Below, one piece after another: positions 1 to 64,000 of a DNA stretch of 64,000 nt. Numbering within the stretch: position 1 is the first letter of the stretch; each line of letters begins with the position of its first letter. The position numbers and the translations under genes are program-made. Source of the DNA: Escherichia coli (GTDB lineage: Bacteria > Pseudomonadota > Gammaproteobacteria > Enterobacterales > Enterobacteriaceae). The stretch lies in assembly GCF_050320075.1 (NCBI RefSeq), contig NZ_CP190018.1; one strand, 5' to 3'. The notes below the pieces were generated by a model. The model had not been told where the DNA came from. It saw only the letters and a program-made list of their open reading frames with translations, and did no database searches.

Positions 1-95
1 CGTTGAGATTTTGCCTGCGGACGTCCTGGATACTTTTCATTTTCTGGAAAATCGCCTCATATATGAATCAGTAGATGATTCAATTTAAAGCAATA

Positions 96-158
96 TTACC
101 CAACAGGTAAATGCACCTCATGGGTAACTATCCTTGATTTTTGTTACCTTATGGGTGA
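96..158. promoter_or_regulatory. Operator cluster: three TTACC-N5-GGTAA type palindromes (96-110 perfect; 113-127 and 144-158 degenerate) upstream of Cro-like gene
   Basis: Read directly: TTACCCAACAGGTAA, GCACCTCATGGGTAA, TTACCTTATGGGTGA, spaced like a lambdoid OR region. Confidence 0.6.
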
Positions 159-194
159 ATATTTATTATCTGAAATAAATATCAGGCAATAGCT

Positions 195-425
195 ATGAGC
201 GATAACGGACATTTCGATTTCAAAAAGCACTGGCTTGCACTTACTCCGGATGAGCGTGAAGCCTTCGCACAGGAAGCCGGAACGACGAGTCACTATATCC
301 AGACTCACTTAACAGGTAAGCGCAAAATGCCAGGTAAAGTATTGATGAATGGGCTTTTTAAAGCCTGTAAAACAAGACAATGGCTGCGCTCAAAAGCAGA
401 ACTGGCATACTTCTTCTACTCATGA
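195..425 (+). CDS. Cro/CI-type helix-turn-helix regulator (Cro-like)
   Basis: 76 aa ORF; HTH-like segment AFAQEAGTTSHYIQTHLTGKRKMP; sits directly downstream of the operator cluster and upstream of the replication genes. Confidence 0.6.
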   Translation: MSDNGHFDFKKHWLALTPDEREAFAQEAGTTSHYIQTHLTGKRKMPGKVLMNGLFKACKTRQWLRSKAELAYFFYS

Positions 426-446
426 TATCCAGCTACAACCCTCTGT

Positions 447-470
447 AGACCGCCACCCGGCGGTCTTTTC
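447..470 (+). terminator. Rho-independent terminator after Cro-like gene
   Basis: Hairpin AGACCGCC-ACCC-GGCGGTCT followed by TTTT. Confidence 0.6.
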
Positions 471-480
471 ATATCTATTC

Positions 481-495
481 GTACCTCAAAGGTAA
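481..495. promoter_or_regulatory. Operator-like palindrome GTACC-TCAAA-GGTAA
   Basis: One-mismatch copy of the TTACC-N5-GGTAA motif, intergenic, followed by TAATAA. Confidence 0.5.
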
Positions 496-539
496 TAAAA
501 AACCAAATATGGTTGATATTTTTTTTGTGTCAGCACAAA

Positions 540-776
540 ATGACCGTAATCCCAATACTAATAACAGGGCTTACCATGGAAATCATTACACGTATTGATG
601 CCGCAAAGCGCGGACTTAAACGCTACTACACCGGAAAAACATGTAAGCACGGACATGACAGTGAACGCTGGGTTTACAACGGACACTGTGTTGAGTGCAC
701 CATGGAATCAAACCGTCGTATCAGGGCAGAGATTAAGCAGATCATGATTAATTCCTCCCCACAACATTCAAGCTGA
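540..776 (+). CDS. Hypothetical small Cys/His-rich (possible zinc-ribbon) protein; start uncertain (TTG 513, ATG 540 or ATG 576)
   Basis: ORF with CKHGHDSERWVYNGHCVEC segment; occupies the position between cro and the replication genes. Confidence 0.4.
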   Translation: MTVIPILITGLTMEIITRIDAAKRGLKRYYTGKTCKHGHDSERWVYNGHCVECTMESNRRIRAEIKQIMINSSPQHSS

Positions 777-791
777 TAGCGGAGATTAATC

Positions 792-1607
792 ATGAGCAGA
801 CATGCAACAGATTGGGCCTGGGAGACAGATCCAGGTAGCTCATCATTAAAGCTCATACTGCTCTCGATGGCTGACAGAGCCGATGAATATAACCTCTGCT
901 ACCCCAGCATAGAACGCCTCGTTAAAGACACTTGCCTGAATAAAAAAACCGTGCAGGCCGGGCTTATATCGCTCATGAAAATGGGGCTTATTTCAGATAC
1001 CGGAGAGAGAAAGGGAGCGACAAAAAGAGTGCGGGTTTTCTCTCTTAATATAACCAAAAACGGGAACATTAAAGGCAACCGGGAAGGGGGTAATGAACCC
1101 GAAATCGGTAATGTTACCGAAAACGGGAATATACCCAAAAACGGGATGTTGAATGATCCCAAAAACGGGATGTTGAATGATCCCAAAAACGGGATCCAGA
1201 ACCAGTCATATAACCAGTCATTTAACCAAGAGAGGGAGAGCAGGACAAAAAGCGGGGATTCTGTGCCTCATGACCCCGGAGCAAACAACGCCGTGATGAA
1301 TAACTTTGTTCCTCCTGGTGGGCCAGGGCAATTAGGCAAATTTGTCATGCATGAACAATGGCAGCCATCAGATGACTTTCTTCGGAAAAGCTCATTGCAG
1401 GGGATCTACCTGGACAGTCTGCCAACGGCACAGGAACTTGCAGAGTTCAGAATTTACTGGATGGCTGAGGGTAAGGCATACCATCAGGCACAGTGGGAGC
1501 AGAAGCTGGCAAGGCGGCTGCAGATTAGCAGACAGAAGCAATCAACATTACCTGATAACAACGTTCCGCACTGGAACAGCCCTGAAGCATGGGAGGATTT
1601 CTTGTGA
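792..1607 (+). CDS. Replication initiator, lambda O-like (N-terminal winged-helix DNA-binding domain, iterons inside the gene)
   Basis: 271 aa; GGAG RBS; repeated peptide PKNGMLND encoded by tandem DNA repeats; immediately followed by the P-like gene. Confidence 0.7.
   Translation: MSRHATDWAWETDPGSSSLKLILLSMADRADEYNLCYPSIERLVKDTCLNKKTVQAGLISLMKMGLISDTGERKGATKRVRVFSLNITKNGNIKGNREGGNEPEIGNVTENGNIPKNGMLNDPKNGMLNDPKNGIQNQSYNQSFNQERESRTKSGDSVPHDPGANNAVMNNFVPPGGPGQLGKFVMHEQWQPSDDFLRKSSLQGIYLDSLPTAQELAEFRIYWMAEGKAYHQAQWEQKLARRLQISRQKQSTLPDNNVPHWNSPEAWEDFL
1054..1200. repeat. Iteron array (probable phage origin): two perfect 24-bp units CCCAAAAACGGGATGTTGAATGAT (1134-1157, 1158-1181), a third truncated unit (1182-1200), and degenerate copies at 1054-1068 and 1116-1130
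   Basis: Direct tandem repeats read in the sequence, followed by the short direct repeat ACCAGTCATATAACCAGTCATTTAACC. Confidence 0.7.
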
Positions 1608-2389
1608 ACAACGTTTTTACCGCGATACAAAACCGTGACGGAGAAGCCCTTTCTCGCATGTCAGGTTATGAGCATCAGTACGTCAACAATGACAATGTGG
1701 TGAACATGTCAGCAGAGAGGCTTGTTGATGCCCTTTTTAAACAGCTGAAACAACTGTTTCCGGCGGCAGTGGTAACCAACCTGAAGACGCCAGAGCAGGA
1801 AGTTGCTGCAAAACAGCAGTGGATTGCTGCGTTTGCCGAAGGGGGGATCCGAACCCGTGAACAGGTTTCTGCTGGTATGCGCCACGCCCGCGCCAGTGAA
1901 TCTCCGTTCTGGCCGTCTCCAGGGCAATTTATCAAGTGGTGCAAAGACAGCAAGATGGTTCTTGGCGTCACCATTGACGATGTGATGGCGGAGTTTCACC
2001 GGTACAGCAAGGAAAAAAGTTTATATCCTGGTGGTCCCGAAAGATTCCCGTGGCGACATCCGGTTATGTACTGGGTCGTATGTGATACCCGCCGTGCAAT
2101 GTATCAGCGCCAGCTTAGCGAGATTGAGGTTGAGAAACACGCACGCAGGCTGCTCGATGATTGGGCGAAAAAGGTGGCTTCCGGACAGCAGATACCCGAT
2201 CCGGTGATCAGCATACAGGCAAAGCCAGAGCCCATGAGTACGCCTCCGGACACAGGGAGAGACGTTTACCATCCACCAGGGCGAAGTTTCGGGTGCATGC
2301 CTAACGCCGCCACCCTTGGGGGAATAACACCGGCGCAGTGGCTGATGGAGGAATACAGGCGGGGAAAGGCGGCAGGATTTATCAAGTAA
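1589..2389 (+). CDS. Replication protein P-like (DnaB helicase loader); start 1589 or GTG 1605
   Basis: Matches my recollection of lambda P, e.g. QQWIAAFAEGGIRTREQVSAGMRHARASESPFWPSPGQFIKWCKD versus lambda RQWVLAFRENGITTMEQVNAGMRVARRQNRPFLPSPGQFVAWCRE. Confidence 0.8.
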   Translation: MGGFLVNNVFTAIQNRDGEALSRMSGYEHQYVNNDNVVNMSAERLVDALFKQLKQLFPAAVVTNLKTPEQEVAAKQQWIAAFAEGGIRTREQVSAGMRHARASESPFWPSPGQFIKWCKDSKMVLGVTIDDVMAEFHRYSKEKSLYPGGPERFPWRHPVMYWVVCDTRRAMYQRQLSEIEVEKHARRLLDDWAKKVASGQQIPDPVISIQAKPEPMSTPPDTGRDVYHPPGRSFGCMPNAATLGGITPAQWLMEEYRRGKAAGFIK

Positions 2390-2426
2390 TACCAGCGCGA
2401 TAGCGCATTTTTTTACGTCTATATGA

Positions 2427-2503
2427 TTACCTGGAAGGTAATAAAATGTTCTAATCTCTATTGATTTCATGTCTTATGTGGTTTTTAATTACCTAAGGGG
2501 TAA
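2427..2503. promoter_or_regulatory. Two operator-like palindromes (2427-2441 TTACCTGGAAGGTAA; 2489-2503 TTACCTAAGGGGTAA) flanking a promoter region; the second abuts the start codon at 2507
   Basis: Perfect TTACC-N5-GGTAA copies read in the sequence. Confidence 0.6.
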
Positions 2504-2506
2504 ATC

Positions 2507-2854
2507 ATGAGAAAACAGATACAGGCTCTTGGTCGACTCAAAACAGGCCAGATGAACAAAACAGAATCTGCGTATTGCCAGCACCTTGAGCTGCGTAAAC
2601 GTGCAGGGGAAATCGCCTGGTATCGATTCGAGGGTATCAAGCTGCGGTTAGCTAATAACACGTTCTATACGCCCGATTTCGCTGTGATGCTCGCCACCGG
2701 CGAGATGGAGCTGCACGAAGTGAAAGGGGGATTCTGGACCGATGACGCCAGAGTGAAAACCAAAGTCGCCGCAGATCAGTATCCGTTCCGAATCATCGGG
2801 GTAACGGTTAAACCAAAGAAAGCAGGTGGTGGCTGGAACATCGAAGAGTTCTGA
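2507..2854 (+). CDS. DUF1064-like protein (putative PD-(D/E)XK-type nuclease of phage replication modules)
   Basis: 115 aa; motif YTPDFAV...ELHEVKGG resembles the DUF1064 signature as recalled. Confidence 0.5.
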   Translation: MRKQIQALGRLKTGQMNKTESAYCQHLELRKRAGEIAWYRFEGIKLRLANNTFYTPDFAVMLATGEMELHEVKGGFWTDDARVKTKVAADQYPFRIIGVTVKPKKAGGGWNIEEF

Positions 2855-2915
2855 ATCGACGATCTATTTAGTTATCAATGTAATCAATAAGTTATGTGGA
2901 TAAGCGAGGGTAAAG

Positions 2916-3482
2916 ATGGAAAGTAATATCAAAGGGTTAGTTGCCGCCGGGCATGAGATGGCTTCGGAACTGAAAGCAGAATGTGGTGCCGTTGATATGC
3001 GCAGTGTGGCAAAGCTGATCAGCGATTTGGCAACGCAACTGGAAGTGCAACTGGTGCGTGCTAATGCGCTGGCGGCGGAGAGTGCGGCAATGCATGAAAC
3101 TATTGAAGCCGTTCGGAGTGTTGCGGATAACTCCAGTGGAATTGCCGGATGGCATTTGAATGGCGATATCGCTACATGGGAAGAGATTCTTCCTGAAATT
3201 AACGATATCGAAACTCCAGCCACCGATGCTTTCCTGGCTGAAATTCGTGCGGAAGCACGCAACGAGGGGATTAACTATACCGCCAGCCGTCTTGCTGCTG
3301 CGTTCAATCACGGATTTATCAATAAATCTTTGCGTGAAGTTTTCGACGTTACACGCATGATTTTGTCAGCGAAAGAAGAGTTGGCTAATGAACCGCATCC
3401 GATTGATGGCCTGTCCGGTGAATATGCGGAGAAATCCCTTGAAGAATGGGCGGAACAGATTCGCAAAGGAGGCAAGCAGTGA
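2916..3482 (+). CDS. Hypothetical phage protein (nin-like region)
   Basis: 188 aa ORF, same strand, compact spacing. Confidence 0.5.
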   Translation: MESNIKGLVAAGHEMASELKAECGAVDMRSVAKLISDLATQLEVQLVRANALAAESAAMHETIEAVRSVADNSSGIAGWHLNGDIATWEEILPEINDIETPATDAFLAEIRAEARNEGINYTASRLAAAFNHGFINKSLREVFDVTRMILSAKEELANEPHPIDGLSGEYAEKSLEEWAEQIRKGGKQ

Positions 3483-3778
3483 GTGTATATCTTATTGATA
3501 AACGTCGACGTGGGCAACAAATACCACCTGTAGGAATTCCGAATCACACATGGTTTTGCGTACTTGATATCGATGGTATGGATGCGTTGGTTGACACTCG
3601 TCATTACTGCGATACCGCAACAGCTACTCCGGCGAAAGCAAAGAAAATGGCTGCTCTGATAGAAAACTGGACTCCACCTGATGGTTGGTGCAATGGGAAT
3701 GATCGAGATTGGCATGAAAAAATGAAGGGCTATATCTGCGATTTCTTACGTAAATGCAACGGATTCAGGGTGATGTGA
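3480..3778 (+). CDS. Hypothetical phage protein (GTG start)
   Basis: ORF overlapping the previous stop; start placement uncertain. Confidence 0.4.
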
Positions 3779-3779
3779 C

Positions 3780-4337
3780 ATGAACAAGATTGACTATCAG
3801 GCACTGCGTGAGGCGGCAGAGAAGGCAACGTGGGGAGACTGGGACTCATATAAACCACACCGTGGCGCACGTGGTTATGAGGTCCGACTAAGTAGTCAGG
3901 CCATTGCGCAACACGTTCTGAAAAACAACGCTGAATTTATTGCTGCCTTTAATCCAAAGATTGCTTTGGCACTACTGGATGAACGGGAAAGGAACCAGCA
4001 ATACATCAAATCCCGCGACCAGGAGAACGAGGATATTGCACTAACGGTAGGGAAGTTGCGCGTTGAGCTGGAAGCAGCAAAATCAAAACTCAACGAGCAG
4101 CGTGAGTATTACGAAGGTGTTATCTCTGATGGGAGTAAGCGCATAGCAGAGTTAGAAAGTGGTTCTCAGGCACAAAAGTTAGTTGAAGCAATCATTGTTG
4201 CGATAGAAAACGAACAGGAACGTCTTTTTGATGAAGATTACCTAATGGATTCGAAAGAATGCATTGACGTAATTCGTGAAGAAGTAAAGCGATGGGATGA
4301 TTCCCGCGCCGCTGGCATTGGCATCAAAGGAGAGTGA
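3780..4337 (+). CDS. ead/Ea22-like family protein
   Basis: 185 aa; N-terminus MNKIDYQALREAAEKATWGDWDSY resembles the lambdoid Ea22-like N-terminal signature; coiled-coil middle. Confidence 0.55.
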   Translation: MNKIDYQALREAAEKATWGDWDSYKPHRGARGYEVRLSSQAIAQHVLKNNAEFIAAFNPKIALALLDERERNQQYIKSRDQENEDIALTVGKLRVELEAAKSKLNEQREYYEGVISDGSKRIAELESGSQAQKLVEAIIVAIENEQERLFDEDYLMDSKECIDVIREEVKRWDDSRAAGIGIKGE

Positions 4338-4338
4338 T

Positions 4339-4602
4339 ATGGCAACTTTGACAAAAAAAGAACAAGCATGGTTGAGCGAATTACAGGACGTTCTTGATCG
4401 CTGCCCATCACCGAAAAAAATTGGTTTTTACACCATTGGCGATAAAAGCATTTACCTGTATGACCTGCGCCGCATGGATGAAATCATGGAGGCTCTTGAT
4501 AATCGTTCGTCAATGGATTGGTGTGTTGCTGTTCATGATATGAATGCCGGATTTGATGAAAAGATTTTATTCCCCTCATCAGTTGAAAGTACAGCAGGAT
4601 AA
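4339..4602 (+). CDS. Hypothetical phage protein
   Basis: ATG 4339 preceded by GGAGAG; 87 aa. Confidence 0.45.
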   Translation: MATLTKKEQAWLSELQDVLDRCPSPKKIGFYTIGDKSIYLYDLRRMDEIMEALDNRSSMDWCVAVHDMNAGFDEKILFPSSVESTAG

Positions 4603-4612
4603 GGACTAACAC

Positions 4613-5542
4613 ATGACCACTATTACCAAAGAGCGACTGCTGACAATCAGGCAGTGGCGCGAAACATACGGACCTGGTAGCAACGTTGTACTGCCAGCAG
4701 AAGAAGCGGAAGAACTGGCACGAATTGCTCTGGCATCGCTGGAGCAGAATGTACTATCGGGCAACTCTCCGCTTATTCCTGGTGAAGTGTTGTCCGCAAT
4801 CCGGGAGGTTGCCAGGATTCGTGCCGATTTCGATGATTTTGACGGTGACAGGCGAGGTATCGGTGATTGTCTGGATGAGGCCGAGCAAGAGCTTATCGTT
4901 ACCATTAACAAATATGCCAGTCAGTTGGCAGCAGAACCGATAGCGACTAATGACGTTCGAGAGCAGCAGACAGCCGTTCCGCCAGTTCCGGAAATACAGG
5001 ATGATGTCGCGCAAGCAATTGAAAATCTCAAGCAGAAGTTAGTGGAATGCAATCGCTATAACTACTGCGCAGATGCAGTTAAAGGCGTAGAGGATGCCTG
5101 CCATGCTGCCATGCTTCATAGTGCCGAACCTGCAAGTAATCATGAAGAGTTGCCGCTTGATTATCTCCAAGGTCAAAAAGATGGTCTTGAATGGGCTGCG
5201 CAGCTTGCAGAAGCAAATCACCCACAAACTGGCGACTGGCTTTACGATGACCCGCTGGAGGTGGCTAAAGCTATCAGAAAAGGTCCTGACATGCCCGAAT
5301 TCGATGGACCAACTCCGGCAACTCCGGATGGTTGGATAAGCTGTAGTGAGCGAATGCCGAACGATAAACAGTATGTTTGGTGTTGGGGTAAGTCTTACGG
5401 CTGGACTGAGTGCGATACCTTCGAAGGGTATTACGATTGGTCGAGAAACAAATGGTGGGCAGTTACTGACGATGGGGAAGAACCGGCATCGAAAGTAACC
5501 CACTGGATGCCGCTACCAGAACCGCCGCAGGAGGTGAAGTGA
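4613..5542 (+). CDS. DUF551 domain protein (nin-region type)
   Basis: 309 aa; C-terminal Trp-rich segment WCWGKSYGWTECDTFEGYYDWSRNKWWAV...THWMPLPEPP resembles DUF551. Confidence 0.55.
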   Translation: MTTITKERLLTIRQWRETYGPGSNVVLPAEEAEELARIALASLEQNVLSGNSPLIPGEVLSAIREVARIRADFDDFDGDRRGIGDCLDEAEQELIVTINKYASQLAAEPIATNDVREQQTAVPPVPEIQDDVAQAIENLKQKLVECNRYNYCADAVKGVEDACHAAMLHSAEPASNHEELPLDYLQGQKDGLEWAAQLAEANHPQTGDWLYDDPLEVAKAIRKGPDMPEFDGPTPATPDGWISCSERMPNDKQYVWCWGKSYGWTECDTFEGYYDWSRNKWWAVTDDGEEPASKVTHWMPLPEPPQEVK

Positions 5543-5548
5543 TGAACA

Positions 5549-5671
5549 AGTGCAACGCTCTGCTTTATGCCATGGTGATTGGTTTCGGCCTGGTTGCTGG
5601 TATCCGGGTTTATATTACCTGGGAGTCATTAATCAATCTGGCGTGGAGTGCGATTCGTGGCTAAATCCCCC
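5549..5671 (+). CDS. Small hydrophobic peptide, 40 aa (MNKCNALLYAMVIGFGLVAGIRVYITWESLINLAWSAIRG); not in the ORF track
   Basis: ATG 5549 preceded by strong SD GGAGGTGA; single predicted TM helix; translated by hand. Confidence 0.35.
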
Positions 5672-5995
5672 GCAGAACGCAAAGCCGCGCAGCGCGCTCG
5701 GCAGTCCGCCGCCGGTGAGCGCAAAATTGAACTGGTGCTGGATAAGCAGGAGCAGGAAATGCTGGAGCGTAACTGTGCCACGCGTCGCCCCGGGCGTGCG
5801 CCTTACGAATTTGGGGAGTATATAGCGTTACTGATCCGCCAGGATGATGCACGCGTGCGCGGGCGTATAAAATCGATTAGCAGAAAACGTTGCGGTAAGT
5901 GCGGCGAGAAAGTTCCCGTTAATTCATGCCCGTGTAATGGTGACTCGCAATGCTGGGTGACTAAAGGCTGGCATGAAACGAAATTAATAGTGTGA
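5657..5995 (+). CDS. Hypothetical protein with C-terminal Cys cluster (CGKCGEKVPVNSCPCNGDSQC); possible regulator
   Basis: ORF 5648..5995, likely GTG start at 5657; stop TGA lies inside the GTGACATGTCAC palindrome. Confidence 0.4.
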   Translation: MAKSPAERKAAQRARQSAAGERKIELVLDKQEQEMLERNCATRRPGRAPYEFGEYIALLIRQDDARVRGRIKSISRKRCGKCGEKVPVNSCPCNGDSQCWVTKGWHETKLIV

Positions 5996-6003
5996 CATGT
6001 CAC
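5992..6003. repeat. Perfect 12-bp palindrome GTGACATGTCAC (copy 1)
   Basis: Read directly; overlaps the stop codon at 5993-5995 and precedes the terminator at 6045. Confidence 0.9.
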
Positions 6004-6044
6004 GAGTAGATTATGCATGATGAATTTGATGGGTTTTGAATACT

Positions 6045-6070
6045 GCCGCCAACTATGGCGGCTTTATTTT
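6045..6070 (+). terminator. Rho-independent terminator
   Basis: Hairpin GCCGCC-AACTAT-GGCGGC followed by TTTATTTT. Confidence 0.6.
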
Positions 6071-6081
6071 GCATGGTACTA

Positions 6082-6114
6082 TTACCACAACGGTAACAAT
6101 TACCATGGTGGTTA
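6082..6114. promoter_or_regulatory. Operator-like palindromes at 6082-6096 (TTACCACAACGGTAA) and 6100-6114 (TTACCATGGTGGTTA, degenerate) upstream of terminase genes
   Basis: Read directly; they lie inside the over-extended track ORF 6036..6710. Confidence 0.55.
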
Positions 6115-6710
6115 TGATGCCTGCTGAACCTAAAACCTATAAACGCAAATCAACGCAATTTAAGCCACTAACCGCAATGCAGGAGGCTTATTGCCAGTCA
6201 TACATCAAAACGCCTGAAAACCAGACTCAGGCAGCGATTAACGCAGGATTCTCCCCAAATACAGCGGCAGTTAAAGCCAGTGTCATGATGCGCGATGAAC
6301 GCATTCAAAAACGGATTGCCGAGTTGATGGAGGAGCGCAACAAACGAATGCGCGTCAGTGCCGATTACGTTCTCATGCGCCTGGTGGAGATCGACCAGAT
6401 GGACGTGATTGATATCCTCAATGACGATGGGAGCCTTAAGCCAATCCGCGAGTGGCCGAAAATCTGGCGCACTACGCTTAGTGGCTTTGATCTGTCATCG
6501 ACCATCATGAACATGAACGAGGATTCGATAGAGACAATTCTCAAAAAAATTAAATGGCCTGACAAGGTGAAGAACCTCGAACTGATTGGTAAGCACGTCG
6601 ACGTCAATGCATTCAAAGAACGCCTGGATGTTAATGTGAATGTGACAATTGCTGATCGCATAGCGGCAGCCAGGAAGCGACTCAAAGAACGTCAGGATGG
6701 TAATCAGTGA
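6114..6710 (+). CDS. Terminase small subunit (start trimmed from track ORF 6036; true start 6105-6117 uncertain)
   Basis: Segment LTAMQEAYCQSYIKTPENQTQAAINAGFSPNTAAVKASVMMRDERIQKRIAEL resembles the terminase small-subunit DNA-binding domain; directly upstream of the large subunit. Confidence 0.6.
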   Translation: MMPAEPKTYKRKSTQFKPLTAMQEAYCQSYIKTPENQTQAAINAGFSPNTAAVKASVMMRDERIQKRIAELMEERNKRMRVSADYVLMRLVEIDQMDVIDILNDDGSLKPIREWPKIWRTTLSGFDLSSTIMNMNEDSIETILKKIKWPDKVKNLELIGKHVDVNAFKERLDVNVNVTIADRIAAARKRLKERQDGNQ

Positions 6711-8182
6711 CAGATACAGCGTTATCTCCTGAAGAGCAGTTGATCGAGGATATTGCAGGGTTCACTCACGATCCGCTTGGCTATGCCCTCTATGCGTTCC
6801 CGTGGGGGGAAGAGGGGACTGAACTGGCACATGCTACCGGCCCACGTCAGTGGCAGGCTGATGCGTTCCGAGAGATACGTGATCACCTGCAGAATCCAGA
6901 GACGCGCTATCAGCCGCTTATGCTGGCACGCGCTTCTGGTCACGGTATTGGTAAATCCGCATTCATCTCAATGCTGATCAACTGGGGCATGTCCACTTGC
7001 GAGGATTGTAAGGTCGTGGTGACCGCCAACACCGACAACCAGCTACGAACGAAGACCTGGCCGGAAATTATCAAGTGGTCGAACCTTGCTATCACGAAAG
7101 ACTGGTTTACCTGTACCGCTACTGCGATGTACAGCAATGATCCTGGGCACGACAAGCGGTGGCGAGCTGACGCAATCCCCTGGTCTGAGCACAACACTGA
7201 GGCATTCGCCGGACTACACAACGAGCGCAAACGCATCATCGTGGTATTCGATGAAGCGTCGAACATTGCGGATCTGGTGTGGGAAGTTGCTGAGGGTGCG
7301 CTTACGGACGAAGACACTGAGATTATCTGGGTGGCGTTCGGAAACCCTACACGTAATACCGGGCGTTTTCGCGAATGTTTCCGCAAATACAAACACCGCT
7401 GGAAAACTGCGCAGATTGACAGCCGGACGGTGGAAGGTACTAACAAACAGCAGTTGCAGAAATGGGTTGATGACTACGGGGAAGACAGCGACTTCGTTAA
7501 AATCCGTGTGCGCGGCATATTCCCTGATGCATCTGAATTGCAGTTTATCCCTACCGGTCTTACTGATGAGGCAATGAAACGGGTGGTAACCGCTGCGCAG
7601 GTTGCACATGCTCCGGTGATAATCGGCGTTGACCCGGCATACTCCGGAGTTGATGACGCTGTGATATACCTGCGGCAGGGGCTGCACAGTAAGGTGCTGT
7701 GGACTGGCAACAAGACCACTGACGATCTGATAATGGCGAAGCGTATCGCTGACTTTGAAGACCAGTACCAGGCTGACGCAGTGTTCATCGACTTCGGTTA
7801 CGGAACTGGTCTGAAGTCAATCGGTGACGGCTGGGGTCGTACATGGCAACTTGTTCCGTTCGGTGGCGCGTCTACTGACCCGCAGATGCTCAACAAGCGT
7901 GGGGAGATGTTCAACTCATGCAAGACATGGCTGAGGCTGGGCGGGATGCTGGATGACCAGGAAACAGCAGACGACCTGTCGACGGCAGAGTACAAAGTTC
8001 GCGTGGACGGTAAAATCGTTATCGAACCGAAGGAAGATATCAAGGAGCGGCTTGGGCGTTCGCCGGGTAAAGGCGATGCGCTACTGCTGACGTTTGCGTT
8101 CCCTGTGTCTAAGCGTCTGCGAATTCCCGGGCAGCAGAACCAGCAAGGCAAGGCCATTACAGATTACGATCCCTATGCTTAA
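6707..8182 (+). CDS. Terminase large subunit
   Basis: 491 aa; P-loop-like ASGHGIGKSAF; overlaps the small-subunit stop; typical size and position. Confidence 0.8.
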   Translation: MTDTALSPEEQLIEDIAGFTHDPLGYALYAFPWGEEGTELAHATGPRQWQADAFREIRDHLQNPETRYQPLMLARASGHGIGKSAFISMLINWGMSTCEDCKVVVTANTDNQLRTKTWPEIIKWSNLAITKDWFTCTATAMYSNDPGHDKRWRADAIPWSEHNTEAFAGLHNERKRIIVVFDEASNIADLVWEVAEGALTDEDTEIIWVAFGNPTRNTGRFRECFRKYKHRWKTAQIDSRTVEGTNKQQLQKWVDDYGEDSDFVKIRVRGIFPDASELQFIPTGLTDEAMKRVVTAAQVAHAPVIIGVDPAYSGVDDAVIYLRQGLHSKVLWTGNKTTDDLIMAKRIADFEDQYQADAVFIDFGYGTGLKSIGDGWGRTWQLVPFGGASTDPQMLNKRGEMFNSCKTWLRLGGMLDDQETADDLSTAEYKVRVDGKIVIEPKEDIKERLGRSPGKGDALLLTFAFPVSKRLRIPGQQNQQGKAITDYDPYA

Positions 8183-8232
8183 TCCGTTAGCGGGGATAAT
8201 GACGGAGATATCCTCTGGTGAGGATAAAACAA

Positions 8233-8259
8233 AGCCAGCTCATCGGCTGGCTGTTTGTG
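8233..8259. terminator. Bidirectional terminator hairpin
   Basis: AGCCAGC-TCATCG-GCTGGCT flanked by T-rich runs on both strands; ends + strand terminase transcription and the minus-strand gene 8273..8644. Confidence 0.6.
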
Positions 8260-8268
8260 ACATGTCAC
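8257..8268. repeat. Perfect 12-bp palindrome GTGACATGTCAC (copy 2)
   Basis: Read directly; between the stop of minus gene 8273..8644 and the terminator hairpin. Confidence 0.9.
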
Positions 8269-8272
8269 GGTG

Positions 8273-8644
8273 TTATTGCTCGCTTAACTTCTGCTTCAGC
8301 AAGTAACCTTCAAGCATCCAGATTTTGTTTACAGCATTCTGCCGGGCAATCTTCCGACCAATTTCCGCATCAAAGTTTTCCGGGCTTGCACAGGCGCTCT
8401 CTCCGGTGACGGTGAAGCCGTTGCGCAGCACCAGAACGCAGAACGTCAGCAGAGAAAGTGATTCGTGCGGCTGGTAGTTTACCTCTCCGCCAGTATGTTT
8501 CGCTTTTATGGCTACGCCAAAGACACCATCTTCTGCTGTGAAATATGCCTCCTGAGCAATAATGCTCTCGATATGGTCTGGCGTAACGCGCGGCGCGGCT
8601 AAACCTTTAGCCTGAATTTCAGATTCAATGTCTTTGTCACTCAT
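8273..8644 (-). CDS. Hypothetical protein, opposite strand (moron-like)
   Basis: 123 aa ORF on the minus strand between terminase and the tRNA, with its own terminator; family not recognised. Confidence 0.5.
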   Translation of the reverse strand: MSDKDIESEIQAKGLAAPRVTPDHIESIIAQEAYFTAEDGVFGVAIKAKHTGGEVNYQPHESLSLLTFCVLVLRNGFTVTGESACASPENFDAEIGRKIARQNAVNKIWMLEGYLLKQKLSEQ

Positions 8645-8761
8645 AGTCTAATCTCACCTTAAAAAAATGCCCGGCGAACCGGGCGAACTGGAAGCAATGA
8701 GTTATGCCTTCCGTGGCTGTACTGGTTTACAGCATGAAGTCATCGCAATGGCGTCCTGCTG

Positions 8762-8803
8762 TAAAAAGGGCGGTGATAGTCCTTCAAGGGAAACCATCAC
8801 CGC
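8762..8803 (-). terminator. Possible terminator downstream of the phage tRNA
   Basis: Imperfect hairpin GGCGGTGAT...ATCACCGCC followed on the minus strand by CTTTTTA. Confidence 0.4.
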
Positions 8804-8847
8804 CAAGCACCTGGAACTTCTGGCATCACGGTCCTTAGGCGTGATTC

Positions 8848-8924
8848 TGGCGTGGCATGCAGGATTCGAACCTGCGACCAACCGCTTAGAAGGCGGTTGC
8901 TCTGTCCAACTGAGCTAATGCCAC
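8848..8924 (-). tRNA. tRNA-Arg (anticodon UCU, reads AGA), phage-borne
   Basis: Hand-folded cloverleaf: 7-bp acceptor stem GTGGCAT/ATGCCAC, D-stem GCTC/GAGC, anticodon stem ACCGC/GCGGT with loop CUUCUAA, T-arm GCAGG-TTCGAAT-CCTGC, encoded 3' CCA. Confidence 0.9.
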
Positions 8925-9247
8925 AACGCTGAGAGCACTTAGCCTGTTAAGTGCGCCACACTTTGTCGCAGCTCCATAAATGCTCTCATCGTTGTACCCT
9001 CGTCTCTTCCGAGGCGTCACACCGAATCGCCGGGATGGTGAATCCCCGTGCGCGGAATAAAACCGCTCGACTTGCACATTCCGGCTACCTGGTTCGTTTG
9101 CCCGAGCAAGGGAGGGTGCCCCTTAAACGTATCCAGACCGCTATCGGCGCATGTGCCATACGCCGTACTGCTCAAAATAAAAGCTCACTCCACCTGTTCA
9201 ATTTAACGACAAGCCAGTCAGGTTAATAACCGGAATGAACCATTTAC

Positions 9248-9262
9248 TTACCTGAAAGGTAA
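9248..9262. promoter_or_regulatory. Operator-like palindrome TTACCTGAAAGGTAA upstream of the portal operon
   Basis: Perfect copy of the motif, followed by TAATAA. Confidence 0.6.
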
Positions 9263-9352
9263 TAATTCGTGCGTTAAATGTCAACTACCTACGATAAATA
9301 AATCATATGTGGTTAAATTGGTAATAATTTAATTGCGTACGGAGTCATTGAT

Positions 9353-9559
9353 ATGTGCATGGGTAGCTCACCATCAGTGCCTGCAACACCAGAAGTTCAG
9401 GCAGCACCACAGGAGCAGGATGCCGCCGTTGTTGATGCCCGCGACGAAGAAACACGTCGCCGTCGCGCTGCTGCTGGTCGTAGTTCTACGCTGCTTACCG
9501 GTTCTCAGGGCGACACATCAACTGCTAATACCAGCGGTAAAACGCTGCTTGGTCAGTAA
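9353..9559 (+). CDS. Small low-complexity protein (68 aa)
   Basis: GGAG RBS; its translation initiation region (CGGAGTCATTGA + ATG) is nearly identical to that of the portal gene. Confidence 0.45.
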   Translation: MCMGSSPSVPATPEVQAAPQEQDAAVVDARDEETRRRRAAAGRSSTLLTGSQGDTSTANTSGKTLLGQ

Positions 9560-9573
9560 CCGGAGTCATTGAA

Positions 9574-11253
9574 ATGGCGGAAACAACTAAAGAGCGATTG
9601 AGCAAACAGTTCGCACAACTTGAAAGCGAGCGTCAGTCGTTCGAGCCGCACTGGCGCGAGTTGAGTGATTACATCAACCCGCGTGGTTCCCGCTTTCTGA
9701 CTTCTGAGGCCAACCGTAACGATCGGCGCAATACACACATTATTGATTCGACCGGGACTATGGCGGCGCGCACTCTCGCCAGCGGCATGATGTCAGGCAT
9801 CACAAGCCCCGCGCGTCCGTGGTTTCGCCTGGCTACGCCAGATCCTGAAATGATGGATTATGGCCCTGTTAAGTTGTGGCTTGAGGCGGTGCAGAACCGC
9901 ATGAACGATATGTTCAATAAGTCGAATCTCTATCAGTCGCTGCCGCAGTTATACGGAAGCCTCGGCACATACAGCACCGGTGCAATGGCGGTACTGGAGG
10001 ATGATGAGGACATCATTCGCACAATGCCATTCCCGATAGGCAGTTACTACCTGGCTAACTCACCTCGTGGCAGTGTTGACACCTGTTTTCGCAAGTTCTC
10101 TATGACTGTTCGTCAGCTTGTTCAGGAGTTCGGGCTAAATAACGTCAGCGAATCCGTAAAAAGCATGTGGGAAAGCGGCATCTACGAGAAGTGGATTGAC
10201 GTGATGCATTCGGTTTACCCGAACATTGACCGCGATACATCGAAGCTGGATAGCAAGAACAAGCCATTCAAATCGGTTTATTACGAGGTTGGTGGCGATA
10301 ACGACAAGTTGTTGCGTGAGTCCGGATTCGATGAGTTTCCAATTATGGCTCCGCGCTGGGAAGTTAACGGTGAAGATGTTTATGGATCATCATGCCCGGG
10401 CATGCTGGCGCTTGGACCTGTTAAGGCATTGCAGCTTCTCCAGAAGCGCAAGTCGCAGTTGATTGATAAAGCCACCAATCCGCCGATGGTTGCTCCGACT
10501 TCCCTCAAGAATCAGCGCGCCTCCCTTCTTCCTGGCGACATCACGTATATCGATCAGATTACTGGTCAGGATGGCTTCAGGCCTGCTTATCTGGTTAACC
10601 CCAGTACAGCAGATTTGGTGGCAGACATTCAGGACACTCGTCAAATCATTAACAGCGCCTACTTTGTCGATCTGTTCATGATGTTGCAGAACATCAATAC
10701 CCGCTCGATGCCTGTTGAAGCGGTGATCGAAATGAAAGAAGAAAAACTTCTGATGTTGGGGCCGGTTCTGGAGCGTCTGAACGACGAATGTCTTAATCCT
10801 CTCATTGACCGCGCTTTCTCGATGATGGTGCGTAAAAACATGCTGCCGCCACCGCCTGACGCGATGGAAGGCATGCCCCTGAAGGTCGAATACATTTCCG
10901 TCATGGCTCAGGCGCAGAAGTCTATCGGCCTGTCCAGTCTGGCGTCCACGGTTAACTTCATTGGTCAACTTGCGCAAGCGAAACCAGAAGCTCTCGACAA
11001 ACTCAACGTTGATCAGGCGATCGATGCATTCGCTGATATGTCCGGAGTGTCTCCAACCGTCATTGTTCCGCAGGAACAGGTTGAGCAGGCTCGCCAGCAA
11101 CGGGCACAGCAGCAACAGCAGCAACAAATGATGGCGATGGGGATGGCGGCGGCACAGGGGGCCAAGACGCTAAGCGAAGCTAAAACTTCGGATCCGAGTG
11201 TTTTGTCAGCTATGGCGAATGCAGTTAGTGGTCAGGGTGGGCAATCACAATGA
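9574..11253 (+). CDS. Portal protein
   Basis: 559 aa, immediately after the terminase region; size and position typical. Confidence 0.7.
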   Translation: MAETTKERLSKQFAQLESERQSFEPHWRELSDYINPRGSRFLTSEANRNDRRNTHIIDSTGTMAARTLASGMMSGITSPARPWFRLATPDPEMMDYGPVKLWLEAVQNRMNDMFNKSNLYQSLPQLYGSLGTYSTGAMAVLEDDEDIIRTMPFPIGSYYLANSPRGSVDTCFRKFSMTVRQLVQEFGLNNVSESVKSMWESGIYEKWIDVMHSVYPNIDRDTSKLDSKNKPFKSVYYEVGGDNDKLLRESGFDEFPIMAPRWEVNGEDVYGSSCPGMLALGPVKALQLLQKRKSQLIDKATNPPMVAPTSLKNQRASLLPGDITYIDQITGQDGFRPAYLVNPSTADLVADIQDTRQIINSAYFVDLFMMLQNINTRSMPVEAVIEMKEEKLLMLGPVLERLNDECLNPLIDRAFSMMVRKNMLPPPPDAMEGMPLKVEYISVMAQAQKSIGLSSLASTVNFIGQLAQAKPEALDKLNVDQAIDAFADMSGVSPTVIVPQEQVEQARQQRAQQQQQQQMMAMGMAAAQGAKTLSEAKTSDPSVLSAMANAVSGQGGQSQ

Positions 11254-11546
11254 CAGATTACGAAGACGATCAACTGAAAGAAGAAAACGCCCGTAAGCAA
11301 CGTGACATGGCACAGCGTGAAATTGATGACATTCGCTTTGTCATGAGCTGTGAACAGGGGCGTCGGGTTGTCTGGTCGGTACTGGAGAAAGGCCGTGTGT
11401 TTTCCGCTATCTCGCCGATGGACGCTATGGCAATGGCATTTAATGAGGGGCAACGCAATCTGGCGCTGGAACTGTTTCAGCGCGTTATGGCGCATTGCCC
11501 TGAACAGTATTTGAAGATGGCCAAAGAGGCCAGTGAACAGGAGTGA
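11250..11546 (+). CDS. Hypothetical head-morphogenesis protein
   Basis: 98 aa ORF overlapping the portal stop. Confidence 0.45.
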   Translation: MTDYEDDQLKEENARKQRDMAQREIDDIRFVMSCEQGRRVVWSVLEKGRVFSAISPMDAMAMAFNEGQRNLALELFQRVMAHCPEQYLKMAKEASEQE

Positions 11547-11548
11547 TC

Positions 11549-12244
11549 ATGAATTTATTTGAGCGTTTGCTGTATAGCCGTCTTTGCAATGAGCAACCAG
11601 TCGATGGTGGAGCAGCTCCGGCTGCGTCAGAACCGTCAGCGCCTGCAGGTGATAACCCTGCTCCAGTTGGTGATCCATCACAACAGGAAGGTGATAAGCC
11701 ACAACCTGTTGCTGATGGCGATAAACCTGCTGATGACAAAAAGCCTGAAAACGATAAGCAGGATGAAAAAAAGGACGGCGATAAACCAGAGGGTGCGCCT
11801 GAGAAGTACGAGTTTCAGGCTGCCGAAGGCGTAGAGCTGGATACAGAAGCGTTGAAGGAGTTCGAGCCGGTGGCGCGAGAACTTAACCTGACCAACGAGC
11901 AAGCGCAAAAGCTGGTTGATGCTTATCCGAAAATTCTGGCAGGTGTTCAGCAGCGCCAGGCAGAAGCCTGGCAGAAAACAACCGAGCAGTGGGCTGCGGA
12001 TGTAAAAGCTGACAAAGAAATCGGTGGCGACAAGTTGATTTCTAACCTTAGCGCCGCACAGCGTGCGCTTGACCAGTTCGGGACACCTGAACTCAAAGAA
12101 TATCTGAACACCACCGGGCTGGGTAATCACCCTGATCTGGTCAAAACGTTCGTGAAAATCGGAAAGGCTATGTCTGAAGATGGCATGGTCACCGGTGGTA
12201 ATGAAGGCCAGCGTAGTGCGGCCGAAGTGCTCTATGGCAAATAA
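11549..12244 (+). CDS. Scaffold-like protein (acidic, Pro/Asp/Lys-rich N-terminus)
   Basis: Low-complexity acidic region with GDKP repeats; position between portal and capsid. Confidence 0.5.
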   Translation: MNLFERLLYSRLCNEQPVDGGAAPAASEPSAPAGDNPAPVGDPSQQEGDKPQPVADGDKPADDKKPENDKQDEKKDGDKPEGAPEKYEFQAAEGVELDTEALKEFEPVARELNLTNEQAQKLVDAYPKILAGVQQRQAEAWQKTTEQWAADVKADKEIGGDKLISNLSAAQRALDQFGTPELKEYLNTTGLGNHPDLVKTFVKIGKAMSEDGMVTGGNEGQRSAAEVLYGK

Positions 12245-12258
12245 GAGAGGAGATAACA

Positions 12259-13245
12259 ATGTCTGTTAAAGGCTTAACTGCGCTAACGCTGGCTGACTGG
12301 GGTAAGCGCGTCGATCCAAATGGGAAAGTCGATAAGATTATCGAGCTTCTCAATCAAACTAACCCAATTCTTCAGGATATGCCTTTTGTTGAAGGAAACC
12401 TTCCTACCGGACACCGAACCACCATTCGTTCTGGTTTACCTTCTGCTACCTGGCGTTTGCTGAACTATGGCGTACAGCCAAGCAAATCAACCACAGTGCA
12501 GGTCACCGATTCCATTGGCATGCTGGAAACCTATGCTGAAGTCGATAAGTCTCTGGCTGATCTGAACGGTAATACTGCCGAATTCCGTCTGTCTGAAGAC
12601 CGAGCATTTATTGAAGCGATGAATCAGGCGATGGCGCAGACACTGTTTTACGGTGATTCCAGCGTTAACCCTCAGCAGTTTATGGGACTGTCCTCCCGCT
12701 ATTCCAGCCTGTCTGCGGGTAATGCTCAGAACATCATTGATGCTGGTGGCACGGGTACAGATAACACTTCAATCTGGTTAGTGGTGTGGGGCGAAAACAC
12801 CGTGCATGGCATCTTCCCGAAAGGACAGAAGGCTGGCATTCAGATGGAAGATAAAGGCCAGGTGACACTGGAAGATGCTAAAGGCGGCAAGTACGAAGGT
12901 TATCGTACCCATTATAAGTGGGACAACGGGCTGACATTACGTGACTGGCGCTATGTAGTTCGTATCGCAAACATTGATGTCAGTAATCTTGACGCTCCTT
13001 CTACTGCCGCGAATATCGCAAAACTGATGATTCGTGCCCTTCATCGAATCCCAAATCGTGGGATGGGACGTCCTGTTTTCTACATGAACAGAACCATTAA
13101 CGAAGTGCTTGACCTGCAATCTCTGGAGAAGAGTTCTCTGGCGATCAGCGTGAAAGAGACAGAAGGCGAATGGTGGACAGCACTTCGTGGTGTGCCGATT
13201 CGTGAAACTGACGCACTTCTGGAAACAGAAGCCCGCGTGGTGTAA
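12259..13245 (+). CDS. Major capsid protein
   Basis: 328 aa; strong RBS GAGAGGAG; position after the scaffold-like gene. Confidence 0.65.
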   Translation: MSVKGLTALTLADWGKRVDPNGKVDKIIELLNQTNPILQDMPFVEGNLPTGHRTTIRSGLPSATWRLLNYGVQPSKSTTVQVTDSIGMLETYAEVDKSLADLNGNTAEFRLSEDRAFIEAMNQAMAQTLFYGDSSVNPQQFMGLSSRYSSLSAGNAQNIIDAGGTGTDNTSIWLVVWGENTVHGIFPKGQKAGIQMEDKGQVTLEDAKGGKYEGYRTHYKWDNGLTLRDWRYVVRIANIDVSNLDAPSTAANIAKLMIRALHRIPNRGMGRPVFYMNRTINEVLDLQSLEKSSLAISVKETEGEWWTALRGVPIRETDALLETEARVV

Positions 13246-13296
13246 CGCCTGTTATTAACCTGTGGGCCGCAACAGGCCCACTAATGGAGAAAGAAG

Positions 13297-13734
13297 ATGA
13301 TCACCGACAAACTGTTGATGTTCTCCGAAGCACAGGCGGTAACTGATACCGCGGCTTCTACTGACGTAATCGATCTCGGTCCAATTGACGGAAACCGTCG
13401 CGATATCGGTGTGGGTTACCCGCTTGAGTTTTGGGTGCTGGTTAACGAAGCCGCCACGGCAAGTGGTGAGGCAACTGTAAACATCCAGTTGCAGACGAGT
13501 GAGAATAACAGCTCATGGTCCACTATTTATGATAGTGGCGCACTGGCAAAGGCCACCCTGACAGCAGGTAAGCGAGTTGTTTCTGCAAAGGTGCCTGCCG
13601 GTGTTCAGCGATATCTGCGTGTTAACTACTCCGTCGCAACTGGCCCACTAACGGCTGGCAAATTCACTGCGGGTATCAATCTTGATGTTGATGCCAATAC
13701 GCCGTATCCGATCCGCTCAAAAGTAACTGGTTAA
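13297..13734 (+). CDS. Hypothetical virion protein (possible capsid decoration)
   Basis: 145 aa, GGAGAAAG RBS, directly after the capsid gene. Confidence 0.45.
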   Translation: MITDKLLMFSEAQAVTDTAASTDVIDLGPIDGNRRDIGVGYPLEFWVLVNEAATASGEATVNIQLQTSENNSSWSTIYDSGALAKATLTAGKRVVSAKVPAGVQRYLRVNYSVATGPLTAGKFTAGINLDVDANTPYPIRSKVTG

Positions 13735-13744
13735 GGTGATATTG

Positions 13745-14080
13745 ATGTCAGGTGAGAAACCAAGATACCGCGTTCTGCGCCTCTCTCATATCCATAACAC
13801 TCTGTGGCCGGAGGGGGCAGAAATCGAATACGAAGGTGAGCCTGGTAGCGCACTGGAACCTGTTAACGATGCAGCCAGACAGGCAAAAGCAAAAGTTGCA
13901 GGAAAGGTGTCAATGGCAGCAACCAGCACCAAAATCATCAACGATGTGTCAGATGATGGTGAACTGGATAAGCTCCGTGAAGAGTACGAATTGCTCTTTA
14001 ACGAGAAGCCACACCATAACGCCAAAGCCGAAACGCTCCGCGAGAAGATCGCAGATAAGCGTAAAGAACTGGGCGTGTAA
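13745..14080 (+). CDS. Hypothetical protein
   Basis: ORF 13736..14080 with ATG at 13745. Confidence 0.4.
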   Translation: MSGEKPRYRVLRLSHIHNTLWPEGAEIEYEGEPGSALEPVNDAARQAKAKVAGKVSMAATSTKIINDVSDDGELDKLREEYELLFNEKPHHNAKAETLREKIADKRKELGV

Positions 14081-14136
14081 GCCTCGCGAATCAGACAAGG
14101 GGCTTCGGCCCCTTTATTGCAGGAGTATAGAAACTT

Positions 14137-14742
14137 ATGGCCTCTGTAGTAGAGATCTGCAATCGTGCGCTGTCCAATATTGGCAACAGCCGCAGTATTA
14201 ACAGCCTGACGGAAGCCAGCAAGGAAGCGGGGGAATGTTCGCTGCACTTTGAGGCCTGCCGTGATGCTGTGCTTTCTGATTTTGACTGGAACTTTGCTAC
14301 CAAACGCGTGGCGCTTGCAGATACGAGCAATCCACCGCCTGACTGGGAATATGCGTACCAGTACCCGTCCGATTGTCTGCGCATTACTGAAATTATGCTT
14401 CCTGGTGTACGCAATCCAACAGCAGCAATGCGCGTTCAGTACGAAGTTGGTGCAGACACCAACGGAACAGGAAAGTTGATCTACACAGACCAGCCGCAGG
14501 CATGGCTCAAGTATGTATCTCGCGTTTCAGATGTGAACATGTTTGATGCCATTTTTATGGAGGCGTTGGCCTGGCGTCTTGCGGCAGCCATTAACATGGC
14601 GCTGACTGGGAATGCAGACCTCGGTACGTTTGCCCTCAATATGTACAATCGCGTGATTCTTAGTGCTGGCTCGCATAGCCAGAATGAATCACAGGAACCA
14701 CAGCCACCGGTTGACGAGTTTACCATTGCGAGGTTGTCCTGA
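14137..14742 (+). CDS. Hypothetical virion/connector protein
   Basis: 201 aa, preceded by a hairpin at ~14097-14118. Confidence 0.45.
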   Translation: MASVVEICNRALSNIGNSRSINSLTEASKEAGECSLHFEACRDAVLSDFDWNFATKRVALADTSNPPPDWEYAYQYPSDCLRITEIMLPGVRNPTAAMRVQYEVGADTNGTGKLIYTDQPQAWLKYVSRVSDVNMFDAIFMEALAWRLAAAINMALTGNADLGTFALNMYNRVILSAGSHSQNESQEPQPPVDEFTIARLS

Positions 14743-17213
14743 TGGCTATCAGTTGGATCCAGCCCAGCTTTGCCGGTGGTGAGATTGGACCGTCGTTGTA
14801 CGGACGTATCGACATGGCGAAGTACCAGGTGGCATTGCGCAAGTGCGATAACTTTATCGTGCGGCAGTATGGCGGCGTTGAGAATCGACCAGGTACGCGT
14901 TTTGTCGGTGCCGCAAAATACCCAAATCGGAAATGCCGCCTGATCCCGTTCCAGTTCTCGACGGTTCAGACCTATGCTCTGGAGTTCGGACACCAGTACA
15001 TGCGCGTTATCAAAGATGGTGCGTTGGTGCTGAACAGCAGCAATGTTATTTATGAAATTGCCACGCCATATACTGAAGCCGATCTGTTCCGAATTAAATT
15101 CACGCAAAGCGCCGACGTGCTTACGCTGGTTCACCCGGCATACCCGCCGAAAGAGTTGCGCCGCTACGCGCATGACAACTGGCAACTGGTTGATGTGGTA
15201 ACGAAGAACGGGCCATTTGAAGATATCAATATTGACGAGTCAGTGACGGTTTATGCCAGCGCCAGCACCGGGACAATTACGTTAACGGCAAGCGCCTCTA
15301 TTTTTGGCGCGGAGCAGGTAGGCAAATTGTTCTATCTGGAACAGCCTGCAGTGGATTCAGTGCCGGTATGGGAAACCAGTAAGAGTACGTCGATTGGCGA
15401 TATTCGCCGTGCAGACAGTAATTACTATCGCGCCGTTACAGCAGGCAAAACAGGCACTTTGCGCCCTTCGCATACAGAAGGCACATCATGGGATGGCTGG
15501 GGCGGCTCCGGTGATGATGATACTGGCATTGAGTGGGAGTATCTGCACAGTGGTTTTGGCATTGCCCGTATCACTGCTGTAAACGGCACTACTGCAACTG
15601 CCGAGGTGATTTCCTATATCCCTTCGCAGGTCGTTGGCGAGGATAATGCCAGCTATAAATGGGCTAAATATGCCTGGAACAGTGTTAATGGTTATCCTGG
15701 CACTGTTGTTTATTATCAACAACGTCTTTACTTCGCCGCATCGACTGCGTTCCCTCAGACTATCTGGGCCAGCCGTACCGGGGATTATAAGGATTTTGGC
15801 AAAAGCAATCCTACGCAGGATGACGACAGAATTATCTACACCTATGCCGGGCGTCAGGTTAATGAGATCCGCCACCTGATTGATGTTGGTTCGCTGGTGG
15901 CGCTGACTTCCGGAGGTGAGTACGTCATCACCGGCGACCAGAACAAAGTGTTAACCCCATCATCATTTGCATTCAGCTCTCAGGGATCAAATGGCTCAAG
16001 CAACGTCCCACCAATTGCTGTGGCGAATATTGCTCTGTTCGTCCAGGAGAAAGGCAGTGTTGTCCGTGATCTGGCCTACTCATTCGATGTTGACGGCTAT
16101 CAGGGGAACGACCTTACTATCCTTGCCAATCATCTTTTTCAGAAGCACAGCATTGTTGACTGGTGCTTCTCTATTGTCCCTTACTCCAGCGCCTTCTGCA
16201 TTCGTGATGACGGTAAATTACTGGTGATGACCTATTTGCGTGATCAACAGGTTTTTGCATGGGCACCACAGTCCAGTACCGGAAAATATGAAAGCACATG
16301 CAGTATCAGCGAAGGCAATGAAGATGCGGTGTATTTCGTCGTTAACCGAACCGTTAACGGGCAAACAGTGAGATACATCGAGCGGCTGTCCAGCCGTTTA
16401 TTTACCAGCGATGAAGATGCTTTCTTTGTTGATTCTGGCCTTAGCTATGATGGAAGAAATACGTCTGACAGAACGATGACCATCACTGGTGGTTCTGGCG
16501 AATGGGATTATCGCGCGGAATATACAATCAGTGTTTCTGGTGGTGCGTACTTCACCAGTAGTGATGTCGGCGCGCAACTACAGTTCCCTTATGCCGGAAC
16601 TGATCCTGATACTGGCGATGAAGTGTCAAAGGAATTACGTTGCGACATTATTTCTGTAACCAGCAATACCGCTGTAGTGGTTCGTGCCAACAGGAACGTC
16701 CCGCCATCCCTCAGGAATACGGCCACCACGAACTGGCAGATGGCGCGCCGGACATTTGGAGGCCTGTCTCATCTTGAAGGACAGACCGTAAACATTCTTT
16801 CTGATGCGAATGTTGAGCCACAGAAAGTTGTTTCCGGAGGTGCCGTCACACTGGAATCTCCGGGGGCTGTAGTGCACATCGGCCTGCCAATAACTGCTGA
16901 ATTCGAAACACTGGATATCAACATTAACGGACAGGAAACGCTGCTGGACAAAAAACAGGTGATCCCCTCCGTTACTCTGGTTGTGAATGCCAGTCGCGGC
17001 ATCTGGGCGACTACGCCCGGCGGTAAATGGTACGAATATCCACAGCGTGAATTCGAGTTCTACGATGATCCTGTTGATGATGCTACCGGAAAAGTAGAAG
17101 TGAAACTGGACAGTAACTGGGGCAAAAACGGACGTGTAAAAATCCGTCAGCTTGACCCGTTGCCGCTGTCTGTTCTTGCCGTTATTCCTCGCCTTACTGT
17201 TGGGGGATTCTGA
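14742..17213 (+). CDS. Large structural protein (putative tail hub/tube)
   Basis: 823 aa, translationally coupled. Confidence 0.45.
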   Translation: MAISWIQPSFAGGEIGPSLYGRIDMAKYQVALRKCDNFIVRQYGGVENRPGTRFVGAAKYPNRKCRLIPFQFSTVQTYALEFGHQYMRVIKDGALVLNSSNVIYEIATPYTEADLFRIKFTQSADVLTLVHPAYPPKELRRYAHDNWQLVDVVTKNGPFEDINIDESVTVYASASTGTITLTASASIFGAEQVGKLFYLEQPAVDSVPVWETSKSTSIGDIRRADSNYYRAVTAGKTGTLRPSHTEGTSWDGWGGSGDDDTGIEWEYLHSGFGIARITAVNGTTATAEVISYIPSQVVGEDNASYKWAKYAWNSVNGYPGTVVYYQQRLYFAASTAFPQTIWASRTGDYKDFGKSNPTQDDDRIIYTYAGRQVNEIRHLIDVGSLVALTSGGEYVITGDQNKVLTPSSFAFSSQGSNGSSNVPPIAVANIALFVQEKGSVVRDLAYSFDVDGYQGNDLTILANHLFQKHSIVDWCFSIVPYSSAFCIRDDGKLLVMTYLRDQQVFAWAPQSSTGKYESTCSISEGNEDAVYFVVNRTVNGQTVRYIERLSSRLFTSDEDAFFVDSGLSYDGRNTSDRTMTITGGSGEWDYRAEYTISVSGGAYFTSSDVGAQLQFPYAGTDPDTGDEVSKELRCDIISVTSNTAVVVRANRNVPPSLRNTATTNWQMARRTFGGLSHLEGQTVNILSDANVEPQKVVSGGAVTLESPGAVVHIGLPITAEFETLDININGQETLLDKKQVIPSVTLVVNASRGIWATTPGGKWYEYPQREFEFYDDPVDDATGKVEVKLDSNWGKNGRVKIRQLDPLPLSVLAVIPRLTVGGF

Positions 17214-17677
17214 TGATCGATGTTCAAATTATTCCCGCTACCGAAGAGCATCTTCAGATGATTTTGCCGGATGTTCGTCAGGCTGATATTGACGAACTGT
17301 ATGCGGTATCACTGATGACTACCGAAGATGCGCTGCGTGTTGGTCTGCGTACTGCGACTATGGCCTGGTCAGGATTTGCGAACGGAGAACTGGTAACCAT
17401 GTTTGGTGTATCTCCGGCGTCAATGATCGGTGGCAATGGTACGCCCTGGCTGGTCGGAACCAGCCGTATTGAAAAATATCAGAAGACATTTCTTCGCCAC
17501 TGCCGCCCTGTATTGCAGCAGATGCTGGCAGTTTATCCGCGCCTGGAAAACTACGTCGACGAGCGAAACCATGTTGCCAAAGCATGGCTGCACTGGCTTG
17601 GATTCAGGCTTGAAGAAGCCGCGCCTTATGGTGCTCTTGGTCTTAATTTCCACAGATTTCACATGGAGAGAAAATAA
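17213..17677 (+). CDS. Hypothetical virion protein
   Basis: 154 aa, coupled. Confidence 0.45.
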   Translation: MIDVQIIPATEEHLQMILPDVRQADIDELYAVSLMTTEDALRVGLRTATMAWSGFANGELVTMFGVSPASMIGGNGTPWLVGTSRIEKYQKTFLRHCRPVLQQMLAVYPRLENYVDERNHVAKAWLHWLGFRLEEAAPYGALGLNFHRFHMERK

Positions 17678-18222
17678 TGTGCGATCCGGTTATTGCTGGT
17701 GGCGCAATGCTCGCCATGAGTGGCATTCAGGCATACACCCAGTACCAACAGGGAAAGTATGCCTCGAAGGTTGCAGAAGCGAACGCAGATATAGCCACAG
17801 CTCAGGCAAATGATGCAATAAACAGAGGTAACGCTGAAGCTGAGCAACGGCGCAGAGAGACCCGACAGCGGCTTGGTACACAGGCGGCGACAATGGGGGC
17901 TACCGGCGCTGATTTATCTACAGGTAACGCGCTGGATATATTTGGTGACACTGCTCAGTTTGGCGCTCTTGATTCGCTAACGACGGTGAATAACGCGCAA
18001 CGCGAGGCTTACGGTTATCAGGTTCAGGCTGCCAACTATAAAGCAGAAGCCAGATCAGCCCGTAAACAGGGGAATGTGGGAGCAGCAACAACATTGCTCA
18101 CTGCGCCTCTGAAGGCATACGGTGCGTACCAGATGTTTGGTGGGACGTGGAGTCCGTTTACTCAAAGCACTCCTGCGCCAATCGGGGCAGCAGCAGGAAC
18201 CAGATTACCCGGAGGATTATAA
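17677..18222 (+). CDS. Hypothetical internal virion protein
   Basis: 181 aa, Ala/Gly/Gln-rich. Confidence 0.45.
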   Translation: MCDPVIAGGAMLAMSGIQAYTQYQQGKYASKVAEANADIATAQANDAINRGNAEAEQRRRETRQRLGTQAATMGATGADLSTGNALDIFGDTAQFGALDSLTTVNNAQREAYGYQVQAANYKAEARSARKQGNVGAATTLLTAPLKAYGAYQMFGGTWSPFTQSTPAPIGAAAGTRLPGGL

Positions 18223-20843
18223 TGCCAGTCGTACCAACAGTATCCGGACGTCAGGTTGAGAGCCGTGGAGTTCAGTCAGCAGGCTTGCAGATGTTTTCTC
18301 AGCCAGGTATTGGTGATGCTTTTGTTCTGGCAGGGGCAGAGGCTATTGATGTTCTGGGTCAGGCAAAACAGCGTGCCAATATTGCCTTGGTTCAGGAGGC
18401 ATCCCTTAAACTCAGTCAGACAGGCAGCGATCTGCTGAATAACCCTGAAACAGGTTTGCTTAACCTGAAAGGGAAAAATGCTATTGGAAAAGGTCAGGAG
18501 TATACGCAGCAGTTTGATGCTCAGGTCGAACAACTGGCTATGTCGCTGCCGGATGAACAGGCTCGTAATGCTTTCATGCAGCAGGCGCAGCAGCAGCGCA
18601 TTCAGTTCACTACGCAGGCCGGGAGGTACGAAATAGGACAGGTTCGCCAGTATGAGGCGGATATGCAGGATGCGACACTAAAAAACCTATCGATGCAGTT
18701 CCGTAACCCGACAATGGCAAACCAGGCAGGATTGAAGGCATATCATAGCATCATCGCTTACGGAGAAGCCCACGGCCAGAGTCAGGAAGAGATCGAACAG
18801 AACTGGGTTTCGTGGCGCGAGAATGCCGCGAACGGTGCGGCGGAGGCGTGGTATGTGCCGATGTATCAACAGATGATGGGTCCGAACGGCAAGATTGAGG
18901 TAACCGATACACCGAGTGAGGCGCAGTTATTCTCTGCAATAATCTGGCAGGAGAGTGGCGGAAATCAGTACGGAAAGGACGGAACACCTCTGGTGTCGCC
19001 AAAAGGCGCTGTTGGCGTAGCGCAGGTGACGGAAGATACTGGCCCCGAAGCTGCCCGCCTTGCTGGCGTGCCGTGGGACCGCGATAAATGGTTGAATGAC
19101 CCGCGCTATAATGCCCGCTTGGGGCAAGCTTATTTCGGCGCGCAGATGAAGAAATACGACAATAACCCGGTTCTGGCAGTAGCTGCCTATAACGCTGGCC
19201 CAGGAAAGGTTGACGGCTGGATTAAACAGATTGGCGATCCGCGCACAGGCGAAGTCAGTAACGCCCAGTTTGCCGCAGCTATCCCATACGACGAGACGCG
19301 CAATTATGTGGCAAAAGTAACTGGCAGTGCTGGAGCTATTCCTGGATCTGCGACGATGGAAAACCTCATCGCACAGCCATTCTGGAACGCCATGAGTCCG
19401 GACAAAAAGTCGCAGATGATGAGCAAGGTTGCTGGCATGTACGACATGCAGGCTTCAGCCGGTCGCGTTGCGCTACAGAGTCGAATGCAGGACGACCTAT
19501 CCAAAATTGAGGCCGGTAAGCAGGTGACGCCTATTTCAGCGCACGAATGGGCCGCCGTTATGCCGCTTCAGGCAGCGCCTGCCGAGCGCCTGCAGATGGA
19601 AAAAACCTTCCAGCAATACCAGCAGGCAATGACGCTACAACCTGTTTATCAGACCATTATGCAGGGCAACGTCCAGCAGGGTACCGCCGCCGTGCAGGCA
19701 ATGGCACCGCAGGAAAACGACCCTGACTTTAAATACAAAGCAGAGCTTTATGCATCGGCAAAGGTCAAGCTTGGGCAGGTACTGAAGGCGCGGGAAGCGG
19801 ATCCGGGGGCATGGCTGCAACAAAACTCTCCGGTTGTGCAGGCTGCATTCCAGCAGTACCTGAATGACCCTTCATCTGGTGAATACCTAGTTTCCCGCAT
19901 ACAGTCTGAAAAAGACCGCCTGGGGATAATGAGCAAAAAAGTTTTACCGGAGTCCATGGTCAACGACGTACTGCAGCGTATTGACAACACGCAGGAATCT
20001 AGCGTAAAGGCCATTCAGTCGGTGGCGCAGTCGTTCGGCAAATACTCGGATCAGGTGATGCGGCAGGTGCAAAATAAAGCATTCCCAGCTTTAAAGGTTG
20101 TAATGTCTACAGAAAACCAACGGGCAGCAGATGCGTTGTGGCAAATACGGAATGTACCTACTTCTGATTTGAGATCTGGTTTGGATAAAAACCAGGCAGA
20201 CAGTGCAGACTCATCGTGGACAGATCAATTTAAAGATTTTTCTTCAACTCTTATTCCTCAGAGAAATGGTGCTGAAAACTGGACTATTTATAACGAGCAG
20301 GGAAAACGCTTGACCTACAACTACATGCAGCGCGGAATGTCGGCGTCTGATGCAGCAAAACAGGCGTATCAGGACCTTCTCGGCGAGCAGTACCAGACCA
20401 ATGGCACTTGGCGGCTACCTAATCGTGCAGGGGTAGATATTCGTGACGTTAACGATGGTGCCAATGCGTATCTGAAAAACCTGTCAGCAGATCAGATTAT
20501 GCCGCTTATTGGTGACCCAAGGCTACCTGATGAGGTCAACCGTGAGCAGAGTATCTCCCGCATTCGTGATAATGCGCAGTGGGTTACCAACAGCGACGAA
20601 ACAGGACTTACCCTGATGCTCAACGGGCTGATCGTCAACGGTGCCGACGGCAACTCGATTACGGTGACGTTCAACGATCTGGCGAAACTGGGAACAACCA
20701 ACCGATCAGTATGGAACCGCATTACCAAGTTCATTGATACTCCGGTGAAATATACTCCCGGACAGTCTAAGGAATACAGCGCAGAAAGTCAGCGCGACAA
20801 CCTGATTAACATTTTCCAGAACGGCCAGCAATCAGGACGATAA
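18222..20843 (+). CDS. Ejection/internal virion protein with lytic transglycosylase (SLT-like) domain; start moved to ATG 18222
   Basis: GGAGG RBS before MPVVPTV; region AIIWQESGGNQYG...VGVAQVTEDTG...AYNAGPGKV resembles the SLT active-site region. Confidence 0.65.
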   Translation: MPVVPTVSGRQVESRGVQSAGLQMFSQPGIGDAFVLAGAEAIDVLGQAKQRANIALVQEASLKLSQTGSDLLNNPETGLLNLKGKNAIGKGQEYTQQFDAQVEQLAMSLPDEQARNAFMQQAQQQRIQFTTQAGRYEIGQVRQYEADMQDATLKNLSMQFRNPTMANQAGLKAYHSIIAYGEAHGQSQEEIEQNWVSWRENAANGAAEAWYVPMYQQMMGPNGKIEVTDTPSEAQLFSAIIWQESGGNQYGKDGTPLVSPKGAVGVAQVTEDTGPEAARLAGVPWDRDKWLNDPRYNARLGQAYFGAQMKKYDNNPVLAVAAYNAGPGKVDGWIKQIGDPRTGEVSNAQFAAAIPYDETRNYVAKVTGSAGAIPGSATMENLIAQPFWNAMSPDKKSQMMSKVAGMYDMQASAGRVALQSRMQDDLSKIEAGKQVTPISAHEWAAVMPLQAAPAERLQMEKTFQQYQQAMTLQPVYQTIMQGNVQQGTAAVQAMAPQENDPDFKYKAELYASAKVKLGQVLKAREADPGAWLQQNSPVVQAAFQQYLNDPSSGEYLVSRIQSEKDRLGIMSKKVLPESMVNDVLQRIDNTQESSVKAIQSVAQSFGKYSDQVMRQVQNKAFPALKVVMSTENQRAADALWQIRNVPTSDLRSGLDKNQADSADSSWTDQFKDFSSTLIPQRNGAENWTIYNEQGKRLTYNYMQRGMSASDAAKQAYQDLLGEQYQTNGTWRLPNRAGVDIRDVNDGANAYLKNLSADQIMPLIGDPRLPDEVNREQSISRIRDNAQWVTNSDETGLTLMLNGLIVNGADGNSITVTFNDLAKLGTTNRSVWNRITKFIDTPVKYTPGQSKEYSAESQRDNLINIFQNGQQSGR

Positions 20844-20844
20844 C

Positions 20845-22542
20845 ATGCCAATTTACACAGATGATCCGGGACAGGGCATTAACCAGCCAATTGGCAACGC
20901 GCCAGCAGGGCTTGGCGAATCGCTGCTTTCTTCCCTTAAGCAGGGATTTGAAGAGGGGCCGGTCATGTCCGGCTACCGCTTTGCGCAGGTCGACTCGCTG
21001 GCGAATGACCCAAACTCTACAGTTATCAGTAAGCAGGACGCAGATGAGCTCCTGAAGCAGTACGGCGTAAAGAGCATAAACGTGCCAGATTCTGGCGTTA
21101 CGCAGGCTTTTCTCGATCATGTTATTGCCGAACGCAAAGATTCTCTGGCACGCCAGCAGATTGCGATGTCGGCACCGAGCGGGTGGGTAGCCACGCCGCT
21201 TAATTTCGCAGCCAGCCTAGCTGGTTCAATGGCAGATCCTGGTAACGTGGCGCTGGCGCTGGTTCCGTTCGCTGGAGAAGCAAAGGCAGCTTCTGTGCTT
21301 GGCCGATTTGGCGAGCGATTTGTTGCGGGTGCACGCATGGGGGCAGCGCAGGCGGTGGTGACCGTGCCGTTTACCGGGCTGGCAGCGGCGGCGGAAGGTG
21401 ACGACTTCACCTATAGCAACGCGTTGGAAAGTACTTTCTTTAACACGATGGCTGGCGGTCTAATGCATGCCGGCGGCGGCCTTATCGCCGATATCGTGCG
21501 ACCGCGTCGCGTTCCCGATGCTGCAACGGGAGAGTCCCCGGCGTTTTCTGGCGATGCGCAGCCAACCCCGGTGATAACGCCTGACAACATTCCGGCGGGC
21601 GTGAATATCCCTGAGGTTGGCGCTAACGCAGATCTGGCGGCGGCCATTTCCAGTGAAGCGGAGAGCTACGCATACAGCCGGGCTTATGACGACGTGGTTC
21701 CTGACTATATGGCGCGCCAGCAGGAGTTACAGAGCGGACAGATCGGTAACGTTGCCGACCTGCGTGCCGAGCTTGCGGCTAATCAACGTCATGCTGACTC
21801 GCTTGATGCGACTCTGCAGCAGCGCACCAAAAAGTATCAGGGGCAGCGGATGAAGTTTAAGGATGCGCGCTCTAGGGCACTGAAAGAGATTCAGGCCGAG
21901 AAAGACGCCATCGCTGCACGCAATCAGGAGATCAACACATCGCTGGAGCAGAACGCGACAGCAGAGCAGGCGCGCTGGCACCAGTCTCAGATTTCCCGCG
22001 GCGAGATCCCCGACGACCTGAAAGTCACCATTTCCGAGCGTGCGCAGCAGATCCTGGACGGCATGCAGATGTCGCCGATCGCTGGCGCAGTTCGCACTGC
22101 CGCAAGCGCCATCAGGGATGCTGACTGGAGCGTGAACCAGCAGGCGTATCGCGCTGCGCTGGCACACATGATGGAAGGACGTAGCCCAGATGTTGAGCCC
22201 TTCTATGAACTGCACAAATCGGCACTGCGTGAACGCGCCATCCATCGCATACAGAACCCGGCACGGCAGGTTGATGAAACGGCTCGCCCAGTAAGCGAAA
22301 CAGCCGATCGGGTTTATCAAGAAACGCAAAAGGCAGATCATGAAATTACCGCTGCCGCTGCAGACCTTGATAACGAGCTCAACCTGAGTAACGCCCTGCT
22401 TGACGATATCGCTGTCGATAACCCTGATCTTGCGACCACGTTGCGCCAGAAACTCAATGATATTCGTGCCGACGCCAGCGACAATAGCATGAGCAACGCT
22501 TTCCGGGCATTTGCCGCCTGTATGATTAACCGGGGGATGTGA
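20845..22542 (+). CDS. Putative ejection/internal virion protein
   Basis: 565 aa, Ala-rich, coupled. Confidence 0.45.
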   Translation: MPIYTDDPGQGINQPIGNAPAGLGESLLSSLKQGFEEGPVMSGYRFAQVDSLANDPNSTVISKQDADELLKQYGVKSINVPDSGVTQAFLDHVIAERKDSLARQQIAMSAPSGWVATPLNFAASLAGSMADPGNVALALVPFAGEAKAASVLGRFGERFVAGARMGAAQAVVTVPFTGLAAAAEGDDFTYSNALESTFFNTMAGGLMHAGGGLIADIVRPRRVPDAATGESPAFSGDAQPTPVITPDNIPAGVNIPEVGANADLAAAISSEAESYAYSRAYDDVVPDYMARQQELQSGQIGNVADLRAELAANQRHADSLDATLQQRTKKYQGQRMKFKDARSRALKEIQAEKDAIAARNQEINTSLEQNATAEQARWHQSQISRGEIPDDLKVTISERAQQILDGMQMSPIAGAVRTAASAIRDADWSVNQQAYRAALAHMMEGRSPDVEPFYELHKSALRERAIHRIQNPARQVDETARPVSETADRVYQETQKADHEITAAAADLDNELNLSNALLDDIAVDNPDLATTLRQKLNDIRADASDNSMSNAFRAFAACMINRGM

Positions 22543-25091
22543 TGGCAGCAAACGAATTTTTGACGCAGTGCGAGCGCAGTGTAAATGCTGCCGCTGGTCG
22601 CGAGCTTTCTTCCGATGAGATGGAGTCGCTGGTGCGTGACATGAACGACACCACTAGGCGAATTCTGGCGACCAATGAGGCGCTGTCTCTGGAAGAGGCC
22701 GCGATGCGCGCAGCGGAAGAACTGAGCAATGCCGATATGCTGGCAAAACAGATTGAGTCCCGCAATAAGGCAATCAACACCCGTATTGCCGCACAACGAC
22801 TTAGAGAGCTTCGTACTATCTGGAAAGACCGCCCGGATATCGGGCTTGAAGCAATGCTGGTTGGCCGCAACGATGCGCGTACCGGCGCCCGCCGGTCGGT
22901 ATCTTCGGAGGTGGCGCAACTGCGCGGCAAGTATCATTCCGGTATCAACTACGATTTTGACCGTGCCGGGCTGGTGCAATTCATCGCCAGCGGCAGCAAT
23001 GACAGGGAAATTGCCGATGCAATGTGGCGCATAGGGCGCGGGCAGTCAACTGACGGTATGACAAGGCAATCCGTAAGCGCTGCACAAATCATCATGAAAT
23101 GGCAGGAAACTGCGCACATTGATGAGAACCGCGCCGGGGCATGGATACGCAAAGAGCCGGGCTATATAGTGCGCCAGTCACACGACATCATGAAGATCCG
23201 CGCCGCAGGTTATGAAGCATGGCGAAATGCTATTCTCCCGCGCCTTGATGAGCGCACTTTTGACGGCGTGGCTGACCGCGAGCAGTTCATGCGTAACATT
23301 TATAACGGGCTGGCTTCCGGCGTGCATCTTACATCTGAAAAGCCCGATTGGATGAATGGCTTTAAGGGATCGGCGAACGCAGCTAAACGCGCCAGCCAAG
23401 AGCGAATTTTGCACTTCAAAGATGGTATCTCGTGGCACGAGTACAACCAGCAATTCGGCACCGGCAGCCTGCGAGAGGCGCTGTTTGGTGGCTTAAACAG
23501 CGCTGCCCGCACAACGGGCATGATGCGCGTACTGGGCACTAACCCACAGAACATGTTTAAGTACCTGACGGACACCATTGCTGAAGATATCAGCAAATCC
23601 GGAAGACCGGCAGCGTTGGCTGACTACATGACGAAGGTGCGTCGCATTAACCGTACCGTAATGCCGCAGGTTGACGGCTCGCTAAATATTCCTGGCAGCG
23701 TAGGCTGGGCCAATGCGTCGGCGGCTGTACGCGGCTGGTTGCGTATGAGCCAGCTTGGTGGCGCGGTAATCTCATCGTTTAACGACGTGCCTATCGCCGC
23801 TACCGAGATGCGCTACCAAGGGCAGAATTTTATGCAGGCGTTGCTTGGTGCTATGAGAGGCCGCTTCACGCGTTACAACAGCGCGGAGCAGAAAGAGATC
23901 CTTTCCTCTATCGGAGTTTATTCCGACTCCATGACGCAGGAAATCATCCGGCGTATATCTGGTGATGACACGCTGAATGGAAAACTTGGTCGCGCGCAGC
24001 AGCTTTTCTTTAAGTACAACCTCATGAACTTCTGGACCGAGAGCGGTCGCAACAGCAACGCCATGATGATAACCAACTGGCTTGCAAAGAATGCTGACCA
24101 GCCTCATGCGCGGCTACCGGAAGACCTGCGACGCGTGCTGGATCTGCACGGTATTGGCGAACGTGAGTGGGAAATTTTTCGCAACATGGACATGGCCGAT
24201 AGCGAAGGTCGTAAGTTCATGACGACCAGCGGCATCCGCGGCGTGCCTGACGAAGTGATTGCCGGTTATGTAGAGAGTAAGGGGATCAAGCCAACGCAGC
24301 GCGCTATCGCTGACGCACGCGATCAATTGGAAGGGCAGTTGCGCGGCTACATCCTTGACCGCCTGAATATCGCCATGTCAGAGCCTGGCGATCGCACGCA
24401 GGCGTTTATGAAGATGGGCACGGTGCCAGGAACGGTGGCTGGGGAAGCAATACGATTCGCTGGTCAGTACAAATCGTTCACTGCAAGCTTCATGCAGAAC
24501 GTACTAGGACGCGAAGTATTCGGGCGTGGTTATATTCCTGCTGGGCTTGGTGAGTCGAAAACCGGATCGCTGACGAATGCTCTGCTGCGTAACGGGAAGG
24601 GGGCTTTCCTTGGTGCTGCAAACCTCTTTGTCTGGGCGACTATGTTTGGTTATATCTCCATGCAGTCAAAACTCATGCTGAAAGGGCAAACACCACGCCC
24701 GGCAGATGCCAAGACGTTTCTCGCAGCCGCATCTCAGGGGGGCGGTCTTGGCATCTTGGGTGACTTCATGTTTGGCGAGGTCAACCGCATGGGGGCCGGG
24801 CCGGTTACGTCGCTAATGGGACCGGCAGCATCGAACGCTGACAGCATTATCACGCTGCTCCAGCAGACCACGAGAGGGGATGCAGATTTGGGTGACTGGT
24901 ATCGCACGGCACTTGACAATACGCCATTCCTCAACGTGTTCTGGCTTCGTACGGCGATGAATGGTTTAATATTGAACCGGATACAAGATGCCCTTGACCC
25001 AGGCTCTCTTGAGCGTTATCAGCGCCGTGTTGAGCGTGAGCAGGGTAACGAATTTCTGATCCCACCATCGCAGTTCATGCTAGGGAAGTAA
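22539..25091 (+). CDS. Putative ejection/internal virion protein
   Basis: 850 aa, coupled. Confidence 0.45.
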   Translation: MMAANEFLTQCERSVNAAAGRELSSDEMESLVRDMNDTTRRILATNEALSLEEAAMRAAEELSNADMLAKQIESRNKAINTRIAAQRLRELRTIWKDRPDIGLEAMLVGRNDARTGARRSVSSEVAQLRGKYHSGINYDFDRAGLVQFIASGSNDREIADAMWRIGRGQSTDGMTRQSVSAAQIIMKWQETAHIDENRAGAWIRKEPGYIVRQSHDIMKIRAAGYEAWRNAILPRLDERTFDGVADREQFMRNIYNGLASGVHLTSEKPDWMNGFKGSANAAKRASQERILHFKDGISWHEYNQQFGTGSLREALFGGLNSAARTTGMMRVLGTNPQNMFKYLTDTIAEDISKSGRPAALADYMTKVRRINRTVMPQVDGSLNIPGSVGWANASAAVRGWLRMSQLGGAVISSFNDVPIAATEMRYQGQNFMQALLGAMRGRFTRYNSAEQKEILSSIGVYSDSMTQEIIRRISGDDTLNGKLGRAQQLFFKYNLMNFWTESGRNSNAMMITNWLAKNADQPHARLPEDLRRVLDLHGIGEREWEIFRNMDMADSEGRKFMTTSGIRGVPDEVIAGYVESKGIKPTQRAIADARDQLEGQLRGYILDRLNIAMSEPGDRTQAFMKMGTVPGTVAGEAIRFAGQYKSFTASFMQNVLGREVFGRGYIPAGLGESKTGSLTNALLRNGKGAFLGAANLFVWATMFGYISMQSKLMLKGQTPRPADAKTFLAAASQGGGLGILGDFMFGEVNRMGAGPVTSLMGPAASNADSIITLLQQTTRGDADLGDWYRTALDNTPFLNVFWLRTAMNGLILNRIQDALDPGSLERYQRRVEREQGNEFLIPPSQFMLGK

Positions 25092-25092
25092 T

Positions 25093-25464
25093 ATGAACAG
25101 AATTATATTAATGATTATTCTTATGCTTTTAGCTGTAAAATCTTTTGCAGATACTACCTCACCGTTAATGATTCAGCCTAAAAATGGGGAAACACTGGAG
25201 GACTCTAAAAAGCATACAATGGAATATTTTGGATGTATAAAAGGGCAGGCCGTAAAATACGCTAAGACAGGAGAAAGTGTTGATTCTATATCCAAAGCTT
25301 CGGTTGTGTCATGCGAGTCGTACATACAAAAGATTGCTGAATCAAATATATACTATTTAAATTCCTCTCAAGACGGTAAGCGGAAATTTATTGGAAGGCT
25401 TAAATCAGATGGTGAAAATTTAGCAACGAAATTTGCTATGGATGAAAAGCTAAAAAATAAATAG
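25093..25464 (+). CDS. AT-rich moron: small secreted/periplasmic protein (signal peptide MNRIILMIILMLLAVKSFA)
   Basis: 123 aa; visibly lower GC than flanking genes; N-terminal signal-peptide-like segment. Confidence 0.55.
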   Translation: MNRIILMIILMLLAVKSFADTTSPLMIQPKNGETLEDSKKHTMEYFGCIKGQAVKYAKTGESVDSISKASVVSCESYIQKIAESNIYYLNSSQDGKRKFIGRLKSDGENLATKFAMDEKLKNK

Positions 25465-25471
25465 GTGACAC

Positions 25472-25768
25472 ATGCAAGCGATAGGATTCATTGTTTATAT
25501 CGTCGTTGGTCTTTTTCAGTTGGCAGCAATTATGGCTGGGCTTGAATCATGGTGGGGATTGCACTGGATAATTGCAGCCCCCATTGCTTTCATCGTGAGC
25601 TATATTCCATTTGTTGGAGCGATTGTTGGTATGGTTGGTGCTGTGGATGTATGGCGGTGGGAGTGGTGGCAGGCTGGCCTTCTCTTCTTTGGTGGGATCA
25701 TCTTTGCTATTGTCTGCGGTGGAATGTCATCATTTTTCGAACGGCTATCATTCAGAAAAGGAACGTGA
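25472..25768 (+). CDS. Small integral membrane protein (about 3 TM helices)
   Basis: 98 aa, hydrophobic segments; stop TGA inside the GTGACATGTCAC palindrome. Confidence 0.55.
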   Translation: MQAIGFIVYIVVGLFQLAAIMAGLESWWGLHWIIAAPIAFIVSYIPFVGAIVGMVGAVDVWRWEWWQAGLLFFGGIIFAIVCGGMSSFFERLSFRKGT

Positions 25769-25776
25769 CATGTCAC
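25765..25776. repeat. Perfect 12-bp palindrome GTGACATGTCAC (copy 3)
   Basis: Read directly; overlaps stop 25766-25768; followed by a terminator. Confidence 0.9.
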
Positions 25777-25800
25777 AGGCCGCTTTCGCGGCCTTGTTTT
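25777..25800 (+). terminator. Rho-independent terminator
   Basis: AGGCCGC-TTTC-GCGGCCT followed by TGTTTT. Confidence 0.65.
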
Positions 25801-25961
25801 TAACGAATGCCACCGCCACCCGGGCGGGAATCCGCAGAACGCCCACCGCAGCGGGAGCCGTCAGCGGCAGTATCGCTGTCGTGCTGACAACGACCGGCAA
25901 AGGCCTGAGTTGAAGCTACCAGAGACAACAAAACGAACAGTGCAGCAAATGCTTTTTTCAT
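25800..25961 (-). CDS. Candidate small secreted peptide, 53 aa (signal peptide MKKAFAALFVLLSLVASTQAFA + 31-aa Gly/Ser/Asp-rich part with 2 Cys)
   Basis: Internal ATG of track ORF 25800..26033; sigma70-like promoter on the minus strand (TTGACG 26002-25997, 16-nt spacer, TATAGA 25980-25975); weak RBS. Confidence 0.3.
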   Translation of the reverse strand: MKKAFAALFVLLSLVASTQAFAGRCQHDSDTAADGSRCGGRSADSRPGGGGIR

Positions 25962-26030
25962 TGTGAAATTTCCATCTATAAGCCACCTCAATGTGGCGTC
26001 AATGAGTGTAGCACTGACTTTTGTTTCGTC

Positions 26031-26054
26031 CACAAAAAAGCCCGCAGCGCGGGC
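26031..26054 (-). terminator. Rho-independent terminator ending the minus-strand accessory operon
   Basis: GCCCGC-AGC-GCGGGC immediately after stop 26055-26057, followed on the minus strand by CTTTTTTGT. Confidence 0.7.
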
Positions 26055-26603
26055 TTACTTTTCTTCAGGTTTGTTGTCTTCAGATTTCTTCTTGATGCTT
26101 GGTTTTTGTCTAAGAACGAAAATACCAGCCACTGCAACAACTGTACCGATCACTGTGCCAGCTAGAACTTCATGACCTGTTAAACCTAATAATGTTGCAC
26201 AAGCTACTGTAAAAATAGTTGCACTCAGGCCAAACCACTGCCCACGTTTATCTCTATTAATAGCCCCGTCAAGTGCCTTTTCCTCCATTTTCTGGCGGTG
26301 AGCAAACTCCTTCTCCGTCAGCTGGAAGATGCGTTCGGGGGCATCAGGTAAAATATCCTGATACCCGCGAAGCAGATAGGGGGGAGGAAGCGGACCCTGA
26401 AACGCATGGTGAGCGACAACTATCTCCTGAATTTCAGGGCGATCAAGAACTCTTGTGAAGGCATCTGGGTGTTGAATGATCTCGTTACTTAGCCCTTCCT
26501 CAACTTCCTCGAACTCAGTTTCTTCGTTATCACTTGGTTGCCCAATAGATTTTTGCATATTTGTCGAAGGACATTCCTTTAGCTTCTGGTTTTCCTCTTG
26601 CAT
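26055..26603 (-). CDS. Membrane protein: acidic N-terminal soluble domain plus C-terminal TM helices (possibly DUF2335-like)
   Basis: 182 aa; hydrophobic stretch WFGLSATIFTVACATLLGLTGHEVLAGTVIGTVVAVAGIFVL near the C-terminus; start 26603 or 26558. Confidence 0.5.
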   Translation of the reverse strand: MQEENQKLKECPSTNMQKSIGQPSDNEETEFEEVEEGLSNEIIQHPDAFTRVLDRPEIQEIVVAHHAFQGPLPPPYLLRGYQDILPDAPERIFQLTEKEFAHRQKMEEKALDGAINRDKRGQWFGLSATIFTVACATLLGLTGHEVLAGTVIGTVVAVAGIFVLRQKPSIKKKSEDNKPEEK

Positions 26604-26856
26604 TTGAGTTTTTCCCTGTCACTATTGCCCATTTTCCGCCAGCAGGCGCTGCAATTTTTTTTCCGTTCTTTACTATATATTCAGCATAAACACGATTTTC
26701 TGACCGTCTGAGATCGTCTCCGACCATATTCATGTCTCTTGATATAACTTTGACGACAGAGTCTCGGTTTAAAGCCTTGGCATAGTTGGAGCCAGGAACG
26801 ATACCCAAAGGGGTGCCAGACTCTATAGCCAGCTCCTTGACATATCTTCTGCTCAT
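26530..26856 (-). CDS. Hypothetical small protein (108 aa from ATG 26856)
   Basis: GAGG RBS before MSRRYVKELA; overlaps the 5' end of the downstream membrane-protein ORF. Confidence 0.45.
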   Translation of the reverse strand: MSRRYVKELAIESGTPLGIVPGSNYAKALNRDSVVKVISRDMNMVGDDLRRSENRVYAEYIVKNGKKIAAPAGGKWAIVTGKNSNARGKPEAKGMSFDKYAKIYWATK

Positions 26857-26977
26857 ATGAACCTCAACCAATCGACTTTACCAATCGGGTAATTTTAAAC
26901 ATGAGTATAATGCTTTTAACTGCAACGAGTGTAAACAATTATTGATAATTGTAGGCACATCCCTGTGCCGCCGCCCG

Positions 26978-27664
26978 TCAGAAGAACCCTGCTTTGTCGT
27001 TGATGTACTCCGCGTGCGTCTGGATATCACGCAGGCATTTACTCACACCGACGATGTAGCAGAACATGGTGGTCAACTCCGCCGCCGCGCCCGATACGTC
27101 GTGCCCGTCGTCCTGTAACTGGTTCAGCAAATTCATCAGCAGTGAGTTCTCCGTCAGGCCGAGAACACCAGACGGCGAATGAATCAGGCTACGGTAGCCG
27201 GGCTTCAGTGGGGCGCTGTAGGTTTTGTTCTCTATCTTCATTGCCTGCATCACTGCTGATGCTGTGGCGTTGGCTACCTGGTCGGCAACCATCTTTATGC
27301 GTTCTTCCTGCGGGAGCGAGTTTTTAATGTAACTTCCGGTGCGGCGGATCTGAGGAAGAACCTCACCTGTAACCCATTTGCGAAAGCGGTAGGGGATAGT
27401 GCCTGGTGTTACTGCATCGCGGCAGCGGAGGATCAGTGTGTAGAGGCCTGACTCGTTGATAATATTGGTTTCGCCTTGACGGCCTAAGTTAAATTTAGCC
27501 CTTTCATCATCATCAAGAGATTTTATTGACATAGTGGGGTTTGTCAGTTGAAGAGCTTTAATAACGTCTTTGGCAACAAACCAAGGATTTCCATCAATAA
27601 CAATGGCTCGAATGGTTGCTTCTGATTCAAAATGAAAAACAGATGGGGTTACGTTAGCAGTCAT
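26978..27664 (-). CDS. Bro-N domain antirepressor-like protein (start trimmed to ATG 27664)
   Basis: N-terminal FHFESEATIRAIVIDGNPWFVAKDVIKAL...NIINESGLYTLILRCRDA resembles Bro-N; SD AAGGTGA before ATG 27664. Confidence 0.6.
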   Translation of the reverse strand: MTANVTPSVFHFESEATIRAIVIDGNPWFVAKDVIKALQLTNPTMSIKSLDDDERAKFNLGRQGETNIINESGLYTLILRCRDAVTPGTIPYRFRKWVTGEVLPQIRRTGSYIKNSLPQEERIKMVADQVANATASAVMQAMKIENKTYSAPLKPGYRSLIHSPSGVLGLTENSLLMNLLNQLQDDGHDVSGAAAELTTMFCYIVGVSKCLRDIQTHAEYINDKAGFF

Positions 27665-27932
27665 AGTGATCACCTTTGTAGTTAGGTTAATCACCACTAC
27701 CGACGCCAATCGGTTGGTGGTGAACTGTGCAGGGTTGGCGTAACCGGCTACAAAGGACCCGGCGCACCTTTCGGTGCCCCCACACAGCCCACCATAGAAT
27801 AGGTGCGCTTTACACATAAAAAAAACCGCTTATGCGGCATATGTGCCTCTGTAGTAACTCGGGACGCCAATCCCGGCACTGGATTTTGCCAGTGCCCGAT
27901 TACTATGGCACAAGAGGAGTGCGTTGTAAATT

Positions 27933-27947
27933 TACCGCAAAGGTAAA
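27933..27947. promoter_or_regulatory. Operator-like palindrome TTACCGCAAAGGTAA upstream of the Bro-N gene
   Basis: Perfect copy, intergenic. Confidence 0.6.
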
Positions 27948-27977
27948 TATAAGCACTCCACTTGGCAATTGCAAACC

Positions 27978-28235
27978 TTATCTGGTTTGTTTTCGTAATT
28001 GTTCGGCACAATAGTCGAGATGTGTTTGCAGATCCCGCATAGACATCTGTGAGCTGGTGACGTAGTTAATCAGTGCAGTCAGTTCGGCAAGTGGGCCATC
28101 GACATTAAATCCATCCTTATCGAGATCCCGGAGTAATTTCATCAAGTGCGATCCCTCCACCAGTGACCTGACGCCTCCCGGCGTGTGAATCCTTTCGGTA
28201 AATCCGTCTTCCAGTGGATAGTGATACTGCTGCAT
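27978..28235 (-). CDS. Small protein paralogous to the C-terminal domain of the adjacent Bro-N protein
   Basis: HTPGGVRSLVEGSHLMKLLRDLDKDGFNVDGPLAELTALINYV...MRDLQTHLDY aligns with Bro-N C-terminus HSPSGVLGLTENSLLMNLLNQLQDDGHDVSGAAAELTTMFCYI...LRDIQTHAEY. Confidence 0.5.
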   Translation of the reverse strand: MQQYHYPLEDGFTERIHTPGGVRSLVEGSHLMKLLRDLDKDGFNVDGPLAELTALINYVTSSQMSMRDLQTHLDYCAEQLRKQTR

Positions 28236-28312
28236 CTTAATCTTCTCCATGCAATAACTGTATATTTATACAGTATCAAATAATTTGTTTGCTATCCAGC
28301 ACGTTTTGCAAA

Positions 28313-28327
28313 TTACCTGAAAGGTAA
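28313..28327. promoter_or_regulatory. Operator-like palindrome TTACCTGAAAGGTAA in the divergent region before the tailspike gene
   Basis: Perfect copy; identical to the copy at 9248. Confidence 0.6.
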
Positions 28328-28431
28328 TATCTATTCATATTCACAGTCTTTCTATCCATATATGGTTTTTTGGGTAATAGAATAACCAGATATGCGGCGC
28401 AACGGGTGCTGCGACTATCTGGAGATTTAAC

Positions 28432-31275
28432 ATGACGGTCTCAACCGAAGTTGACCACAACGAATACACAGGTAACGGCGTTACGACATCGTTTCCGTAT
28501 ACTTTTCGAATTTTCAGAAAATCAGACCTGGTTGTTCAGGTGTCTGACCTGAACGGGAACGTAACAGAATTGGTTCTGGATACCGGTTATACGGTAACTG
28601 GGGCGGGCACTTATAGTGGCGGTTCAGTGGTTCTGCCGTCTCCGCTTGCTGCTGGCTGGCGAATTACGATAGATCGTGTGCTTGATGTAGTGCAGGAGAC
28701 AGACCTCCGCAATCAGGGAAAGTTTTTCCCCGAAGTGCATGAAGATGCCTTTGACTACCTGACGATGCTGATCCAGCAATGTTTTGGGTGGTTCAGACGT
28801 GCATTGATGAAGCCCTCTCTGCTTGCAAAATATTACGATGCAAAGCAAAACAGAATTTCTAACCTTGCAGATCCATCACTTGAGCAGGACGCTGTAAATA
28901 ATCGCTCAATGCGTAATTATGTCGATGCTGCAATCGCCGGAGTTGTTGGTGGTTTTGGTTGGTTTATTCAGTATGGTTCTGGGGCAGTATATCGCACCTT
29001 CCAGGACAAGATGCGAGATGAAATAAATGTTCATGATTATGGTGCTATAGGTGATGGAAATTATCACCCGCTTTCTGAACGTTATTCATCGTTGGCTGCT
29101 GCGCAGCAACAATATCCATTTGCTACTTCCCTTGGTCAGTCTATTGACTGGGCTGCAATACAGGCAGCGATCAATGCCTCACAAGGCAGAAAGGTAAAAT
29201 TATTAGCAAAAACATACATTTCTACTGATGGATTCACTGGCGTTGATGGTCTTTGTTTAATTGGTGAAGGTGCTACCCCTTTTTACCTTAACTTTCAGGA
29301 CATTCCATACACCAACAATGGTGGTACTGACATTCTTTTCTATGGTACAGGCCAAAAGAACAGAAGCATTTATGGTATTTCGGATATGCAGCCATCCGGT
29401 GGTGTGAGGACAGATCCTGATTTAGGCGTGACTCATGCATTAACCAATATGACGAATGGAGACGCCAGCACTTCGGCGGCTGCAACCCCTCGAGCAGTAA
29501 GCGCTGGCTTATACCTTGAGCATTGCAAAGGCTGGCAAATTGAGGGAATCCGATTTGCTCCATATTTTAACGGGGTCGAATCATATACAGACCAGACTAA
29601 CTTAGGGCTGGCTGATGAATGGGATATCGGAATTCTCATCAATAGTTCTTATGATGGTGTAATGCGCGATGTTCGCGCGGTTGGGCACTGGCGAGTTGCT
29701 GGCCTGGCTGTGTTTGCAGGCGAAAATCCTTTCAACACAGGCGCGTCATCTTCATGTGAACGAAACAGATTTTTTTCCTGTCAGTTTAATGGAAAGTCTG
29801 GCGTTCTTATTCGCGGCGGGGATGCCTACCGGTGTACAGCAGTAACAGCTGACACTGTCGAAATTCCATGGCACGATTCAAACCCGTTCCGGCATACCGG
29901 TGGGGTATTTCTTGGGGCCTTTGGTGGCGCAACCTCTGCAAGCTATACCTATACCAGCGCAACGGTTACCGGTGATAAGCTGACGCTCCACGGAGTAAGC
30001 CCTAACCCTTTATCGAATGGTATGACAACATCTTCAGGGGTGTATACCGGTAGAAGTTATGGGTTCCAGGGTACGCAATTCTTTGGTTGTTACTTTGGCG
30101 GCCTTGAGCATCAGACTAACCGAGTGGCTACAGACCCGGCGCTTACCTCACCATTCCCTACGTCGTCAAAACCTGTCGAAATTTCAGGTGTTCCGGCAGG
30201 AAATATCAGGTTCTATGGTTGTACGCACATGACCCGGGAAGACTGTGTGTGGATGATCCATAACGCCTCAAATATCTACGACTTCGGAGGCTATTTTGAG
30301 GCCAAGCGAGCGATCACTGCTACTGGCGGCGGCTCGCGCATGGTAGCCATCGGTAATTGGCCTGATTACACCCCGACTGCAGAATCACCATATCCGTTTG
30401 GTACGGTCAGTAACATAAATATGTTCGGTTCGCAGGCTCTTAATTTCGTTGATATGTACCCTGTAGTTGCCCGTTCTACAGGTGTAACGCGCTTTACCTC
30501 CGGGATGTGGGATTGTAAGACCCTCTATAGCTCCGAGGCATTTCAGGATCTTGCTGACACCAACAACTATGTAATAAAGGGTTTACGAAACGAAAGCATA
30601 AGGTTCGAGGACGGAGCCGGCGGCCATCTTATGACCATGCAGAATATTGGCAATCTCCTGCTTGGTAAGCGCGCCAGATTTAACACCTCAACAGAGGATC
30701 GTTATCAGTTCTATCGACTCGATGGAACAACCATTTTCTTATCCCTCGATGGCACGATGTCCACGCCAGTAATGACTCTGGATGGAAACTTTGTCCCTGC
30801 AGTTGCCAATACAAGGTTGGTCGGAACTGCGGCCAAGCCCTTCTCGGGAGGTAATACCCAGACAGCTTATAACATCACTTCTGACCGGAACTACAAAACT
30901 GACTTTGGTGAAATTCCTGACGCCGTTCTGGATGCATGGGAATTGGTGCAGTATTCACAATATAAACTCAGGGATGCAGTTGCGTTGAAGGGGGAAGGCG
31001 CCAGATTACATGTCGGTGTTGTTGCACAGCAGGTGAAAGAGGCATTTGAATCAGTAGGGGTCGATCCTTTTGCATATGGCGTACTGTGCTACGACGAATG
31101 GTCTGGTCAGGAAGAAGTTATTGAGGACGGTGTCATTACGCAGCAAAAAGTGGAAGCAGGGAAGCGTTACAGTGTGCGCTACGAAGAGGCATATGCAATA
31201 GAGTCCGCCTTGCTTCGGAGAACTCATACCAGATTGGAGCAGCGCTTATCTTCTCTTGAAGAAAAATCAAAATAG
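28432..31275 (+). CDS. Tailspike/tail fibre protein with C-terminal intramolecular chaperone (peptidase S74-like) domain
   Basis: 947 aa; GGAG RBS; N-terminal virion-binding-like region; C-terminal region containing SDRNYK and GVVAQQVKEAFESVG resembles autocleaving chaperone domains. Confidence 0.7.
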   Translation: MTVSTEVDHNEYTGNGVTTSFPYTFRIFRKSDLVVQVSDLNGNVTELVLDTGYTVTGAGTYSGGSVVLPSPLAAGWRITIDRVLDVVQETDLRNQGKFFPEVHEDAFDYLTMLIQQCFGWFRRALMKPSLLAKYYDAKQNRISNLADPSLEQDAVNNRSMRNYVDAAIAGVVGGFGWFIQYGSGAVYRTFQDKMRDEINVHDYGAIGDGNYHPLSERYSSLAAAQQQYPFATSLGQSIDWAAIQAAINASQGRKVKLLAKTYISTDGFTGVDGLCLIGEGATPFYLNFQDIPYTNNGGTDILFYGTGQKNRSIYGISDMQPSGGVRTDPDLGVTHALTNMTNGDASTSAAATPRAVSAGLYLEHCKGWQIEGIRFAPYFNGVESYTDQTNLGLADEWDIGILINSSYDGVMRDVRAVGHWRVAGLAVFAGENPFNTGASSSCERNRFFSCQFNGKSGVLIRGGDAYRCTAVTADTVEIPWHDSNPFRHTGGVFLGAFGGATSASYTYTSATVTGDKLTLHGVSPNPLSNGMTTSSGVYTGRSYGFQGTQFFGCYFGGLEHQTNRVATDPALTSPFPTSSKPVEISGVPAGNIRFYGCTHMTREDCVWMIHNASNIYDFGGYFEAKRAITATGGGSRMVAIGNWPDYTPTAESPYPFGTVSNINMFGSQALNFVDMYPVVARSTGVTRFTSGMWDCKTLYSSEAFQDLADTNNYVIKGLRNESIRFEDGAGGHLMTMQNIGNLLLGKRARFNTSTEDRYQFYRLDGTTIFLSLDGTMSTPVMTLDGNFVPAVANTRLVGTAAKPFSGGNTQTAYNITSDRNYKTDFGEIPDAVLDAWELVQYSQYKLRDAVALKGEGARLHVGVVAQQVKEAFESVGVDPFAYGVLCYDEWSGQEEVIEDGVITQQKVEAGKRYSVRYEEAYAIESALLRRTHTRLEQRLSSLEEKSK

Positions 31276-31366
31276 GGGATGGTAATAATTATCCGTATAT
31301 GGTTTATTGTGTATGATGAACTCACCAACTAAGGGGGTTCTTTATGCACAATAAACGGTGGTCATC

Positions 31367-31771
31367 ATGTCGCACTCGTTAACTACGGAGTCGCTAAATC
31401 AGGGGCTTAGCCTGAGCGCGCTGGTTTCCGTATTGGCAGGTGTGCCGCCAGAAGTGGCTTTAGGGGCGCTGGCCGGTGCGGTAATTTTTGTTACCTCTGC
31501 GGTCGAGTACCCCATAAAGCGGCGTTTACTTCTGGCGTTCCTCAGCTTCTTCTGCGGCCTTCTTTTTTATAAACCAGCAGCATCAATTCTTATCGGCATC
31601 GCCAGCCTGATCCCTACTATCACGCAGGACTCTTTTGAAAAAGGGATTGTTTTCTCTGCTGGCGCATTCGTGTCAGCAATTGTTGCTGTGCGTATTGGTA
31701 TATGGCTCTACCACCGTTCCGATAATCCACGCGAGTTAATTCCGGGGAGAAAAGACGATGGTAACGCATGA
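31367..31771 (+). CDS. Holin-like membrane protein
   Basis: About 135 aa, several hydrophobic helices, first gene of the lysis cassette. Confidence 0.45.
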   Translation: MSHSLTTESLNQGLSLSALVSVLAGVPPEVALGALAGAVIFVTSAVEYPIKRRLLLAFLSFFCGLLFYKPAASILIGIASLIPTITQDSFEKGIVFSAGAFVSAIVAVRIGIWLYHRSDNPRELIPGRKDDGNA

Positions 31772-32066
31772 GTTTTTTTTGCTTATCACCAATGCAGTTA
31801 TTTGTACTGGCATAGCAATTCGCGTTGTCACATTCCGGCGTAACGGATCTCAATATCGAAGATTGGGGGGATGGCTTGCTTATTTCCTGATTGTCGCTGC
31901 GGCAAGTATTCCTGTTCGTGTCGTCTATGCAATCTGGTTACGCACGCCAATGGCTGTGGATTTATCCGAGGTCATTATCAATGCTGTCATGCTTGCTGCG
32001 GTTATTAAAACGCGCGGTAACGTCGTTCAGATTTTCAAAATAACGAGGTCTAAACATGGAGATTAA
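31758..32066 (+). CDS. Second small membrane protein (holin/antiholin-like)
   Basis: 102 aa, 2-3 hydrophobic helices, overlaps its neighbours. Confidence 0.4.
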
Positions 32067-32685
32067 ACAATTCCAGCGAGCTGCTGATATTAGTGAGGCG
32101 CTGACCGCCCGATGGTTCTCGCATATAACTTCTGCGATGAAAGAGTTTGGTATTAGCAAAGCAGAAGATCAGGCTATGTTTATTGCTCAGGTCGGGCATG
32201 AGTCTGGTGGCTTCACCAGGTTGCAGGAGAATTTCAATTACAGCGTCACCGGACTGGCTAACTTCGTTCGTGCCGGTCGTCTCACTCAGGGACAGGCCAA
32301 CGCACTGGGTCGCCGTGCTGGTGAACCGCCATTACCACTCGAGCGCCAGCGCGCGATCGCAAATCTGGTGTACAGCAAACGCATGGGTAACAATGCTCCT
32401 GGCGATGGATGGAACTACCGTGGGCGCGGACTTATCCAGATTACCGGTTTGAATAACTATCGTGACTGTGGAAACGGCCTTAATGCTGACCTGCTGGAGA
32501 GTCCTGAACTGCTGGCGCAGGACGAATACGCGGCTCGTAGCGCGGCGTGGTTCTTCTCCAGCAAAGGCTGCATGAAGTATACCGGAGATATTGCACGTGT
32601 AACTCTGATTATCAATGGTGGCCGGAACGGCATCGACGACCGGCGCGCGCGGTACATCACTGCCAGTAAGGTGCTGGCTGTATGA
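32056..32685 (+). CDS. Endolysin, glycoside hydrolase family 19 (chitinase-like lysozyme)
   Basis: 209 aa; [12 protein letters not shown] and [13 protein letters not shown] segments resemble the GH19 catalytic region; GAGG RBS. Confidence 0.7.
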
Positions 32686-33164
32686 TCTTGGCATTCGCAA
32701 AAGCATACTGGAAACAGTTGGTTATCATGGCGATGATTGCTGTTCTGGTCATATCAGGAGTTGTAGTCTGGAATGCACACGGCAGTCGTCAGTACGATGC
32801 CGGGTATGCGCAGGCGGAAGAAGACCGCAAAGACGAAGAAGACAAATTTCGTCAGTACTACGAACAGGAGAAAGTGACCAATGAACGTGAAGCGCAGCAG
32901 AGGATCGATCAGGCGCGCAGTGATGCTCTTGATGCTGCCGCTCGCGCTGGCAGGTTGCAGCAACAGCTCGTTGCCATCCGTGAGCAGCTCAGGCAGTATA
33001 ACGCCATTGTCGGCGCTGGGACGTCAGCCGCAGACACCGGAGTTTTGCTTGCCGACGTGCTCAGCAAATCTCTCGAGAGAAACAGACAACTGGCAGAGTA
33101 TGCTGACCGGGCAGCCGAAGCAGGAAGAGTCTGCGAAAAACAGTATGACACCCTGACCAGATAG
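32682..33164 (+). CDS. Rz-like inner-membrane spanin (i-spanin)
   Basis: 160 aa; N-terminal TM helix then coiled coil; start overlaps the endolysin stop. Confidence 0.6.
32923..33156 (+). CDS. Rz1-like outer-membrane lipoprotein spanin (o-spanin), embedded in Rz in the +1 frame
   Basis: [12 protein letters not shown] lipobox followed by a Pro/Ser-rich short protein, wholly inside the Rz gene. Confidence 0.6.
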   Translation: MLLMLPLALAGCSNSSLPSVSSSGSITPLSALGRQPQTPEFCLPTCSANLSRETDNWQSMLTGQPKQEESAKNSMTP

Positions 33165-33314
33165 CATGGCATTTTCATGGCACTGATTTCCTGTGACGGT
33201 ATATAAAACGGTACGAGGAAAATTTGGTTTTGGAAAAGTGTTATCACTCAATTGGTTATGGTGTCCGTAAATAATTGAGTGGGAATGATTTTGATCCCTG
33301 CACTATGAATGAAC

Positions 33315-33345
33315 AAAACCCTCTGTTACTACAGAGGGTTTTTTA
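33315..33345. terminator. Bidirectional rho-independent terminator (host yfgI 3' end; limit of prophage transcription)
   Basis: CCCTCTGT-TACT-ACAGAGGG flanked by A-run and T-run. Confidence 0.7.
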
Positions 33346-33382
33346 TCTTCAAGAATTATAGGCTTGAAGTTACTTACATCGA

Positions 33383-33922
33383 TTAATTAAACCAGCTGTC
33401 CGATTTGTTCTCTTCTGCTTTGCCCACGCTTTTCATCAGATCGCGACCGCCCTCAGTCATATTCCTGTTTGCGTCAGCTTCAGATTGCACCACATCGGTT
33501 TGCGCAGCTTTGTGCTTCAGTTCCTGATCGATAAATTCGTTTTCTCGCTTAACGCGGGCTTCTTCTTTCGCCAGCGCCAGTTTTTGTTTCTGAATCTCTA
33601 AGCTGCGTAGCTCATCTTCATAACTTTGATCGCGTTTTTTGTCCGCAGTGGCTTCGGCGTCCAGTTTATCCTGACGAGCTTTCTTATTTGCCGCTGCCGT
33701 TGCCGCTCTTTTGTTAGCGGCGGCCTGGGCGTTTGCGCGACGTTGCTTCTCTTGCTGGATTTCCCTGTTGCGCTCCGCGACCCATTCGTCATGCTGCCTT
33801 TGCTCTTCATTTTTACCTTGCTGTTCCGCTTCTGCGACAGCAGAGAGTTGATCCTGCAATGATGAGGCGATAGCCGGATAGCTTAAGGAGGTTAAGATGG
33901 CGCAAAGAAAAACTTTCTTCAT
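33383..33922 (-). CDS. yfgI: YfgI, secreted protein
   Basis: 179 aa with signal peptide and coiled-coil; matches E. coli YfgI in size and context. Confidence 0.75.
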   Translation of the reverse strand: MKKVFLCAILTSLSYPAIASSLQDQLSAVAEAEQQGKNEEQRQHDEWVAERNREIQQEKQRRANAQAAANKRAATAAANKKARQDKLDAEATADKKRDQSYEDELRSLEIQKQKLALAKEEARVKRENEFIDQELKHKAAQTDVVQSEADANRNMTEGGRDLMKSVGKAEENKSDSWFN

Positions 33923-33937
33923 GACTCCTCCTGATCA

Positions 33938-34456
33938 TTAGCTCTTTTCAGGACATTTCGTATTTGGCTGAATACGCGTTTCGTTATACGTCGTGGTAAT
34001 AACAACGGCTAAACCTGTCGTAAACTGGCACTCTTTACCCACCTGGGTAGAGGTATACACTTTGGTGCCTTCCTTATACGTTAGAGAAACACCTTCCACT
34101 AAGGTTTTATCATTCACCATAGAACCCGCTGCCGCGCCAACAGCTCCGCCGCCAACTGCACCTGCCGTCGTTCCGGAATTGCTGCCAGACCCCACGTTGT
34201 GGCCGATTACACCGCCAGCGACTGCACCAATAAGCGCGCCGAAGGCTTGTGCGTTCCGTTTATTTTGGGAGTTGTCTACGGCAACTTTTGCGGGAAGAAT
34301 GGAAATAATATTAACGGTTTTAGTTTCTTGTTTGGTATTCAGTTGATCGGTTTGATAAACATCGGCGGCATGATCATCAGCATTTGACTGGCATCCTGCC
34401 AGAGTGAATGACGCTAACATTGCCACAGGCAGAAGACATTTTTTAAATTTCATCAC
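33938..34456 (-). CDS. yfgH: YfgH, glycine-zipper outer-membrane lipoprotein
   Basis: 172 aa; lipobox LAGC; Gly-rich GAVAGGVIGHNVGSG segment. Confidence 0.75.
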   Translation of the reverse strand: MMKFKKCLLPVAMLASFTLAGCQSNADDHAADVYQTDQLNTKQETKTVNIISILPAKVAVDNSQNKRNAQAFGALIGAVAGGVIGHNVGSGSNSGTTAGAVGGGAVGAAAGSMVNDKTLVEGVSLTYKEGTKVYTSTQVGKECQFTTGLAVVITTTYNETRIQPNTKCPEKS

Positions 34457-34766
34457 TATTCCTTGTTATACACATTACTAAAAATAAGACATTTAAGATC
34501 ATCAAAAGAAGAAAGTAAATGTATTGCGTATAAAGGAATAGATTAAATTTATTAAAATTCATGTGGGAAATAATTTATAAAAATACATCATTAAAATATA
34601 TGTATTAATTTTATATTTATTTCGCAGCCAAACAGGATAAACATCTGTCAGGACAAAGACGTAAAATTTAAGATGAAAGAATATCTGCCGCTTTGATAAT
34701 CCCAAAGAGCAAAAGCATCCGACAGCGAGGTGCCGTTATGTTCTGTGAAAGTGGAGAAGGTAACCG

Positions 34767-34958
34767 CTAACGTTGTACCGGTGATTCGACGGAGAGTGTG
34801 GATTGCTGAGCTTCTTTTTTGCTCTGATGGTGCTGCCATGCACCGACGGACGAGTAGATAAAACGGCCAAAGAAGAAGATAAAGCTGATGAGCAGTACGA
34901 TACGGGTCATGCGACTGTTAAATCGGTGTCGTTTTCGCATACTGGTTGCCTGACTCAC
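34767..34958 (-). CDS. yfgG: YfgG small membrane protein
   Basis: 63 aa, one TM helix; conserved position upstream of pdeF. Confidence 0.65.
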   Translation of the reverse strand: MSQATSMRKRHRFNSRMTRIVLLISFIFFFGRFIYSSVGAWQHHQSKKEAQQSTLSVESPVQR

Positions 34959-35309
34959 AAAAGGTTCCTTGAAGTATGTCCCACGCTGTGGACGGTACTT
35001 ACATTAAGGCACAACAGGACAAAATGGTCAATTCTTCGTTATGTAAAAAAGCGTCAGTGGATACATATTTTAATGTTATGGAAGTTAATTTAATTATTTA
35101 CAATGATGATGTAATAATGATGAATTAACATGATAAACGTAATAATTCATTAATCAGGGTTATTTTGTTTGATATATATCAATTGGAACTTTCATATGAC
35201 ACTTAGAATCAATGCTCTCTATAGTGATGAATAATCATCATTCGAAGTCAGGTGGGATGCCTGTCTGAATACACCTCCTTCAGGATGTGGGGGATTCTGC
35301 TGAGCATCT

Positions 35310-37553
35310 ATGAAACTGAATGCAACTTATATAAAAATACGTGATAAATGGTGGGGGCTTCCGCTGTTCCTGCCTTCTTTAATCTTGCCCATTTTCGCCC
35401 ACATTAATACTTTCGCGCATATTTCTTCCGGTGAGGTTTTTCTCTTTTATCTGCCTCTGGCTCTGATGATCAGCATGATGATGTTTTTCAGCTGGGCGGC
35501 ATTGCCAGGGATCGCCTTAGGGATTTTTGTCCGCAAATATGCAGAGCTGGGTTTTTACGAAACGCTCTCATTAACGGCTAATTTTATTATCATTATCATT
35601 CTCTGTTGGGGCGGTTACAGGGTCTTTACTCCCCGGCGTAACAACGTTTCACATGGTGATACCCGTTTAATTTCCCAGCGTATATTCTGGCAGATTGTGT
35701 TTCCTGCAACGCTGTTTCTGATACTTTTCCAGTTTGCTGCGTTTGTAGGATTACTGGCGAGCAGAGAAAATCTGGTCGGCGTCATGCCTTTTAACCTCGG
35801 GACCTTAATCAATTATCAGGCCTTACTGGTGGGCAATCTGATTGGTGTCCCGCTGTGCTACTTCATCATTCGTGTAGTGCGAAATCCGTTTTATTTACGT
35901 AGTTATTATTCGCAATTAAAACAGCAGGTTGATGTCAAATTCACCAAAAAAGAGTTCGCACTCTGGCTACTGGCATTAGGTGCGTTGTTGTTGCTGTTAT
36001 GCATGCCGTTAAATGAAAAAAGCACAATTTTTAGCACCAATTATACCTTGTCATTATTGCTGCCCCTGATGATGTGGGGAGCCATGCGCTATGGTTATAA
36101 GCTGATTTCGCTGCTCTGGGCGGTCGTGTTGATGATCAGCATCCACAGCTATCAAAATTACATTCCCATTTATCCTGGCTATACCACGCAGCTGACCATA
36201 ACCTCCTCCAGTTATCTGGTATTCTCTTTTATTGTCAATTATATGGCTGTACTGGCAACCCGTCAGAGAGCGGTAGTCAGACGCATTCAGCGGCTTGCGT
36301 ATGTGGACCCGGTGGTTCATCTGCCAAATGTTCGCGCCCTGAATCGCGCGTTGCGTGATGCCCCCTGGTCTGCGCTTTGTTATTTACGCATCCCTGGCAT
36401 GGAAATGCTGGTTAAAAACTATGGCATCATGCTACGGATTCAATACAAGCAAAAACTTTCTCACTGGCTGTCACCATTGCTGGAACCGGGTGAAGATGTT
36501 TATCAGCTATCGGGTAACGATCTCGCGCTGCGACTGAATACAGAATCGCACCAGGAGCGCATTACCGCACTGGATAGCCATCTCAAGCAATTTCGTTTCT
36601 TTTGGGATGGAATGCCGATGCAACCGCAGATTGGCGTCAGTTACTGCTATGTGCGCTCGCCAGTGAATCATATCTACTTACTGCTGGGAGAGCTAAATAC
36701 GGTCGCCGAACTTTCCATCGTGACCAACGCCCCAGAAAATATGCAGCGTCGCGGGGCAATGTATTTGCAACGCGAATTGAAAGATAAAGTCGCGATGATG
36801 AATCGGCTACAGCAGGCGCTGGAACACAACCATTTTTTCCTGATGGCCCAGCCGATTACCGGTATGCGTGGCGATGTCTACCATGAAATTCTTCTGCGTA
36901 TGAAAGGTGAGAATGATGAACTGATCAGCCCCGACAGCTTCTTGCCGGTCGCGCACGAATTTGGTTTATCGTCGAGTATCGACATGTGGGTCATTGAGCA
37001 TACGCTGCAATTTATGGCTGAAAACAGAGCGAAGATGCCCGCTCACCGTTTTGCGATTAATCTGTCGCCAACCTCGGTATGTCAGGCTCGTTTTCCCGTT
37101 GAAGTCAGTCAGCTGCTGGCTAAATATCAAATTGAAGCGTGGCAACTTATTTTTGAAGTCACCGAAAGTAATGCTCTGACAAATGTTAAGCAGGCGCAAA
37201 TCACCTTGCAGCATCTTCAGGAATTAGGCTGCCAGATTGCGATTGATGATTTCGGCACCGGCTATGCCAGCTATGCGCGGCTTAAAAATGTGAATGCCGA
37301 TTTGCTTAAAATTGACGGCAGTTTTATCCGCAATATTGTGTCAAATAGTCTGGATTATCAGATAGTGGCGTCGATTTGCCACCTGGCGCGAATGAAGAAA
37401 ATGCGGGTAGTGGCAGAGTACGTTGAAAACGAAGAGATCCGCGAGGCGGTGCTCTCTTTGGGGATCGATTATATGCAGGGTTATCTTATTGGTAAGCCGC
37501 AACCGTTAATTGATACGCTGAATGAAATCGAACCCATTCGCGAAAGTGCCTGA
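35310..37553 (+). CDS. pdeF: c-di-GMP phosphodiesterase PdeF (YfgF): membrane domain plus degenerate GGDEF and EAL domains
   Basis: 747 aa; N-terminal multi-TM region, C-terminal EAL-like region; context beside ppx. Confidence 0.8.
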   Translation: MKLNATYIKIRDKWWGLPLFLPSLILPIFAHINTFAHISSGEVFLFYLPLALMISMMMFFSWAALPGIALGIFVRKYAELGFYETLSLTANFIIIIILCWGGYRVFTPRRNNVSHGDTRLISQRIFWQIVFPATLFLILFQFAAFVGLLASRENLVGVMPFNLGTLINYQALLVGNLIGVPLCYFIIRVVRNPFYLRSYYSQLKQQVDVKFTKKEFALWLLALGALLLLLCMPLNEKSTIFSTNYTLSLLLPLMMWGAMRYGYKLISLLWAVVLMISIHSYQNYIPIYPGYTTQLTITSSSYLVFSFIVNYMAVLATRQRAVVRRIQRLAYVDPVVHLPNVRALNRALRDAPWSALCYLRIPGMEMLVKNYGIMLRIQYKQKLSHWLSPLLEPGEDVYQLSGNDLALRLNTESHQERITALDSHLKQFRFFWDGMPMQPQIGVSYCYVRSPVNHIYLLLGELNTVAELSIVTNAPENMQRRGAMYLQRELKDKVAMMNRLQQALEHNHFFLMAQPITGMRGDVYHEILLRMKGENDELISPDSFLPVAHEFGLSSSIDMWVIEHTLQFMAENRAKMPAHRFAINLSPTSVCQARFPVEVSQLLAKYQIEAWQLIFEVTESNALTNVKQAQITLQHLQELGCQIAIDDFGTGYASYARLKNVNADLLKIDGSFIRNIVSNSLDYQIVASICHLARMKKMRVVAEYVENEEIREAVLSLGIDYMQGYLIGKPQPLIDTLNEIEPIRESA

Positions 37554-37558
37554 ATAAT

Positions 37559-37585
37559 GCGGGCCGACATTTCTCGTCGGCCCGC
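37559..37585. terminator. Bidirectional hairpin between convergent pdeF and ppx
   Basis: GCGGGCCGAC-ATTTCTC-GTCGGCCCGC; no strong T-tract. Confidence 0.5.
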
Positions 37586-37591
37586 AAAGCA

Positions 37592-41204
<3,613 letters not shown>

Positions 41205-41331
41205 TACCACTTTTACTCCGTTTTATTCACGGGACACTGCCTGGATATTATGGCGAGCAATATTGGCAGATGTCCAACTATGCCAGAAAAGGGGGAAAAA
41301 AACTGCTGGAGCTTGCGATTTACAGGTGAAT

Positions 41332-41358
41332 TGAAAAACGCCAGCGGCAGAGCTGGCG
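41332..41358 (-). terminator. Rho-independent terminator after purN
   Basis: CGCCAGC-GGCAGA-GCTGGCG followed on the minus strand by TTTTT. Confidence 0.6.
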
Positions 41359-41374
41359 CTTTAACTACGGGGCA

Positions 41375-42012
41375 TTACTCGTCGGCAGCGTAGCCCTGCG
41401 GCGGCAGACGTTGACCATCCAGCCACGCGGCGTTTTCGTGCATTTTCAGACGACCATCGGCAAACCAGCTAATCACCAGTGGATAAATAGCGTGTTCCTG
41501 GGTTTGCACGCGGGCGGTGATGTCATCCTCCGTATCACCAGCAAATACCGGGACTTTCGCCTGTAAAATAACCGGGCCACCGTCCAGTTCATCGGTGACG
41601 AAATGCACCGATGTACCGTGCTCTTCATCGCCATTTTCCAGCGCCTGACGATGGGTGTGTAATCCGGGATATTTCGGCAGCAGAGAAGGGTGAATGTTCA
41701 GCAAACGCCCGGCATAGTGGGAGACAATCGCCGGGCTGAGAATGCGCATAAAACCAGCCAGTACGACCACATCGGGTGCGTACATGTCGATTTCATGAAT
41801 CAACTCCCGGTCATAGGCTTCACGACTGTCAAACGCGCTGGCGATGAGCGTATGCGTTGCAATACCCGCCTGGCGGGCGCGTTCAAGGCCGAACGCGTCG
41901 GCCTTATTGCTGAAAACTGCCCGTACGGTGCCTTTAATTTTATTGGTTTTGCAGGCGTCAATAATTGCCTGCAAATTACTTCCGTTGCCGGAAATAAGCA
42001 CCACAATATTCA

Positions 42013-42013
<1 letters not shown>
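41375..42013 (-). CDS. purN: Phosphoribosylglycinamide formyltransferase
   Basis: 212 aa starting MNIVVLISGNGSNLQAII; overlaps purM stop. Confidence 0.9.
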
Positions 42014-43068
<1,055 letters not shown>

Positions 43069-43113
43069 TTACTTGCGGTAGAAAAATAAAATTCGGCGCA
43101 ATTCTAACAGGGA

Positions 43114-43129
43114 AAGCAAACGTTTGCGA
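43114..43129. promoter_or_regulatory. PurR operator (pur box) in the purM / upp divergent region
   Basis: AAGCAAACGTTTGCGA read directly; matches the PurR box palindrome. Confidence 0.7.
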
Positions 43130-43374
43130 GACTGCTTTACACAACCTTTTTGCACGTCTTTTCCCCAGGCGCGCGGCGAAAGAATACTTGTACCAGGGCA
43201 AAGGATCGTTTTCGGATGGAATAATCTTCTTCTATAACCATTTGAATATAAAATAACTTTATCTCAAACCGTTATCATTTTGACTAAAGTCAACGAAAAT
43301 AATATTGCCGCCTTGAAGAAAGGAGGTATAATCCGTCGATTTTTTTTGTGGCTGCCCCTCAAAGGAGAAAGAGT

Positions 43375-44001
43375 ATGAAGATCGTGGAAGTCAAACACCC
43401 ACTCGTCAAACACAAGCTGGGACTGATGCGTGAGCAAGATATCAGCACCAAGCGCTTTCGCGAACTCGCTTCCGAAGTGGGTAGCCTGCTGACTTACGAA
43501 GCGACCGCCGACCTCGAAACGGAAAAAGTAACTATCGAAGGCTGGAACGGCCCGGTAGAAATCGACCAGATCAAAGGTAAGAAAATTACCGTTGTGCCAA
43601 TTCTGCGTGCGGGTCTGGGGATGATGGACGGTGTGCTGGAAAACGTTCCGAGCGCGCGCATCAGCGTCGTCGGTATGTACCGTAATGAAGAAACGCTGGA
43701 GCCGGTACCGTACTTCCAGAAACTGGTTTCTAACATCGATGAGCGTATGGCGCTGATCGTTGACCCAATGCTGGCAACCGGTGGTTCCGTTATCGCGACC
43801 ATCGACCTGCTGAAAAAAGCGGGCTGCAGCAGCATCAAAGTTCTGGTGCTGGTAGCTGCGCCAGAAGGTATCGCAGCGCTGGAAAAAGCGCACCCGGACG
43901 TCGAACTGTATACTGCATCAATTGACCAGGGACTGAACGAGCACGGATACATTATTCCGGGCCTCGGCGATGCCGGTGACAAAATCTTTGGTACGAAATA
44001 A
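43375..44001 (+). CDS. upp: Uracil phosphoribosyltransferase
   Basis: 208 aa from [20 protein letters not shown]. Confidence 0.9.
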
Positions 44002-44018
44002 AGAATAAAAATAATTAA

Positions 44019-44047
44019 AGCCGACTTTAAGAGTCGGCTTTTTTTTG
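44019..44047 (+). terminator. Hairpin plus T8 between upp and uraA (terminator/attenuator)
   Basis: AGCCGACT-TTAAG-AGTCGGCT followed by TTTTTTTT. Confidence 0.6.
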
Positions 44048-44086
44048 AGTAAAGCGCCTATAACACATAATACAGAGGATAATACT

Positions 44087-45376
44087 ATGACGCGCCGTGC
44101 TATCGGGGTGAGTGAAAGACCGCCACTTTTACAGACAATCCCGCTTAGTTTGCAACATTTGTTCGCCATGTTTGGTGCAACCGTCCTGGTGCCCGTCTTA
44201 TTTCATATTAACCCGGCGACTGTACTGTTATTTAACGGTATAGGAACACTGCTGTATCTCTTCATCTGTAAAGGGAAAATTCCGGCTTATCTTGGTTCCA
44301 GCTTTGCCTTTATTTCACCGGTATTGTTACTGTTGCCGTTGGGGTATGAAGTCGCGCTGGGCGGCTTTATTATGTGCGGCGTGCTGTTCTGCCTGGTTTC
44401 TTTTATCGTGAAGAAAGCGGGGACCGGCTGGCTGGACGTGCTGTTTCCACCTGCGGCAATGGGCGCAATCGTTGCCGTCATCGGTCTGGAGCTGGCGGGC
44501 GTAGCTGCCGGTATGGCAGGTTTACTCCCGGCTGAAGGGCAAACTCCAGACTCCAAAACCATCATCATCTCCATTACCACCCTGGCGGTTACGGTTTTAG
44601 GTTCCGTGCTGTTTCGTGGTTTCCTGGCAATTATCCCGATTTTAATTGGCGTGCTGGTGGGCTACGCGCTCTCTTTCGCAATGGGAATTGTCGATACCAC
44701 GCCGATTATTAATGCTCACTGGTTTGCGCTGCCAACTCTCTATACGCCGCGCTTCGAGTGGTTTGCCATTCTGACTATTCTGCCAGCGGCGTTAGTGGTT
44801 ATTGCCGAACACGTAGGGCACCTGGTGGTAACGGCTAATATCGTCAAAAAAGATCTGCTGCGCGATCCAGGTCTGCACCGTTCGATGTTTGCTAACGGCT
44901 TGTCGACCGTGATCTCCGGCTTCTTTGGCTCCACGCCAAATACCACCTACGGGGAAAACATTGGCGTGATGGCGATCACCCGTGTTTACAGTACCTGGGT
45001 TATCGGCGGGGCGGCGATTTTCGCTATCCTGCTTTCCTGCGTCGGTAAACTGGCTGCTGCTATCCAGATGATCCCATTGCCGGTGATGGGCGGCGTTTCG
45101 CTGCTGCTTTATGGTGTCATCGGTGCTTCCGGTATTCGTGTTTTGATCGAATCGAAAGTGGATTACAACAAAGCACAGAACCTGATCCTGACTTCCGTGA
45201 TTTTGATCATCGGTGTCAGTGGCGCGAAGGTAAACATCGGCGCGGCGGAGCTGAAAGGTATGGCGCTGGCGACCATCGTCGGTATCGGCTTAAGTTTGAT
45301 CTTCAAACTGATTAGTGTGCTGCGCCCTGAAGAAGTGGTGCTGGACGCAGAAGACGCGGATATAACAGACAAATAA
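44087..45376 (+). CDS. uraA: Uracil permease
   Basis: 429 aa from [28 protein letters not shown]; multi-TM. Confidence 0.9.
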
Positions 45377-45470
45377 TGTACCGACCGGGCAGTGTTGCTG
45401 CCCGGTTCAAACATCATGGGATTCTGTGGTAAACTTCTCGCGATTTTGTGAAATCCTGGTTGAGGTATCT

Positions 45471-46172
45471 CTGAACACACCGGCACAGCTCTCTTTGCCA
45501 CTTTATCTTCCTGACGACGAAACCTTTGCAAGTTTCTGGCCGGGGGATAACTCCTCTTTACTGGCCGCGCTGCAAAACGTGCTGCGTCAGGAACATAGCG
45601 GTTACATCTATCTCTGGGCACGCGAAGGCGCGGGGCGCAGCCATCTGCTGCACGCGGCTTGCGCGGAATTGTCGCAGCGTGGCGATGCGGTGGGCTATGT
45701 CCCGCTGGATAAACGCACCTGGTTTGTTCCGGAAGTGCTCGACGGTATGGAGCATTTGTCGCTGGTCTGTATCGACAACATTGAGTGTATTGCAGGCGAT
45801 GAGTTGTGGGAGATGGCGATTTTCGATCTCTACAATCGAATTCTGGAATCGGGCAAAACACGGTTGTTAATCACCGGCGATCGTCCACCGCGGCAGTTGA
45901 ATCTGGGATTACCGGATCTCGCGTCGCGTCTCGACTGGGGGCAGATCTACAAATTGCAGCCACTTTCTGATGAAGATAAGTTGCAGGCGCTACAGTTACG
46001 CGCGCGTTTGCGTGGTTTTGAACTGCCGGAAGATGTGGGGCGTTTCTTGTTGAAGCGGCTCGACAGAGAGATGCGCACGTTATTTATGACGTTGGATCAG
46101 TTGGATCGTGCGTCGATTACCGCGCAACGTAAGCTGACCATTCCGTTTGTGAAAGAAATTCTGAAACTGTAG
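45471..46172 (+). CDS. hda: DnaA-inactivating protein Hda (CTG start at 45471 assumed; track ORF begins 45426)
   Basis: AAA+ DnaA-like sequence; conserved uraA-hda context; start per K-12 reannotation, from memory. Confidence 0.75.
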
Positions 46173-46184
46173 ACAAGACGTTTA

Positions 46185-46248
46185 TTGTCGGATGCGCACC
46201 CATAGTATTCGTCGGCCGGATAAGACGCGGCAAGCGTCGCATCCGGCA
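46185..46248. repeat. REP (repetitive extragenic palindromic) element(s)
   Basis: GTCGGATGCGCACCC...GCCGGATAAGACGCGGCAAGCGTCGCATCCGGC, the typical E. coli REP consensus. Confidence 0.65.
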
Positions 46249-46277
46249 ATGTGCTTCAACTAGCGATGGAGCACTTC

Positions 46278-46637
46278 TTAACCCACGATTTCCAGCACCT
46301 GCTCCGGTGGACGACCAATTCGCGCTTTGCCATTCGCGACCACAATCGGGCGCTCCATTAGCTTCGGATTATCCACCATTGCCTGAATCAGCGCCTCTTC
46401 GCTAAGCGAACTGTCAGCCAGGTTCAGTTCTTTATAAAGATCCTCTTTCTGGCGCATCAATTCACGAGCGCTATTCATCCCCAGCATTTTCAGCAAATCA
46501 CGCAGCGTTGCCGCATCGGCGGGTGTCTCAAGGTAGAGCACCACTTCTGGCTCCACGCCGTTTTCTTTCAGCAGGTTCAGCGTTTCCCGGCTCTTTGAAC
46601 AGCGTGGGTTATGGTAGATTTTTACCTGTTTGGTCAT
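46278..46637 (-). CDS. yfgD: ArsC-family reductase YfgD
   Basis: 119 aa; N-terminal MTKQVKIYHNPRCSKSRETL with CxxS motif. Confidence 0.8.
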   Translation of the reverse strand: MTKQVKIYHNPRCSKSRETLNLLKENGVEPEVVLYLETPADAATLRDLLKMLGMNSARELMRQKEDLYKELNLADSSLSEEALIQAMVDNPKLMERPIVVANGKARIGRPPEQVLEIVG

Positions 46638-46657
46638 TGTTCTTCCTTTAATGCGAA

Positions 46658-48121
46658 TTACATCTTGGTATAAGGCTTAAAGCGTTCCTGCAGCTGGCGC
46701 AACTGGTCGATGCGCGCATCGTAACGTGCTTGTTGCAGGCTGCCTAATTTCACCTGCGAACTGGCGCTACTCAACAAGGAAATAGCCTGATCGAGTCGCC
46801 CGGCGAGCGCATAACCTTCTGCTCGCGCAGCCAGTTCCTGATCGCGGTTATTTAGCGCGGCTTCCGCCTGTGCCAGCAAATCCCAGCCGTTGCTGTCATC
46901 TTTATTATTAAAGGTGTAGCGATTCAGAATATTGGCCGCTTCTTGTGGTTGACCGCCTTGCAGATAAGCGTTCGCCAGGTTGAGCTGCAACACCGGATTG
47001 GTGCGTAAATCACGGGCATTTTTCAGACGATTGATAGCGTCATTGGCTTTGTTTTGCCCAAGATCGATATCAGTAGCCAGATCGAGATACCATGCGTTGC
47101 CAGGTTCTGCCGCCAGTAACGGTTGCAGCGTTTTACGCGCCTCGTCGTATTTATTGGCTTCCATCGCCTGTAAAGCACGACCATATTGTGCTGCTCGTTG
47201 CTGACGAACGTTTCCTTTCGCCCATTCATCCAGCAAATCACTGGTGAGCTGGTTACGTCCGGAATTATACATCCCCAGTGTGCGCGCTTTCGCCAGATAG
47301 AAATCTTCCGACGACTGCACCACCATCGGACGCATCTGATTAGCACGGTTGCGGGCATCTGCCAGACGACTTTCCGGCAACGGGTGAGTCAATAAAATTT
47401 CCGGCGGACGCGAGGAGTAACGCGCCTGATCGAGCAATTTTTCGAGGAAGGTCGGCATCGCCTGCGGATCGAATCCCGAGCGTTGCAGCACCTGAATACC
47501 AATGCGGTCCGCTTCCTGTTCATTTTGCTGGGTGAAACTGATCATCCCCTGGCGCGTTCCCGCCAGTGTACCGGTCAGCGCAGCCATCCCCGCCTGCGGA
47601 CTGGCCATCGCCAGTAAAATAGAACCTAATGCGCCGACCCAGGTCAGCGGCGCGCTGCGCTGCTGATCTTCCATCGCTCGCGCCAGGTGACGTTGGGTGA
47701 CGTGGGAGATTTCGTGCGCCATAACTGAAGCCAGTTGACTTTCGTTATCGGAATAACGGAACAGGGCAGAGTGCAGCACCACGTTGCCGCCAAAGAAAGC
47801 AAAGGCGTTAATTTCGTCGTTGTTGATCAGAAAGAAATGAAACGGTGTCTTAACCGAATTGGCATGCGAAACCAGACGCATACCCAGCGAATTAATATAT
47901 TGCGTTAACAGCGGGTCATTAATTAACGGCGCGCTGCCGCGTAGCTGGCGGACATAATAGTCGCCCATCTGCATTTCCTGGCCAATGGAAAGCGTGCTTC
48001 CTGCGGAGGTTCCCATATCCGGCAAGGTGTCTGCGCTGTCGGCAAACGCCGGGGCTACCTGACCAATGGTCATAGCAGCAATGAGGGTTGCAACCAGGTT
48101 TTTTTTCAACTGCCTGAACAT
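46658..48121 (-). CDS. bepA: Periplasmic beta-barrel assembly-enhancing protease BepA (YfgC), M48 peptidase with TPR repeats
   Basis: 487 aa; signal peptide; HEISH zinc motif; TPR-like C-terminus. Confidence 0.85.
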
Positions 48122-48333
48122 AACCTCTATCCTGTATTTCTGAAGATAGTCATTTGACCGATACTGTGAAATATCGTTCCCACCGCGCCGCCTTTGAGTG
48201 TAACGGCGAAGATTAGCCCACTCAAATGACTTTTCAGTTTCCTGAATCCGTCATAAAAAGCGAAGTCTTTTTTGTGACATTTCGATACAATTGCGGATCG
48301 CAATCCCGCTCTTGAGGTTCAGGGAAGGTCTTT

Positions 48334-49395
48334 ATGCTCGAAATGTTGATGCAATGGTATCGCCGCCGTTTTAGCGACCCGGAAGCGATTGCCTTGCTGG
48401 TTATTTTAGTTGCCGGATTTGGCATTATCTTTTTCTTTAGTGGCCTGCTTGCTCCGTTGCTGGTGGCTATTGTGCTGGCCTATTTGCTGGAATGGCCAAC
48501 CGTGCGCCTGCAATCTATTGGCTGCTCCCGCCGCTGGGCGACGTCGATTGTATTGGTGGTTTTCGTCGGTATATTGCTACTGATGGCGTTCGTGGTATTG
48601 CCTATCGCCTGGCAGCAGGGCATCTACTTAATTCGCGATATGCCGGGGATGCTCAATAAGCTTTCTGACTTTGCCGCCACGTTGCCGCGCCGCTATCCGG
48701 CGTTGATGGATGCGGGCATTATTGATGCAATGGCCGAAAATATGCGCAGTCGGATGCTGACCATGGGCGATTCGGTGGTGAAAATTTCCCTCGCCTCGCT
48801 GGTCGGTTTGCTGACCATTGCCGTCTATCTGGTGCTGGTACCATTGATGGTCTTCTTCCTGCTAAAAGACAAAGAGCAGATGCTGAACGCCGTTCGCCGG
48901 GTGCTGCCACGTAACCGTGGACTGGCAGGACAGGTGTGGAAGGAGATGAATCAACAAATCACCAACTATATCCGCGGCAAAGTGCTGGAGATGATCGTGG
49001 TGGGGATCGCCACCTGGCTGGGATTCTTACTCTTCGGGCTGAACTATTCGCTGCTGCTGGCGGTGCTGGTCGGCTTCTCGGTACTTATTCCGTACATTGG
49101 CGCATTTGTGGTGACCATTCCGGTGGTTGGCGTGGCGCTATTCCAGTTTGGTGCTGGCACGGAATTCTGGAGCTGCTTCGCGGTGTATCTGATCATTCAG
49201 GCGCTGGACGGCAACCTGTTAGTACCTGTGTTGTTCTCCGAAGCGGTTAACCTGCATCCGCTGGTCATTATTTTATCGGTGGTGATCTTCGGTGGTTTGT
49301 GGGGATTCTGGGGCGTATTCTTCGCCATTCCGTTGGCGACGCTGATCAAAGCCGTGATTCATGCCTGGCCCGATGGGCAAATCGCGCAAGAATAA
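48334..49395 (+). CDS. perM: Inner-membrane protein PerM (YfgO), AI-2E-family-like
   Basis: 353 aa multi-TM protein; conserved context. Confidence 0.8.
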   Translation: MLEMLMQWYRRRFSDPEAIALLVILVAGFGIIFFFSGLLAPLLVAIVLAYLLEWPTVRLQSIGCSRRWATSIVLVVFVGILLLMAFVVLPIAWQQGIYLIRDMPGMLNKLSDFAATLPRRYPALMDAGIIDAMAENMRSRMLTMGDSVVKISLASLVGLLTIAVYLVLVPLMVFFLLKDKEQMLNAVRRVLPRNRGLAGQVWKEMNQQITNYIRGKVLEMIVVGIATWLGFLLFGLNYSLLLAVLVGFSVLIPYIGAFVVTIPVVGVALFQFGAGTEFWSCFAVYLIIQALDGNLLVPVLFSEAVNLHPLVIILSVVIFGGLWGFWGVFFAIPLATLIKAVIHAWPDGQIAQE

Positions 49396-49399
49396 TCTT

Positions 49400-49434
49400 C
49401 AGCCCGACGAACTGTTTCGCCGGGCTGATTTTTT
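49400..49434 (+). terminator. Rho-independent terminator after perM
   Basis: CAGCCCG...CGGGCTG hairpin followed by ATTTTTT. Confidence 0.6.
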
Positions 49435-50281
49435 AGGGTTCCTGACGTAAATAAATAGCCCGATAACAAATACTCACCAGCACTGCACCGCCGATAATAT
49501 TACCCAGCATCACCGGGAGCAGATTGGCGGTAATAAAATGGCTGACCGTCAGTGCCGGAAAATTGTCTGCGCTACTGTGCGCCAGTTGCCAGAAGGGGGG
49601 AGGGGCGAAATGGCGAATGGCAATGGCGAACGGAATCACAAACAAATTGGCGATACAGTGCTCAAAGCCACTTGCGACAAACAGGGTGATGGGCAAAATC
49701 ATGGCGACGATTTTGTCGCATAATGAACGTCCGCAATAACTCATCCACAGCGCCAGGCAAACCATCACATTGCACATAATGCCGAGGCTGACTGATTCAG
49801 TAAATGTATGATGCATTTTGCCCTCGGCGCAGTGTAAAACCGCGACTCCCCACATCGCGTTTTCACTCATCACCAGCCCGGAAAACCAGATTAACAAACT
49901 GAAACAGGCAATACCTGCCAGATTACCGCAGGCCACCAGAAGTGCATTAATCAGCCATGTTCGCCAGCTAATAACGCCCCGACTTTTTGCCATCACCGTC
50001 ATTACCGACGAGGTGAACAGGCTGGTGCCGCAAACCGCTAGCAAAATAAAGCCGAGTGTAAAGCAAAGGCCGCCCACCAGATGGGTTAATGCCTGTGAAG
50101 ACGGGGCATCGGCGATAACGGAAAGGTAAAAAGTAAATCCAATCGCCATAAACACGCCAGCGGACATCGCCATTAAAAAGACCGATACTTTGCTGCGGGC
50201 AATTTTATGGGCAGCAATCCGTTCAGCGATTGCCGCTTTTCTGGCGCTCAACTGCAAGTCGAAAGAGAGTTTGTTTCTCAT
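49433..50281 (-). CDS. focB: Formate channel FocB
   Basis: 282 aa, formate/nitrite transporter-like membrane protein next to hyfR. Confidence 0.85.
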   Translation of the reverse strand: MRNKLSFDLQLSARKAAIAERIAAHKIARSKVSVFLMAMSAGVFMAIGFTFYLSVIADAPSSQALTHLVGGLCFTLGFILLAVCGTSLFTSSVMTVMAKSRGVISWRTWLINALLVACGNLAGIACFSLLIWFSGLVMSENAMWGVAVLHCAEGKMHHTFTESVSLGIMCNVMVCLALWMSYCGRSLCDKIVAMILPITLFVASGFEHCIANLFVIPFAIAIRHFAPPPFWQLAHSSADNFPALTVSHFITANLLPVMLGNIIGGAVLVSICYRAIYLRQEP

Positions 50282-50302
50282 GCATACTCCTGCAAAAACA
50301 GA

Positions 50303-52318
50303 TTACAACACCTCGCGAACCGAGATCCCCAGCCGCTGCATTCGTGACAGCAGCGTGGTGCGCTTCATCCCTAATCGCGTCGCCGCGCCACGGGGCCCGG
50401 CAACAATGCCATTGGTTTCTCGCAATACCTGAACAATGCGCTGACGTTCTTCTTCGTCATTCTCTGGCGTCGTCGGGTGCAGCAACTGTGCCATTGAACT
50501 GCGAAGCGCTGAATCTTCATTTAGCGTCGGCAGTAAACGGCTTTGTCGGACATTAAGATGTAAATTCAGACTGTTACCGCGAGTCAGTAGTACCGCTCGC
50601 TCAATCACGTTTTCCAGCTCGCGCACGTTGCCCGGCCAATCCCACGACATCAACTGGCGTAGTGCCTCGGTCGGGATGGCGTCAATTGCGCGATTCATAT
50701 GGCGCGCCATTTTTTGCGTGAAATGTTTTGCTAAAAGAGGGATATCTTCCGGACGGTCGCGCAGCGGCGGCAATTCCAGTGGGAAGACATTCAGGCGATA
50801 AAAGAGATCGCTGCGAAACTGGCGATCTTCAACCATTTGCCACAAATCACGGTTGGTGGCGGCAATGACTCTGACATTCACCGGGATCGTTCTACTCCCG
50901 CCGAGACGCTCAATCTCCCGTTCCTGCAATACGCGCAGCAGTTTAGGCTGAAGTTCTAACGGCAGATCGCCAATTTCATCGAGAAACAACGTGCCGCCAT
51001 CGGCAATTTCAAAACGACCACGATGGGTATTAATCGCACCAGTAAATGCCCCTTTGTCATGACCGAATAACTCACTTTCCAGAAGACTGGCGGGGATGGC
51101 AGCGCAGTTGATTTTGACCAGTGGCTTGTCGCGTCGTGGGCTAAGTTGATGGATCGCTCTGGCGATCACCTCTTTGCCGGTTCCGGTTTCACCACAAATC
51201 AACACCGTACTGACGCTCTTCGCCACAATATCTACCTGCTGGAGCAAATCTTCCATTGCCTGGCTTTGATAGATAATGTCACCGACGCCCAGATTCGAAA
51301 GGAGCTGCTCGCTAAGCTGGTGGTTTTCTTGCTGCAAGCTTTCCTGCAAATCGGTCATGCTGCGCCAGGCATCGGCATTGCCAACGGCAATAGCGATGCG
51401 ATCGGCAATATGTTGTAGTAGCTGGCAGTTTTCCTCACTAAAGAGAGTGGAAGAGGTATGCGCCAGCAACAATGCGCCCGGTGTATGGTTGCCAAAGGTG
51501 AGCGGTATCAGGAGCGCAGATTCGCAGCCGTTAGATGCAAGTAAGTGTAATAACGGGTCGCGTTGCCAGAGAAACAGATCGTCTGCACGGTGCGTCAAGG
51601 TCGGTTGTCGGGTTTGTAGCGTTTGTGTCAGCAATACACTTTCGCCAGGCATACAGCGTGGCAGACACGCACAATGTGAGGCAGAAAGATCGCTGCACCA
51701 CAGGCTGAACTTCTCGTTCTTTCGATGATCGCCCAGTACCATACTGACTGAAGCCAGACCGAAAAAATGATGGATCTCACGAGCGACGTCAGCGATCAGA
51801 TCGTCGAGATCAAGATGTGACAACACTGCATTAGTGATATCCACCAGTACCCGATGATGATCGCGATCTTTCTCCAGCAAACGCAGCGCCACCTGCTGTT
51901 CTTCATCATTGAGCCATGATTGCAGAACCGGAGTGATTATGTGTGCCAGCCAGTTAAACAGTGTGCAATCCTGGGGAGTAAAACGGCTGCCGTGAGTGCG
52001 AATAAAGCGTAGCTCCGCCATTCCACTACTGCCGAGAAGGACGGCGTGACGCGAATAATCGACCATCTCACCCTGATACTCTGTTGTTGCCGTCACATCG
52101 CTGCCATCATCATGGTAGCGGTAATAGAAGTTGCTTTTGAGAACATGCAGTTCAATAAGTTGTACCGGGCTGAACGGCGGCGGCAGCGGGATGAAGGCGC
52201 GTAATAAAGACGCCTTGCCGTGTTTCTGCGCTAACCGCTCCGCGAGCATTCCGTTTACCGCTTCAATTGTTATTCCTTGCGGCGGGGCAAACATCGCCTC
52301 GTCTGACATAGCCATCAA
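50303..52318 (-). CDS. hyfR: Sigma54-dependent transcriptional activator HyfR
   Basis: 671 aa; AAA+ sigma54-interaction region with GETGTGKE and GAFTGA; C-terminal HTH. Confidence 0.85.
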
Positions 52319-52344
52319 CAGTCCTTATTAATGAGAAATCCTTC

Positions 52345-52758
52345 TCACGCAATTTTTCTGGCCATCAGATAGATGGCCGGTTCCTGCACAATTTCATCCA
52401 ACAGATGAATGAATTGAATGCTACGCGCCTGCCACGCCGACGTCGCGTCATCTGCCAGTGGCGCGAATGCCCGGGTCAACAGGGCGGTGTGGCTGGCGTC
52501 AATAACAATCTCACCAAAAGTCATCACCCCCAGCATCTTACGTCGGGCTTGCTCCTCTTCGACCAGTGCAAGCCAATCTTCGTATTCCGTCAGTGGGCAG
52601 CGGAAGGCGACATTCAGACAATCAATCACGCCAACGTGATGGCCGATAGCCAACGAGTAATACATTACCTGGGAGCTGTGTTCCGGCATCTCGTCGCTAC
52701 TGGCGATAAATTTTTTTCGCAGCATCCAGAAAACAATTTCCCTGCACTCCTCAGCCAT
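52345..52758 (-). CDS. hyfJ: Hydrogenase-4 component HyfJ
   Basis: 137 aa; position at the operon end. Confidence 0.75.
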
Positions 52759-53509
52759 GTAACCCCCGGAGAACGCGAAAGAGTTGCTGAACGATACTAT
52801 TGAGACGCGGATCGTCGGCTTCGCGCAACCAGGTGTTAACCCGATTTCCTGTGGGATCGTCGCTTAAATGGCGCAGGAGTCGATCGCAAATTTCTCGCCC
52901 TTGACGATAGCCCGCCAGCCGCCTCGCTTCTCGCTCAATGGCGATACGCTGTGATGGCGGGATCTGCGGCCACAGCGGTTGCATGGTCACCCCGGTGGGA
53001 TCGCGATAATCCACCGCGTGAATCTTCTGTTGCAGCAAACCGAGCGCCACGGCGAAACCGTGAATGGTGGCGGCCGGTGTTGGCGGGCAGCCGGGGATCC
53101 AAACATCAATGGGGACAATGGTGTCGCTGCCGCCCCAGACGCTGTAGAGATCGTGGAAAATACCGCCGCCGACACCACACGCGCCGTAGGAAACACAGAT
53201 TTTATGATCGGGGGCAGACTCATATGCCCGAAGTGCAGGCATACGCATCGCCCGGGTGACTGCGCCAGTAAATAACAAAATATCGGCGTGACGCGGTGAT
53301 GAAACAACCTTAATGCCAAAACGTTCTGCGTCGAATACGGGTGTGATGGCGGCAAAAATTTCGATTTCGCAGGCGTTACAGCCGCCGCAATCGACGCGAT
53401 AAACGTAGGCCGAGCGACGGATATCCTGTAGCAAATGCTGCTTCATCTTTTGCGTTTGCTCGTCCAGCGTTATGGGCTGGCTGACATGTTGCGTAAGCAC
53501 TGGACTCAT
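52751..53509 (-). CDS. hyfI: Hydrogenase-4 small subunit HyfI
   Basis: 252 aa; Cys motifs typical of a NuoB-like small subunit. Confidence 0.85.
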
Positions 53510-54051
53510 AGCTGCTCCTTAGCCACCAGCGGTTCATCTGTGTCGTCGTTGATCAGCGTCGCGCGTTGTTTGCATTCCGGGCAGACGCTCGCTTGCGCCC
53601 GCAACATTTCGCGGTTTTGTGGTGCATTTTGTTGCTGTGCCAACAGTTCTGCAGCCAGTGCGACGGTTTTTTGCGGGGCAAACGGGCGTTCGCAACGGCT
53701 GCAACGTTGTAGATGGAACGTCGCGCGGGTATAGAGATCGGCTTTATTGGTGACGGTCAGTTCAAAGTTATTGGTAAGCTGAATGGCTCTGGTCGGGCAC
53801 ACTTCTTCACAACGTCCGCAGTAAATACAACGTCCCAGATAGAGCTGCCAGGTGCGCGTATTTTGCTGGTAGTCGGTCTGGATAGTCAGCGCATTTGCCG
53901 GACAAGCACAGGCGCAGGCACCGCAGGCAATACATTGGCTGGGCATCAGGTCCGGTTTCCCGCGAAAGCCTGGGCTGACCTCCAGTGGTGCGAAGGGATA
54001 TTTCACCGTCGCGGTTCCGGCGCGCATAATAGTTTTCAGTAACTTCAGCAT
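53506..54051 (-). CDS. hyfH: Hydrogenase-4 ferredoxin-like subunit HyfH
   Basis: 181 aa with two CxxCxxCxxxCP motifs. Confidence 0.8.
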
Positions 54052-54060
54052 CTTCTGTCC

Positions 54061-55776
54061 TTACTTCAGCGGCGAACGGTTACGATCAATGCCGTAGCGT
54101 TCGATCTCTTTATACGGCACGATTTTTGACTGGCGCTTGCGCACATCAACCAGCGTCACACGGTCGGTACAGGAGTAGCAGGGATCAAGGCTACCGATAA
54201 TTAGCGGTGCGTCAGAAACGGTATTGCCGCGCAGCATGTAACGCAGCACTGGCCAGTTGGCGTAGGTGGCGGCACGACAGCGCCAGCGGAACAATTTTTG
54301 GTTATCACCGAGCATGCTCCAGTGCACGTCTTCACCACGTGGCGCTTCAACAAAGCCCAGCGCGAATGCGTGAGGTTTATAGCTAAAGCCTTCGGTCAGC
54401 AGTGGGGTATCTGGCATGTTGTCGAGGGCAAATTCCAGCATTGCCAGCGAATCAAACGTCTCTTTGACACGGACCATCACGCGGGAGAAGACATCGCCGC
54501 CGGTAAAGGTAAACAGCGTTTTTGGAATATTGCCGTAGTCGGCGTAGGGGTGATCAAAGCGCAAATCACGGGCAAAACCACTGCCGCGGATCAGCGGCCC
54601 GACAGGGCTATAATCACGGGCGATTTGTCGGTCGAGAATGCCAATGCCCTGAGTGCGTTGTTCCATATTCGGCGTGGCAAGCAGCATCTCTACCAGCTCC
54701 GACACGTCGGCGCGCATCTCGCGCACTAGTTTCAGCGTTTGCAGACGTTGCTCTTTGAGAATATCGCGGCGAACACCACCAATCAGATTCAGACCGTAGG
54801 TTTTACGCGACCCGGTCAGCAATTCCGCCATCGTCATCGACTTTTCCCGCACGCGGAAAAATTGCATAAAGCCGGTATCAAAACCAACAAAATGACAGGA
54901 GAGGCCAAGGTTGAGCAAATGACTGTGCAGCCGTTCGACTTCCAGCAGAATCGAGCGAATAGTATGCGCTCGTTGCGGCACCTCAATCCCCAGTGCATTT
55001 TCAACCGAGTTGGTATAGGCCACACTGTGGGCAAAACCACAAATCCCACACACGCGGTCGGATAAGAAGGTCACTTCGTTGTAGCCCATCCGCGTTTCTG
55101 CCAGTTTCTCCATGCCGCGATGGACATAAAACAGGCGGTAATCAGCATCGACAATTTGCTCGCCATCCACAAACAAGCGGAAGTGACCTGGTTCATCGGA
55201 GGTGATATGCAGCGGGCCGACAGGGATCACCCGCGCATCGCTGTTGCCCTCGTTGATAAACGGATACGTTTCGGTATCAGTCGTCGGTTCTGGGCGCAGT
55301 CGATAATCCATCGCGTCTTTGCGCAGCGGATGCATATCTTCCGGCCAGTCATCGGGCAACACCAGCCGACGCTGATCCGGCAGGCCAACCGGAATCAGCC
55401 CGTACATATCGCGAATTTCTCGCTCGCCCCAGACCGCGGCAGGGACGCGCGGTGTGACTGACGGAAACTCCCGACTGTCGGCATCGACCAGTGCCTTCAC
55501 CACGATCCAGCATTTTTCGGCCCCTTCCATAGAAAGGGCGTAATAAACCGCGTAATGACCGTTAAGTGTCCGCTCGTCGTTGCCAAACAGGACCGGAAGC
55601 CAGCCATCATGTTGATAATAAAGATAATGTACAACGTCAGGCAGCAGATTGATTTTCACCGTAATGGTGACCTGTTCAGGCGTTTGTCGCTCTTCATCCA
55701 GCACCGCGCCGGGGAACTGCGTTTTCAGGGCGGCGAGAATCGCTTCGCCACGATTTGACGATGAATTAACGTTCAC
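54061..55776 (-). CDS. hyfG: Hydrogenase-4 large subunit HyfG (start set to GTG with GGAGAA RBS)
   Basis: NiFe large-subunit-like; N-terminal CGICGFAH motif and C-terminal DPCYSCTDR motif. Confidence 0.85.
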
Positions 55777-57346
55777 TGTGTTTCTCCGAAACAGATGCGG
55801 TGCCTGAAGGCAAAAAATCATGCCAGGTGCTACGTTGTGCAGGCAGGTCGTGCGTCCCTGAGAGGACTATAGTGGAAGCGCCCGCCAGGATCCTGATGAC
55901 AGGTTGTGGAATATGCGTTCCCATCGCCAGCATCATGACCAGCAGAATCACCATTGGCGAGGTGGTCAACCAGCCAAGTTCACCCCGGTTAACGGCCTGC
56001 GGCGGTTTCGCCATTAATACCCGTGCAGCCATCCGTACCAGGCCCGCCAGCACCAGCGTTAACAGCAATAACAGCAGGACGATAAGCAGCAGATGATTAC
56101 GCGCCAGTCCGGCGGTAACGGTCATAAATTCGCTAAGAAAAATGTTGAAGGGCGGCATCCCGGCCAGCGCCAGCGCACCGCCGCCAAACAACACGGCGGT
56201 AAATGGCATGATTTTGAGCATCCCACAGACGACGTTGAGATCGCGCGTGCCGTACTTGAGCAGTACATTGCCGGAACCGCAGAACAACAGCGTTTTGGCC
56301 AGACTGTGGTTTAAGGTGTGCAGCAGCGCGGCAAAAATTCCCAGCGGCCCGCCAATGCCTAACGCCGCCGCGACCAGTCCCATGTTCTCCACGCTGGAGT
56401 ACGCCAGCAGACGCTTAATGTCCCGCTGTACCAGAATGAAAAATGCCGCCACGGCAACCGACAACATGCCGAAGATGAGCAACAACCGGTTGGGGAAATC
56501 GCTGCCGATGGCCTGGCAAATAATGATGTAATAGCGAATAAGCACCAACAGCGCGCAGTTCAGCAATACGGCGGAGAGCAGGGCGCTGACCGGACTCGGC
56601 GCTTCACTGTGAGCATCTGGCAGCCAGGCGTGCATGGGGAATAGCCCGGTTTTGGTGCCAAAGCCAATTAGCACAAACACAAAGGCCAACAGCATTAATG
56701 TTGGGTCAAGCAAGGACGATTGCTTAAGAACCTCGCTCCAGAATATCGCCATTTCTGCCTGCGGCATAACGCTGGCGGCGTTGGCGTATACCAGCACGGT
56801 ACCGAACAGACCAAAAGCGACACCAACAGTACAAATAATGATGTACTTCCATGCAGCTTCCAGCGATGAACGCTGACCGTAAATGCCTACCAGAAACGCC
56901 GAGCTTAAGGTGGTGGCTTCAATTGCCGCCCACATCACAATCAGGTTATTGCTGGTAACAACCAGCAGCATGGTGAACAAAAACAGATGGAAGAAACCGT
57001 AGTAATCGCACAGCGTAACGGGTGAAAGCTCGCCGTGTGCCACTTCATGACGCATGTAGCCAATCGAGTAAACACCGGTGAGAAAGCCAATCACACCAAG
57101 AATGGCGAGGAACAAACCGCCCAGACCATCAATGTGAAGCCACAGTCCCGCAGCGAATATTTCTCCCGCATCAGCGGCAGTTTGGACCACCCACAGTGCC
57201 AGAATCAGCAGCAGTGTGATCCCTAAGCCATGTAGTACTGTCACCGTGCGAGTCGCAGAGTGCCCCCGTTTCCGGCAGGCAAAACAGAGCAGCGAAAAAA
57301 GCAGCGGCGTGAGCAGGAGTAAAGCGAACATCACAGAATAACTCAT
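55766..57346 (-). CDS. hyfF: Hydrogenase-4 membrane subunit HyfF
   Basis: 526 aa multi-TM antiporter-like subunit. Confidence 0.85.
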
Positions 57347-57350
57347 CTCA

Positions 57351-58001
57351 TTATCCCTTCAGCGCGGTCAAGTTATTCACGTCCAGCGTGCCGTGGGTAC
57401 GCCATATTTTTCTTGCCAGTAACACCATCACAATGACGGCGAAGATGGCGTCGGTAGCGATACCTATTTCCACCAGTTCCGGTGCTCGCCAGGCAAGAAG
57501 CGCCAGCACCAGATGGGAGCCGTTTTCCATCAGGCAGTAACCAAAAATTTGCCGCAGGATATTGCGCTGGCTGACAATGCACAGCAGGCCAAGCAGAAAA
57601 TGACCTAACGCCACCGCCAGCGCCGGTTTCAGCCCGGTAGCCATCGGTAGCTTCACGGGCTGAACGACAAATGCGCAAAGCAGGACAATTAACGCCGCGA
57701 GCAGTGTCATCATTGCCGGACCGAATAACGCTTTTTCCGGGATGTTCTGGGGAATATTTCGTGCAGCGTAAGTCATGATTAACGGTACCAGCAGCACTTT
57801 GGTGATAAAGGCGCTGGCGGACCAGATCAGCAGTTGCTCTGCGACGAACAGGCACGAGAGGGTGGCGAAAATAGACACCAGCACCAGCGACTGGCAGGCG
57901 TAAAATCCGCATGACAGGCGATAGCTTTTGACGCTAATCACAAACAGCGATGTCAGCATCATCAGTCCCGCCAGATTATTTACGATCATAGAACCGGTCA
58001 T
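57351..58001 (-). CDS. hyfE: Hydrogenase-4 membrane subunit HyfE
   Basis: 216 aa multi-TM. Confidence 0.8.
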
Positions 58002-58012
58002 TCATCATCTCC

Positions 58013-59452
58013 TTACTGCAACCAGGTCGCGGCGATTACGCTGGAAATCAGCGACATCACAATCAGTACAATCAACACCAGGCGCATTGATCCTGGCAGC
58101 GGTGCGGCATCGGCGACGGCCTCGCTCGGTTTGCCAGGCACGACGCGACCAAACCAGCGAATAAACCAGGCGAAACTGGCGACCGATTCAATCATCAGCA
58201 GAATCATGGCGGGCAGCAGGATCCAGTACTCCACTGACAACGCAAAACCGGCGGCAAACAGCGGGAATTTACTGAAGAAGCCGTTGAACGGCGGTACGCC
58301 GGTAATCGCCAGCGCTGCCACGCAGAAACCCACGCCTGGCAACGGCAGGGTGTGCAATACGCCACGCAGACGCGGCAACAAGCGCGTGCCGCAGCTGTAA
58401 CTCAGCGCACCTGCTACAAGGAAAAATAGGCTTTTAGCGAACGCGTGGTTGACGATGTAGGCGATGCTGCCCTCCAGCGCCAGCCGCGAGCCGAAGATGG
58501 AGAGCGACAAGCCGAAAAACATCCAGCCAAGTTGAGTGATGGTCGACCAGGCCAGCAACCGCTTCATATCCTGCTGTGGCAAATACATCAGGAAGCCATA
58601 AAGAATGGTGACCAGTGCCATAACCATGCCAACGCCGCCAATCACATGCGGGATATTGCCGCCGTCGATAATGGCGCGGGCAAAAATGTAAACGCCCACT
58701 TTCACCATCGATGCGGCGTGGAGATAGGCGCTGATCGGTGTTGGCGCTTCCATTGCATCCGGTAGCCACGCTTGCATCGGTAGCTGGGCCGATTTCCCCC
58801 ACGCGGCAAACAGGATGCCACCATAAACCAGATAGCGTGCGTCGCCGTGTAACTCGCTCATCGCGCTGAGCGCGAACGTTCCGGTCTGCAAAAACAGCGT
58901 GGCGGCGGCAAGATACAACCCCAACGAACCGATATGAGTGATAAGCAACGCTTTTAGTGCTGAACGCTGCGCTTTATCGCTCTGGTAATAACTGATCAAC
59001 GCCCAGGAGCAGCCGCCCGTAATTTCAAAAAACAACAACTGACCGAGCAGCGTCGAGGAGAGTACCAGTCCCGCCATCGCGCCGATAAAAACCAGCAAAA
59101 ATGCGTAATAACGATTCGTGCCGTTATGCGGGTGTTCGCGATTTTTATCCGTCAGATAACCCGTGGAGTAGATCGTGACCAGCAAACCGAGAAACACCAC
59201 CACAAACAGAATCAGCGTACTCACGCGATCAATGACCAGGCCAAACAACGCCACACCCCCCACGTTGACCAACGTCAACGTGACGGCAACTTTATCGGCC
59301 TGATAAAACGCGGAGATCAGTGACAACATGCACAGCGTGGTCAGCGCGGCGAACAAAACCCCCCATTCGGCGGCCCGACGTTGTGGCGAAAACGAAACGA
59401 CCAGTGCGCCGATAAAAGGCAGCAATAACGTCGTCAGAGCAAGATTTTCCAT
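58013..59452 (-). CDS. hyfD: Hydrogenase-4 membrane subunit HyfD
   Basis: 479 aa antiporter-like. Confidence 0.85.
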   Translation of the reverse strand: MENLALTTLLLPFIGALVVSFSPQRRAAEWGVLFAALTTLCMLSLISAFYQADKVAVTLTLVNVGGVALFGLVIDRVSTLILFVVVFLGLLVTIYSTGYLTDKNREHPHNGTNRYYAFLLVFIGAMAGLVLSSTLLGQLLFFEITGGCSWALISYYQSDKAQRSALKALLITHIGSLGLYLAAATLFLQTGTFALSAMSELHGDARYLVYGGILFAAWGKSAQLPMQAWLPDAMEAPTPISAYLHAASMVKVGVYIFARAIIDGGNIPHVIGGVGMVMALVTILYGFLMYLPQQDMKRLLAWSTITQLGWMFFGLSLSIFGSRLALEGSIAYIVNHAFAKSLFFLVAGALSYSCGTRLLPRLRGVLHTLPLPGVGFCVAALAITGVPPFNGFFSKFPLFAAGFALSVEYWILLPAMILLMIESVASFAWFIRWFGRVVPGKPSEAVADAAPLPGSMRLVLIVLIVMSLISSVIAATWLQ

Positions 59453-59468
59453 ATTCCGTCAGTGCTCC

Positions 59469-60416
59469 TTACAGACCGGTTAACCAGAAGACCCATGCAA
59501 GCGCAGCAAGGCTGAAGCCAAGCCAGGTCACATGGTGAATGAGTAAAAATCGCCCGCGTGCCAGCGTGTTTTCTGCGATTGAGGCCAGTACAAAAATCAG
59601 CAAAACCTTGAGCAGCGTAACGACAAGTGAAGTCAGCAGGCAGGCGAGAGAAAGCTCTTGCGCGCGCCCAAAGGGCAGAAACAGGGCCACAAACAGTGAT
59701 GCCATCACGACCTGTTTCAGCCCCAGCCCCAACTTCGCCAGCGCCAGCCCGGCACCGGAATATTCGGTCAGCGGGCCTTCCTGTAATTCCTGTTCTGCTT
59801 CAGCAACATCAAAGGGAATTTTTCCCATCTCAATGAAGCAGGCAAAACCACAGGCCAGTAACGCCAGTACGGTGGTTAGCGGCGAGTTCCAGCCCGTCGC
59901 CAGCGTCTTGCTGATCATCTCGATATGCGTGGAATCCGCTATCAGCGCCAATACCAGCAGTGAGAGAATGAGCATGGGTTCGACCAGAATGCCGAGCGTC
60001 AACTCGCGACTGGCACCGACTCCCGCAAACGGGCTTCCGGTATCCAGCCCGGAAAGAGCAAAGAAAAAATGAAACAGGGCAAGAAGATAGATAAGGGTGA
60101 TCAGATCGCCGCCGCCCGCAAAAGGGGAAACAGTAATAAATAGTGGCAGGGCCATCGCCAGCACCAGCATGCTGCTGATTAATACCCACGGCATCAGGCG
60201 GAACATCAGACCTGAAGATGTCGGCGCAACTTCCTGGCGTTTAAACAGTTTGTGGATATCGCGATAATCCTGCCAGAACCCCGGTCCGCGACGGGAGTGC
60301 ATTCGCGCGCGTATCTGCCGGGAAATCCCCGTAAAAAGCGGGGTTAGCACCAGCAGAGTCACGGCCTGTGCTAACGCAAAAATGACCAGATATCCGTCGC
60401 AAAGAGTTTGTCTCAT
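59469..60416 (-). CDS. hyfC: Hydrogenase-4 membrane subunit HyfC (NuoH-like)
   Basis: Start set at MRQTLCDGYLVIFALAQ; multi-TM. Confidence 0.8.
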   Translation of the reverse strand: MRQTLCDGYLVIFALAQAVTLLVLTPLFTGISRQIRARMHSRRGPGFWQDYRDIHKLFKRQEVAPTSSGLMFRLMPWVLISSMLVLAMALPLFITVSPFAGGGDLITLIYLLALFHFFFALSGLDTGSPFAGVGASRELTLGILVEPMLILSLLVLALIADSTHIEMISKTLATGWNSPLTTVLALLACGFACFIEMGKIPFDVAEAEQELQEGPLTEYSGAGLALAKLGLGLKQVVMASLFVALFLPFGRAQELSLACLLTSLVVTLLKVLLIFVLASIAENTLARGRFLLIHHVTWLGFSLAALAWVFWLTGL

Positions 60417-60426
60417 GGTGATTTCC

Positions 60427-62445
60427 TTAGACGGCAATAGCGATTAGCAGCACAACCAGTGCGGCGACCACATACAGGCAATAGAGACGAAAGTCGCCAC
60501 TTTGCAGATGCTGTATTTCTTTGGCCAGCCGTTGGGTGGCGCTCACGATGGGGCGGATCACCCGCTCATCCCAGAAGGGTTCTGTGCTCTGAGCCCTGGC
60601 GGTGACGTGCGCAAGACCTTTGTTCAGCCTCAGCGTAGGGTCGAGCTGTTGTCGTAGACGAAATAGCGCACAAAAGACCACACGCAGCGGCTGCATCACG
60701 CCATTGCCTGACGGGGCCATCGCATGTTCCCAGCCGTAGCCGCATGCCCAGGCATCTCCAGTGCGACGAAACGCTGCGCGGCGCGAACGACACCACAGCC
60801 AGTAAAGGCCAGGCAGCAAAGGCATCGCCAGTAGTAACAGCAACAGTAATGAGGGAGTGACCCGTGTATGAAACGTGCCGGGTACAAGTGCTATTCCGCT
60901 GGTGACAGTGACGGGAGGGGTATTGGTAAACGCATGGGCAATGTGCATTATCTTCGGTGCCAGCCAACTGGCACTAAGCGCAATGAATACGCAGAGTGCC
61001 GCGAGCAGTAGCATGGCGACGATCATCGTATTTGGCACTTCCTGTGCCTCTTCAGCGTGTGTACTGCGCGGCGCGCCACAGAAAGTAATACCGTACATTT
61101 TGACGAAGCACATTACTGCCAGCCCACCAGTGACTGCCAGCATCACCATAGCAATAGGACCCGCAAGTTGTAGCGCTACGGCTTCCACACGACTTAGTGA
61201 GAACAGCGACTGCCAGGTGTACCATTCGCTGATAAAACCATTCAGCGGAGGAATGGCTGATATCGCGAGGCAACCAATCAGGCATGCTGCGGCTGTCCAC
61301 GGCATCCGTTTCGCCAGTGCCCCCATTTTTTCCATGTCGTGGGTATGCAAACGCGAAATAATCGCACCCGCGCCGAGAAACAGCAGCCCTTTGAACAGCG
61401 CATGGTTGAGCAGATGAAACAGCGCGCCGAGCAGTCCAACAACGGTGAGCAGCGGGTCGTGCAGTGACAGACCGACCATCGCCACACCGACCGCCAGCAA
61501 AATAATGCCGACGTTTTCGACGGTGCTCCAGGCCAGCAGCCGTTTGATATCCTGTTCCGCCAGCGCATACAGCACGCCCAGGAGCGCGGAGATTGCGCCG
61601 ATCGCCATCACCAGAATGCCCCACCACAGCGGCAAACCCGTTTGCGCCAGCAGATCAATCGCTACTTTCAGGATGCCGAAAATACCGATTTTGACCATTA
61701 CGCCAGACATCAACGCCGAAGCGTGCGATGGTGCGGCAGGGTGAGCGCGTGGCAACCAGCTGTGCAACGGCATCATCCCGGCTTTCGCGCCAAAACCGAA
61801 AAAGGCCAGCAGGAACACCGCCGACGCCAGCCCCGGAGAAAGTGAAAGCGTGCGGAAACTGGCAAAATCGAGGCTGCCGCTTTCGCGCCCCATCAGCAAG
61901 AAGGCGATCATAATCAGCACCGATCCGGCGTGGGCGATAAAAAAGTAGAGCATGCCAGCGTTGATCGACGTTTTATCCTGCCTGGCAATGACCAGAAACC
62001 AGGAAGACAGCGACATCATTTCAAACAGCACGATGAACCAAAAAGCGTTGTCCATCACCAGCAGGGCAACCATCGATGCGATGAAAAGATTCATAAAGAA
62101 GCCCATCGCCGCCGCGCCTTTACCCTCGTATTCGCGCATATAAGTCAATGAATAGAGCGAACAAACCACCACCAGCAAGGAGATAACCATCACCATAAAT
62201 GCCGAGAGGCTATCCATTCGCAGTGTTAAATCGGCAAAGTCAAAAGGCGTGGCAAAACGGGCGACTAAAGTTACGCCTGCATGTAATTGCGTAATTCCGC
62301 TGATGATGCCAATCACGCCACCCACCAGCGATGTGATGCCGGAAAGCTTAATAGCCAGTCTGTCCAGACCGAGTAAAAACAGCGAAGCCAGACTGGCAAA
62401 CAGATAGAGGATCAGTGACCAGGTTAATAATTGCAGGGCATCCAT
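60427..62445 (-). CDS. hyfB: Hydrogenase-4 membrane subunit HyfB
   Basis: 672 aa antiporter-like. Confidence 0.85.
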   Translation of the reverse strand: MDALQLLTWSLILYLFASLASLFLLGLDRLAIKLSGITSLVGGVIGIISGITQLHAGVTLVARFATPFDFADLTLRMDSLSAFMVMVISLLVVVCSLYSLTYMREYEGKGAAAMGFFMNLFIASMVALLVMDNAFWFIVLFEMMSLSSWFLVIARQDKTSINAGMLYFFIAHAGSVLIMIAFLLMGRESGSLDFASFRTLSLSPGLASAVFLLAFFGFGAKAGMMPLHSWLPRAHPAAPSHASALMSGVMVKIGIFGILKVAIDLLAQTGLPLWWGILVMAIGAISALLGVLYALAEQDIKRLLAWSTVENVGIILLAVGVAMVGLSLHDPLLTVVGLLGALFHLLNHALFKGLLFLGAGAIISRLHTHDMEKMGALAKRMPWTAAACLIGCLAISAIPPLNGFISEWYTWQSLFSLSRVEAVALQLAGPIAMVMLAVTGGLAVMCFVKMYGITFCGAPRSTHAEEAQEVPNTMIVAMLLLAALCVFIALSASWLAPKIMHIAHAFTNTPPVTVTSGIALVPGTFHTRVTPSLLLLLLLAMPLLPGLYWLWCRSRRAAFRRTGDAWACGYGWEHAMAPSGNGVMQPLRVVFCALFRLRQQLDPTLRLNKGLAHVTARAQSTEPFWDERVIRPIVSATQRLAKEIQHLQSGDFRLYCLYVVAALVVLLIAIAV

Positions 62446-63062
62446 TAGCGTTGCTCCTGAGTGAGGGAAAGGGGATCCTCCCCGCCATTGGCAAACCAGC
62501 TTGCGGCAAGGCGCTGTTTTTCTTTCATCTGACGTTGCAGGCTATCGTCGGTGATCAGCCGTAACGCCTGATTCGGGCAAGCGCGAACGCAGGCCGGACC
62601 TTCTGGCAAGAAATCACACAGGTCGCATTTCACCGCGACGGTCTGGACACCCGGTTCCCAGCGCAGCAAAGCATGTTGGGTCGGCGCGTTTTCTTCGCCG
62701 TCTTTGAGTGAGCCGTCAGCCTGAAAAACATATTGCGCAGGGGCATTCACCGGACGGCTTCCTGAAGCGCTGATTGCGCCAAATGGGCAGACCACGGCGC
62801 AAAGCTTGCAGCCAATACAGAGGCTTTCGTTGAGTTGGATCGCATCGTCCCTCTGGGAGATGGCATTGACCGGGCAGACCTGCAGGCAAGGGGCTTCCTC
62901 ACAGTGATGACACACGACAGGGGCAGTGAGTGTTGACGTCTTCGCCAGGGCCAGGCGCGGGTGTTGCTGTAAACCTTGCGTTTTATGCACGTCCGAACAG
63001 GCAGCGAGACAGGTATTACATCCTGTACACCACAGTGGTTCGGCCACCACAAAGCGGTTCAT
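62445..63062 (-). CDS. hyfA: Hydrogenase-4 4Fe-4S ferredoxin subunit HyfA (start at MNRFVVAEPLWCTGCNTC)
   Basis: Multiple CxxCxxC ferredoxin motifs; first gene of the operon. Confidence 0.8.
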   Translation of the reverse strand: MNRFVVAEPLWCTGCNTCLAACSDVHKTQGLQQHPRLALAKTSTLTAPVVCHHCEEAPCLQVCPVNAISQRDDAIQLNESLCIGCKLCAVVCPFGAISASGSRPVNAPAQYVFQADGSLKDGEENAPTQHALLRWEPGVQTVAVKCDLCDFLPEGPACVRACPNQALRLITDDSLQRQMKEKQRLAASWFANGGEDPLSLTQEQR

Positions 63063-63103
63063 GTCGGCTCCTTGAAAATGATATGAAACATTGCATTTCA
63101 TAT

Positions 63104-63119
63104 TGCATAAAGGATGCCA
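63104..63119 (-). promoter_or_regulatory. Sigma54 (-24/-12) promoter of the hyf operon
   Basis: Minus-strand sequence TGGCATCCTTTATGCA matches TGGCAC-N5-TTGCA; about 40 bp upstream of hyfA. Confidence 0.6.
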
Positions 63120-63314
63120 GTCTGATTAATTTAATGTATTCAATAAGTTATGAATTAACTGTATTCTGAACGGTACAAAAATGATGGTCATTAACGTTCA
63201 GCAAAAAATGAATTCGACACCCGTGTCGCAGGGGAAAGCGAGAATGTGATCTTGATCACGAGAAGTGAGGTGTGCTGACCGCAAGCGCAGCCAGCACGGA
63301 ATGGAGCAAAGTAA

Positions 63315-63785
63315 TCAGGCGTGTTCTTTCAGCCAGTTCAGCACAACGTCGTGGTGATTGCTGGTTTTGAAATCGTCAAAGACATGTTCGATTTTGCCAT
63401 CAGCGTCAATCAGGAAGCTGATGCGATGAATACCATCGTAGGTTTTGCCCATGAAGGACTTTTCACCCCAGACGCCGAATTGTTCGCACACCTGGTGGTC
63501 CTCATCAGACAGGAGCGTAAAGTTAAGCAGCTCTTTTTCCGCAAAACGGGAGAGTTTTTCGGGTTTATCGGTGCTGATACCCAGCACATCAACGCCCGCT
63601 TTTTTCAACTCATCCATGTTATCGCGTAAGCCGCAGGCCTGTACGGTACAGCCGGGGGTCATGGCTTTCGGGTAGAAATAAACCAGAACACGCTGTCCCT
63701 GGAAGTCGGTCAAATTAACTTGTTCTCCGTCTTGATCCGGCAAGCTAAATTTCGGTGCGATATCACCGGCTTTCAGTGGATTCAT
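63315..63785 (-). CDS. bcp: Thiol peroxidase / bacterioferritin comigratory protein (peroxiredoxin)
   Basis: 156 aa; peroxiredoxin motif PGCT; conserved bcp-hyfA context. Confidence 0.9.
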   Translation of the reverse strand: MNPLKAGDIAPKFSLPDQDGEQVNLTDFQGQRVLVYFYPKAMTPGCTVQACGLRDNMDELKKAGVDVLGISTDKPEKLSRFAEKELLNFTLLSDEDHQVCEQFGVWGEKSFMGKTYDGIHRISFLIDADGKIEHVFDDFKTSNHHDVVLNWLKEHA

Positions 63786-64000
63786 TACTTAACTCCATCC
63801 TGTTCATCATGTTGGGAATAATTGACGACGTTAATACTGCCTTGTGCATTGAGTTCTGTACATAGGGCTTTGAACGCTTGCTCAATATTTGCTGCGTCCG
63901 CAGATGCGGGGCTGTGGGCGGTTATCTGAATATGCAACTGCGCAGCCCGTTCATTTTCAGCAGGTTGCGTGCGCGACACCAGCTCCGCAATGTTCATATG
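63785..64000 (-). CDS. gcvR: Glycine cleavage system regulator GcvR, 3' portion only (truncated by window edge)
   Basis: ORF running off the window end, stop overlapping bcp start; K-12 gene order gcvR-bcp-hyfA. Confidence 0.55.
   Translation of the reverse strand, partial: HMNIAELVSRTQPAENERAAQLHIQITAHSPASADAANIEQAFKALCTELNAQGSINVVNYSQHDEQDGVK

Follow-up and report, generated by a model that had tools for sequence, protein, structure and literature searches.

A mobile prophage mini-gene encoding a predicted exported peptide with a two-cysteine mini-domain

A short minus-strand reading frame in an E. coli prophage is a real protein-coding gene, as comparative sequence evidence settles, and is very probably a moron for a small exported protein. 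The gene is carried as a compact cassette between unrelated flanks, and the mature part of its predicted 53-residue precursor is, by profile comparison, a minimal stand-alone copy of a widespread mini-domain of ~27 residues. The best explanation, which we consider probable, is an autonomous moron that would move by recombination between temperate phages and plasmids and encode an exported peptide with a target in the cell envelope. The window analysed here is a 64,000-nucleotide stretch that represents an epsilon15/phiV10-like (Uetakevirus) prophage of E. coli, with phiv142-3 and HEMP4 as the closest phage records; the region is matched at 100% by an E. coli chromosome. The late operon on the plus strand ends with an 850-residue virion protein (PHROG 684), a low-GC 123-residue exported protein and a 98-residue hydrophobic protein. 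The minus-strand block towards the tailspike consists of the mini-gene, a DUF2335 membrane protein, a 113-residue protein, an Ant/Bro-N anti-repressor and a 90-residue protein. Coordinates of the features are summarized in Table 1.

Table 1. Features of the mini-gene cassette (positions in the window)
Feature	Coordinates	Strand	Remarks
Perfect palindrome GTGACATGTCAC	25765–25776		Abuts left hairpin; in most contexts, belongs to the conserved edge of the cassette
Left GC-rich hairpin	25777–25794	+	T-run on plus strand (z = -4.3 on that strand); kept with cassette
CDS of 53-residue precursor	25800–25961	−	ATG 25961–25959, stop TAA 25802–25800
Mature 31-residue peptide (predicted) GRCQHDSDTAADGSRCGGRSADSRPGGGGIR	25803–25895	−	Two-Cys mini-domain (Cys25, Cys38), nearly invariant across genera
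Signal peptide (predicted), codons 1–22	25896–25961	−	MKK, hydrophobic core AFAALFVLLSLVA, STQAFA; Ala at −3 and −1
Weak Shine–Dalgarno core GGA	25971–25973	−	9 nt before ATG, read from sequence
Original promoter candidate TTGACG, 16 nt, TATAGA	25975–26002	−	TTGACG 26002–25997, TATAGA 25980–25975; probably misplaced
Inverted repeat GCCAC-ATTGAG-GTGGC	25982–25997	−	Most likely a stem–loop at the mRNA 5′ end
TGcTACACT, extended −10-like element	26005–26013	−	Preferred promoter candidate, 43 nt before ATG
Upstream (right) hairpin AAGCCCGCGCTGCGGGCTT	26038–26056 (with T-run 26030–26056)	−	T-run on minus strand; right cassette edge

Gene identity and coding evidence

The coding sequence specifies a precursor composed of MKKAFAALFVLLSLVASTQAFA, the predicted signal peptide, followed directly by GRCQHDSDTAADGSRCGGRSADSRPGGGGIR. 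The RefSeq annotation has precisely this CDS (WP_000708858.1), with an identical copy in E. coli YZLc1-3, and the precursor matches PHROG 14503 from end to end (E = 2.3e-40, residues 1–53 against profile positions 1–53). The original prediction of a minus-strand ORF comprising a signal peptide and a 31-residue Gly/Ser/Asp-rich part with two cysteines agrees with these assignments: the stop end lies at 25800, 53 residues are encoded from the ATG, and a signal with n-, h- and c-regions precedes 31 residues rich in Gly, Ser, Asp and Arg. This ATG is the biologically sensible start. A 77-residue ORF from a GTG at 26033, given in a mechanical ORF list, was rejected because its N-terminal extension is without conservation; this version would also extend across the promoter region into the T-run belonging to the upstream terminator. 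The ribosome-binding site is weak in the window copy, as had been pointed out, with only a GGA core. Homologues in other contexts have strong Shine–Dalgarno sequences (AGGAGG, GAGG, GAGGA or AAGGA), so the weak GGA is a local feature of this copy and no sign of a pseudo-ORF.

A single-sequence search retrieved 57 clusters of homologues from Escherichia, Shigella, Klebsiella, Citrobacter, Cronobacter, Franconibacter, Pectobacterium, Dickeya and Salmonella. Searching with a profile built from stand-alone precursors gave 1040 clusters and extended the range to Raoultella, Enterobacter, Pantoea, Kosakonia, Kluyvera, Mesorhizobium, Rhizobium, Methylobacterium, Microvirga and Devosia. The homologues are 48–55 residues long and represent at least 15 genera, with prophages and plasmids as the carriers in many members of Enterobacterales and Alphaproteobacteria. 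In the alignment, the mature part is near-invariant across genera (G-N/R-C-Q-H-D-x-D-T-A-A-D-G-S-R-C-G-G-R-S-A-D-S-R-P-G-G), with almost no variation at Gly23, Cys25, His27, Asp30, Ala32 and Asp34 through Gly49, while the hydrophobic leader drifts. At the level of sequence, a variable leader joined to a near-invariant mature part is the pattern classically seen in exported proteins.

Nine cassettes from different genera were compared over the 25-codon core. Synonymous sites are saturated (pS ~0.71) against a pN of ~0.07, part of which is six-fold codon switching of Ser and Arg with the residue unchanged. Pairwise dN/dS is mostly 0.02–0.05, and the conservation and dN/dS check suggested with the original prediction thus indicates strong purifying selection on the core. 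The CDS is present in 449 of 5426 complete E. coli genomes (~8%, or ~1 in 12) and is annotated as a CDS in the sampled records; disruption in close relatives, which would have spoken against the ORF, was not the pattern found, as 426 of the 5426 genomes have an essentially full-length copy. Frameshifted variants are few and occur as singletons only. A scan of IMG/VR yielded only copies that were 100% identical in amino acids, in which all 22 polymorphisms are at third positions; this finding is selection-biased, since every copy has the same amino-acid sequence, and was not used as evidence.

The original prediction had left two options, a secreted peptide or no gene at all. The second, namely a frame that is open by chance within a spacer between genes, or within a structured or antisense RNA, could draw on the weak Shine–Dalgarno sequence of the window copy. 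We regard its probability as negligible in view of the strong codon-level conservation with saturated synonymous sites, the relatives with strong Shine–Dalgarno sequences, the 1040 homologue clusters and an Rfam search of the region that gave no match. The homologues, the dN/dS values, the strong ribosome-binding sites elsewhere and the full-length copies all favour the first option, a gene for a secreted peptide.

The cassette, its transcription signals and its mobility

Hairpin, leader, ORF and second hairpin form a unit that is found almost without change, between unrelated flanks, in phiv142-3, TL-2011b, EC.W1-9 and the window. An alignment of these four with phiV10 and with Klebsiella and Cronobacter loci shows unrelated DNA outside the cassette, and near-identity is bounded by the upstream hairpin (AGCCCGC...GCGGGC TTTTTT) on one side and by the downstream hairpin plus GTGACATGTCAC on the other. 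In the surroundings of the 80 IMG/VR copies, at least ten types of upstream flank and at least eight types of downstream flank were distinguished. This reuse between many different flanks supports the terminator-insulated cassette that had been proposed, and the two bounding terminators are recognizable as terminator-like hairpins at its ends. In both E. coli and Klebsiella the cassette keeps its right hairpin, beyond which the DNA differs. The left hairpin has a T-run on the plus strand only and would therefore stop the convergent late (ejection-protein) operon, while the right hairpin, with its T-run on the minus strand, would stop the upstream minus-strand genes (the DUF2335 gene transcript). 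Because the T-runs point away from the mini-gene, both hairpins are likely to block transcription entering the cassette. Neither is an obvious terminator of the mini-gene itself, the mRNA of which would carry the left hairpin at its 3′ end without a U-tract. The palindrome GTGACATGTCAC stays beside the cassette in the E. coli and Cronobacter loci, and the window contains three exact copies and one near copy of it compared with 0.17 expected.

The sigma70-like promoter of the original prediction could be confirmed only in its letters: the hexamers TTGACG and TATAGA are present 16 nt apart, with the GCCAC/GTGGC inverted repeat between them (25997–25993 and 25986–25982), but their role as a promoter was not confirmed and the assignment is probably misplaced. 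TATAGA lacks the T at position 6 (the −7 T), the site is not listed by a consensus scan, and the hexamers are not kept in the Klebsiella, Cronobacter or Pectobacterium cassettes. Such a promoter would give a leader of only ~7 nt, and the pairing of the inverted repeat is kept by compensatory changes, which argues that the repeat is transcribed. Sequence comparison suggests that the assignment should probably be shifted ~30 nt upstream, to TGcTACACT. A TAnnnT hexamer is found 31–50 nt before the ATG in every cassette with its own upstream region (TAAACT, TAAAAT/TATAAA, TATGAT, TACGCT, TATACT and TATAGT in relatives), and in six Uetakevirus-type leaders a short hairpin starts 5–7 nt after this hexamer, at the predicted +1. 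The earlier concern about a very short leader rested on the probably wrong promoter and is thereby removed.

The inverted repeat is most likely to form a hairpin at the 5′ end of the mRNA. RNAalifold, on a set of only six sequences, predicts a 5 bp helix with three pairs in which both partners have changed without loss of pairing; in the same small set, 96.7% of the helix cells are paired compared with 17–60% when the partners are slid. The stem occurs as GCCAC/GTGGC, CCAC/GTGG, ACCACC/GGTGGT, GGCCAT/ATGGCC, GCCGTC/GATGGC and CCGC/GCGG. It is the pairing and not the sequence that is kept, so the palindrome looks like an RNA structure and not like an operator. Stem–loops at the 5′ end are known to stabilize E. 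coli mRNAs.

The gene occupies very different positions in its carriers, which span at least five unrelated phage architectures and small plasmids. It closes the ejection-protein operon in Klebsiella and Cronobacter podovirus prophages and adjoins a MuF_C polymorphic-toxin gene in Pectobacterium and Dickeya siphovirus prophages. Elsewhere it follows relB/yafQ, lies between lysis genes and terminase, is the last gene of a cI-Rap1a operon or, in a Rahnella megaplasmid prophage, lies downstream of Q, the antiterminator. On a 3.36 kb MOBP plasmid, all other annotated genes serve mobilization, and alphaproteobacterial prophages or integrative elements also carry the mini-gene. No conserved partner gene was found across the contexts examined. 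In phiV10, a viable phage, about the last 25 nt of the gene are left, joined to the end of the Bro-N gene.

Phage morons of the lambda bor/lom and HK97 type were reportedly defined by Hendrix and colleagues. The positions of the mini-gene are textbook moron positions: one and the same unit is found between different flanks at module boundaries. It is also dispensable, being missing from phiV10 and present in 449 of the 5426 E. coli genomes, and it is flanked by transcription terminators, with the reservation that the hairpins insulate the mini-gene rather than clearly terminating it. Like the phage morons described in PMC3573123, it is an extra gene between functional modules in the opposite orientation to the late operon, bracketed by terminators, equipped with a promoter-like element of its own, absent from its close relative phiV10 and reused between unrelated flanks. 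It differs from lambda bor/lom and the HK97 morons in that its product belongs to a different family and its promoter is only a candidate.

The precursor and its two-cysteine mini-domain

The leader has two lysines, a hydrophobic core of 13 residues and a terminal A-F-A, and thus shows the elements of a Sec signal: a basic n-region (MKK), a hydrophobic h-region (AFAALFVLLSLVA) and small residues at −3 and −1 (STQAFA, followed by Gly). Among 125 short family members, position −3 is Ala, Ser, Val, Gly or Thr in 121, position −1 is Ala, Ser or Gly in 113 and position +1 is Gly in 117, and the conserved domain begins exactly at +1 of the predicted cleavage site. From such sequence rules we infer export and cleavage after AFA; the disulfide and the promoter are predictions of the same kind. 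The mature peptide would comprise 27 near-invariant residues and a variable tail of 0–4 residues. A lipoprotein was rejected, as there is no lipobox ([LVI][ASTVI][GAS]C) and the sequence reads AFAGRC; Arg or Asn stands between the Gly and the Cys in almost all family members. AlphaFold2 models residues 2–22 of the precursor as one helix and is confident for the signal peptide only, with low confidence for the mature part; this model was therefore left out of the fold search.

TL-2011b gp43 (YP_007001994.1), the PHROG 14503 'membrane associated protein' and the RefSeq 'transmembrane anchored protein' are the same protein (100% identity in RefSeq). These database names imply an anchor; the sequence points instead to a signal peptide that is cleaved. 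MgrB is a 47-residue regulator of PhoQ with two essential periplasmic cysteines, and the precursor resembles it in its similar size, its N-terminal hydrophobic segment and the spacing of its two presumed periplasmic cysteines, 10–12 residues apart. An uncleaved, membrane-anchored 53-residue protein whose periplasmic two-cysteine tail modulates an inner-membrane sensor or transporter, as MgrB does PhoQ, would account for this resemblance, for the NCBI family name and for the single helix of the AlphaFold2 model. We judge it improbable because a canonical, conserved A-x-A site coincides exactly with the domain boundary, no part of the protein is less conserved than the hydrophobic segment, whereas functional anchors are usually conserved, and the mini-domain is C-terminal in many soluble exported proteins without an adjacent anchor. 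MgrB itself keeps its anchor, has no A-x-A site and is not homologous; the domain of the mini-gene peptide, in addition, occurs in many larger exported proteins.

A profile of the mature part was searched against 1.84 billion representative proteins and matched 194 clusters at E<=1e-3, in proteins of 42–372 residues. Their consensus is G-N-C-x-x-[PD]-x-D-x-A-x-D-G-S-R-C-G-x-R-[SA]-A-x-x-R-P-G-G, and it is on this profile evidence that the mature peptide is placed as the minimal stand-alone copy of the mini-domain. The domain is C-terminal in 97 of 150 copies and directly follows the signal peptide in 20 of the 150; a few proteins have two copies. Apart from the stand-alone form, the domain is mostly located C-terminally in exported or cell-wall-associated proteins. 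The companions in 101 longer proteins include T2SS-T3SS_pil_N (four), SH3_3 (three), DNase_NucA_NucB, PG_binding_1, PG_binding_2, Rap1a, DUF4124 and a cytoplasmic zinc ribbon with a membrane span after it. These companions are largely extracytoplasmic and partly cell-wall-linked, the cell-wall link amounting to a handful of domain co-occurrences among the 101 proteins. Some bearers have a signal peptide and then a hydrophobic stretch before the domain, for which a naive topology would make the domain cytoplasmic, so the extracytoplasmic assignment is not airtight.

An extended form of 65 residues adds flanking helices and two cysteines (C-x-C ... C ... C-Y), and for this extended relative a fold is predicted with high confidence. 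In the four-cysteine version the first and third cysteines are invariant, and the second and fourth are gained or lost together in 19 of 23 sequences, which matches the prediction for two disulfides, the presumed pairs being C23–C36 and C25–C52. A Pfam search with the peptide gave no match at E<=1 and NCBIfam gave nothing significant; neither collection has a model that covers the mini-domain, and a PDB sequence search with three profiles found no match. Weak matches of the peptide to HxsA3 and MarB are signal-peptide noise. An Excalibur or DxDxDG calcium loop was also rejected, as there is no match to PF05901 and the motif is DxDxxxDGxxCG as opposed to DxDxDGxxCE.

Possible function and significance

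No relevant publication on the protein of the mini-gene came up in literature searches with its name, accession or sequence motif. In the phiv142-3 study, the neighbouring orf10 was deleted (serum resistance), and orf10, not orf11 (the mini-gene), was among the serum-induced genes. That study is the only expression study of a carrier prophage.

According to the autonomous-moron explanation, the hairpins on either side would stop transcription from the neighbouring operons, and transcription would start from a weak promoter, probably of the extended −10 type (TGcTACACT), to give an mRNA with a short 5′ stem–loop. The 53-residue precursor translated from it would be exported by the Sec pathway and cut by signal peptidase I after Ala22, between AFA and Gly, releasing a periplasmic peptide of 31 residues in which Cys25 and Cys38 would close a disulfide loop of 12 residues. 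The peptide may then bind a conserved bacterial envelope component, our best guess being the cell wall or an enzyme that acts on it, and may benefit the lysogen or the element, for example by exclusion of incoming phage or by protection from wall-degrading attack. Both the target and the benefit are conjecture. The mature sequence is near-invariant from Escherichia to Pectobacterium and in unrelated phages, so the target is likely to be a conserved component of the envelope and not phage-specific; as the gene is found in unrelated phages and plasmids of many hosts, it is not part of one phage's life cycle. We put forward a role of the mini-protein in envelope protection only tentatively. It is unlikely, though conceivable, that the ~27-residue unit (G-N-C-x4-D-x-A-x-D-G-S-R-C-G-x-R-S-A-x-S-R-P-G-G) is an unrecognized extracytoplasmic domain with its own fold and that its bare form acts across Proteobacteria as a generic periplasmic shield, perhaps binding the cell wall or blocking hydrolases and so hindering phage genome entry or wall-degrading effectors.

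The main explanation also has a narrower version, in which the peptide would be a specific superinfection-exclusion factor and would inhibit the wall-degrading ejection proteins (SLT or lysozyme domains) of incoming phages or the wall-hydrolase effectors of T6SS. Such a factor would resemble T4 Spackle (Sp), a periplasmic protein that blocks phage entry. The gene adjoins ejection-protein operons that include an SLT-domain protein, and Rap1a-family genes adjoin it in two unrelated contexts, with one Rap1a-domain fusion among the domain bearers. The Rap1a T6SS immunity proteins (PF18602) share with the peptide a predicted periplasmic location and coding on mobile elements, as well as this adjacency and single fusion; they differ in fold and family. 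The fusion protein was not located in two batches of ten domain bearers or by phmmer, and the 123-residue neighbour in the window was rejected as a Rap1a relative, being not detectable as such. The periplasmic block of phage entry has precedents in T4 Sp and in the HXS effector HxsA (PMC13128918), which is periplasmic, blocks phage entry and is linked to peptidoglycan binding. The likeness of the precursor to both (small, with a signal peptide, predicted to be periplasmic) would be a functional analogy only; the peptide has no sequence relationship to them and is much smaller. Identity with HxsA was rejected (12.9 bits for the HxsA3 model against a cut-off of 65), and no rSAM genes hxsB or hxsC were found in any context examined. 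The PADLOC defence models do not match the peptide, and the gene is also present on the 3.36 kb plasmid and in phages of unrelated architecture, so any target of this kind must be generic. For these reasons we rate this version as quite unlikely.

Heat-stable enterotoxins STa and STb are small Cys-containing exported peptides carried on mobile elements, and a toxin, bacteriocin or host-directed peptide of the enterotoxin or microcin type would fit the mini-gene in this respect. The signal is of the Sec type, however, and not a double-glycine leader; neither an exporter nor an immunity gene is found nearby, the 3.36 kb plasmid included, and the presence of the gene in Alphaproteobacteria and in genera associated with plants or soil speaks against a target in animal hosts. 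We consider such a product very improbable. A class II microcin or bacteriocin in particular was rejected on account of the Sec-type signal and the unrelated neighbours, the plasmid otherwise having only mobilization genes. An arbitrium-like peptide that reports lysogen density between phages would also be small, secreted, encoded by temperate phages and under its own control. It is hardly credible here, given that no conserved receptor gene is adjacent, the contexts differ completely, conservation covers the whole 27-residue domain and not a short C-terminal signal, and the mini-domain is fused to many unrelated proteins. The MgrB-like anchor, the toxin and the communication peptide are thus all weakened by the conservation of the cleavage site, the missing partner genes and the presence of the domain in many larger proteins.

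To our knowledge, proteins of fewer than 60 residues are the least understood part of prophage cargo. The gene is already catalogued in databases; what is new is an example of a moron that exposes an unnamed mini-domain without an assigned structure. The mini-protein is unusually well defined by comparison alone, with a near-invariant mature sequence across bacterial orders, and it draws attention to a widespread mini-domain for which Pfam and NCBIfam lack a model and no structure has been solved. The peptide is small enough for chemical synthesis, which makes a direct search for its target feasible. Should it have no measurable effect, the mini-gene would be an ordinary uncharacterized moron; if it is a true protection factor at the level of the envelope, prophage-encoded defence would gain a very compact mechanism.

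Forms of the mini-domain in other proteins

Several proteins that match the profile of the two-Cys mini-domain, including P0093, P0120, P0142, P0184, P0188 and P0189, carry an extended 65-residue version with four cysteines, in which a helix is followed by GNCPCPYxxAxNGSRCGGRSAYSRPGG, xxPxCY and a second helix. The AlphaFold2 model of this version is very confident (pLDDT 93), and no neighbour was found for it among solved structures or the BFVD viral models. The extended four-Cys version is a candidate new domain family.

A further nine matching proteins (P0060, P0061, P0063, P0095, P0098, P0130, P0137, P0143 and P0166) are lipoprotein-like. Ahead of their C-terminal mini-domain they have a basic stretch, a hydrophobic segment rich in Ala and Gly, and the motif C-x-x-H/N-x-C-G. 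Their topology is hard to explain, since with a lipobox and one span the mini-domain would end up inside the cell. P0096 is matched weakly by the NCBIfam 'lipo-invert C-terminal anchoring domain'.

A repeated palindrome in the window

The perfect palindrome GTGACATGTCAC occurs in three exact copies in the window, compared with 0.17 expected. The copies at 8257 and 25765 are each immediately preceded by a terminator hairpin and mark junctions at which a minus-strand ORF has been inserted into the plus-strand late operon. The first of these ORFs, of PHROG 322, has its insertion point directly after the large terminase gene and shares the arrangement of terminator hairpin and palindrome with the mini-gene cassette (the mini-gene with its leader and flanking hairpins). 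The third exact copy is located shortly before the start of the gene for the small terminase. The palindrome could be a regulator site or, alternatively, a recombination joint between modules.

Features of the window and of the phiv142-3 record (L002)
Feature	Position	Strand
GTGACATGTCAC, exact copy	5992-6003	
GTGACATGTCAC, exact copy	8257-8268	
GTGACATGTCAC, exact copy	25765-25776	
GTGACATGTCAC, near copy, one mismatch	11302-11313	
123-aa ORF, PHROG 322 (function unknown)	8273-8644	-
123-aa ORF with signal peptide	25093-25464	+
Strongly hydrophobic 98-aa protein (PHROG 3075; weak holin-like match)	25472-25768	+
DUF2335 membrane protein (PHROG 3996, classified among the morons)	26055-26603	-
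orf10, 52 aa, adjoining the cassette in phiv142-3	L002 3507-3665	

The cassette and its surroundings in related phages

In phiV10 the 3'-terminal ∼25 nt of the mini-gene are retained together with the terminator (L016 2540-2562), and the 3' end of the Bro-N gene is joined directly to them. This remnant is a deletion scar that shows the former presence of the cassette in phiV10. In phiv142-3, the cassette-adjoining orf10 has been reported to make APEC DE142 more resistant to serum and to increase expression of the K1 capsule genes (PMC7724020); orf10 is absent at the corresponding position in the window.

To the left of the mini-gene, the ORF encoding a signal peptide has a GC content of only 34-37%, compared with ∼55% in its surroundings, and its product received no Pfam or PHROG assignment. 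The same position is held in a Klebsiella relative by a Rap1a-family gene, to which the ORF of the window shows no detectable similarity. This ORF is probably another moron. The mini-gene has the genes of PHROG 3075 and PHROG 3996 as neighbours, and the entire interval from the ejection proteins to the tailspike is accessory cargo.

What the first reader, a model, noticed from the sequence alone, without database searches (positions are those of the whole stretch)
26055..27664. Minus-strand accessory operon: Bro-N antirepressor-like protein, small protein and membrane protein
Three opposite-strand genes sit between the ejection-protein genes and the tailspike, with their own operator-like site (27933) and a strong terminator (26031-26054). 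The position parallels P22 immI, but the composition differs: a membrane protein with an acidic cytoplasmic domain is paired with a Bro-N protein. The membrane plus small protein pair could be an abortive-infection or exclusion module. Function is unknown.
Basis: inference. Interest (0 to 1): 0.6.

Follow-up and report, generated by a model that had tools for sequence, protein, structure and literature searches.

The report
Phage antirepressor unit plus unknown membrane cassette
This stretch of an epsilon15/phiV10-like E. coli prophage holds an ordinary antisense-RNA-controlled antirepressor gene followed by a separate, mobile two-gene cassette (a small basic protein plus a DUF2335 membrane protein) that is widespread, always paired and of unknown function.

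Summary
The three minus-strand genes, the palindrome near 27933 and the terminator at 26038-26056 are all real. They are not one novel operon.

**Antirepressor unit.** The Bro-N gene (26978-27664) is preceded by an isrK-like RNA and a C4 antisense RNA, both above Rfam gathering scores. The C4 loop pairs with the gene's ribosome-binding site, and loop and targets co-vary in four phage lineages. This is the phage P1 immI / Gifsy-1 isrK-anrP design, not the P22 one. An 82%-identical protein in phage ZX5 lowered lysogeny about 1000-fold when overexpressed.

**Cassette.** The 108-aa gene and the DUF2335 gene form a separate unit with its own promoter, palindrome and terminator.
- It lies upstream of the RNA unit in Klebsiella, after Q in a lambdoid phage, and inside a myovirus baseplate cluster.
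- A YafO toxin pair occupies the same slot in phage TL-2011b.
- Every DUF2335 gene I examined, across phyla, has a small upstream partner with a shared signature.

No homology, structure or literature assigns the cassette a function. My best guess is a membrane-acting toxin-antitoxin or abortive-infection type module (about 0.3).

**Unexplained.** The palindrome TTACC-N5-GGTAA is scattered through epsilon15-like genomes, yet it also travels with the cassette into other phage types.

The parts
28313..28327 (.). Perfect palindrome TTACC-N5-GGTAA between the 90-aa gene and the tailspike gene
   Evidence: one of 8 perfect copies in the prophage part of the window
27978..28250 (-). 90-aa gene (epsilon15 gp19-like, phrog_450). 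It is a free-standing homologue of the antirepressor's C-terminal domain.
   Evidence: 2.4e-48; 41% identity to residues 143-224 of the Bro-N protein, E 2e-17
27946..27974 (-). Upstream promoter-like site: -35 TTGCAA, -10 TATATT. The -10 hexamer abuts the palindrome.
   Evidence: consensus match only
27932..27946 (.). Perfect palindrome TTACCGCAAAGGTAA.
27902..27930 (-). isrK promoter-like site: -35 TTTACA, TG-extended -10 CATAGT ending 7 nt before the isrK 5' end
27819..27895 (-). isrK-like small RNA carrying the b1 (27863-27872) and a1 (27846-27855) target boxes and its own terminator (27825-27838)
   Evidence: Rfam RF01394, 74.2 bits against gathering 50; c4-a1b1 RF03163, 44.3 bits, just under gathering 46.7; repeats D3 and D4; terminator
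27713..27799 (-). C4-type antisense RNA with loop a' at 27748-27756 and loop b' at 27732-27741
   Evidence: Rfam RF01695, 79.5 bits against gathering 45; complementarity
27673..27711 (-). Downstream C4 targets: b2 (27702-27711) and a2 (27673-27682). The a2 box covers the Shine-Dalgarno sequence of the Bro-N gene.
   Evidence: 9/9 complementarity CCTTTGTAG/CTACAAAGG (I7); co-variation of loop and targets in 4 lineages
26978..27664 (-). Antirepressor gene: N-terminal Bro-N domain plus a lineage-specific C-terminal domain
   Evidence: functional data for the ZX5 orthologue in PMC9782041
26892..26935 (-). Promoter-like sites of the cassette: TTTACA-17-CATTAT, and TTAAAA-16-TAAAAT whose -10 abuts the palindrome
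   Evidence: the same -10/palindrome arrangement occurs in L013, L014, L017 and L067
26878..26892 (.). Perfect palindrome TTACCCGATTGGTAA (minus-strand reading), starting 36 nt upstream of the 108-aa gene's ATG
26530..26856 (-). 108-aa basic protein (net +11, pI 10), the partner of DUF2335. Signature: G-T/S-x-L-x-I-x-P/G, then D-M/W-x-x-V-G-x-D-L.
26055..26603 (-). DUF2335 membrane protein: acidic N-terminal ~55 residues, GPLPPP motif, one long helix running into TM1, then TM2 and a basic tail. Alternative start at 26558. Overlaps the 108-aa gene by 74 or 29 nt.
26038..26056 (-). Intrinsic terminator ending the cassette (stem also scored on the + strand)
25800..25961 (-). 53-aa signal-peptide protein gene downstream of the terminator. 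It also follows the cassette in a lambdoid context. Whether it belongs to the cassette is uncertain.
   Evidence: (phrog_14503)

Best explanation
The window is an epsilon15/phiV10-like (Uetakevirus) prophage. The finding is the accessory region between its internal-virion-protein genes and its tailspike gene. It contains separately promoted minus-strand units, each headed by a copy of the palindrome TTACC-N5-GGTAA.

**Unit 1: antirepressor under antisense-RNA control.** This is the P1 immI / Gifsy-1 isrK-anrP design.
- Transcripts start at the isrK promoter. Most should stop at the isrK terminator.
- Read-through RNA contains the C4 RNA.
- Loop a' of C4 pairs with the Shine-Dalgarno sequence of the Bro-N gene. 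Loop b' pairs with a box just upstream. The upstream a1/b1 boxes in isrK can compete for C4.
- This keeps the antirepressor silent until the balance shifts. The protein then counteracts the prophage repressor.
- What is shown: the RNA families, the complementarity and the co-variation. Antirepressor activity is taken from the published ZX5 orthologue. The direction of regulation is inferred from the P1 and Gifsy-1 work.

**Unit 2: a self-contained mobile cassette.** It consists of a promoter, the palindrome, the 108-aa gene, the overlapping DUF2335 gene and a terminator.
- What is shown: the two genes are an obligate pair conserved across phyla and across phage types.
- What is inferred: the basic 108-aa protein binds the acidic cytoplasmic N-terminus of the two-helix membrane protein. 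The pair acts as a toxin-antitoxin-like or abortive-infection module, with DUF2335 as membrane effector and the small protein as its regulator or neutraliser.
- I give that functional guess about 0.3. The architectural statements I give about 0.85-0.9.
For: **Phage identity**
-.

**Unit 1**
- isrK scores 74.2 bits (gathering 50) and C4 scores 79.5 bits (gathering 45).
- The same RNA pair lies upstream of the antirepressor gene in phiV10, TL-2011b, L005, L007, L010 and Klebsiella L013.
- The C4 loop is complementary to CTACAAAGG, which overlaps the Shine-Dalgarno sequence 8 nt before the ATG.
- The loop changes between lineages and both targets change with it: CCTTTGTAG, CCTTTTAG, CCTACTAG, CCGTTTAG.
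- Bro-N domain and PHROG Ant families match.
- ZX5 ORF4, 82% identical, cut lysogens from 1e9 to 1e6 and repressor mRNA by 75% when overexpressed (PMC9782041).
- The Gifsy-1 locus has the same gene order (PMC4825925).

**Unit 2**
- Every homologue of the 108-aa protein that I looked up is followed by an overlapping DUF2335 gene.
- Distant DUF2335 genes in Prevotella and other contigs also have a small upstream gene, overlapping or closely adjacent, with a shared signature.
- An HMM built from 11 partners hit the frame just upstream of DUF2335 in 63 of 80 IMG/VR loci, and nothing else among 5943 frames.
- The pair changes position relative to Bro-N: upstream of isrK in Klebsiella, and with no Bro-N at all in L016.
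- The pair also sits after Q in a lambdoid phage and inside a myovirus baseplate cluster.
- A YafO toxin pair fills the same slot in TL-2011b.
- One distant copy lies in an island dense with toxin-antitoxin genes.
- Charge complementarity is +7 to +11 against -10/-11 in all five enterobacterial pairs examined.
- A palindrome abutting a -10-like hexamer heads the cassette in five diverged lineages.
Against: **Cassette function**
- No toxin, antitoxin or defence family matches either cassette protein.
- There are no PDB sequence relatives.
- The fused AlphaFold model found no fold relatives, with E above 7.
- The model of the small protein alone is of low confidence, pLDDT 58.5.
- No interface score was available, so the proposed complex rests only on gene overlap and charge.
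- ZX5 lysogens, which carry the identical cassette, showed no change in growth, stress response or virulence (PMC9782041). That paper does not describe a heterologous phage challenge of the lysogen.
- If the palindrome is the prophage repressor's operator, the cassette would be silent in lysogens. That fits a lysogen-expressed defence gene poorly.

**Unit 1**
- There is no icd-like or clearly separate orf45-like leader gene.
- No transcript data were available, so promoters, termination and processing are predictions.
Confidence: 0.6

Rival explanations
1. The cassette is a superinfection-exclusion device. The inner-membrane DUF2335 protein blocks genome entry of incoming phages, as P22 SieA or HK97 gp15 do, and the small protein helps its insertion or regulation.
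For: - It is a two-helix inner-membrane protein encoded as an accessory gene in prophages.
- Its position between ejection-protein genes and the tailspike matches where P22 keeps sieA (my own knowledge of the P22 map).
- Copies lie next to an integrase or a CI-like repressor in other prophages (L111, L114).
- One copy sits inside a tail-gene cluster, like the HK97 gp15 moron.
Against: - The pair also occurs outside recognisable prophages, for example beside glnK and metabolic genes and in a toxin-antitoxin island. It is also conserved from Enterobacterales to Prevotella. Neither fits a device tuned to particular phages.
- The obligatory cytoplasmic partner has no counterpart in SieA or gp15.
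- No PHROG exclusion family matched.
Confidence: 0.2
2. The cassette is a regulatory device. The basic 108-aa protein is a DNA-binding repressor of the TTACC-N5-GGTAA palindrome. The acidic cytoplasmic domain of the membrane protein sequesters it at the membrane, in the manner of Mlc-PtsG. The cassette would then autoregulate. Because epsilon15-like phages carry the same palindrome at most promoters, it could repress those phages in trans.
For: - The palindrome travels with the cassette into three phage types, and it is the only perfect copy in 41 kb around the myovirus-borne cassette.
- It abuts a -10-like hexamer, a typical autorepressor position.
- The partner has pI 10 and the DUF2335 N-terminus has pI 4.2.
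- The upstream gene of a two-gene module is commonly its autoregulator (general knowledge of type II toxin-antitoxin operons).
Against: - No DNA-binding domain was detected in the 108-aa protein.
- phiV10 and the YafO cassette carry the palindrome without the 108-aa gene, so another binder must exist.
- The motifs conserved in the partner are also conserved in Bacteroidota lineages that lack this palindrome. They more likely serve DUF2335 binding.
Confidence: 0.15
3. One reading: one minus-strand operon of three genes driven from the site near 27933. On this view it is a compositional variant of P22 immI, with the two downstream genes co-regulated with the antirepressor.
For: - All three genes share a strand, and there is no predicted terminator between 27664 and 26056 on the minus strand. 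Read-through from the antirepressor unit into the cassette is therefore possible.
- In E. coli epsilon15-like prophages the order Bro-N, 108-aa gene, DUF2335 is fixed.
Against: - A 121-nt AT-rich gap with two promoter-like sites and a perfect palindrome precedes the 108-aa gene.
- The pair sits upstream of the isrK promoter in Klebsiella, without Bro-N in L016, and in unrelated phage modules elsewhere.
- P22-type regulators (Mnt, Arc, sar) are absent. C4 and isrK are present instead.
Confidence: 0.1
4. The cassette serves the phage's own lytic cycle. It would be repressed in the lysogen through the palindrome and expressed early after induction or infection, for example to take over the host membrane, time lysis or block cell division.
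For: - The palindrome family flanks the repressor gene and most promoters of phiV10, so it is plausibly the repressor's operator. That would silence the cassette in lysogens.
- The two-helix protein with a charged C-terminal tail looks loosely like a holin.
- P1 keeps the cell-division inhibitor icd in its immI operon (my own knowledge).
Against: - The cassette is dispensable. phiV10 lacks it, and only 67 of 5426 complete E. coli genomes carry it.
- The phage has its own holin, endolysin and spanin genes elsewhere.
- Copies occur in non-phage chromosomal contexts.
Confidence: 0.1

Closest known systems
Phage P1/P7 immI operon (c4 antisense RNA, icd, ant)
   Same: - A C4-family RNA is made from the leader of the antirepressor transcript.
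- Two loop sequences (a', b') are complementary to paired target boxes both upstream (a1, b1) and downstream (a2, b2).
- The downstream target covers a ribosome-binding site.
- A repressor-type operator lies at the promoter.
   Different: - There is no icd-like gene. C4 targets the ribosome-binding site of the antirepressor gene itself.
- The antirepressor here is a Bro-N protein. I recall P1 Ant being a different protein, but I did not compare the sequences.
- The palindrome is symmetric, unlike the asymmetric C1 operator (my own knowledge of P1).
- The host phage is a 40-kb podovirus.
Gifsy-1 isrK-orf45-anrP-isrJ locus of Salmonella (PMC4825925)
   Same: - The order is the same: promoter, isrK RNA with its own terminator, a processed C4-like RNA region (STnc1160), then an antirepressor gene reached by read-through.
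- The isrK Rfam model matches at 74 bits.
   Different: - There is no clearly separate orf45. Instead, an open frame runs from an ATG at 27817 into the Bro-N gene.
- No isrJ match was found downstream.
- I did not test whether short isrK activates translation in trans, or whether an AntQ-like antiterminator is a downstream target.
Phage vB_EcoP_ZX5 ORF4 antirepressor (MW722083; PMC9782041)
   Same: - The region is 97% identical in DNA.
- The antirepressor is 82% identical, with the last 150 residues identical.
- The 108-aa protein is 100% identical and DUF2335 is 99% identical.
- Overexpressed ORF4 pushed the phage toward lysis.
   Different: - The N-terminal Bro-N domain is a different allele.
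- The paper mentions neither the RNAs nor the cassette, whose genes it calls hypothetical.
Phage P22 immI (mnt, arc, ant, sar RNA)
   Same: - An antirepressor region lies on the opposite strand between the ejection-protein genes and the tailspike gene.
- TL-2011b carries a true Arc/Ant/sar set in this same region.
   Different: - There is no Mnt, Arc or sar in the window.
- Control is by C4/isrK RNAs.
Type II toxin-antitoxin operons (for example the YafO-family pair in the same slot of TL-2011b)
   Same: - Two small overlapping genes.
- A palindrome at the promoter.
- Mobility between unrelated elements.
- Occurrence in toxin-antitoxin-rich islands.
- Positional replacement by a YafO pair.
   Different: - There is no homology to any known toxin or antitoxin.
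- The downstream product is a membrane protein.
- The upstream product is basic and the downstream product acidic, the reverse of the usual charge pattern.
- Toxicity is untested.
Lambda RexA/RexB and other soluble-sensor plus membrane-effector abortive-infection pairs
   Same: A prophage-encoded pair of a cytoplasmic protein and a small multi-helix inner-membrane protein, sitting in accessory positions next to immunity genes.
   Different: - There is no sequence or fold relationship.
- RexB has four membrane helices (my own knowledge).
- The function here is untested.

Membership tests
Bro-N domain proteins (Pfam PF02498) | Significant match to the Bro-N profile over the N-terminal ~100 residues | tested here: met
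   i-Evalue 1.3e-19, residues 18-104, model positions 2-96 of 96
Phage antirepressors (functional class) | The protein inactivates the prophage repressor and promotes lytic growth | not testable with these tools
   Indirect only. PHROG Ant families match. The 82%-identical ZX5 ORF4 lowered lysogens 1000-fold when overexpressed (PMC9782041).
KilAC/ANT-type antirepressors (P22 Ant-like C-terminal domain) | Pfam KilAC (ANT) domain in the C-terminal half | tested here: not met
   Only Bro-N was found, even at E<=10. The C-terminal domain belongs to phrog_450/15539 and is shared with the 90-aa ORF.
C4 antisense RNA (Rfam RF01695) | Covariance-model score at or above the gathering threshold | tested here: met
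   79.5 bits against 45, full-length match 1-87
P1 immI-type control | C4 loops complementary to target boxes upstream and downstream, with the downstream box masking a ribosome-binding site | tested here: met
   a'/a2 pair 9 of 9 over the Shine-Dalgarno sequence. b' pairs with b1 and b2. Loop and targets co-vary in 4 lineages.
P1 immI-type control | An icd-like leader gene translationally coupled to ant | tested here: not met
   Only 48 nt separate C4 from the Bro-N ATG, with no separate ORF
isrK RNA (Rfam RF01394) | Covariance-model score at or above gathering, with a terminal hairpin and U-run | tested here: met
   74.2 bits against 50; terminator at 27825-27838
P22 immI | Mnt and Arc ribbon-helix-helix repressors and sar antisense RNA beside ant | tested here: not met
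   No sar match in 24500-29000 at E<=1. No Arc or Mnt family among the ORFs. TL-2011b, by contrast, scores for sar and Arc.
DUF2335 (Pfam PF10097) | Match to the 50-residue profile, followed by two membrane helices | tested here: met
   3.4e-15, model positions 1-50 of 50. Two C-terminal helices modelled at pLDDT above 90.
Type II toxin-antitoxin systems | Two small co-directional, overlapping genes with a palindrome at the promoter | tested here: met
   Overlap of 29 or 74 nt; palindrome abutting a -10-like hexamer
Type II toxin-antitoxin systems | Homology to a known toxin or antitoxin family | tested here: not met
   No Pfam, NCBIfam or PADLOC match beyond DUF2335
Type II toxin-antitoxin systems | One product is toxic and is neutralised by direct binding of the other | not testable with these tools
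   Needs expression experiments. Only charge complementarity was seen.
Known anti-phage defence systems (PADLOC-DB v2) | Match to a defence-system protein model | tested here: not met
   Only a chance-level MTase_II hit at E 0.039
Superinfection-exclusion membrane proteins (SieA, HK97 gp15 type) | Homology to a described exclusion protein family | tested here: not met
   The PHROG search returned only phrog_3996, 'membrane protein'. Exclusion activity itself cannot be tested here.

The most novel reading that the evidence does not exclude
The DUF2335 membrane protein and its small upstream partner may form a previously unrecognised two-gene system. It is widespread, from Enterobacterales to Prevotella, and occurs in prophages and in toxin-antitoxin islands.

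In enterobacteria it carries its own operator, and that operator is the same palindrome that epsilon15-like phages use at most of their promoters. The cassette would then be wired into that phage family's repressor network, or would mimic it. For example, it could be a portable membrane-gated repressor or abortive-infection module that senses or silences epsilon15-like phages from whatever prophage carries it.
Probability: 0.2. Interest if true: 0.7.

Novelty: new member of a known kind. Interest (0 to 1): 0.42.

Why it matters
**Antirepressor part.** It adds little. It places epsilon15/phiV10-like phages, including the studied phage ZX5, among the users of the P1/Gifsy-1 antisense-RNA switch. 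That explains how their antirepressor is kept silent, and it offers clean natural co-variation for the C4-target interaction.

**Cassette.** This is the part worth a bench test.
- DUF2335 is a large family with no function in the literature I could search.
- This analysis shows it is always one half of a gene pair with a recognisable partner family.
- The pair behaves as a mobile accessory module in prophages.
- A phenotype such as toxicity, phage exclusion or abortive infection would give a function to several hundred uncharacterised proteins (432 matched in one capped search).

**Shared palindrome.** The link between cassette and phage genome is a concrete, testable regulatory puzzle.

Tried and rejected
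- **Family libraries.** PADLOC and NCBIfam scans of all seven local proteins gave nothing usable.
- **Solved structures by sequence.** Profile searches of PDB sequences with both cassette families gave only chance hits.
- **Structure prediction.**
  - A fused AlphaFold model (108-aa protein, linker, DUF2335) reached mean pLDDT 69.5. Foldseek against the PDB found nothing below E 7.
  - The 108-aa protein alone, with a 14-sequence alignment, reached pLDDT 58.5. That is too low for a meaningful fold search, so I ran none.
  - No interface score is returned by the tool, so the proposed complex could not be assessed.
- **Representative-protein search.** The exhaustive search with the 108-aa protein returned 19 hits. 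Those in giant repeat proteins (for example P0039-P0043) look like composition matches to its Gly/Lys-rich middle, and I set them aside.
- **Literature.**
  - The two T6SS papers read call 'DUF2335' a phospholipase toxin domain. That cannot be this 50-residue membrane-protein family. I believe they mean DUF2235 (my own knowledge), and I rejected them as irrelevant. The other two papers that mention DUF2335 were not opened.
  - 'PF10097' and 'COG5346' gave one unrelated paper.
- **Weak RNA hit.** A Trp-leader hit at the terminator (E 0.56, below gathering) was dismissed.
- **MqsA lead.** The palindrome core resembles the MqsA site AACCT-N3-AGGTT. The outer base differs, and only about 59% of copies carry the inner T/A. 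It stays a lead, not a finding.
- **Lineage-specific palindromes.** A search upstream of distant cassettes for lineage-specific palindromes gave only scattered, inconsistent inverted repeats.
Full report
**What is there**

The window is an epsilon15/phiV10-like (Uetakevirus) prophage.
- The region 25000-28500 is 97-98% identical to phages EC.W1-9 and vB_EcoP_ZX5, and it matches phiV10 and TL-2011b in pieces.
- In RefSeq E. coli genomes the same genes lie in a prophage that ends beside yfgI.
- Their family assignments are DUF2335 (3.4e-15), phrog_10654 with no Pfam match, and Bro-N with PHROG antirepressor families.
- The terminator at 26038-26056 and a perfect palindrome at 27932-27946 are present.

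**The antirepressor unit**

Between the palindrome and the Bro-N gene, Rfam finds an isrK RNA at 27819-27895 (74.2 bits, gathering 50) and a C4 antisense RNA at 27713-27799 (79.5 bits, gathering 45). The a1/b1 target model scores just under threshold. A promoter-like site (TTTACA, 17 nt, TG-CATAGT) ends 7 nt before the isrK 5' end, and isrK has its own hairpin and U-run.

- The C4 loop sequence CCTTTGTAG is perfectly complementary to CTACAAAGG. That sequence overlaps the Shine-Dalgarno sequence 8 nt before the Bro-N ATG.
- A second box, GATTGGCGTC, occurs both upstream in isrK and downstream of C4.
- Across four lineages the loop changes: CCTTTGTAG, CCTTTTAG, CCTACTAG, CCGTTTAG. The upstream and downstream targets change with it, with one G-U wobble in Klebsiella.
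- The RNA pair precedes the antirepressor gene in phiV10, TL-2011b, three further E. coli prophages and a Klebsiella prophage. One of those E. coli antirepressors has an ORF6N domain in place of Bro-N.

This is the architecture of P1 immI and of the Gifsy-1 isrK-orf45-anrP locus (PMC4825925). It is not that of P22 immI, since no sar, Arc or Mnt is present.

Evidence on function comes from phage ZX5.
- Its ORF4 is 82% identical to the window protein, with the C-terminal 150 residues identical.
- When overexpressed, it lowered lysogens from 1e9 to 1e6 and repressor mRNA by 75% (PMC9782041).

The C-terminal ~100 residues are shared at 85% between the Bro-N-type and ORF6N-type proteins. They are 41% identical to the free-standing 90-aa ORF at 27978-28250. 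There is no KilAC domain.

**The cassette is a separate unit**

A 121-nt AT-rich gap with two promoter-like sites and a perfect palindrome (26878-26892, starting 36 nt before the ATG) precedes the 108-aa gene. The pair moves independently of Bro-N.
- In Klebsiella prophages it lies upstream of the isrK promoter, or is present with no Bro-N gene at all.
- A 35%-identical version sits after the Q antiterminator gene of a lambdoid element.
- A version with 42%-identical DUF2335 sits inside the baseplate gene cluster of a myovirus-type prophage found in 16 complete E. coli genomes.
- phiV10 has nothing in the slot, and TL-2011b has a YafO-family toxin pair there.
- The window's version occurs in 67 of 5426 complete E. 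coli genomes, always on the chromosome.

**The pair is obligate and widespread**

- The 108-aa family is tiny by sequence search, but each homologue I looked up is followed by an overlapping DUF2335 gene.
- DUF2335 is a large family: 432 proteins matched in a search that scored only the top 8000 candidates, and none of the 120 listed carries a functional name.
- In the six distant members examined, a small upstream gene overlaps or sits next to the DUF2335 start. These include Prevotella, a toxin-antitoxin-rich island and a locus near an integrase.
- All eleven partners share a two-part signature: G-T/S-x-L-x-I-x-P/G, then about 20 residues later D-W/M-x-x-V/I-G-x-D-L.
- An HMM built from those eleven was run against all 5943 open frames of 80 independent IMG/VR loci. 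At E<=1e-3 it hit the frame immediately upstream of DUF2335 in 63 loci and nothing else.
- Thirteen of the loci without a hit show a recognisable variant of the signature by eye. The other four lack enough upstream sequence to judge.

**What the proteins look like**

- DUF2335 has an acidic N-terminal ~55 residues, an invariant GPLPPP motif, and a long helix that continues into the first of two membrane helices (pLDDT above 90). It ends in a basic tail.
- The partner is basic. In the five enterobacterial pairs its net charge is +7 to +11, against -10/-11 for the DUF2335 N-terminus.
- The partner models as a helix carrying the D-M-x-x-V-G-x-D motif, four short strands and a C-terminal helix. 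Confidence is low, and the N-terminus is not modelled reliably.
- The conserved K-Y-A near the partner's C-terminus encodes the internal ATG of DUF2335 in most lineages. In Klebsiella that ATG is lost and an upstream start must be used, so the true start in E. coli (26603 or 26558) remains open.

**Mechanism**

No database, structure or paper assigns a function.

The evidence consists of two small overlapping genes, a palindrome at the promoter, mobility, accessory positions, replacement by a known toxin pair, and presence in toxin-antitoxin islands. On that evidence I favour a toxin-antitoxin-like or abortive-infection module with a membrane effector, at about 0.3.

The alternatives are:
- superinfection exclusion (0.2);
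- a membrane-gated DNA-binding regulator (0.15);
- a lytic-cycle function (0.1).

**An unexplained link**

TTACC-N5-GGTAA has the extended consensus ATTACCTtWaAGGTAAT, from 51 distinct copies.
- It has 8 perfect copies in the prophage part of the window (0.03 expected) and 8 in phiV10.
- In phiV10 it lies at nearly every intergenic region, including both sides of the repressor gene. This looks like a dispersed operator for the phage repressor.
- Yet a perfect copy also sits 31-66 nt upstream of the partner gene, abutting a -10-like hexamer, in five diverged cassette lineages in three phage types.
- It is the only perfect copy in 41 kb around the myovirus-borne cassette.

The binder could be the phage repressor, the 108-aa protein or a host factor. 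The core resembles the MqsA palindrome but is not identical to it.

**Verdict**

The antirepressor unit is a known kind, with an experimentally studied near-identical relative. The cassette is a real, conserved and uncharacterised gene pair that merits a simple expression and phage-challenge test.

Noticed in passing
window 27978-28250 (-): The 90-aa ORF (epsilon15 gp19-like, phrog_450) is a free-standing copy of the antirepressor's C-terminal domain (41% identity, E 2e-17). It has its own palindrome upstream at 28313-28327. It could modulate or compete with the antirepressor.
   Followed up: partly
L007 2907-3626 compared with window 26978-27664: Antirepressors in sibling prophages swap the N-terminal domain (Bro-N or ORF6N) but keep the same C-terminal ~100 residues (85% identity). 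The C-terminal domain may therefore be the part specific to this phage lineage.
   Followed up: partly
L003 (phiV10) 3063-3742: phiV10 p23 diverges from the window's antirepressor after residue ~181 and ends early. The annotated 29-aa p22 looks like the out-of-frame remnant, so phiV10's antirepressor may be truncated.
   Followed up: no
window 25800-25961 (-): A 53-aa protein with a signal peptide and a ~31-residue mature part containing two cysteines (phrog_14503) lies just past the terminator. A ~70%-identical copy follows the cassette in the lambdoid locus L017 (3933-4094). The same 53-aa gene follows the YafO pair in TL-2011b.
   Followed up: partly
L002 (TL-2011b) 1780-5070: TL-2011b carries two antirepressor systems side by side. 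One is P22-type (Arc, Ant, sar RNA). The other is the P1-type isrK/C4-Bro-N unit.
   Followed up: no
window 96-110, 144-158, 481-495, 2427-2441, 2489-2503, 6082-6096, 9248-9262: Further copies of the TTACC-N5-GGTAA palindrome lie in front of the cro-like gene, after the replication genes, at the start of the terminase gene and before the portal gene. The layout resembles the dispersed operators of P1. The repressor gene itself lies just off the window's left end.
   Followed up: partly
window 26978-27817 (-): An open frame starts at an ATG right after the isrK terminator and runs through the C4 region in frame into the Bro-N gene. The same occurs in Klebsiella L012/L013. It might be the counterpart of Gifsy-1 orf45 or of the two in-frame Ant forms of P1.
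   Followed up: no
L115 20082-20406 (E. coli BEN2908): RefSeq annotation leaves the partner gene of the myovirus-borne DUF2335 cassette unannotated. The partner family is probably under-called in databases.
   Followed up: no
L033 1426-6090: In one metagenomic contig the DUF2335 pair is flanked by three MqsA-like/XRE helix-turn-helix genes, with HicB and HepT/MNT toxin-antitoxin genes nearby. This hints at control by an XRE-type regulator.
   Followed up: no

Follow-up and report, generated by a model that had tools for sequence, protein, structure and literature searches.

The question raised by this locus is why a prophage of Escherichia coli should carry, next to the gene for a Bro-N antirepressor, a separate small gene whose product resembles the C-terminal end of that antirepressor. 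The original prediction, made on a 64,000-nucleotide stretch of E. coli DNA (the window), was that the shared segment is an interaction domain and that its free copy acts as a decoy, a dominant-negative regulator or a partner subunit. The two genes are as follows:

26978–27664, minus strand: composite antirepressor gene, 228 aa, consisting of Bro-N, a linker and an Ant-like C-terminal domain
27978–28235, minus strand: small ant gene, 85-aa predicted stand-alone antirepressor, orthologue of SPC32H Ant

BLASTP aligned residues 3–84 of the small protein with residues 143–224 of the Bro-N protein without gaps, with 34 of 82 residues identical (41%), 57% positives and an E-value of 2e-21. The formal alignment was significant, and the earlier by-eye figure of 40–45% identity over ≈80 residues was accurate. 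Both proteins also matched phrog_450 (E-values 2e-48 and 6e-36), and 23 positions are conserved in both the free and the fused subfamily, including the polar residues H17, D41, E51, D68, T71 and H72. Because of this shared family and these co-conserved positions, the similarity can be taken as real homology. Both are intact genes that are conserved from genus to genus, and the view of the shared segment as a protein-interaction module, with the small gene as its free-standing paralogue, was borne out.

By its sequence, the small gene is an orthologue of SPC32H ant, an already characterized DNA-damage-triggered antirepressor of epsilon15-like phages. The minus-strand ORF ends at 27978 and encodes 90 aa from the first ATG (28250) or 85 aa from ATG 28235, which has a GGAG Shine–Dalgarno sequence. 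An hmmsearch matched the protein to PDB entry 5D50 chain E, "Anti-repressor protein" (E-value 1.5e-48), and by BLASTP it is 87% identical to SPC32H Ant over 83 aa (5D50 chain E). The sole significant Foldseek match was again 5D50, with TM-scores of 0.69/0.75 to 5d50_G. The gene occupies the slot of SPC32H_020 ("ant"), between a virion-protein gene and the divergent tailspike gene; in SPC32H, epsilon15 and SPN1S, the small ant stands alone, with no second copy. The protein is 85–86 aa long throughout and 59–100% identical across Escherichia, Salmonella, Citrobacter, Klebsiella and Enterobacter, and is labelled "hypothetical protein" in almost all records. Scans of Pfam and NCBIfam assigned it to no family, and phrog_450 is listed as "unknown function". 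One weak match from these scans, to DUF724 (E-value 0.006), was rejected as chance.

SPC32H Ant was reportedly studied by Kim and Ryu (J Virol, 2013) and by Kim et al. (PNAS, 2016). Papers citing this work describe Ant as an effector made once LexA has been cleaved, which binds to the phage repressor and takes it apart (PMC7380047, PMC9638917, PMC9986798), acting as a tetramer (PMC9638917). The structure of its complex with the repressor, Rep, has been solved (PDB 5D50).

Four candidate regulatory sites were located around the two genes:

28258–28273, unstranded: LexA (SOS) box CTGTATAAATATACAG, 8 nt before the first ATG and 23 nt before the Shine–Dalgarno-preceded ATG of small ant
28313–28327, unstranded: palindrome TTACCTGAAAGGTAA (TTACC-N5-GGTAA), between the tailspike gene and small ant
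27932–27946, unstranded: second TTACC-N5-GGTAA palindrome, overlapping the predicted IsrK/C4/Bro-N promoter
26878–26892, unstranded: third TTACC-N5-GGTAA palindrome, just downstream of the composite ant

The LexA box is a perfect match and the only CTGT-N8-ACAG in the window with an AT-rich core. It aligns with the SPC32H LexA box CTGTATGTTTATACAG and with those of other genera, and almost every one of 80 IMG/VR loci has it ahead of the small gene. The box is also present in phiV10, SPC32H, Tyrion and BUCT554, and a one-mismatch variant is found in Klebsiella and L093. We infer that LexA acts at this predicted box; a consensus scan found no sigma-70 promoter upstream of small ant.

The first palindrome lies 91 nt upstream of small ant, a position kept in most of the 80 related loci and in SPC32H, Tyrion, BUCT554 and Klebsiella phages. 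The second, 289 nt after the small-ant start, is conserved as well, shifts with the module where an insertion is present, and recurs at the corresponding point of L093, a distant locus. The third is upstream of the next minus-strand ORFs (113 and 182 aa). Eight exact TTACC-N5-GGTAA sites occur in the window, all of them intergenic and in its phage part, where about one would be expected even with one mismatch allowed. The rep–cro intergenic region has one exact and one single-mismatch palindrome (96–110 and 144–158). The motif would probably be an operator for a phage regulator, most likely Rep.

The best explanation of the window is that it carries an epsilon15/phiV10-like (Uetakevirus) prophage of E. 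coli, of which the repressor gene is represented by one short feature:

2–40, minus strand: first 13 codons of rep (MKSIQDVRRQNLN), found by tblastn with SPC32H Rep; the gene is cut by the left window edge

The N-terminus of the vB_EcoP_ZX5 repressor has exactly the same 13 residues. With rep almost wholly outside the window, full-length Rep was found in near-identical phages; that of ZX5 is, at full length, 42% identical to its SPC32H counterpart. From SPC32H to the E. coli phages, small Ant keeps 87% identity but Rep only 43%, and Ant–Rep recognition in the E. coli phages is therefore assumed. Ant, whether free or fused, showed no clear trend of co-variation with Rep across five phages. Of 50,697 phage records, 36 had a Rep homologue and 35 an Ant homologue, and these were practically the same records. 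The fused-type domain was found in ≈19 records, all among these, and in none of the other ≈50,000.

The Bro-N ORF, defined mechanically, runs from 27817 to 26978 on the minus strand (279 aa), with the functional start at ATG 27664; the in-frame, stop-free extension from there up to ATG 27817 crosses the C4 gene described below. The Bro-N domain (PF02498) covers residues 18–104 of the composite protein (27613–27353; Pfam E-value 1.3e-19) and is separated by a helical and disordered linker from the SPC32H-Ant-like C-terminal domain (27238–26981). The protein matched phrog_130 (Ant), and phrog_450 over residues 145–226. Residues 110–228 had no match in Pfam or NCBIfam, either to KilA-C/ANT (PF03374) or to another catalogued C-terminal domain. 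The AF2 model of the composite, used for its secondary-structure pattern alone, repeats the helix pattern of small Ant over residues 164–227 at low confidence (pLDDT 66.5).

Over-expression of ZX5 ORF4, a 99%-identical Bro-N and C-domain protein, lowered the lysogen titer ≈1000-fold and reduced repressor mRNA by 75% (PMC9782041). This experiment involved strong over-expression of a GST fusion, in a phage nearly identical to that in the window. The composite gene looks like a second, RNA-gated antirepressor carrying an old copy of Ant, and its fused C-terminal domain would bind Rep.

The RNA gating is suggested by four features that precede the composite gene:

27902–27930, minus strand: predicted sigma-70 promoter, TTTACA-17-CATAGT, from a consensus scan, with a TG motif before the −10
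27819–27895, minus strand: IsrK-like small RNA (Rfam RF01394, 74.2 bits; gathering score 50)
27713–27799, minus strand: C4-type antisense RNA gene (Rfam RF01695, 79.5 bits; gathering score 45)
27673–27709, minus strand: a2/b2 targets of C4, with a2 TTGGCGT at 27709–27703 and b2 CTACAAAGG at 27681–27673

From the predicted promoter, transcription would begin close to where the IsrK-like RNA starts (27895 in the Rfam match). This RNA bears a1/b1 mimics of the C4 target, with a match to c4-a1b1 (RF03163) at 27908–27856 that, at 44.3 bits, falls just below the gathering score of 46.7, and it ends in an intrinsic terminator (27838–27825 plus a T-run). The C4 match is full-length and has the consensus structure. 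The a2 and b2 sequences are exact complements (7 and 9 nt) of single-stranded ACGCCAA and CCUUUGUAG in C4, and b2 covers the AAGG of the Bro-N gene's Shine–Dalgarno sequence, 6 nt before ATG 27664. No separate ORF (icd) was found between C4 and this ATG; the leader ORF runs in frame into ant. A scan of the window predicted no terminator between small ant and the IsrK-like RNA, so SOS transcription could enter the second unit. In some prophages, a 242-aa gene on the opposite strand lies between the two ant genes; PADLOC found nothing in this inserted gene or in the neighbouring small ORFs.

Taken with these results, a decoy or dominant-negative role for the small protein is not supported. The 87%-identical SPC32H Ant is itself described as the effector, and the small gene has its own conserved LexA box, is the sole copy in the three phages named above and can be parted from the Bro-N module by the opposite-strand gene. 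The dispensable copy is the fused one: phiV10, a viable phage, has it in disrupted form, and several prophages with the small gene lack it altogether. The roles originally proposed thus appear to be reversed: rather than a protein with its decoy, the two genes look like a single effector under the control of two signals.

Within each of four genomes, the free and fused copies are 36–44% identical, and in a tree the free copies form a clade apart from the fused domains. Judged by these measures, the two copies diverged long ago, and recent local duplication was rejected as their origin. No within-genome convergence of the paralogues, by gene conversion or co-adaptation, was found in three further genomes. 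In E. coli prophages, a 90–100% identical C-domain is joined to at least four Bro-N variants (60–100% identity), to AntA or to P22_AR_N, and in remoter relatives to pRha or ORF6N; these N-domains are classed with antirepressors, in families some of whose members have other C-termini. The order of small Ant, IsrK, C4, and N-domain with Ant-like domain is kept in Tyrion, Klebsiella phages and L093, the last of which has a small Ant of only 44% identity and a pRha N-domain. Between the paralogues, the short helices of the N-terminal part and the polar residues are the most conserved; conservation is not limited to the long helix. Nine positions are subfamily-specific, and such substitutions cluster in the long helix.

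The reading that we favor, and consider reasonably probable, is that the phage has two antirepressors sharing one Rep-binding module, one SOS-gated via LexA and the other gated by the C4 and IsrK RNAs. The lytic switch would center on a non-cleavable repressor, Rep, inactivated by antirepressors. LexA would sit on the box at the 5′ end of small ant until DNA damage removes it and Ant is made; Ant would then bind Rep and take it off its operators, as is known for SPC32H and presumed here by orthology. In the composite protein, an ancient paralogue of the whole of Ant would serve as C-terminal effector, fused to an exchangeable N-domain. Its unit would be transcribed from its own promoter, through an IsrK-like RNA with a1/b1 and a leaky terminator, into the C4 antisense RNA, the loops of which would pair with a2/b2 across the ribosome-binding site of the Bro-N gene. 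With small Ant under LexA and the composite under C4/IsrK, one Rep-binding module would thus be wired to two inputs, and the TTACC-N5-GGTAA palindromes flanking both units would probably add control by a phage regulator. The composite is likely made on superinfection, or as an amplifier once Rep begins falling off.

A two-stage switch would go further, although we regard it as rather doubtful. Free Ant would hit Rep first, and loss of Rep from the TTACC-N5-GGTAA palindrome at the IsrK promoter, together with ant–IsrK read-through RNA that titrates C4, would free the composite, which would lock induction in. Alternatively, on superinfection the composite would attack the repressor of a related resident prophage, provided that C4 RNA from the resident did not block it. 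In that case, C4 would be the real immunity-specificity determinant of these podophages, as in P1/P7. A further twist would be mixed Ant/composite tetramers that bring a DNA-binding Bro-N to the Rep complex.

The partner or modulator role also proposed for the small protein would have small Ant and the composite C-domain co-assemble as mixed tetramers into one machine, with the small protein tuning, poisoning or recruiting the Bro-N protein, or the reverse. Compatible with this are the reported tetrameric state of Ant (PMC9638917), the 23 positions conserved in both paralogues and their matching order of helices, which extends to the long C-terminal helix. Retention of the pair over deep divergence and with different N-domains suggests a functional link, and SOS transcription could reach the second unit, with no terminator predicted in between. 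However, SPC32H and epsilon15 manage with small Ant by itself, phiV10 has a disrupted fused copy, several prophages bearing the small gene have none, and the opposite-strand gene can separate the two genes. Moreover, the paralogues are 36–44% identical without within-genome convergence, and the subfamily-specific substitutions in the long helix would fit insulation of two assemblies. We therefore consider such a partnership unlikely.

Another alternative is that the shared segment of the composite is a tetramerization scaffold, with the N-domain acting on a different target: DNA, another prophage's repressor or a host factor. Bro-N-type N-domains are thought to bind DNA or partners themselves, which favors this explanation, and the C-terminal half of the C-domain is one long helix, like many coiled-coil oligomerizers. 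Gifsy-type antirepressors, in addition, hit non-cognate repressors (PMC3121763). A generic module, however, would not be expected solely in phages with an SPC32H-type Rep, nor would conservation between the paralogues then peak in the short-helix part and at polar residues. The joining of five unrelated N-domains to one C-domain points to the latter as the constant, phage-specific functional part, and over-expression of ORF4 moves ZX5 away from lysogeny. A role in oligomerization only is, in our estimate, quite improbable.

The near-universal "hypothetical protein" annotation and the lack of a Pfam or NCBIfam family might suggest that the small ORF no longer functions and is what is left of a composite antirepressor gene after truncation, but this reading has a negligible chance of being right. 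Its orthology to SPC32H Ant, a protein with a solved structure and a published function, in practice refutes it. The constant length and 59–100% identity across five genera, the conserved Shine–Dalgarno sequence and LexA box, and the clade separate from the fused domains also speak against it.

At least 80% of the two-gene locus is present in ≈237 of 5,426 complete genomes, and RefSeq lists the small gene in E. coli as "hypothetical protein". Recognition of this unnamed gene as the orthologue of a structurally solved lytic-switch protein closes an annotation gap. It would also identify the functional part of the Bro-N, AntA, pRha, ORF6N and P22_AR_N composites as a constant C-domain that is a full copy of a repressor-binding protein; with that domain constant, the N-domains would be freely swappable and the target repressor of each protein predictable. 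One effector fold with two sensory inputs (LexA and C4/IsrK RNA) in one phage could be tested in the cultivable phages ZX5 and phiV10, and would bear on induction and superinfection competition of common E. coli and Salmonella prophages.

The closest known system is SPC32H, which the small gene resembles in the 87% identity of Ant, its length, its slot and its LexA box; the SPC32H Rep family, defined by an HTH N-domain and a tetramerizing C-domain, co-occurs with Ant in related phages. It differs in that ant is alone in SPC32H, epsilon15 and SPN1S, whereas here there is a second unit with a paralogous Ant as C-domain, and in that Rep of the E. coli phages is only 43% identical to SPC32H Rep.

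The second unit recalls the immI region of P1/P7 (c4, icd, ant1/ant2), reportedly described by Citron and Schuster in 1990 and by Heinrich et al. in 1995. There, C4 is processed from the same transcript as its target, pairs with a2/b2 at the ribosome-binding site and blocks the antirepressor; a1/b1 lie upstream, the promoter has a phage-repressor operator, and further operators are dispersed over the genome. C4, a1/b1, a2/b2, a palindrome at the promoter and dispersed palindromes (putative operators) are all seen here. In contrast to P1 immI, icd is lacking and the effector domain is unrelated; P1 derives its two Ant forms from a single ORF, but this prophage has a separate gene for each antirepressor and LexA as its second input. 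Lacking icd and with its leader ORF in frame with ant, the locus therefore resembles the version in Gifsy-1 and not a strict P1 immI.

In Gifsy-1, the IsrK-regulated antirepressor AnrP induces the prophage (Hershko-Shalev et al. 2016, PMC4825925). The isrK-orf45-anrP region has IsrK with a terminator, a C4-like segment (the "orf45" region) and a Bro-N antirepressor (PMC4825925), and translation of the antirepressor is gated by RNA structure and pairing (PMC4825925), a feature read here from the sequence. The upstream neighbor is antQ in Gifsy-1 but small Ant here, where leader ORF and antirepressor also form one continuous reading frame. No lambdoid phage record matched the C-domain in a tblastn search of phage records.

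Tum of phage 186, GfoA/GfhA/GftA of the Gifsy prophages and AntC of N15 are LexA-controlled small antirepressors (Lemire et al. 2011, PMC3121763). They share with the small gene a non-cleavable repressor inactivated by a small protein and a LexA-boxed gene outside the immunity region; no sequence relationship to them was detected, however, and the fold search returned 5D50 alone.

Composite phage antirepressors in general, in which Bro-N, AntA, pRha, ORF6N and P22_AR_N are shuffled with KilA-C/ANT C-domains in the picture reportedly drawn by Iyer et al. in 2002, have the same N-domains and shuffle them equally freely. The present proteins differ from these in that their C-domain has the SPC32H-Ant fold instead of KilAC/ANT, and in that the same domain also occurs free in the same genome.

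The first ~37 kb of the window belong to an epsilon15/phiV10-like podophage of the genus Uetakevirus, and the nearest phage records are vB_EcoP_ZX5, EC.W1-9, TL-2011b and phiV10. Both ant genes sit in a short minus-strand stretch flanked by a virion-protein gene and the tailspike gene. The chromosome of E. coli strain YZLc1-3 matched the window at 100% over the two-gene locus, and about 237 of 5,426 complete genomes hold at least 80% of it.

Features of the ant locus and its surroundings (window positions)
22539-25091, plus strand: large virion-protein gene
26603-26055, minus strand: 182-aa ORF downstream of the composite antirepressor gene; phrog_3996, "moron" membrane protein
26871-26530, minus strand: 113-aa ORF downstream of the composite antirepressor gene; phrog_10654 (unknown function)
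27817-26978, minus strand: Bro-N ORF, open from 27817; a Shine-Dalgarno-preceded ATG at 27664 gives the 228-aa composite protein
27799-27713, minus strand: C4 antisense RNA (Rfam, 79.5 bits; gathering score 45)
27895-27819, minus strand: IsrK RNA (Rfam, 74.2 bits; gathering score 50)
27908-27856, minus strand: "a1,b1 target of C4" element overlapping IsrK (Rfam, 44.3 bits; gathering score 46.7)
27930-27902: promoter-like site, TTTACA-17-CATAGT
28250 and 28235, minus strand: ATGs of the small ant ORF; the second follows GGAG and yields the 85-aa product annotated in relatives
28258-28273: perfect LexA box, CTGT-N8-ACAG with an AT-rich core, 8 nt upstream of the first small ant ATG
28432-31275, plus strand: tailspike gene

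The 113-aa and 182-aa ORFs gave no matches in PADLOC and NCBIfam scans. A palindrome and promoter-like sites lie ahead of them, and a strong bidirectional terminator (26038-26056) comes after.

When the two proteins were compared by BLASTP, residues 3-84 of the small protein aligned with residues 143-224 of the large one at 41% identity with no gaps (E 2e-21), and both strongly matched phrog_450. By this comparison the paralogy is real, as the original prediction had it. The decoy role proposed along with it did not hold. The family profile of the small protein matched one solved structure, PDB 5D50 chain E (an 86-aa "Anti-repressor protein", E 1.5e-48), to which small Ant is 87% identical pairwise. 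An AF2 model of small Ant (pLDDT 84.6) consisted of three short helices and one 39-residue helix, and a fold search of the PDB with this model returned only 5D50, described as the "Rep-Ant complex from Salmonella-temperate phage". That phage is SPC32H; its record has a gene annotated ant (SPC32H_020) at exactly this position, likewise divergent from the tailspike gene. The original papers on SPC32H Ant are reported to agree with the role that citing papers give to it. According to one of the citing papers, Ant is made upon LexA self-cleavage and inactivates the repressor through protein-protein interaction (PMC7380047); another gives the C-terminal tetramerisation domain of the repressor, Rep, as the part contacted by Ant (PMC9986798). 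The small protein is thus a known, autonomous effector, the orthologue of SPC32H Ant, and the free ant gene itself was already known. Neither Pfam nor NCBIfam offers a model for the SPC32H-Ant family, and phrog_450 carries the label "unknown function", which accounts for the RefSeq label "hypothetical protein" in E. coli genomes.

The LexA box upstream of the small gene was present in nearly all of 80 related IMG/VR loci, and likewise in phiV10, SPC32H, Tyrion and BUCT554. Klebsiella phage ST512-KPC3phi13.3 and a distant locus (L093) carry it with one mismatch.

The composite protein has a Bro-N domain at residues 18-104 and the Ant-like domain at residues 143-228, a region covered by no Pfam or NCBIfam family. 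Among 80 prophage loci with a small gene 98-100% identical, the C-terminal domain was 90-100% identical and the N-terminal part was variable: the conserved domain was joined to Bro-N variants of 100%, about 72% and about 60% identity, to AntA (e.g., L003 and L021) and, in L004, to P22_AR_N in a 336-aa protein on the other strand. Remoter homologues had pRha or ORF6N, and all five N-domain families were confirmed by Pfam. Several of the 80 loci had two fused copies and several had none. Seven loci (L012, L024, L027, L066, L068, L071 and L077) and phages TL-2011b and HEMP4 have, besides free Ant, two fused antirepressors whose Ant-like domains are nearly identical and whose N-domains differ, often on opposite strands; the fold is then present three times at one locus.

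The family is a small one; among 1.8 billion representatives it comprises 62 clusters at 50% identity. In a tblastn search of 50,697 phage records, the fused domain was found only in records also holding free Ant and SPC32H-type Rep. Homologues of Rep and Ant occurred in 36 and 35 records of this phage collection, respectively, essentially the same set. This confinement is the main argument that the fused domain is specific to SPC32H-type Rep, and it speaks against a generic oligomerisation module, for which so restricted a distribution would be unexpected. On the best reading, the large protein is a second antirepressor into which the effector fold of Ant was recruited. Experimental support comes from its ZX5 counterpart, ORF4, a Bro-N protein with a C-terminal domain 99% identical to that in the window: when ORF4 was over-expressed, the lysogen titre fell from 1e9 to 1e6, and repressor mRNA dropped by 75% (PMC9782041). 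Neither the small gene nor SPC32H is named in that paper.

Within one genome, free and fused copies were 36-39% identical by global alignment (E. coli, Tyrion and a Klebsiella phage) and 37-44% by local alignment (E. coli, the Klebsiella phage and L093), and these alignments gave no sign of convergence. In a rough neighbour-joining tree the free and fused copies fell apart, with N-domain types intermixed within the fused clades. E. coli, Tyrion, the Klebsiella phage and L093 all share the arrangement small Ant, IsrK, C4, fused antirepressor; in L093 small Ant is just 44% identical to that of the window and the N-domain is pRha. An old duplication retained side by side argues that the two copies have different jobs. 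The fused copy is dispensable: in the viable phage phiV10 its Ant-like domain is interrupted by a gap of ~12 residues and a frameshift (L001 4015-4262; annotated as two ORFs, p23 and p22), and Salmonella phages SPC32H, epsilon15 and SPN1S have no such copy at all.

Between the two genes lies the IsrK/C4 RNA module. Transcription from the promoter-like site would begin at the 5' end of the IsrK match, and the IsrK-like RNA terminates at a GC hairpin with a T-run. Reading the window sequence against the C4 alignment, we found that the C4 loop CCUUUGUAG is the exact complement of CTACAAAGG (27681-27673), which spans the AAGG of the Bro-N gene's Shine-Dalgarno sequence, and that the C4 segment ACGCCAA is the exact complement of TTGGCGT (27709-27703). 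The IsrK-like RNA holds near-copies of both targets, UUGGCGU and CUACAGAGG. The scan of the window predicted no terminator separating the small gene from the IsrK-like RNA. Some E. coli prophages have a 242-aa opposite-strand gene inserted between small ant and the module, which indicates that these are separable transcription units. The insertion, of 830 bp, was seen in L022 (3281-4009) and ~25 other IMG/VR loci (palindromes at +1029/+1122); its product, a moron without a PADLOC match, has a membrane anchor at the N-terminus and is rich in Cys in its C-terminal region.

The IsrK/C4 leader alone (window 27690-27875; query positions 891-1075) was ~85% identical in >100 Stx-converting and other lambdoid phage records, in which tblastn found no match to the Ant-like domain. 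The leader appears to be a portable regulatory cassette set before different antirepressor genes. A leader ORF (27817-26978, minus strand), the counterpart of Gifsy-1 "orf45" and called "ash family protein" in the ZX5 annotation, begins right after the IsrK terminator, crosses the C4 RNA gene and joins the Bro-N antirepressor in frame without a stop (279-aa ORF). Translational coupling, or a longer isoform extended at its N-terminus, is possible. The Gifsy-1 paper points out such a fusion in Shigella dysenteriae as well (PMC4825925).

A search of the window with SPC32H Rep recovered only 13 residues, at positions 40-2 on the minus strand, where the window ends inside the rep gene. The ZX5 repressor begins with the same residues (MKSIQDVRRQNLN), and along its full length it shares 42% identity with SPC32H Rep. 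Small Ant shows 87% identity between SPC32H (L083, L086) and the E. coli phages (L087, window), against only 43% for the Reps and 38% for the C-terminal part of Rep. Two explanations offer themselves: Ant touches a small number of conserved residues on Rep, or it acts promiscuously, as the Gifsy antirepressors do.

When the upstream regions were aligned, all genera showed ATTACC-N5-GGTAAT a short way upstream of the LexA box. Its core, TTACC-N5-GGTAA, has eight exact sites in the window, where ~1 would be expected even with one mismatch allowed.

Palindrome sites in the window
Exact: 96-110, 2427-2441, 2489-2503, 6082-6096, 9248-9262, 26878-26892, 27932-27946, 28313-28327
Further listed: 144-158, 481-495

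All are intergenic and within the phage part of the window. One exact site, together with one that has a single mismatch, falls between rep and the cro-like gene that diverges from it. Three exact sites flank the two ant units, and most related loci, as well as L093, have sites at the same positions. The palindrome is conserved in Salmonella, Enterobacter and Klebsiella relatives, L092 and L093. The simplest reading is that it is probably a dispersed operator at many promoters, bound by Rep or another phage regulator.

In the lysogen, small ant would be blocked by LexA and translation of composite ant by C4 RNA, with the palindrome-binding regulator probably damping both promoters. Upon DNA damage LexA would be lost and free Ant would strip Rep from DNA, an activity shown for the SPC32H orthologue and, by orthology, expected of the window's small Ant. 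The composite protein would be the same Rep-binding module behind a different gate, made when the C4/IsrK balance tips. This could happen during infection, before C4 accumulates, giving an anti-immunity role as with P1 and P22 Ant, or when Rep starts falling off and the IsrK-like RNA titrates C4, giving an amplifier role. As no terminator is predicted after the small gene, SOS transcripts reading through might, speculatively, add a1/b1 decoy RNA.

In the searchable literature we found no description of this combination: a free ant gene paired with a fused paralogue under a C4/IsrK gate, five kinds of N-domain shuffled on an Ant effector, and a fused domain confined to phages with SPC32H-type Rep. 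The layout of the C4 module is that of c4-ant at the immI locus of P1 and P7, and the C1 operators of P1, one of them at immI, are dispersed like the palindromes in the window. The IsrK/C4/Bro-N module also has the same layout as isrK-orf45-anrP of Gifsy-1, in which IsrK acts in trans to lift the block that keeps AnrP, a Bro-N antirepressor, from being translated, and the prophage is induced by AnrP (PMC4825925).

What the first reader, a model, noticed from the sequence alone, without database searches (positions are those of the whole stretch)
27933..28327. Divergent control region between the antirepressor operon and tailspike carrying two operator copies
Perfect palindromes at 27933 and 28313 flank the small paralogue gene and face the minus-strand accessory operon and the + strand tailspike gene, suggesting coordinated control of an accessory operon and a late structural gene by the same factor.
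Basis: partly seen in the sequence, partly recalled or inferred. Interest (0 to 1): 0.4.

Follow-up and report, generated by a model that had tools for sequence, protein, structure and literature searches.

The report
Prophage repressor operators flanking an antirepressor gene
The two small palindromes are ordinary binding sites for the prophage's own repressor, part of a set of at least eleven such sites in this phiV10/epsilon15-like E. coli prophage, and they sit beside two differently controlled antirepressor genes and the tailspike gene.

Summary
Interrupted dyads TTACC-N5-GGTAA lie at 27932-27946 and 28313-28327 and flank a small minus-strand gene. The prophage part of the window has 8 exact copies (0.02 expected by chance), all intergenic.

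The window is a Uetakevirus (phiV10/epsilon15/SPC32H-like) prophage. The same dyad occurs three times between rep and cro and at syntenic places in six relatives. The epsilon15 RefSeq record already annotates these dyads as repressor-binding sites, including the homologue of site 28313. So "same factor" is supported, and that factor is most likely the Rep repressor.

- The small gene is the SPC32H-type antirepressor Ant (PDB 5D50, E 1e-46). It has its own conserved promoter and a near-consensus LexA box (28256-28275).
- Site 27932 abuts a conserved minus-strand promoter. That promoter drives an isrK/a1b1 RNA, a C4 antisense RNA and a second antirepressor (Bro-N fused to an Ant-like domain), as in the P1 immI region.
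- Site 28313 lies upstream of both the LexA-controlled ant promoter and a conserved tailspike promoter. Its direct target is unresolved.

This is a new member of a known kind and of low-to-moderate interest.

The parts
27932..27946 (.). Site A: Rep-type operator TTACC-GCAAA-GGTAA (extended dyad 27930-27948)
   Evidence: The arms are invariant in ZX5, phiV10 and Tyrion, while the centre varies and is even inverted in phiV10.
28313..28327 (.). Site B: Rep-type operator TTACC-TGAAA-GGTAA (extended dyad 28312-28328)
   Evidence: Present at the same place in ZX5, phiV10 (1 mismatch), epsilon15, SPC32H, Tyrion and Klebsiella BUCT711. Its epsilon15 homologue 19895-19911 is annotated 'protein_bind: repressor'.
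27978..28235 (-). ant1: small antirepressor, 85 aa, homologue of SPC32H Ant
   Evidence: PDB 5D50 chain E 'Anti-repressor protein', E 1.4e-46, residues 2-84 aligned to 3-85. Same position as SPC32H ant, next to tsp.
28256..28275 (.). LexA box AACTGTATATTTATACAGTA (CTGT-N8-ACAG core 28258-28273)
   Evidence: Conserved in six genomes. It overlaps the -10 of the ant1 promoter.
28270..28298 (-). P_ant1 candidate: -35 TGGATA (28298-28293), 17-nt spacer, -10 TACTGT (28275-28270)
   Evidence: Phylogenetic footprint. Both hexamers are invariant in six genomes and the spacer length is fixed at 17, while the spacer sequence diverges. Inferred; no transcript data.
27946..27974 (-). Promoter P1 of the isrK/C4/ant2 unit: TTGCAA-17-TATATT, with the -10 abutting site A
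   Evidence: Conserved in ZX5 and phiV10. Tyrion has TTGTAA-17-TATTAT with a diverged spacer.
27902..27930 (-). Second tandem promoter candidate: TTTACA-17-CATAGT with TG; predicted start is about 27895, the isrK 5' end
   Evidence: Conserved in ZX5 and Tyrion, disrupted in phiV10.
27819..27908 (-). isrK / c4-a1b1 RNA element (a1 27855-27846, b1 27870-27864) with an intrinsic terminator at 27838-27825 plus a U-run
   Evidence: Rfam isrK 74.2 bits (gathering 50). c4-a1b1 44.3 bits (gathering 46.7). Terminator.
27713..27799 (-). C4 antisense RNA
   Evidence: Rfam RF01695, 79.5 bits (gathering 45), full length.
27673..27709 (-). C4 targets b2 (27709-27703) and a2 (27681-27673); a2 covers the Shine-Dalgarno sequence of ant2
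   Evidence: Exact complementarity of 9 nt and 7 nt to C4. Coordinated compensatory changes in a1/a'/a2 and b1/b'/b2 across four phages.
26978..27664 (-). ant2: Bro-N domain fused to an Ant-like C-terminal domain, 228 aa
   Evidence: Pfam Bro-N 5e-20. Residues 147-223 are homologous to SPC32H Ant, E 1.9e-13. 82% identical to ZX5 ORF4, which was tested by overexpression (PMC9782041).
26878..26892 (.). Site C: third exact operator copy, abutting the -10 TAAAAT of a minus-strand promoter before two accessory genes
   Evidence: Downstream genes are 26871-26530 (no Pfam hit) and 26603-26055 (DUF2335).
28355..28383 (+). P_tsp candidate: -35 TCCATA, 17-nt spacer, -10 TAGAAT, with a Rep half-site GGTAAT (28373-28378) abutting the -10
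   Evidence: The block is invariant in seven genomes. There is no indel between site B and this block. Inferred.
28432..31275 (+). Tailspike / tail fibre gene
   Evidence: annotation of homologues.
96..158 (.). Three operator copies (96-110, 113-127, 144-158) between rep (ATG at about 39, minus strand) and cro (195)
   Evidence: PR candidate TTGTTA-17-TATTAT overlaps the third copy.

Best explanation
Both dyads are operators for the prophage's Rep repressor, an SPC32H/epsilon15-type HTH repressor that binds palindromic sites as a tetramer. The rep gene starts at window position ~39 and runs off the left edge. The dyads belong to a regulon of at least 11 sites that places one or two operators at the head of nearly every transcription unit.

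Site A (27932-27946) overlaps the -10/+1 of a conserved minus-strand promoter and lies just upstream of a second tandem promoter. In a lysogen Rep would therefore shut off the isrK/a1b1 RNA, the C4 antisense RNA and ant2, the Bro-N/Ant-domain antirepressor. C4 adds a second lock by pairing with the ant2 ribosome-binding site, as in the P1 immI region.

Site B (28313-28327) lies between two divergent promoters. One is the LexA-controlled promoter of ant1, the SOS-inducible SPC32H-type antirepressor. The other is the tailspike promoter. ant1 must be expressible while Rep is still active, because that is how induction starts. Site B is therefore more likely to act on the tailspike promoter, possibly together with the promoter-proximal GGTAAT half-site.

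Shown here: the dyad family, its conservation, the protein and RNA homologies, and the promoter footprints. Inferred: that Rep is the binder, and which promoter each site represses. The confidence of 0.8 is for the claim that both dyads are Rep operators. The claim that site A controls the isrK/C4/ant2 promoter is about 0.7. The claim that site B acts on the tailspike promoter is about 0.45.
For: 1. Family and significance: 8 exact copies against 0.02 expected. It is the top 5-N5-5 dyad in the prophage part and absent from the host part.
2. Three copies lie in the rep-cro intergenic region, overlapping a PR-like promoter.
3. In a 100% identical E. coli genome, rep is intact just left of the window and two more copies sit in the PL region.
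4. The dyad occurs at syntenic positions in phiV10, ZX5, epsilon15, SPC32H, Tyrion and Klebsiella BUCT711, with arms invariant and centres variable.
5. The epsilon15 RefSeq record annotates seven of these dyads as 'protein_bind: repressor, lysogeny', including the homologue of site B.
6. Rep here is identical to phiV10 p40 and matches PDB 5D50 chain A 'Repressor' at E 4e-42.
7. Secondary literature states that SPC32H Rep binds palindromic sites as a tetramer and that Ant disassembles it.
8. Site A abuts TTGCAA-17-TATATT. The hexamers are conserved over a diverged spacer in Tyrion.
9. The same isrK/C4/ant module in Stx phage PA28 has a promoter but no such dyad. The operator is therefore a Uetakevirus-specific addition.
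10. Spacing from site B to the TAGAAT block has no indel in seven genomes. Spacing from site B to P_ant1 varies by 2 nt in BUCT711.
11. In ZX5, repressor overexpression cut endolysin and holin transcripts by more than 99.9% (PMC9782041).
Against: - No binding or transcript data exist for these sites. The primary SPC32H and epsilon15 papers could not be read.
- All Rep lineages (42-100% identity) keep the same half-site. The decisive test, operator co-varying with repressor allele, could therefore not be made.
- Cro-like gp39, or another conserved regulator, could share or own the sites.
- Site B overlaps neither core promoter. It is centred at about -57 from the P_ant1 start and about -70 from the P_tsp start. 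How it represses is unclear.
- The simple sigma-70 scan found no + strand promoter overlapping site B.
Confidence: 0.8

Rival explanations
1. The dyads are bound mainly by a different phage regulator, and Rep control is only indirect. Candidates are the Cro-like gp39 (window 195-425) and the conserved 'transcriptional regulator' just upstream of terS (5648-5995), acting as a lytic repressor or late-gene activator.
For: Copies sit in front of late units (terS 6082/6100, head genes 9248, tailspike 28313). Such units are not usually under direct CI control in lambdoid phages. The half-site is invariant although Rep diverges to 42% identity. Cro proteins generally share operators with their repressor (established knowledge).
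Against: Triple sites at rep/cro and paired sites at PL are the classic repressor layout. The Rep N-terminal HTH region keeps an invariant NLVNRW...G.K.IG...AR.IE block across lineages, which explains the conserved half-site. The epsilon15 annotation assigns the sites to the repressor. The 5648-5995 and 195-425 products have no Pfam DNA-binding hit.
Confidence: 0.1
2. Sites A and B work together. One Rep tetramer bridges them, 381 bp apart, and loops out ant1 with its promoter. This adds Rep control to LexA control of the primary antirepressor.
For: Rep is a tetramer with two DNA-binding pairs and a p53-like 'TetDloop' domain linked to DNA looping. Other operator pairs have a strictly conserved 62-63 bp spacing in all six genomes. 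That spacing implies cooperative binding of two dyads.
Against: The A-B distance is 380, 381, 383 and 412 bp in four phages, so it is not phase-conserved. epsilon15 and SPC32H have site B only. Strong Rep repression of ant1 would block SOS induction.
Confidence: 0.12
3. The dyads act at the RNA level as hairpins, for termination, processing or occlusion of a ribosome-binding site, rather than as protein-binding DNA.
For: Each folds into a 7-bp hairpin of -5 to -5.5 kcal/mol. A larger dyad around site A gives -25.3 kcal/mol (z -6.2), and -32.5 kcal/mol in phiV10. Some copies overlap ribosome-binding sites or start codons (2489, 6100).
Against: The core stems are weak and lack U-runs. The centre of site A is inverted in phiV10 with the arms kept, which preserves a DNA dyad and not an RNA sequence. 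Copies occur in non-transcribed divergent regions and in either orientation relative to genes. The extended hairpin differs in register between phages.
Confidence: 0.03

Closest known systems
Repressor-binding sites of Salmonella phage epsilon15 (RefSeq NC_004775 annotation, Kropinski et al. 2007) and the Rep/Ant/LexA switch of phage SPC32H (Kim & Ryu 2013; Kim et al. 2016; PDB 5D4Z, 5D50)
   Same: Same genus and the same ATTACC-N5-GGTAAT dyad. The same site lies between ant (gp19) and the tailspike gene. Same Ant (88% identity over 83 aligned residues), same Rep family, and same LexA box before ant.
   Different: epsilon15 and SPC32H have only site B here. This prophage, like phiV10, ZX5 and Tyrion, has an inserted isrK/C4/Bro-N-ant unit with its own operator (site A). 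It also has a third operator (26878) before further accessory genes.
immI region of phages P1/P7: C1-controlled Op51/P51 promoters, c4 antisense RNA, icd, ant (established knowledge; Rfam C4 and c4-a1b1)
   Same: A repressor-operated promoter, followed by a1/b1, then C4 RNA, then an a2/b2 target over a ribosome-binding site, then the antirepressor. Specificity alleles are kept by compensatory changes, like P1 versus P7. The primary repressor also has many dispersed operators.
   Different: There is no icd gene; a2 covers the ant2 ribosome-binding site directly. The a1/b1 element is an isrK-type unit with its own terminator. The antirepressor is a Bro-N/Ant-domain fusion unrelated to P1 Ant. 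The operator is a symmetric dyad for an XRE-type tetramer, not the asymmetric 17-bp C1 site.
Gifsy-1 isrK-orf45-anrP locus, and the isrK/C4/ant modules of Stx phages
   Same: isrK-type RNA upstream of an antirepressor gene. The module in Stx phage PA28 matches the same three Rfam families (PMC7380047).
   Different: In PA28 the module sits in the nin region behind TTGACG-17-TATATT, with no TTACC-N5-GGTAA dyad.
LexA-controlled antirepressors of coliphage 186 (Tum) and of the Gifsy/Fels-2 prophages
   Same: SOS induction works through a LexA-repressed small antirepressor and not through repressor cleavage (PMC7380047).
   Different: Different protein family. Here a second, repressor- and antisense-controlled antirepressor carrying the same binding domain lies immediately downstream.

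Membership tests
Uetakevirus (epsilon15/SPC32H-type) Rep operator | 15-17 bp dyad (A)TTACC-N5-GGTAA(T) with conserved arms and a variable centre | tested here: met
   Both sites match exactly. The arms are invariant across 4-7 genomes and the centres vary.
Uetakevirus (epsilon15/SPC32H-type) Rep operator | The same dyad is present in multiple copies between the repressor gene and cro | tested here: met
   Copies at 96-110, 113-127 and 144-158, conserved in five genomes.
Uetakevirus (epsilon15/SPC32H-type) Rep operator | Syntenic with a site annotated as a repressor-binding site in a reference genome | tested here: met
   Site B corresponds to epsilon15 19895-19911, annotated 'protein_bind repressor'. 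Site A has no annotated counterpart, because epsilon15 lacks that module.
Uetakevirus (epsilon15/SPC32H-type) Rep operator | A cognate Rep protein is encoded by the same element | tested here: met
   Only 13 codons lie in the window. In the 100% identical genome NZ_CP123240.1, rep is intact, identical to phiV10 p40, and matches PDB 5D50_A at E 4e-42.
Uetakevirus (epsilon15/SPC32H-type) Rep operator | Physical binding by Rep and repression of an adjacent promoter | not testable with these tools
   Needs EMSA or footprinting and reporter fusions.
SPC32H-type LexA-controlled antirepressor (ant1) | Homology to SPC32H Ant | tested here: met
   5D50_E, E 1.4e-46.
SPC32H-type LexA-controlled antirepressor (ant1) | LexA box overlapping the promoter | tested here: met
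   CTGTATATTTATACAG at 28258-28273, conserved, overlapping the -10 TACTGT.
P1-type immI (c4-ant) module | C4 antisense RNA | tested here: met
   RF01695, 79.5 bits against gathering score 45.
P1-type immI (c4-ant) module | a1/b1 upstream of C4, and a2/b2 downstream over a ribosome-binding site, both complementary to C4 loops | tested here: met
   isrK 74.2 bits (above gathering). c4-a1b1 44.3 bits (just below its gathering score of 46.7). Exact complements of 9 nt and 7 nt. Compensatory changes in all three elements.
P1-type immI (c4-ant) module | icd gene between c4 and ant, translationally coupled to ant | tested here: not met
   Only 48 nt separate C4 (ends 27713) from the ant2 ATG (27664), and no ORF lies between them.
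P1-type immI (c4-ant) module | Operon promoter carries an operator of the primary repressor | tested here: inconclusive
   Site A abuts the -10 of a conserved promoter. Binding was not tested.

The most novel reading that the evidence does not exclude
A two-tier antirepressor cascade. SOS cleavage of LexA fires P_ant1. No terminator lies between ant1 and the isrK element, so these transcripts would run into the a1/b1 (isrK-like) decoy and stop at its terminator. The resulting excess of a1/b1 RNA would titrate C4. Meanwhile Ant1 would strip Rep from site A. Together these events would unlock transcription and translation of the second antirepressor, Bro-N-Ant2, as a feed-forward commitment device. 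Rep bound at sites A and B might also bridge them and tune ant1.
Probability: 0.15. Interest if true: 0.55.

Novelty: new member of a known kind. Interest (0 to 1): 0.25.

Why it matters
The region is found in about 10% of complete E. coli genomes (530 of 5426). It shows how a common prophage family wires its induction circuit. A host LexA-controlled antirepressor sits next to a second antirepressor that is locked by both the prophage repressor and an antisense RNA. Repressor operators sit at the head of every unit, including the late genes.

For annotation, it gives a simple rule. TTACC-N5-GGTAA marks promoter-operator modules in Uetakevirus prophages, including newly inserted accessory cassettes. 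The regulatory principle itself is not new. Each layer has an experimentally studied precedent (SPC32H, P1, Gifsy-1).

Tried and rejected
1. Reading the primary papers failed. Kim & Ryu 2013, Kim et al. 2016 and Kropinski et al. 2007 are not held. A full-text search for the motif found no paper that describes it.
2. A covariation test of operator sequence against repressor allele was not informative. E. coli, Enterobacter, Salmonella and Klebsiella Rep lineages (42-100% identity) all use the same half-site.
3. The RNA hairpin or terminator reading was rejected. The stems are weak, there is no U-run, and the centre is inverted in phiV10.
4. A + strand promoter overlapping site B was considered. 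TTGCAA-16-TATCTA was not called by the scan, and its -10 is not conserved. A minus-strand promoter using TTGCAA next to site B also has no conserved -10.
5. Helical phasing between sites A and B is not conserved: 380-412 bp.
6. RNA duplexfold energies for C4 against its targets were not clearly better than shuffles. The argument rests instead on exact complements and compensatory changes.
7. A recurrent second motif, CCATATATGGTT, was examined as a possible regulator site. At the tailspike and head-gene units it coincides with the -35 and upstream spacer of the conserved promoter candidates. Its register differs at other units, and it remains unexplained.

Full report
**What the window is.** The region matches E. 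coli phages of the genus Uetakevirus at 92-98% identity (phiV10, vB_EcoP_ZX5 and others). It matches Enterobacter phage Tyrion and Salmonella epsilon15-like phages more distantly. The attachment core ATTGAGTGGGAATGATT reported for phiV10, epsilon15 and ZX5 (PMC9782041) is at 33274-33290. The prophage therefore fills window 1 to about 33290. Window positions 1-200 are essentially identical to the phiV10 rep-cro region. Position 1 lies inside the repressor gene, which starts at about 39 on the minus strand. In E. coli YZLc1-3, which is 100% identical over 27900-28440, rep is intact just left of the window and identical to phiV10 p40. That protein matches the SPC32H 'Repressor' chain of PDB 5D50 at E 4e-42.

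**Checking the observation.**
- The two dyads are real. Site A is ATTTACC-GCAAA-GGTAAAT, core 27932-27946. Site B is ATTACC-TGAAA-GGTAAT, core 28313-28327. They are interrupted dyads with perfect arms, not perfect palindromes.
- TTACCNNNNNGGTAA occurs 8 times exactly against 0.02 expected. It occurs 15 times with up to one mismatch against 1.07 expected.
- An unbiased count of every 5-N5-5 dyad ranks TTACC first in the prophage part, with 8 copies; the runner-up has 3. There is no copy in the host part.
- The exact or near-exact copies are at 96, 113, 144, 481, 2427, 2489, 6082, 6100, 9248, 26878, 27932 and 28313. All are intergenic.

**Who binds them.**
- Three copies lie between rep and cro. 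The third overlaps a PR-like promoter, TTGTTA-17-TATTAT.
- Two more copies, 62 bp apart, lie in the PL region just outside the window.
- The dyad is found at the same syntenic places in phiV10, ZX5, epsilon15, SPC32H, Tyrion and Klebsiella phage BUCT711. Paired sites keep a 62-63 bp spacing in every genome.
- The curated epsilon15 RefSeq record annotates seven of these dyads as 'protein_bind: repressor; lysogeny'. One is 19895-19911, between gp19 and the tail fibre gene, which is the homologue of site B.
- Rep proteins of the four lineages are only 42-78% identical overall. They keep an invariant N-terminal block (NLVNRW..G.K.IG...AR.IE.AA.K), which fits the unchanged half-site.
- According to secondary sources, SPC32H Rep binds palindromic DNA as a tetramer and is disassembled by a tetrameric Ant.
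- I therefore assign the dyads to Rep. Because the half-site never changes, I could not run the test that would prove it, namely operator co-variation with repressor allele. A shared or alternative binder such as the Cro-like gp39 is not excluded.

**The gene between the dyads.** It is an 85-aa protein (28235 to 27978, minus strand) that matches the SPC32H antirepressor Ant almost end to end (PDB 5D50 chain E, E 1.4e-46). In SPC32H the ant gene occupies the same place next to tsp.
- Just upstream lies a near-consensus LexA box, AACTGTATATTTATACAGTA, at 28256-28275.
- An alignment of six genomes gives a clean promoter footprint on the minus strand: -35 TGGATA (28298-28293) and -10 TACTGT (28275-28270). 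Both hexamers are invariant. They are separated by exactly 17 nt of diverged sequence, and the LexA box covers the -10.
- This is the published logic of SOS induction through a LexA-repressed antirepressor (PMC7380047).

**Site A and the unit it heads.** Rfam finds three elements on the minus strand:
- an isrK RNA at 27895-27819 (74.2 bits);
- the overlapping c4-a1b1 motif at 27908-27856 (44.3 bits, just below its gathering score);
- a full-length C4 antisense RNA at 27799-27713 (79.5 bits).

The isrK element ends in an intrinsic terminator. C4 is followed after 48 nt by a 228-aa protein (27664 to 26978). This protein has an N-terminal Bro-N domain and a C-terminal domain homologous to SPC32H Ant (E 1.9e-13). 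It is 82% identical to ZX5 ORF4. Overexpression of ORF4 lowered lysogen formation from about 10^9 to 10^6 (PMC9782041).

C4 carries CCUUUGUAG, which is exactly complementary to 27681-27673 and covers the ant2 Shine-Dalgarno sequence. It also carries ACGCCAA, complementary to 27709-27703 and to 27870-27864. Two independent compensatory events show that these pairings are under selection:
- A one-base deletion is shared by a1, a' and a2 in ZX5 and phiV10, relative to the window and Tyrion.
- A GCG-to-GUC change in b1 and b2 is matched by CGC-to-GAC in C4 in Tyrion.

Site A sits at the head of this unit.
- The minus-strand promoter TTGCAA-17-TATATT (27974-27946) ends on the first base of the dyad. 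It is kept in ZX5 and phiV10. In Tyrion it is TTGTAA-17-TATTAT over a diverged spacer.
- A second candidate, TTTACA-17-CATAGT (27930-27902), would start at the isrK 5' end. It begins two bases after the dyad.
- Rep on site A would occlude both promoters.
- The same isrK/C4/ant module in Stx phage PA28 has a promoter but no such dyad. The operator therefore belongs to the Uetakevirus circuit and not to the module.
- The arrangement works like the P1 immI region: an Op51-controlled promoter, c4, then ant. It lacks icd, and the proteins are unrelated.

**Site B.** It lies in the true divergent region between ant1 and the tailspike gene.
- It overlaps neither core promoter. Its centre is about 57 bp upstream of the predicted P_ant1 start.
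- It is about 70 bp upstream of the start predicted for the best tailspike promoter candidate. That candidate is T(C/T/A)CATA-17-TAGAAT at 28355-28383. It is invariant in seven genomes and has a GGTAAT half-site abutting the -10.
- No indel separates site B from this block in any genome. The distance to P_ant1 changes by 2 nt in BUCT711.
- Ant1 has to be made while Rep is still active. I therefore favour the tailspike promoter as the target, perhaps with the tetramer also touching the proximal half-site. This step is inference, and the mechanism is open.
- A Rep bridge between sites A and B is possible but not favoured. Their distance is 380-412 bp without conserved phase, and epsilon15 and SPC32H have site B alone.

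**Alternatives.** An RNA-hairpin role is unlikely. The core stems are weak (-5 kcal/mol) and lack U-runs. In phiV10 the centre of site A is inverted while the arms stay the same. A larger dyad around site A (-25 kcal/mol) exists, but it has a different register in Tyrion.

**Verdict.**
- The operators are already annotated in epsilon15, and the Rep/Ant/LexA switch is characterised in SPC32H.
- What this locus adds is a second operator guarding an inserted P1-like C4/antirepressor cassette, and a third (26878-26892) guarding further accessory genes.
- This is a new member of a known kind.

Noticed in passing
window 28256-28275: A near-consensus LexA box (CTGT-N8-ACAG) overlaps the -10 of the promoter of the small gene. 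That gene is the SPC32H-type antirepressor Ant.
   Followed up: yes
window 27713-27908 (minus strand); A2 alignment: An isrK/a1b1 element plus C4 antisense RNA lie upstream of the Bro-N antirepressor. Coordinated compensatory changes in a1/a'/a2 (a 1-nt indel) and b1/b'/b2 (GCG to GUC) across four phages act as specificity alleles, like P1 versus P7.
   Followed up: yes
window 26878-26892: A third exact operator copy abuts the -10 TAAAAT of a minus-strand promoter. The promoter precedes a 113-aa protein with no Pfam hit and a DUF2335 membrane protein. Klebsiella phage BUCT711 likewise has an operator (L009 17377) before a DUF2335 gene directly after ant1.
   Followed up: partly
window 2475, 9306, 28359, 31296, 496-509; same places in L003-L006: A second recurrent motif, CCATATATGGTT / TATGTGGTT, lies 46-58 bp downstream of operator copies in front of + strand units. 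At tsp and the head genes it coincides with the -35 and spacer of the conserved promoter candidates. Elsewhere its register differs. Its meaning is unresolved.
   Followed up: partly
window 31262-31300: The region upstream of the holin/lysis cassette keeps the conserved promoter-like block but only a right half-site, GGTAAT. Relatives have a full dyad 49 bp upstream. The tailspike 3' end abuts here and there is no O-antigen-modification gene, which suggests a module exchange removed the operator.
   Followed up: partly
window 2427/2489; L003 31953/32015 and 35070/35132; equivalents in L004, L005, L006, L009: Operator pairs at PL and at the DUF1064/RuvC promoter keep a 62-63 bp centre-to-centre spacing in all six genomes. 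This fits cooperative binding by a tetramer.
   Followed up: partly
window 27911-27964; L003 20476-20516: An extended dyad surrounds site A. As RNA it folds to -25.3 kcal/mol (z -6.2). In phiV10 it is a 41-bp perfect palindrome with the operator centre inverted, which suggests a past inversion or recombination at the dyad.
   Followed up: partly
L003 19646-20230: The phiV10 Bro-N antirepressor is truncated after about residue 181 and lacks most of the Ant-like C-terminal domain. The second tandem promoter (-35 TTTACA) is also disrupted there.
   Followed up: no
window 6045-6117: An intrinsic terminator is followed directly by two adjacent operator copies. The second copy overlaps the terS start codon. 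The pattern 'terminator, then operator' recurs at 447-495 and 2395-2441, so each unit appears insulated and separately operated.
   Followed up: no
window 27900-28440 against complete E. coli genomes: The ant1/tailspike control region is present in 530 of 5426 complete E. coli genomes. Many matches begin at query base 79-85, so they lack site A and carry a different module downstream of ant1.
   Followed up: no
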